The notes below the pieces were generated by a model that did not search any database, had not been told where the DNA came from, and saw nothing but the letters and a program-made list of their open reading frames with translations. Both the position numbers and the translations under genes were made by a program. A stretch of DNA of 35,850 bases, taken from positions 1-35,850 of the forward strand of contig KZ539039.1 of the NCBI GenBank assembly GCA_000934665.2, in the 5' to 3' direction. Numbering within the stretch: the first letter of the stretch is position 1; each line of letters opens with the position of its first letter. The stretch is from Catajapyx aquilonaris. Taxonomy: Eukaryota. This document shows positions 1 through 35,850 of this stretch, in pieces.

Positions 1-98
1 CCTAGTGAAACCCCTGGGGCATATGTCGGGGCCTCCGTACGGATTTGCATAGCGAATAACAGGAGAGACAGACATACGTCTAGAAATATGTATTAGAT
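1..98. mobile_element. Possible terminus of a non-autonomous rolling-circle (Helitron/Helentron-like) repeat
   Basis: GC-rich start with palindrome TCCGTACGGA, then GACAGACATAC...ATATGTATTAGAT and an abrupt switch to AT-rich DNA. This is a remembered resemblance to invertebrate repeat ends only. Confidence 0.2.
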
Positions 99-1166
99 CA
101 CAAATCTTAATTATCATCACCTAACATTCCAATAAAATATTGACTGCTGAGTATTATTTTCACTGTATGCATACTTTTCTCTCTAAGTCAATAATGCAAT
201 ACCAGCTCACAAAATCATGCTGCTTTATATCTAATATTTGAGATCATGCCATTGTCTACTGCTCTGTATGAAATATCACAATTTTATTACAGTTTTTGGT
301 ATAAAATATTATACCACACTACTCAGACTGGAAGTGGTGCATATGCTCACCCTAACCGTGGCTTATTACGGATTGGATGCAAGGACAGCTGATGCGAAAT
401 ATGCAATATACTGTACTTGCTCTATATTTCATAGCTCCTGCACCAACAACTGGGCATAATAACTGTGGTGACAGAAACCCTGACCATAAACTTCAATAAG
501 CTTCTAATGGATTTTCATTGGTTGTTGTGTGATGCAACCAAATGAAATGCAATAGAGCTCATATCATTCAAAAATCATGATTAAATCACTGTCATCATAG
601 AGTTCATTCCTCTATCCTATTGAATGGCTGTTGGTCAGTCAGTTACAACAGATTATTACAGGATTTCAATGTGATTGCAGGTGAATAATGGCATGCAGTA
701 CTTTTACGGAGTGTCAGTACAGGCAAAGAAGGTGAATATCCAAGTGACCTAATGAGGCTAGAATTTTTCGTTGCCGAGTCACTTTCTTCTTGACTCATTA
801 GTTATTGGGCATTCACACTGCAATTCAAAAGTGATCCCAACAAAAATATACACCGTATTCAAAACTAGGTTCGAGATACTTGAAACAACTTTATCGTATA
901 CAACATATGCAAATGACGATAATTCCGACATAATGCATAAACATGAGTAATAGACATTTCTCTAAAAATAGAAAACAAGATAATTAAAAAAACATTAAAA
1001 TTACACATAACAGACAAAAATACCACCAATGAAACACAGGCAGATGTAATCATAAATTATTTTATTTTAAAATAATCGTTACAATAACTTCATATTGAAA
1101 ATATCTCCATTGCACAAATGTACAATGACAAATCGGTTAACAAATTAGCACAATGACGCATGAGAT

Positions 1167-4100
1167 CTATGAATTGTAGGACTCTATCTCCTTCTCGACT
1201 GCCTTGCGATACTCATCAAAACCACCTTCCATGCTTGTGACTTTTCCATTTGCACAAACCCAGAGCTCCTTGCACACCATTTGTATCAACTTCTCATCAT
1301 GAGATACCAATATCATGCCTCCCTGAAATATTTAAAAACAAACAAACAGGTGATACATCTTTCACGGAAACAGCTTTCTCCCTGCTTACATTGAAGGAGT
1401 TGATGGCATTTCCTAAGGCTTCAATAGTCTCAATGTCCAGATGATTCGTCGGTTCATCTAGTACTAAGAAATTTGGCCTGCTCATGCTCATAACAGCAAA
1501 GGCCACCCGTGACTTCTGCCCTCCCGACAGGCTGTTAATCTTCTGTATTGCAAGGTCTCCTGTTACTCCGAAGCTACCCAGATGCCGTCTGTACTCCTCC
1601 AATCGCTTGCCTATGACACACATCATTCTTACACAAAAATAACAAAATAAACCATGCAAAATGCTGTCAATGTACGTAGAAACAAGCTATGAAAATCACT
1701 AGCTGAAAATAAAATGCAATCATTGGATCCTTGGAATGTCTTGGGTATAGGTCCTCAAGTTCTGGCTATTTTCACACGGAGAAACTGCTGCAACTGAAAC
1801 TTTGGTAATACATGTATTTGCATTTGCCACGTAATGAGACCCTTATAATTTCTTCACCAATAAGACGATGAAACAACTGCTGATCACAACTGCTCACACA
1901 TACTCCTATGAAGGGTCGTGGATGGGCTTACCTGGAAACTTGGCCTGAAGAAATTCCAAAGAGGAAATGTCCATATCAAGCTGGTCCACATGATGCTGGC
2001 TGAAGTATCCAAACTTCAGGTTTCGGTGTGCATGCCTGATCCCTGCGTTGGGAGTCAGATCCTCCATCAGTAGCTTCAGAAGAGTGGTCTTTCCATTCCC
2101 GTTCTCACCTACAACGCATATTCTTGACTCTAGGTTGGCGTTCAGGTTCACCTTTACCAATATTGGATAGCCTTTCTCATATGCAAATGATACTTCGTCC
2201 AGTTGGAGTATTGGTGGCGAGAGAGCCTCGGTTGGAGGGAACTTTAATGTCACTGCTGATTCATCCACAACTGGCTGAAGTTCTGGACTATTGGAAAAAA
2301 TATATGAGTGACTTCAGCAGGCTCAGTTTCACAATTCATGACTCCAACAAGTGCAAGCATACTCACAGCCTTTCAAGAAGCTTGATCCTGCTCTGAACTA
2401 ATGAAGCCTTGTTGGGATGTGCTCGGAACTTGTCTATGAATTGTTGTACATGAGCTCGATATTGTACCTGCGACTCATAGTCCCGCTGCTGCTTTTTCAG
2501 TTTCTCCACTTTTGTTTTTACAAAGTTATCGTAATTTCCCCTGGAAAAGTAATGGAAGGTAAAATAGGTTTATTATATCGCAACAGATCACAGATCATGA
2601 CAGCTTCTGTCTCTGATTAGTTTGTGGACACTCTTATAATAGGAATTTGGGATTCTGCAGGATTCACACAATTACAGGCAGGCCCCATTTTGTTTTCTGT
2701 GGTGCATTGTGGCACACTGTCCTATGAATGAGAAATTACCTGTAGGAATCAATACGCTGCGAATACAGATGCAGTATTTCATTGGGAACAGTGTCTAAGA
2801 ACAGCCTGTCATGGGAGACAACCAGAAGAGTGGTTGGCCAGTTCTGCAGGTATGACTCAAGCCAAATGATGGCCTTCATGTCCAACATGTTGGTGGGTTC
2901 ATCGAGAAGCAGCAGGTCAGGCTTGGCAAACAGCGCCCTGGCCAGGGATAGCCTCATGCGCCATCCTCCTGAAAACACCTTTGTTGGAAGCTTCTGCTTC
3001 CTGCTGTCAAACCCAAGTCCAGCTAGGATTACGCTGGCACGGGCCGGAGCCTTGTCCGCCTCGATATGCTGTAGTTCCGAATACACCTCGGCTAGTCGCT
3101 TGCTGATTTCTGCACTGTTGTTCCTGTATGTGCAAAGGCAAGTTAAAATAATAATGAAGAATGGGCTTGTTGCATGAACTTATGAGAATATCAACCTGCA
3201 CTTACTCATCATTTGCTTTGCTGCTTAGCTCCCGTTCTTCCTTCAATAGTCGTTCCCGCACACTGTCACTTTCTAGCACACTGTCAATAGCCAAAGTATC
3301 ATCTCCAGCAACTTCCTGCTCTACGTGAAGCACAGAGATGTGAGATGGGATCCTCAGCTGGCCACTACAATCATGCAAACACATCAGTTGACATCAGCAA
3401 TCACACTAGAGAATCCCTTTATCCACCTGGATATCATTCGGAGAAGTGTAGTTTTTCCAAGTCCATTTCTTCCCAGGAACCCATACCTTTTCCCATAAAC
3501 AAGCGACAAATCTGCACCTTTCAGGAGGACTCTGAAAGTGAACTTCAATTACATTCAACCCGATTTCCACCCAGTGCATGACGCAACTGTTACCTGTCAC
3601 CAAATGAAATGTCAAAGTTCTCAATCCTAATATCCTTGCATTTGTTTGTCCCCTTTGCTTCCATCTTAATTTCCTTCTTGCTTTGTGCCTGGCTTGCACT
3701 TCCTGCATTTCCATTCACAACTGTATTGGATATTTTAGACTCCTTTGTCCTTTGCTTCTCTTGCTTTTGCTGCTGCTTAGCTATGGCTTTGTTCAGCTTT
3801 TTCTGGTCAACCTTCTGAAATGTTAACAGTGTTAATAATCATCATAAAATATTAGAAGTTGTATGTTCCTAACCGCAGTGTTGTCTCGTTGCACAACCCA
3901 GATGCTCTTAATTTCTTCCGCATTTGACTCCATGTTGGCAGCCAAACTTCCAAGATGCACGGGTTGACTCAACACCCTTCCAGGCATACTATTGTCCTTC
4001 TTTTCCAGTTTTAAGGAGTTCAATAGTAGTTTGCATAATGCCCTAGGATTTAAAATATGCTTCGAGTGAACAAAACTTGACACGGAGACATGTCATCACT

Positions 4101-4593
4101 TTTCATACATAATATCCGCTTTGCTTCGGCCACCTCCAACATCTTGCAAGACCTCTCCAACAGCATCATACACATCCTGTGCATCTTCAAATTCTTCCTT
4201 CCCGTTTTCCAGCACTCCTAGAAATTGCAGAAAAATGTACTGTACATTACATATTACCACTCTTGATATTACATGTATTGTGATGGAAAAAATATGATTG
4301 CACCACATTGCACCATGCACTACAACACTCCCAGCAACAAGTTAACACTAATCTTATTCATGCATCACTATCACTTAGATCACTAGGCCGCACGTGAACC
4401 TCAAAAAAATTGAATCTCAAAATTTCATTTGAATCAGTTTTTGGCGCCAGAAAAAAAAAAAAAACAGTATAGGCAACAGTCGAGGCTGCTGTTCACCTTC
4501 AATGTACTGGCTCAGCTCGTCGTCAATGCCCGGAAAGTCGTTCCGGACCACCTCCATGCAGGACAGATGATCACCAGTGTCCAGTGACACCAT
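1167..4593 (-). CDS. ABCF3: ABC-F family ATPase, ABCF3/GCN20-like, divergent tandem paralogue (copy A), 11 exons, about 716 aa
   Basis: Exons 4593-4497, 4217-4109, 4042-3874, 3814-3594, 3531-3427, 3364-3206, 3123-2740, 2540-2367, 2287-1932, 1610-1390, 1322-1167. All introns are GT-AG with consistent phase; total 2151 nt, ATG to TAG. Two NBDs (GRNGLGKTT, FSGGWRMR, LLLDEPTN; GENGNGKTT, LSGGQKSR, LVLDEPTNHLD), no TM domain, GCN20-like N-terminus. Minus-strand AATAAA at 1061-1066. Confidence 0.93.
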
Positions 4594-4830
4594 TTTCGCC
4601 GGTGATTTCGCGACGATTCACTTTTTAACGAGCAGCATCCGCATCAGGTGGCACCAACTCCGCCCACTCCAATGTTGCCAACATAGGCGATGACGTCACA
4701 CTGTTGAAACTTATTGCCGCCAAAAAAAATCACTAAAATAATTAATAATAATCATAAGTTAACAAATCGGCGATTTTATCCTGCAAAATAATTGGGGTTG
4801 GGTATCACACAAAGACTAGGACCAAGTGTT
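4594..4830 (-). promoter_or_regulatory. Compact putative promoter/5' UTR of ABCF3 copy A with a perfect CRE/ATF palindrome
   Basis: CpG-containing stretch between the copy A ATG and the copy B polyA signals; TGACGTCA at 4691-4698. Function is inferred from position only. Confidence 0.45.
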
Positions 4831-5176
4831 GCTAGTTTATTGATAAATATTTTTTTTATATTATGATAATTATGCAACATTATCTGCACCAGTTATCAAC
4901 ATTTTGTCTTACAGGTGGCTTTACAGATCCTTTTTCACTATAGAGCAGCTTGATTTTTTTATTTCTCTCTCTAAATGATGACTCCTCACTGGAATATGCC
5001 ATAATAATTTGGAAGGGGGGGAGACTGCTGGTAAACAACGTCTGAAAAGTCACGTCCGAATAGTTGCGCTTGAAGTAAGCAACACCCCTGAGAGGCTGCC
5101 TAGTACATTCAAGGAATCTGGAACGGGGGCAACTGTGACTTCATTGTGACTGTCCCAAATTTGAGGCGGATTAAGG

Positions 5177-8100
5177 CTACTTTGATTGAGCTTCTATCTC
5201 CTTCTCAACTATCCTGCGATATTCATCAAAACCGCCCTCCATGCTTCCGACGCTTCCTTCTCCGCAGACCCACAACTCTTTGCATACCATTCGGATCAGC
5301 CTCTCGTCATGAGAAACTAGGATCACTCCTCCCTGGAACAAGAGAGTAGTTATTAGATGTCAACAAGTCAACCTGGTCTCATTCCACCTACATTGAAGGC
5401 ATTGATGGCATTTCCTAATGCTTCAATCGTCTCTATGTCTAGATGGTTCGTAGGTTCATCAAGTATGAGAAAGTTCGGCCTGCTCATGCTCATTACGGCA
5501 AAGGCCACCCGTGACTTCTGCCCCCCTGACAGGCTGTTAATCTTCTGTAGGGCAAGATCTCCTGTCACTCCAAAGCTGCCCAGTTGCCGTCTGTACTCCT
5601 CTATTCGCTTTCCTGCAAAACATACAATACATGAGCAATGAAACAACAAAACTATGTGCTTCTGTGAAGGCTTATGCCAAGACTGACCAGGAAACCTGGT
5701 CTGAAGGAACTCCAAGGAAGATATATCCATCTCCAGCTGGTCCACATGATGCTGGCTGAAGTATCCAAACTTCAGGTTTCGGTGTGCATGCCTGATCCCC
5801 GCACTTGGCGTCAGATCCTCCATCAGTAGCTTCAGAAGAGTGGTTTTTCCGCTTCCGTTCTCGCCTACAATACATATCCTGGACTCCAGGTTGGCGTTCA
5901 GGCTCACCTTGACCAAGATTGGACGGTCCTCTTCGTAGGAAAATGACAACTCATCTAGCTGGAGTATTGGCGGGGAAATAGGCTCAGTTGGAATGAACTT
6001 CAACGTCACTGCAGATTCATCTTCCACAGGTTTCAGCTCTGGGCTGAAAACCAGAATTATAATATGACTCGGGGGCATCCATCAGCAATAATATGATTTC
6101 AACATTTAGGCAATAAGTAACACCAGATGTTATAATATGCACATTTATAAAAAATTGTGGCAGTAACCAACTCACAGTTTTTCCAGAAGTTTGATCTTGC
6201 TTTGAACCAATGATGCTCTCTTTGCATTGTACCTAAACTTATCAATGAATTCTTGTACATGCACCCTGTACTGCATCTGGGCCTCATACTCCCGTTGCTG
6301 GTTCTTTAGCTTCTCTGCCTTTGCCTTCACAAAGTGCTCATAATTACCTCTGGAAAATGAGAAAACAATATTAGCTTGATTACGTGCTAGCCAATAGATC
6401 TGAAACCCTCAAAAACATGTCAATGTCACTGAATCGCAAACAGGCCACGAAGCAATTGCAGCAGCCCTTTCATGAGCTGAGACAATTTAATTTCTACTAT
6501 CATACCACACTTTCAATAAGAATTACCTGTAGGAATCAATACGCTGCGTATGCAGATGCAGTATTTCATTGGGAACAGTGTCTAGGAACAGCCTGTCATG
6601 GGAGACAACCAGAAGGGTGGTTGGCCAGTTCTGCAGGTATGACTCCAGCCAAATGATGGCCTTCATGTCCAACATGTTGGTGGGTTCATCGAGCAGCAGC
6701 AGGTCAGGCTTGGCAAACAGCGCCCTGGCCAGGGATAGCCTCATGCGCCATCCTCCTGAAAACACCTTTGTTGGAAGCTTCTGCTTCCTGCTGTCAAACC
6801 CAAGTCCAGCTAGGATTACGCTGGCACGGGCCGGAGCCTTGTCTGCCTCGATATGCTGTAGTTCCGCATACACCTCGGCTAGTCGCTTGCTGATTTCTGC
6901 ATTTTGGTTGCTGTAATGCACAAGTAGGTGAGACCTGGCTTGCTCACTTTTATCTGAATTGACCATATACTACCGAAAGGAACTGACTTTTCATTAGCCT
7001 TGCTGCTCAATTCTCGCTCTTCTTTCAGCAGTTGTTCCCGGATAGTGTCACTCTCCAGCACACTCTGAAGTGCAATAGTTTCATCCCCGACAACCTCCTG
7101 TTCCACATGCAGTATAGATATGTGCGATGGTATTCTCAACTGGCCGCTGAAATGTCATTCACATTATTAGAGCGAAATACATCATACAGAAGGAAAAACA
7201 CTACCTAGAAATCATCCGGAGCAAAGTAGTTTTTCCAAGGCCATTCCTTCCTAGGAGACCATACCGCTTACCAAACACAAGAGTCAAGTCAGCACCTTTC
7301 AACAATACCCTGTAAAGAACATTGGAACATCATACAGTTTATTCATAAACCACTCTCTCCTAAGTCGCCACATTACCTGTCACCAAAAGACACATCAAAG
7401 TTCTCAATCTTGATGTTCTTGCAATTGTTTGACCCTTTGGCCTCCATCTTCATGTCCTTCTTACTCAGCATCTGACTTGCACTGGCCAAATTTTCTTTTG
7501 CAGCCGCGGGTGCAGGCGGCTTAGGATCTTTGCTTCTTTTCTCATGCTTCTGCTGCAGCTTAGCCTCAGCTTTCTCCAGCTTCTTTTGATCGACCTTCTG
7601 CAAACCATTTTGTTTTATCGTTAATATGAGATGATTGCTAGGTGTATCGCTGGCCGTGATATAATGAATTAATATCAATCAAGCAGAATTTAAGCACAAT
7701 TTTCTAACCAGTGTGTCGTCCCTCTGAGCCACCCAGATGCTCTTAATTTCCTCGACGTTTGACTCCAAAGTGGCTGCCATGCTTCCGAGATGCACAGGCG
7801 CATTCAGTACCCGAGTAGGTCCGTTCGAGCACTGTTTATCCATTTTCATAGTATCTAATAAATGCTCACACAACATCCTGAAATGAAAATTGCATTACAT
7901 TTTTTTTTTTTTTTTTAAACAGCAGATCAACTTACATAATATCTTCTTCGCTCTTGTTGATCCCAATTTCTTGCATGACTTCTCCAATGGCATCGTACAC
8001 CTCCTCGGAATTCTCGAAGTCCTCCTTACCATTTTCTAAAACACCTGCGAACGTAACGAAAGCCGCATTGATCCTAATGACTTCATCTCTTAATATGCTA

Positions 8101-8372
8101 CTATAATTAGTATTCCACATATTTCTTTTTTTTTGTTCTTTACAGTTAATCTTTTCTCCTTTTTTTTTTTTTTGCCAGACAATGTTGCTGACGTCGTCAT
8201 GTTCAATTCCCAGGCTTATGATAAATTCAAACCATACTCTTTTCAGTGCTTCCAAATACTTGGCCATGTCCTGCCCCCACCTTTTGGGGCTGAACTTACC
8301 TTCGATATACCGGTACAGGTCGTCATCTATTGAAGGAAACTCGCTCCGAATCAGTTCCATGCAGGCGGCCAT
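5177..8372 (-). CDS. ABCF3: ABC-F family ATPase ABCF3/GCN20 (copy B, canonical), 11 exons, about 708 aa
   Basis: Exons 8372-8300, 8044-7936, 7877-7709, 7597-7377, 7309-7205, 7146-6988, 6910-6527, 6349-6176, 6043-5688, 5612-5392, 5332-5177; total 2127 nt. Exons 2-11 match copy A in length. Starts MAACMELIRSEFPSIDDDLYRYIEGVL; linker FIDKFRYNAKRASLVQSKIK; both ABC cassettes intact. Minus-strand AATAAA at 4958-4963 and 4836-4841. Confidence 0.95.
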
Positions 8373-9150
8373 TTCTACCTCTCCGGTTTAATTTTTTTTT
8401 TTTTTTAAGCAGTTGCATGGGGAATGGAGGTGGGTAATGACTCAGTCCTTGCAATTTAATATCTGGCTTTCATATTAAGCACATAGTACTGTCGCAATTA
8501 AACATAATTAAGGCTTGAAATTAAGTTTTAATTAATGAGAGCCGAAATTGGGCGTTATATTAAGATGTTACTAATAGCGGCTATGTAACTAGCCGGTCGC
8601 ACATGCAGCGTACAGTACATGCTGTTACATTACGGATGAGGTATGCACACAATAGGATCATACCGGATCGTACTACTTCAAATGCGGTGAATATTACGCT
8701 CTGTACGTTTAATTACGTTCGATCATATTAAAAAGTGCGATGATAGCTGTTGTTGTAGCCGCGATTTTTCCCGGTGCGGCTGTGCTGCTTTCGGCCCGCT
8801 TCTGTTTCCTAATGGCTGCCGTTCGGCTTCTGATGGAGAAGAAGCGTGTATCTTGAGCTCCTGTCCTTTTCTGTTCTCGTCGGGACGAAGCTGGGTCCTC
8901 TGGACGGACAGGGGGACACGGTTGGGCCGTGTCGCGCAGGGCAGGTGGCTGTGGACAGGAAGAGGCAGGTACAATGCTCCAGGCTCCAAAAGTGCTCCTT
9001 AGGAATAGAACATATTTTTAATGTTACATGTGCATTTACAGGGAGACGAGGTGGCCTTAATATTTATGATTGATTAACCAGTGGCTGCATAATGGAGGCG
9101 GCCAACGCAGAAGGTATTACATTGGTATTGTTGGTAAGCGCAATTGCATA
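8373..9150. promoter_or_regulatory. Divergent promoter region ABCF3-B / COPS7, including a probable COPS7 5' UTR exon and UTR intron 8969-9041
   Basis: Head-to-head ATGs at 8372 (-) and 9151 (+). A GC/CpG-rich block at about 8755-8968 ends at CAG|GTACAA, followed by an AT-rich 73 nt ending TTTACAG. Confidence 0.5.
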
Positions 9151-10829
9151 ATGTCGGGATGTTCAGTTCCAGTGGCTGGCACGTCTGGTACGGCGGCAGT
9201 GGCTGGCGAGGCTAAGCCGGCGACTATGACCACACCGCTAGAGCAGTTTGTGCTTCTGGCCAAACAGGCGAAGGGAGCGGCCGCGGTCGGATTGATCAAG
9301 CAGGCTTTGGAGGCTTCAGGGGTGTACGTGTTTGGTGAGCTTTTGGACATGCCGAATATCCAGGAGCTGAAGGAAGGGAGCCATCAGGCTTACTTCAACC
9401 TGCTCAACCTCTTTGCGTATGGGACATTCAAACAGTACCTGCTTAATGAGAAGGAACTGCCACAAATGACGGCCCCGCAGAAAAAGAAGCTGCAGCATCT
9501 TACCATTGTCACGCTTGCCACGAAAACTAAGGTTTGAGCAACCATTAGTTTCAATCTTCCATCTTCTTCCTGCAGAAGTGTAGTAAAAATTAGCTGTAAG
9601 TGACTAAACGAGCAAAATTCCCGTGAAATAGGTATTACAGAGCACTGAGGGTATTGCGTATTACTGTTGCTAACTGTTGTGCAGTGGTGGAAATCGATGG
9701 ATATCCCCAAGTATCACTGCCTTTCTTTACACTTTACATGAAGCAACTTCATGTAAAGGAAAAGCACCGCCAGACAGCAATATTTGTGGATAGCCATTAG
9801 TTTCCACTGCTGTACAATAGTAGTAATTTATTGTATGCTGAACACTAGAATGGTATGTGTACAGAAATTTCAATTATTTTGTATACATAATAATAATAAT
9901 ATGTAAACTTTACAGTCTGGCACAGTAGTAGCTAGAAACTGCCTACATAATTGAATCGCTTATTTAGATTATGATATTGCTTTTACAGTGCATTCCCTAT
10001 GCTACTTTGCTACAAGAATTAGACATGAACAATGTCAGGGAGCTGGAGGATCTTATTATTGAAGCCATCTATGCAGGTAAGATTTTATGCATTTCCTTCA
10101 TACAAAAGTTGACTTATGAAAGCAATGAAATTAAATTGAGTATATACTTGCGAAAACAATGAAATGAAACTAAAAATAAAGTAAAAGGTCTGTGTGCTAC
10201 ACTGAGCGCTGATGTTTTTTGAGAATGGATTAGTAGAGCTCAGTTATGCACTGAGATATTTCTTATCAGAGATTTCATGGCTATGAGGCAAAGTCAATAG
10301 AAATCCCACCCATAGCATGTCGAGTCCAGAGAGCAGAGCAAAGTTTCATTTTTTACACAATCATTTACATTCCATGTACTTTCTGAAGATATACTTCACG
10401 GCAAGCTGGATCAAAAGAATTCACAGCTGGAGGTGGACTATGCCATAGGGAGGGATATCCGTCCAGAGGACGTAGGCACCATTGTGGCCACCCTGCAAGA
10501 CTGGTGTGATTCCTCGGAGGCAGTCCTCTCCTGCATAGAGGCACAGATCAACAGGGCTAATGCGGAAAAGAACAAGATGCTGAAGCACAGGGAAACTGTT
10601 GAACAAGAGGTCTGCGTCGTCTTTGAAACGTTGCAATGCATTGTGATGACATGATTACTCTTTGCAGATTATGAACATAAAGAAAACACTGAAGAGTCAG
10701 GTGCAGGATCCGGAGGAAGGGATGGGCTCGGACAACAGGGAAGCATTGGCACAGCCTGAGAAGGGAGGGAAGAAGCAGATCAAGTCCAAGTCACTAAGAG
10801 GAAGCGGGAAGTTCTGGCAAAAGTCATGA
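9151..10829 (+). CDS. COPS7: COP9 signalosome subunit 7 (PCI domain), 4 coding exons, about 283 aa
   Basis: Exons 9151-9531, 9989-10076, 10389-10609, 10668-10829, all in phase. Motifs [71 protein letters not shown]; basic C-terminal tail [11 protein letters not shown]. The start Met (9151 or a downstream Met) is inferred. Confidence 0.94.
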
Positions 10830-11153
10830 GGGCATATCTCCCTATAGATGTTCCTTCCAAAAAATAATAATAATTTTGTTCATCCTACCATATCCTGCTT
10901 CCCTCTTTATTTTTTTTGGTGGGAAAAAATGTACCAAAAAAAAATATGGTCAGTGTCACAGTGCTGGGTTCGAAAGAAAAGAAAAGAAAAAAAGAGGAAA
11001 ATATTCAGACTTTTTTTGAAGTGTGTCGTGTGAACAAGGTTGTGCATCCGGGTCATCGCAATCCTATTTTTTTTAAATGTGTGTGCCGAGAACTTGTTGG
11101 TAAAAAGAAAGAAAAAAAGCATCGATGCTTACGCCTCCCCCCCCCCCCCCCCC

Positions 11154-11296
11154 NNNNNNNNNNNNNNNNNNNNNNNNNNNNNNNNNNNNNNNNNNNNNNN
11201 NNNNNNNNNNNNNNNNNNNNNNNNNNNNNNNNNNNNNNNNNNNNNNNNNNNNNNNNNNNNNNNNNNNNNNNNNNNNNNNNNNNNNNNNNNNNNNNN
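11154..11296. other. Assembly gap (143 N) between a poly-C run and a minisatellite
   Basis: Run of N in the sequence. Confidence 0.99.
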
Positions 11297-11736
11297 TTGA
11301 TCCACAATTGTTGTTTGGAACACTTTTTTTATTGATCCACAATTGTTTCTTGGAACACTTTTTTATTGATCCACAATTGTTTTTTGGAACACTTTTTTTG
11401 ATTGATCCACAATTGTTTTTTGGAACACTTTTTTTTATTGATCCACAATTGTTTTTTGGAACACTTTTTTGATTGATCCACAATTGTTTTTTGGAACACT
11501 TTTTTTATTGATCCACAATTGTTTTTTGGAACACTTTTTTGATTGATCCACAATTGTTGTTTGGAACACTTTTTTGATTGATCCACAATTGTTTCTTGGA
11601 ACACTTTTTTTTGATTGATCCACAATTGTTTTTGGAACACTTTTTTTGATTGATTTTTGATCGATCCACAATTGTTTTTTGGAACACTTTTTTTTTGATT
11701 GATTTAGGATTGATCCAAATTGGTTTTTTGGAACTC
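11297..11736. repeat. Minisatellite, unit about 35 bp (TTGATCCACAATTGTTTTTTGGAACACTTTTTT(G)A), about 12 visible copies, truncated by the gap
   Basis: Unit starts at 11297, 11332, 11366, 11402, 11438, 11473, 11508, 11543, 11578, 11615, 11661 and a degenerate copy at 11710. Head-to-tail with no unique spacers. Confidence 0.97.
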
Positions 11737-11960
11737 TTTCTCTCTCTGTTCTAAGCAGCTATTATTGTTCATGTAACAGCTATGCTGCATGTTCTGTCCT
11801 GGTTGTTCAAAGATGGCCGCCCTTTTTTTTCTTCTTCTTCTGTACATGTTGTGAGTCATCACATGCGATGGTCTATGCGAGTTATGCAGCATACGTCTGA
11901 AGCAGCAGCCACGGTCTGAACTCGTGTCTCTTTGGCTGCGGCCAGTGGAACTGAAGGAGG

Positions 11961-15761
<3,801 letters not shown>

Positions 15762-16097
15762 ATCAAGTCTGGGAACAAACGGTCGTAATTATGACAATAT
15801 AGTAGCGCAGGCGCTCATAACAACTAAAGACTCCCCAAGCTGGTCAGTATTAATCTCGTCGCTAAGTGTTCATTGGATGTAACATATAGACCAGTCTCAA
15901 CGCCAAGGGAATTTGGGGGTTTAATAATAAAGGATTTACTTTGTAGATAGGGAAGGGTCACAATTTTCTGACCAATAAATGACATGTTGTAATTAATGTT
16001 GGAAAAAAAATGTCTTTTAATTATCCATGGGATGAGGGCAAACAATACACGGTATGATTCAAATAATTTATTGCTGTTGAGCCAATTGACCAGATGA

Positions 16098-18095
16098 TCA
16101 TGCAACAAGTAGTGGTAAATCACGAGTTTGATGCATTCGCCTTAATCGGTGAATGTATAACAATATGGCTGCCACGACGGCTGCGAGGCATCCCAATACA
16201 ATGTAATTGGATGGGAGTAAAGTCATGTGCCTCACGGATCTCTGCTGACCACCCAGCCGAAGCGTCGATTGCTCCACAGCTCGCAATGGGAAGAATCGTG
16301 TGCGGTACAGCAGTGCTCCCAGCGTCCAGTGAACAACCGCTGAACCTGCACCAGTCTCGAGTGAATTGGGACTTGCAATTAACCTAGTAAAATCTTGAGG
16401 GATCCCAAACCCTCGATGGACCACAGCTGCAAGCCACGCAGACTTGAAGCACTGAAATCGCATCCTGTGGCCGTCAGCCATTGGGTATCGCCCCTCACGG
16501 TGCTCCCTAGCTCTTGTAATCCAATCAACCGCTGAGCAGAATCGCCTGGAAGCCTTACGTAGGGAAGGGAAGGAGTAAGTCCCTCCGATGTGAAGAACAT
16601 CTTCCAAGGAATACCAGAACTCTGAAAAGCCGTAGAAGTTGGTGTGACGGAGCGGGAGAGGTGCAAGGAGTGGAGGCGGATCGGAAGAATTGGCTGACTC
16701 CGGAGCAAGCAGGGTTTCCAGGCGGGAAAGGCAGATGTCCCAGTCGCCTGAGCCTAAGAGGTGTGCGGGCTTTCCAGTTCCAGCCAGGTCTTCCTTCAAG
16801 CCTCGAGGCAAGCATGGGTCAATCACAGTTCCATCCGAACTCCTGATGGAACAAAACATGGACGTAACATTTACTGAAACAGCAACATGGCAGCACTTAC
16901 TTGAGTCCATCATGGTAGCGACGTATGGCCTCATTAGCACCGAGCCCGAGAAAGGTGTCGACGTACACTCTGTAGGTGTGGCCTGCATCGTGATCCTGGC
17001 ACCCCAAATTTATCTCCATAATTTTGGCGTCCCTTTGGTGGCGGGAGGTGACCTCGAAGGCCACCTGCAACGAGGCTCCGCCCATGTCCATTGCACCGAC
17101 TGTTGGCCTGCGGTACACCAGACCAGGCATGCCAGCTTCAGGCGCAGCACCGTCACCTTCCTGCACATCAACCGCAACCAGGGAAGTGTTTGCGGATGGG
17201 TTCTGCGTAGGGTCATCCACATCCTGGAACCTCCCAAGGACAAAGTTGACTGCAATCCACTGGTACAGGCCCTCCTGGCGACCTGATATGACCTCCGCAT
17301 GGTCTGACGGAAACAGGAAGCCAAACTTGCGAGGAAGCTCTACACGCAGGTTTGTCAGTAGCGCATCTTGCTGGCTACAAATATTAAATTATAAATTATT
17401 TTATATATCAGCAGCTGAATAGTGCATTTGAATATGTCGTACACAGAAGATGTTATTGTTAGGACTCAACTGTGTATAAACCACACTTTGCTTGTGCACC
17501 TGTGCTATTGTGCAATTTCAATTTTTTAAAAGCAGAGCACACATGTTACATGCAATGTGGAAAAGTACGACCATCTGCTGTGTTGCAACACATACGGATT
17601 GCAATAATAAATGTAAAAGCACCCTAATTACCTCTGATCAAGCAGCCTCATCCCCGCGGTGGCCAAGATGTAGAGCGGGGTCTCCCTGTGCTTCGGGGCA
17701 GGGACGTGCCCAGCGGCAAACTCCAGCAGGGGTGCCACGTTCCTTGCGGCATCCCAAGGCCTGGATGCAAAGCTGGAGATGCCTGGACTGACCTTGCTGA
17801 CCAAGGGCTGCCCCCTTCCGTCCAGCACCGGCCGTATGCGCAGGAGCTGCTGGGGCGACCCCGAGTGAGGAGGCCACTCGTACAGGTAGACCCTGCTCCC
17901 GCTGCTTCCAGCGTCGATGACCACCGCATAGTGCGACGAGGAGGGAAGGTCCGATGCTGCATCAGACAGCAGGAGGTTGTAGTACCTGAAGGTGACCAGG
18001 GCCAACGTGATCAGCAGGAGGGTGACGGTCAGGAGGGAGCACCGGGACCAGCAGGCCACCGGCGAGGAGAGGATCAGCAGGAGGCGGCGGGACAT
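16098..18095 (-). CDS. GDA1/CD39-family nucleoside triphosphate diphosphohydrolase, ENTPD4/7-like, 3 exons, about 560 aa
   Basis: Exons 18095-17632, 17374-16901, 16842-16098; total 1683 nt. All five apyrase conserved regions are present: DAGSSGSR, LATAGMRLL, SGRQEGLYQW, DMGGASLQ, WTLGALL. NLGC, GFSEFWY and CFKSAW are typical of the ENTPD4/7 clade. TM helices near both termini. Confidence 0.92.
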
Positions 18096-18180
18096 CAGGC
18101 CGCGCCCGGGGTCAAAGGGCACGGCCGCCTCTGGGCAGACAGCTGCAGCGGACCACAGGAGAAGGAAGTGCCACACAGAA

Positions 18181-18342
18181 CGCCGCCATCTTGGGAAAAG
18201 GAACAAGACGTGGAGACATCTGGCGGACCAATCACAAAACGTAATATATTAGCCACAGCTGCAAAACCGCGTAGCTGTTATAACCGGACAAGGGCAAAGA
18301 TGGCCGCTCACTGAGGGATTCGAACGGGTTTTTTTTTTGCAG
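18181..18342. promoter_or_regulatory. Putative short bidirectional promoter (NTPDase / APC13) and non-coding APC13 exon 1
   Basis: Outward-facing YY1-like motifs: CGCCGCCATCTT at 18181-18192 (-) and AAGATGGCCG at about 18297-18306 (+). CCAAT near 18228. Donor CAG|GTAATG at 18343 could pair with the acceptor AG at 19751-19752. Confidence 0.5.
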
Positions 18343-18895
18343 GTAATGTTTGCGGTTTTTGGGGGGTTTAATGGTCGAATTACAAGTGTCCAGTGCTGTA
18401 GACAATTGCGGGCAAATTGCGAAGAAATCTACAACGGAATTTTAAAAATGTTTATCATGGCTTGCAGATTGAGTCAAATTTTCTGTGCATTTTATAAATG
18501 CAAAAGGATTATTAAAACCATTTCATATTGATTGAATTGAAATTTTTTTTTAAATCGTAGCGCACTGTGGTCTAAATAGACATCACATTTATTTAAATTT
18601 ATAAACGACACCAAAGCAATTCCAGAAAAAAAAAAGCAGCAAGCCATAATCATTCCGTGGTAATTTCTTGTAATTAATTTTAATACTGGCTTCGGGTGGC
18701 CCATCAGGTTCATTATTAAAATTAATAAGAGCAAAAACATTCCCTTCAGTGAAAAAAAAGAGAAGACCTCCGTGGCGGAATGAAACAAGGCAGGCGCACG
18801 TAAGACCTTCACCAATTGATTTAAGCTGTACCATAGGTCTTACTCAAGCAATTTCCAATTTACTGTTCATGAAGTCTCCTTACCGAAAACAATTT

Positions 18896-19012
18896 GTGGA
18901 ATTTTCGTCGTACTGGTTTACTTATTCTAACTTAGCAGTACCATTGCAGCCTGCAATGGTACTGCTAAGTTAGCAGTAACTGTAGTTACTAGTAGTACAA
19001 CGAAAATTCCAC
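18896..19012. repeat. Inverted repeat/fold-back with a perfect 23-bp palindromic core
   Basis: CTAACTTAGCAGTACCATTGCAG-C-CTGCAATGGTACTGCTAAGTTAG at 18927-18973. Outer arms 18896-18914 and 18994-19012 match at 18 of 19 positions. Confidence 0.9.
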
Positions 19013-19756
19013 CCATTAATTTTCGATGAGCCACTCCATATAGTGGTAAGTGTTTTCTGAAATGAGGAACATCAATAAGCACATTAATTCCTATACGATT
19101 GGTGTGAATTATTGCCATGAAACATTCATGCAGAATCGTCATCTCTTCTAGATGCTGATTTTAACTATGATGTTTAATTTTTCACAATGTAAACGTAAAT
19201 TGGTGAATTTTATAGGGTGTTTTTCGAGCGAATTATGCATTTTCTGGAGCGAAAATTTCCAAGTCTGTGAGGATGAGTTTAGTTTTTTTTTCCAATTTTT
19301 TTCTTATCAAAATAAAAAAACTCTTCGCAATACCAGCTATACCGCCATCGCCTAGGTTGTCACTTACACGTACTCTGAAGACAAGGACAAGATATTTTAC
19401 AAATAATAACAGCTGCAATGATATATCATATCATACTAACACGTGTATGCTCTACACTACAGTCTGCGCTATGAATGTATTGGAGACGATTTTCGTCGCT
19501 TAGAAGTCCCTAAAATGATTTTCGCAGAGATAGTCGTTAAAAAAAACGAAATTCAAGTGCTACCGGCCAACTGTTAGTCTTATTTAATTATGAAATAGCA
19601 TATACGTTAAAATATACGGAATATCAACATTGAAAACCTTACCAGACGAATTTGCTGAAATCGTGGTACTTTGCAAGAATTAAATTGATACACATCTGCG
19701 GCTTTTCTCCTGTCAAAATGTTATCATCTGCAGATTTTTTCGTCCCCAACAGAGCC

Positions 19757-20023
19757 ATGGACTCGGAGGTGACTCTGGATGGCCGCATGGTCCTCGATGT
19801 GGTTGATGACAAGTGGCGAGAGGAGGAACTGCCTGACGATGACATCAGCGTCCCAGCCTCTGAGCTTCCAGACCAGGAGGCAGACGGAGGCAACTCACAA
19901 ATCAGTCTGAAGGAGCAGGAGCAGAAGTGGACCGACTTAGATTTGGGAAGTCTCCTCGAGACCAGCCAATCTGGATTCACCCTGAATCAGTCTCAAGTCA
20001 CACCTACTGCCACACCCAACTGA
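19757..20023 (+). CDS. ANAPC13: Anaphase-promoting complex subunit 13, single coding exon, 88 aa
   Basis: MDSEVTLDGRMVLDVVDDKWREEELPDDDISVP...LKEQEQKWTDLDL matches the APC13 pattern. Acceptor CAACAG lies 4 nt before GCCATGG; AATAAA at 20217-20222. Confidence 0.93.
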   Translation: MDSEVTLDGRMVLDVVDDKWREEELPDDDISVPASELPDQEADGGNSQISLKEQEQKWTDLDLGSLLETSQSGFTLNQSQVTPTATPN

Positions 20024-20626
20024 CATAATTATTATGTTTGCATTCAATTCTTTCCAACTGATTGATCTGTAATTCCCAACGTGTTTGTACCTAAGCAAAA
20101 TGAAAACAACAGGTGTTTTTAAATTTTACTTTCATTACAAGAGTTTTATTTCAAATGTTTGGAAGATCCATGGCCCTACAGCTTGCCAACTAAATCTGAT
20201 CTAAACGACTTCCTACAATAAAGTCTACATGAGGGTAGTAGACCAAAAAAAAAAAGTTACAAAAAAACAGAAGATAAAACAAAAACAAAAAAAAATTATA
20301 AATTCATGATGTTTCCAAAGATTACATGAATGCAATTAGGCAAGACAAAAACAAAGTTTTGTCTTCTCGAAGTTATTTTTTGTTCACTTTTTCTCCATAA
20401 ATCCCCTTTTTCGCCATAACTCTTAAAAAGATTATCTTCCGTGTGTCGACACAGTTTAGTCGGTAGCTTCATATCTTGGTGGTGTTCATTTCTCATACAC
20501 TCATATCCACATATATTCCACCCAACCTTTTTTTTAAATTCTATCATATTTTTTTCCTCATTTCCACTTTTTTTTCTTCTTTCTTCTGAGCGGTGCCACC
20601 AAGATCACCCAAATCATAAAAGTCGA

Positions 20627-20663
20627 TAGAGAGAGAGAGAGATTGAAAGAGACGGAGAGAGAG
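20627..20663. repeat. Interrupted (GA)n microsatellite in the probable CtBP 3' UTR
   Basis: AGAGAGAGAGAGAGA...GAGAGAGAGA visible directly. Confidence 0.7.
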
Positions 20664-21991
20664 ATTAGAAAGGGAGTGTTTTCCATGGGTAACTTTCTTC
20701 ACTCCCTGTTCATAATTTTTTTTTCGTGCCTTCCTTTAGTATTAAGTCAGGGAAGTGTATGGGATTGTAGGGAAGGGGTTTAGAAAAAAGAAAATTGGTA
20801 TTTGTGAATATTTTTCAAAATAATAATAAGAAAACAAAAAAAAAGGATCGGGGCGGACAGACGAAACAAGTCCTTCCCGAAAACTGTGTTCCTTTCTCTT
20901 CCACTTTGCAAGTTGGGACAGCTCCTCTTCGTCTCAATAGTTCTTTCTCCAGCTCATAGATCATAGGATAGTTGGGTGGGGAGTAGGGGATGATAGTTGT
21001 GGGGGGGGAGCGAATTAAAGAGAGGGATATGGGTATTGCCCGTCACTAAAAAAGTCCTCATTTTTTTTTTTTGGATATGTTTCTCCCTCCGCCACTTGTT
21101 CACAATCCCCCCAAACTTTTTGCATGTATCTTCCTCCACCCAAACTTCGAAAAACTTATACCCCCTCCCCCACAATTGCCCAACGGGGAAAAAAAACACA
21201 AAAAAACAACGAAATGTCATTGTCAGTTTTGTAAAACTACGTCATCTCCACACATCTAAGTCACCACACTTTCATTCATACTGATTTTTTGTTGTTGTGT
21301 GCTTTCCTTCTTGCTCCTTGTTCATACGCGACCAGTGTTGTCTTCCCCGGCGAAAAATCCAAACCAGTTGCGAGTCCTCCATATAATAAAAATAGATTAT
21401 TTTCCGGATAAATGGTGGAACTTCAGGAGTGTTTCCAGTGTTAATGTGATGGGGGGGAGGGGAGGTAATAAAAACCACACAAAACAAGGTGTGTGATATG
21501 AGGCCAAGAATTGTTATGTCCTTGGGTGTGTGAGTCTATACGTAGTGTGGGGGGGCAGGGGGCTTGAGGAGAAGGGTCTGAACAGAGAGACATGGATATT
21601 ATATTAGTACAGGGGGAGGTGGGGTTTGGGGGGGTTGACAACGTTTGTACTCGTCTCTAAGTCCATCAAACTGGACGAAGAAGTTGAGGTATAGACCCGG
21701 ATGATTTGTAATAATAATAACAAAAAATCCAACAATTCACACCCATGGGGCCTATGTCCATATTTTGTGACCCACCAAGTTAAGAAAAGCGTGACTGGTG
21801 GGAGGAAGGGGTTAACTGTGTTGTGTGGAGGCAGCTTCTTGCGTTAACAAAAAAGAGGAAAGAAACAAAGAAATCCAGGGGTGAGAGATCCGTTGCTCCC
21901 TCCCAGTCATTGCCGGTTCCAACATTGTCGCTATCCTTTCTCCGCCGGTCTTTGTTACATACAAATCTTGTATATGCGCAATCCTCTTGTC

Positions 21992-35850
<13,859 letters not shown>

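Follow-up and report, generated by a model that had tools for sequence, protein, structure and literature searches.

The minus strand of the window analysed here, a stretch of 35,850 nucleotides from Catajapyx aquilonaris (assembly GCA_000934665.2, contig KZ539039.1), carries two complete tandem ABCF3/Gcn20 genes of 11 exons each, one of which (copy A) is a genuine paralogue, maintained by selection, whose interdomain linker has a derived tip. The tip reads AHPNK in copy A and YNAKR in its conservative neighbour (copy B). Two complete gene models thus bear out the original prediction of a pair of ABCF3 paralogues.

Copy A (1167..4593, minus strand) was modelled by splice-aware scoring against four ABCF3 references and yielded a coding sequence of 716 aa, with exons 1–6 at 4593-4497, 4217-4109, 4042-3874, 3814-3594, 3531-3427 and 3364-3206 and exons 7–11 at 3123-2740, 2540-2367, 2287-1932, 1610-1390 and 1322-1167. 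The splice-aware model of copy B (5177..8372, minus strand) encodes 708 aa, with exons 1–6 at 8372-8300, 8044-7936, 7877-7709, 7597-7377, 7309-7205 and 7146-6988 and exons 7–11 at 6910-6527, 6349-6176, 6043-5688, 5612-5392 and 5332-5177. From exon 2 on, exon lengths are equal between the copies, and the introns are GT..AG; in copy A, this holds for all ten introns, and the frame is open across 716 codons. Identity to insect ABCF3 amounts to 72% for copy B and 67% for copy A. The possibility that the two exon 8 sequences are mutually exclusive alternatives within one gene was ruled out, with 11 exons found per copy and contigs that join exons within one copy.

From end to end, copy A aligns colinearly with ABCF3/Gcn20, a eukaryotic ABC-F protein and partner of Gcn1 in Gcn2 activation, comprising an N-terminal region, a first nucleotide-binding domain (NBD1), the PF12848 linker and NBD2. 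Pfam ABC_tran matches were obtained for exons 5 and 7 (NBD1) and for exons 9 and 10 (NBD2). The translation contains the motifs GRNGLGKTT, SGGW, LLLLDEPTN and SHD in NBD1 and GENGNGKTT, LSGGQ, LVLDEPTN and SHD in NBD2, which we take to be the Walker A, signature, Walker B and H-loop sequences. With both motif sets present and the frame complete, the protein is intact, as had been proposed. It matches soluble ABCF3 proteins (704-724 aa) colinearly without any additional segment, and a transmembrane domain is probably absent. Exons 1–4 are colinear with ABCF3 N-termini (tblastn) and 44-62% identical to copy B. Single-exon Pfam scans of copy A exons 2, 3 and 4 gave no match to PF26051, the N-terminal region in ABCF3 homologues whose yeast counterpart is the Gcn1-binding part; the pieces were probably too short.

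Exon 8 of copy A (2367..2540, minus strand; 174 nt, flanked by AG/GT) encodes both helices of the linker between the NBDs (PtIM, Pfam ABC_tran_Xtn). Translation of 2366-2542 (minus strand) gives RGNYDNFVKTKVEKLKKQQRDYESQVQYRAHVQQFIDKFRAHPNKASLVQSRIKLLERL, and the corresponding translation of copy B (6175-6351, minus strand; exon 8 at 6176..6349, likewise 174 nt and flanked by AG/GT) ends in FIDKFRYNAKRASLVQSKIKLLEKL. The PF12848 profile matched copy A exon 8 with 65.2 bits (E 6e-18, cut-off 25.9, positions 13-69 of 85) and copy B exon 8 with 63.5 bits. Both the translations and the splice models confirmed that the derived tip of copy A, A455 H456 P457 N458 K459, is encoded at 2408..2422 (minus strand; codons GCA CAT CCC AAC AAG) and that the family-typical YNAKR of copy B lies at 6217-6231, so that FIDKFR-AHPNK-ASLVQS stands against FIDKFR-YNAKR-ASLVQS. 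Five residues in a row differ between identical flanks, as had been noted, although about one of the five changes belongs to the other gene: at the fourth tip position, Asn is probably ancestral, judged by insect-like outgroups, which places roughly four of the five changes on the copy A branch and the exchange of Asn for Lys on that of copy B.

A run of five changes between identical flanks is the pattern left by paired compensating indels, and the tip could in principle be an artefact, i.e. a sequencing or assembly error, a product of haplotype collapse or a compensated local frameshift read as five substitutions. This explanation is scarcely credible. Neither alternative frame of the copy B DNA gives AHPNK, and the best gapped DNA alignments of the two tips shift only one or two codons; that the tip arose by a compensated frameshift is accordingly rejected. 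The favoured origin is a series of five to six point substitutions. Copies A and B are not haplotypes, since half of their four-fold sites differ. Contigs were available from X1, a public run of kind '?' that is not on record as RNA; one run of unrecorded kind contained 46% of the words, and no RNA run was listed. All ten aligned X1 records (10/10) were at least 99% alike, with zero differing letters, and record 1 spans 2367-2539 of copy A exon 8 with 0 mismatches. Because these contigs, which perhaps come from the organism of the assembly, carry exon 8 letter for letter, the tip does not stem from an error in assembling the window.

The X1 contigs (run kind '?') skip six copy A introns exactly at the predicted junctions and nine copy B introns, likewise at predicted junctions. 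Expression of copy A, which had been set as a test, is thus reflected in intron-skipping contigs of a run of kind '?', whose depth cannot rank copy A against copy B. The uncovered interval 4296-4779, which includes exon 1 and the start codon of copy A, carries no weight. A loose-end consensus at 1331 gave 0 matches when searched within the window.

Three of the replaced residues are among the most conserved of the family. In an alignment with 124 ABCF3 homologues, 118 columns were at least 98% conserved, and copy A deviates at four of them: T401N, which is common to copy B, and the three private deviations N456H, A457P and R459K, all of which lie in the tip. Three columns picked at random among the 118 would fall within four residues with P = 3.4e-4; the clustering of the private deviations in the tip therefore exceeds chance. 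The Asn, Ala and Arg of the tip are present in 143, 146 and 146 of 148 representatives, respectively. The Asn-Ala pair is also invariant in a 60-sequence alignment and in all matches (100/100) retrieved by a word search with copy A exon 8, a count that is unbiased at these two positions because the query was copy A's own exon. The Tyr position, by contrast, is variable (Y 99, F 24, S 13, C 7, A 4 and H 1 among the 148 representatives). The proposed conservation of RYNA from yeast to human hence holds for its Asn and Ala, which are near-invariant, and fails for its Tyr; variability at the tip, set as a test, was not found for Asn-Ala. A near-invariant tip motif, R-[YF]-N-A-[KN]-R-A, can be given for ABCF3, as a conserved feature derived in the present analysis and not a published definition. 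Copy B fits it (R-Y-N-A-K-R-A), whereas copy A (R-A-H-P-N-K-A) does not. By descent, copy A belongs to ABCF3, although its tip is derived, and it is itself a second, lineage-specific copy.

Neither His nor Pro was found at the positions of H456 and P457 among the 148 representatives, the 100 word-search matches and 320 ABCF3-like proteins, and deviant tips of any kind are rare (7 of the 320, e.g. P0097). When a collection of 5.8 billion proteins was searched with exon 8 for an orthologue of the A type, the best match was 75% identical, AHPNK occurred in 0 of 100 matches and there was no self match. This absence says little because sampling of the lineage is poor: the best match reached only 80% for the most conserved exon and 85% for copy B exon 8. 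In the literature passages available, no description was found of a tandem duplicate of ABCF3 or of an altered ABCF3 linker tip. The conservation of Asn-Ala across animals, plants and protists argues that both residues are important in single-copy genes.

The duplication is old, lineage-specific and tandem. The two proteins share 79% amino-acid identity, and over 708 codons dN was 0.128, dS 0.99 and dN/dS 0.13, with dS about 0.8-1 overall. Copies A and B are sisters (support 1.0 in FastTree with 126 rows; SH-aLRT 100 in IQ-TREE) and fall within the arthropod ABCF3 group (SH-aLRT 99), outside its insect and chelicerate sub-clades, in the IQ-TREE tree, which was obtained by a quick search. The branch of copy A (0.19-0.31) is 3-4 times longer than that of copy B (0.07-0.08). 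Compared with each of 10 outgroups, copy A has 61-66 unique residues and copy B 24-31 (chi2 9.8-17.4); relative to the consensus of 30 outgroups, the counts are 71 and 27.

It is improbable that copy A is decaying to a pseudogene or a non-functional transcribed duplicate, with the altered tip as one symptom. Its faster evolution would fit, as would an exon 1 and start codon unconfirmed by contigs and the narrow space of ~235 bp between the end of copy B 3' UTR coverage (4827) and the copy A ATG (4593), where a promoter would have little room. Against this stand the open frame of 716 codons with ten canonical introns, the existence of intron-skipping contigs and the integrity of every ATPase motif. 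A synonymous divergence of about 0.8-1 combined with a dN/dS of 0.13 moreover indicates long-lasting purifying selection after the duplication. Uniform relaxation of copy A, which had been set as a further test, was not observed, since its private changes at ultra-conserved columns are confined to the tip.

One part of the pair departs from this level of divergence. Exon 7 of copy A (2740..3123, minus strand), which contains the NBD1 signature, Walker B and H-loop, has a pS of 0.065 relative to copy B exon 7 (6527-6910), compared with 0.44-0.92 for the remaining exons. Four-fold sites are identical between the copies at 56 of 60 positions in exon 7 and at 83 of 165 elsewhere. Between about 2740 and about 3115, the two DNA sequences are ~97% identical, while the flanking introns are unalignable. 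Gene conversion has homogenised exon 7 between the copies.

The substitutions fall on the turn of the helical hairpin between the two NBDs, as had been proposed and as is supported by the PF12848 match in exon 8 and by AF2 modelling of an ABCF3 homologue. In that model, a helix (409-444) is followed by a loop (445-447) and a second helix (448-463), with the turn at R445-Y446-N447 (pLDDT about 90); superposed on ribosome-bound YheS-EQ2, it gave a TM of 0.83. The AF2 model of copy A exon 8 comprises a helix at 2-41, a break at residue 42 (His) and a helix at 43-58 (mean pLDDT 85.5). A Foldseek search of this 59-residue model against the PDB returned 0 matches, the query being too short to inform. 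Among the entries seen, there was no solved structure of the ABCF3/Gcn20 linker on the ribosome, and the best PDB sequence matches were YheS, Arb1, YbiT and ABCF1.

Among solved structures, exon 8 is matched best by E. coli YheS (PDB 9nlh_H, 9vvi_W), in an alignment that spans 58 PtIM residues without gaps (E 6e-9). Residues F266 R267 A268 K269 A270 T271 K272 A273 of YheS correspond to F R Y N A K R A of ABCF3, which places the Asn and Ala at Lys269 and Ala270. According to the available passages of PMC13249984, Lys269 and Ala270 at the YheS tip contact U73 and C74 of the P-tRNA, residues beside the tip contact 23S rRNA (H74, H75, H80 and H93), and a K269A/A270P double mutant has 'only modest effects' on activity. 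The proposed link of the stretch to the P-tRNA is consequently upheld by homology, in that it aligns to YheS residues reported in these passages to touch the tRNA 3' end. At the homologues of the YheS rRNA-contact residues (H258, R267, K274, Q275, Q277, S278, R279, K281 and R285), copy A is identical to copy B or differs by K/R exchange only. Copy A shares with YheS its Ala at the Tyr position and its Arg at the two K/R positions; unlike copy A, YheS is bacterial, carries a C-terminal extension and lacks the N-terminal domain of ABCF3. The exchange of Ala for Pro is natural in copy A and engineered in YheS (A270P), where, in the passages cited, its effect within the double mutant was modest.

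The favoured reading is as follows. An old lineage-specific tandem duplication gave rise to copy A, the fast-evolving partner, which retains the whole ATPase machinery and the PtIM face that anchors on large-subunit rRNA in solved ABC-F-ribosome complexes. Its hairpin turn has been altered from Y-N-A-x-R to A-H-P-N-K. The exchange of Ala for Pro replaces the counterpart of YheS Ala270, which hydrogen-bonds C74; we read this bond as one formed by the main-chain NH, which proline lacks, a reading of our own that does not appear in the passages of PMC13249984. The exchange of Asn for His swaps the side chain at the counterpart of Lys269. Entry into the ribosomal E site in the ATP form is most likely preserved in copy A, which would, however, differ from copy B in how it holds or displaces the acceptor end of the P-tRNA, amounting to sub- or neo-functionalisation. 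We infer that the ABCF3 ABC module binds the ribosome, that the YheS contact geometry is conserved and that the change has a functional consequence. Taken as a whole, the view of copy A as a functional, transcribed and selectively maintained fast-evolving paralogue that has kept its ATPase machinery and rRNA-anchoring face, has changed its turn and likely holds the P-tRNA end differently appears evenly poised between right and wrong. Neither an altered specificity of ribosome contact, stated as fact, nor a role related to tissue, stress or toxins is supported by any data of the present analysis.

A sizeable but less than even probability attaches to nearly neutral drift, in which copy B keeps the ancestral function and the partly redundant copy A has experienced relaxed constraint on its tip with function unchanged. 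Relaxed constraint would fit the 3-4 times longer branch of copy A and its 71 versus 27 private changes, and the modest effects of K269A/A270P in YheS point the same way, as do the tolerance of Y to A and K to N elsewhere in the ABCF3 family and the rare deviant tips mentioned above. In addition, the available passages on Gcn2 activation state that only the N-terminal Gcn1-binding part of Gcn20 is needed and the ABC domains are dispensable, and the tip may be irrelevant to this one known pathway. On the other hand, the Asn-Ala pair varies little or not at all among animals, plants and protists, and the five to six non-synonymous steps in five tip codons contrast with a mean of ~0.1 per residue on the copy A branch. 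Because copy A keeps 114 of the 118 ultra-conserved columns (one deviation being common to copy B) at an overall dN/dS of 0.13, drift would require a relaxation confined to four adjacent residues.

A more specific version of the functional reading, which we regard as tentative and rather doubtful, holds that copy A is a natural separation-of-function ABCF3, in which ATPase activity and rRNA anchoring are kept and contact with the P-tRNA CCA end has been lost or re-specified. Selection would maintain such a copy, conversion by copy B being tolerated in exon 7 and excluded from exon 8. If so, the ABCF3/Gcn20 ABC module would indeed have its place of action on eukaryotic ribosomes at the E site and the peptidyl-transferase centre, and the tip Asn-Ala, invariant from plants to animals, would have a specific job that can be divided between paralogues. 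Across eukaryotes, few positions anywhere in ABCF3 are as conserved as those of the hairpin turn (Asn-Ala and the Arg two residues further along), which argues for a conserved, so far unrecognised contact. Copy A represents a ready-made natural mutant, otherwise constrained, in which exactly these tip residues are replaced, one of them by the same Ala-to-Pro exchange engineered in YheS, and a comparison of copies A and B could test what the ABCF3 tip is for. The significance is limited: a single lineage is concerned, and the protein search yielded no orthologue of the A type.

The ARE-ABCF resistance proteins (VmlR, MsrE, LsaA, VgaA and others) have the same fold and the same inter-NBD hairpin as copy A, and for ABC-F proteins it is a general rule that specificity is set by the PtIM/ARD tip. 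Their tip is, in the passages available, lengthened by up to 36 residues, whereas that of copy A is unchanged in length and differs only in residue identities; nothing in copy A points to antibiotic or toxin resistance. A second rewritten tip was found in P0097, a 713-aa ABCF3-like protein retrieved among the homologues and placed on a long branch of the arthropod clade, in which FINKNRHDKKLAG replaces FIDKFRYNAKRAS; it differs from copy A in its replacement sequence and belongs to an independent lineage.

Gene models for the two ABCF3/Gcn20 copies were built with a splice-aware method, scoring against four ABCF3 references. Copy A (4593-1167, minus strand, 716 aa) and its tandem neighbour copy B (8372-5177, minus strand, 708 aa) are both complete and consist of 11 exons, with GT..AG at every intron and equal exon lengths after exon 1 (109, 169, 221, 105, 159, 384, 174, 356, 221 and 156 nt). 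Only 584 bp lie between the stop codon of copy B and the start codon of copy A (4593-5177). In a self-comparison of the window, the genes appear as a repeat (~1150-4620 versus ~5100-8390) with 76-82% identical exon DNA. The minus-strand interval 2366-2542 is translated to RGNYDNFVKTKVEKLKKQQRDYESQVQYRAHVQQFIDKFRAHPNKASLVQSRIKLLERL, and the interval 6175-6351 (minus strand) to RGNYEHFVKAKAEKLKNQQREYEAQMQYRVHVQEFIDKFRYNAKRASLVQSKIKLLEKL. The original prediction had described a rewritten tip at the turn of the interdomain helical hairpin (PtIM, exon 8) of copy A; the coordinates it gave for AHPNK (2408-2422) and for YNAKR in copy B (6217-6231) were reproduced by minus-strand translation, and its exon interval corresponds to exon 8 of copy A in the splice-aware model (2540-2367). 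Pfam matches to ABC_tran were obtained for exons 5, 7, 9 and 10 of copy A, and its exon 8 scores 65.2 bits against PF12848 (ABC_tran_Xtn), slightly more than that of copy B (63.5 bits). Judged by its motifs, copy A would indeed be an intact ATPase, as had been claimed, with both sets of Walker A, signature, Walker B and H-loop present.

Conservation of the tip was determined in three samples. Sample (i) was retrieved with exon 7 of copy B and is hence blind to exon 8; among its proteins of <1000 aa, R-[YF]-N-A-[NK]-R-A is found in 73/74, with P0097 reading NRHDKKLA. Sample (ii) was retrieved with exon 8 of copy A using a word index able to use the flanks only, so that it is unbiased at the five tip positions. 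Its 100 sequences, whose sources include spiders, mites, flatworms, plants, green algae, ciliates and apicomplexans, comprise RYNAKRA (81), RFNAKRA (16), RYNASRA (1), RANAKKA (1) and RANAKRA (1). Sample (iii), 148 cluster representatives obtained via exon 8 of copy B and thus biased towards B-like tips, contains 143 sequences with N, 146 with A, 143 with K or N and 146 with R at the respective positions. The claim that RYNA is conserved therefore holds for N-A (and the R) but not for the Tyr position, which is variable in the B-biased sample (Y 99, F 24, S 13, C 7, A 4, H 1). Neither His nor Pro occurs at the N-A positions in any of the three samples, and true deviants at N-A or R amount to only 7 of 320 ABCF3-like proteins. 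The Y to A change of copy A is tolerated elsewhere in the family, and N at the fourth tip position, the common metazoan state, is probably ancestral. What is unusual is the replacement of N by H, of A by P and of R by K. P0097, a long-branched ABCF3-like protein of the arthropod clade (713 aa), has a differently rewritten tip (FINKNRHDKKLAG replacing FIDKFRYNAKRAS), so such variants may recur. Many short ABCF3 database fragments of unrelated origin stop precisely at ...LEKL or ...LEKV, where exon 8 ends, which points to wide conservation of the position of the intron that follows the linker exon.

Among 118 columns that are at least 98% conserved in 124 full-length homologues, copy A departs at four (T401N, N456H, A457P and R459K) and copy B at two (D178N and the T to N change common to both). 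Since T401N is shared, it is older than the duplication, and all three private departures of copy A consequently fall within a stretch of four residues at the tip (P = 3.4e-4 by sampling), in agreement with a linker-specific signal. At the 90% level, the private departures are Y455A, N456H, A457P, R459K and L613I. The tip N and A are also among the invariant columns of a separate 60-sequence alignment. The tip codons (GCA CAT CCC AAC AAG in copy A, TAC AAT GCA AAG AGA in copy B) differ by 5-6 non-synonymous point changes, and a compensated frameshift does not account for AHPNK. The main rival explanation is near-neutral drift, affecting a few auxiliary contacts of a partly redundant copy A; it is opposed by the extreme conservation of N-A wherever ABCF3 was sampled and by the confinement to the tip of the private departures of copy A at invariant columns.

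Copies A and B are identical at 560/708 aligned residues (79%), with a pairwise dN of 0.128, dS of 0.99 and dN/dS of 0.13. Outside exon 7, only 83/165 four-fold sites agree, which identifies the copies as old paralogues and rules out that they are haplotypes. Exon 7 (copy A, 2740-3123; copy B, 6527-6910; minus strand) is near-identical, with a pS of 0.065, 56/60 identical four-fold sites and ~97% identical DNA from ~2740 to ~3115, flanked by introns that are not alignable; it is a gene-conversion tract limited to a single exon. Exon 8, from which the tract is separated by ~200 nt, is fully diverged (pS 0.92). The copies are sisters (FastTree support 1.0; SH-aLRT 100 in an IQ-TREE quick tree) within an ABCF3 group of arthropods and outside its insect and chelicerate clades, with branch lengths in the two trees of 0.19-0.31 for copy A and 0.07-0.08 for copy B. 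Copy A has 61-66 and copy B 24-31 private residues relative to each of ten outgroups (chi2 9.8-17.4), and 71 and 27, respectively, relative to a 30-sequence consensus; copy A is therefore the derived, faster copy. This faster overall rate favours drift. At the pairwise dN/dS, copy A is still far from neutral, and its interpretation as a decaying pseudogene is unlikely.

Of the words sampled from 1150-8400, 46% are present in the public sequencing run X1, whose kind is not on record. Its contigs show zero differing letters relative to the window and skip introns exactly at the predicted junctions, with CT..AC ends on the plus strand throughout, at six joints in copy A (2287/2367, 2539/2739, 3122/3205, 3364/3427, 3814/3874 and 4041/4108) and nine in copy B. 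A single 459-nt contig joins exons 9, 8 and 7 of copy A and includes the AHPNK codons, and it is unlikely that the tip is an artefact. The contigs lacking introns are, for both copies, most simply explained as spliced RNA in a run of unrecorded kind; their depth is unsuited to ranking copy A against copy B. Exon 1 of copy A (4497-4593) is without contig cover, and contigs of the copy B 3' end extend down to 4827. One loose-end contig matches exon 8 of copy A up to 2478, followed by 255 unrelated letters, with the break not at AG; a second begins at 1331 within intron 10 and carries 33 letters without a match, which were looked for in the window and are absent from it. Chimeric assembly or minor isoforms may explain both.

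A PDB search found no ABCF3/Gcn20 chain covering the linker. Among solved structures, E. coli YheS matches exon 8 best by sequence, in a gap-free alignment of 58 residues (E 6e-9), and the alignment numbering recovers 13/13 residues named in the accessible text of the YheS paper (PMC13249984), so that F-R-Y-N-A-K-R-A corresponds to F266-R267-A268-K269-A270-T271-K272-A273. According to that text, the P-site tRNA is contacted by the PtIM-tip residues Lys269 and Ala270, with a salt bridge to U73 and a hydrogen bond to C74, and 23S rRNA in the neighbourhood of the peptidyl-transferase centre is bound by H258, R267, T271, K274, Q275, Q277, S278, R279, K281 and R285. In copy A, the equivalents of K269 and A270 are hit by the changes from N to H and from A to P; at the positions matching the rRNA-contact residues, it shows either no change or K/R. 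An AlphaFold2 model of the close homologue P0086 (60-row alignment, mean pLDDT 86) predicts a hairpin between NBD1 and NBD2, with a helix (409-444), a loop (445-447, R-Y-N) and a second helix (448-463) starting with the invariant Ala; it superimposes on ribosome-bound YheS-EQ2, YbiT and human ABCF1 with TM values of 0.83, 0.84 and 0.82. When exon 8 of copy A is modelled alone, the helix is predicted to break at His42 and resume at Pro43. The Ala-to-Pro change affects the counterpart of Ala270, which hydrogen-bonds C74 (PMC13249984), and we infer that proline at this turn would remove the main-chain NH and abolish this bond. Drift gains support from the mild phenotype of the YheS tip mutant, as the K269A/A270P double mutant, designed against the tRNA contact, is described in the same text as having only modest effects, and from the statement in the accessible part of another source that Gcn2 activation does not need the Gcn20 ABC domains (10.64898/2026.09.19.752920). 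According to the accessible part of a preprint in which many ABC-F complexes are compared (10.1101/2023.06.15.543498), the tip always contacts the P-tRNA acceptor stem, and tip variation sets the mode of stem displacement. Bacterial PtIM/ARD tips, the nearest mechanistic analogues, mostly vary in length, whereas copy A keeps the length and changes the identities.

The best-supported interpretation sees copy A as a paralogue that is functional and under constraint and has kept its ATPase core and rRNA-anchoring helix, with the tRNA-facing turn re-specified and a presumed functional effect. By descent and architecture it is an ABCF3 (subfamily according to the accessible text of Murina et al. 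2019, PMC6723617); of the conserved subfamily features, it lacks the tip motif. In a literature search, neither a tandem duplicate of ABCF3 nor an altered ABCF3 tip turned up in any paper. Copy A represents a clean natural experiment on a part of ABCF3 that is conserved but unexplained; its rewritten tip is so far a single-lineage observation, made from sequence.

The window is a compact eukaryotic locus whose other genes are ordinary housekeeping genes, called by Pfam on open frames (8700-29600). They encode COP9 signalosome subunit 7 (CSN7; ~9070-10650, plus strand, head-to-head with copy B), LETM1 (~13000-15500, plus strand), a GDA1/CD39 nucleoside phosphatase (~16100-18300, minus strand), APC13 (19634-20020, plus strand) and a D-2-hydroxyacid dehydrogenase (~23500-29600, minus strand). 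A stretch of 143 N (11154-11296) directly adjoins a 35-bp tandem array (11297-11654, ~10 copies, 93% match), and a related 49-bp periodicity continues to 11739; the region 11154-11739 probably represents a satellite that is collapsed or unfinished.
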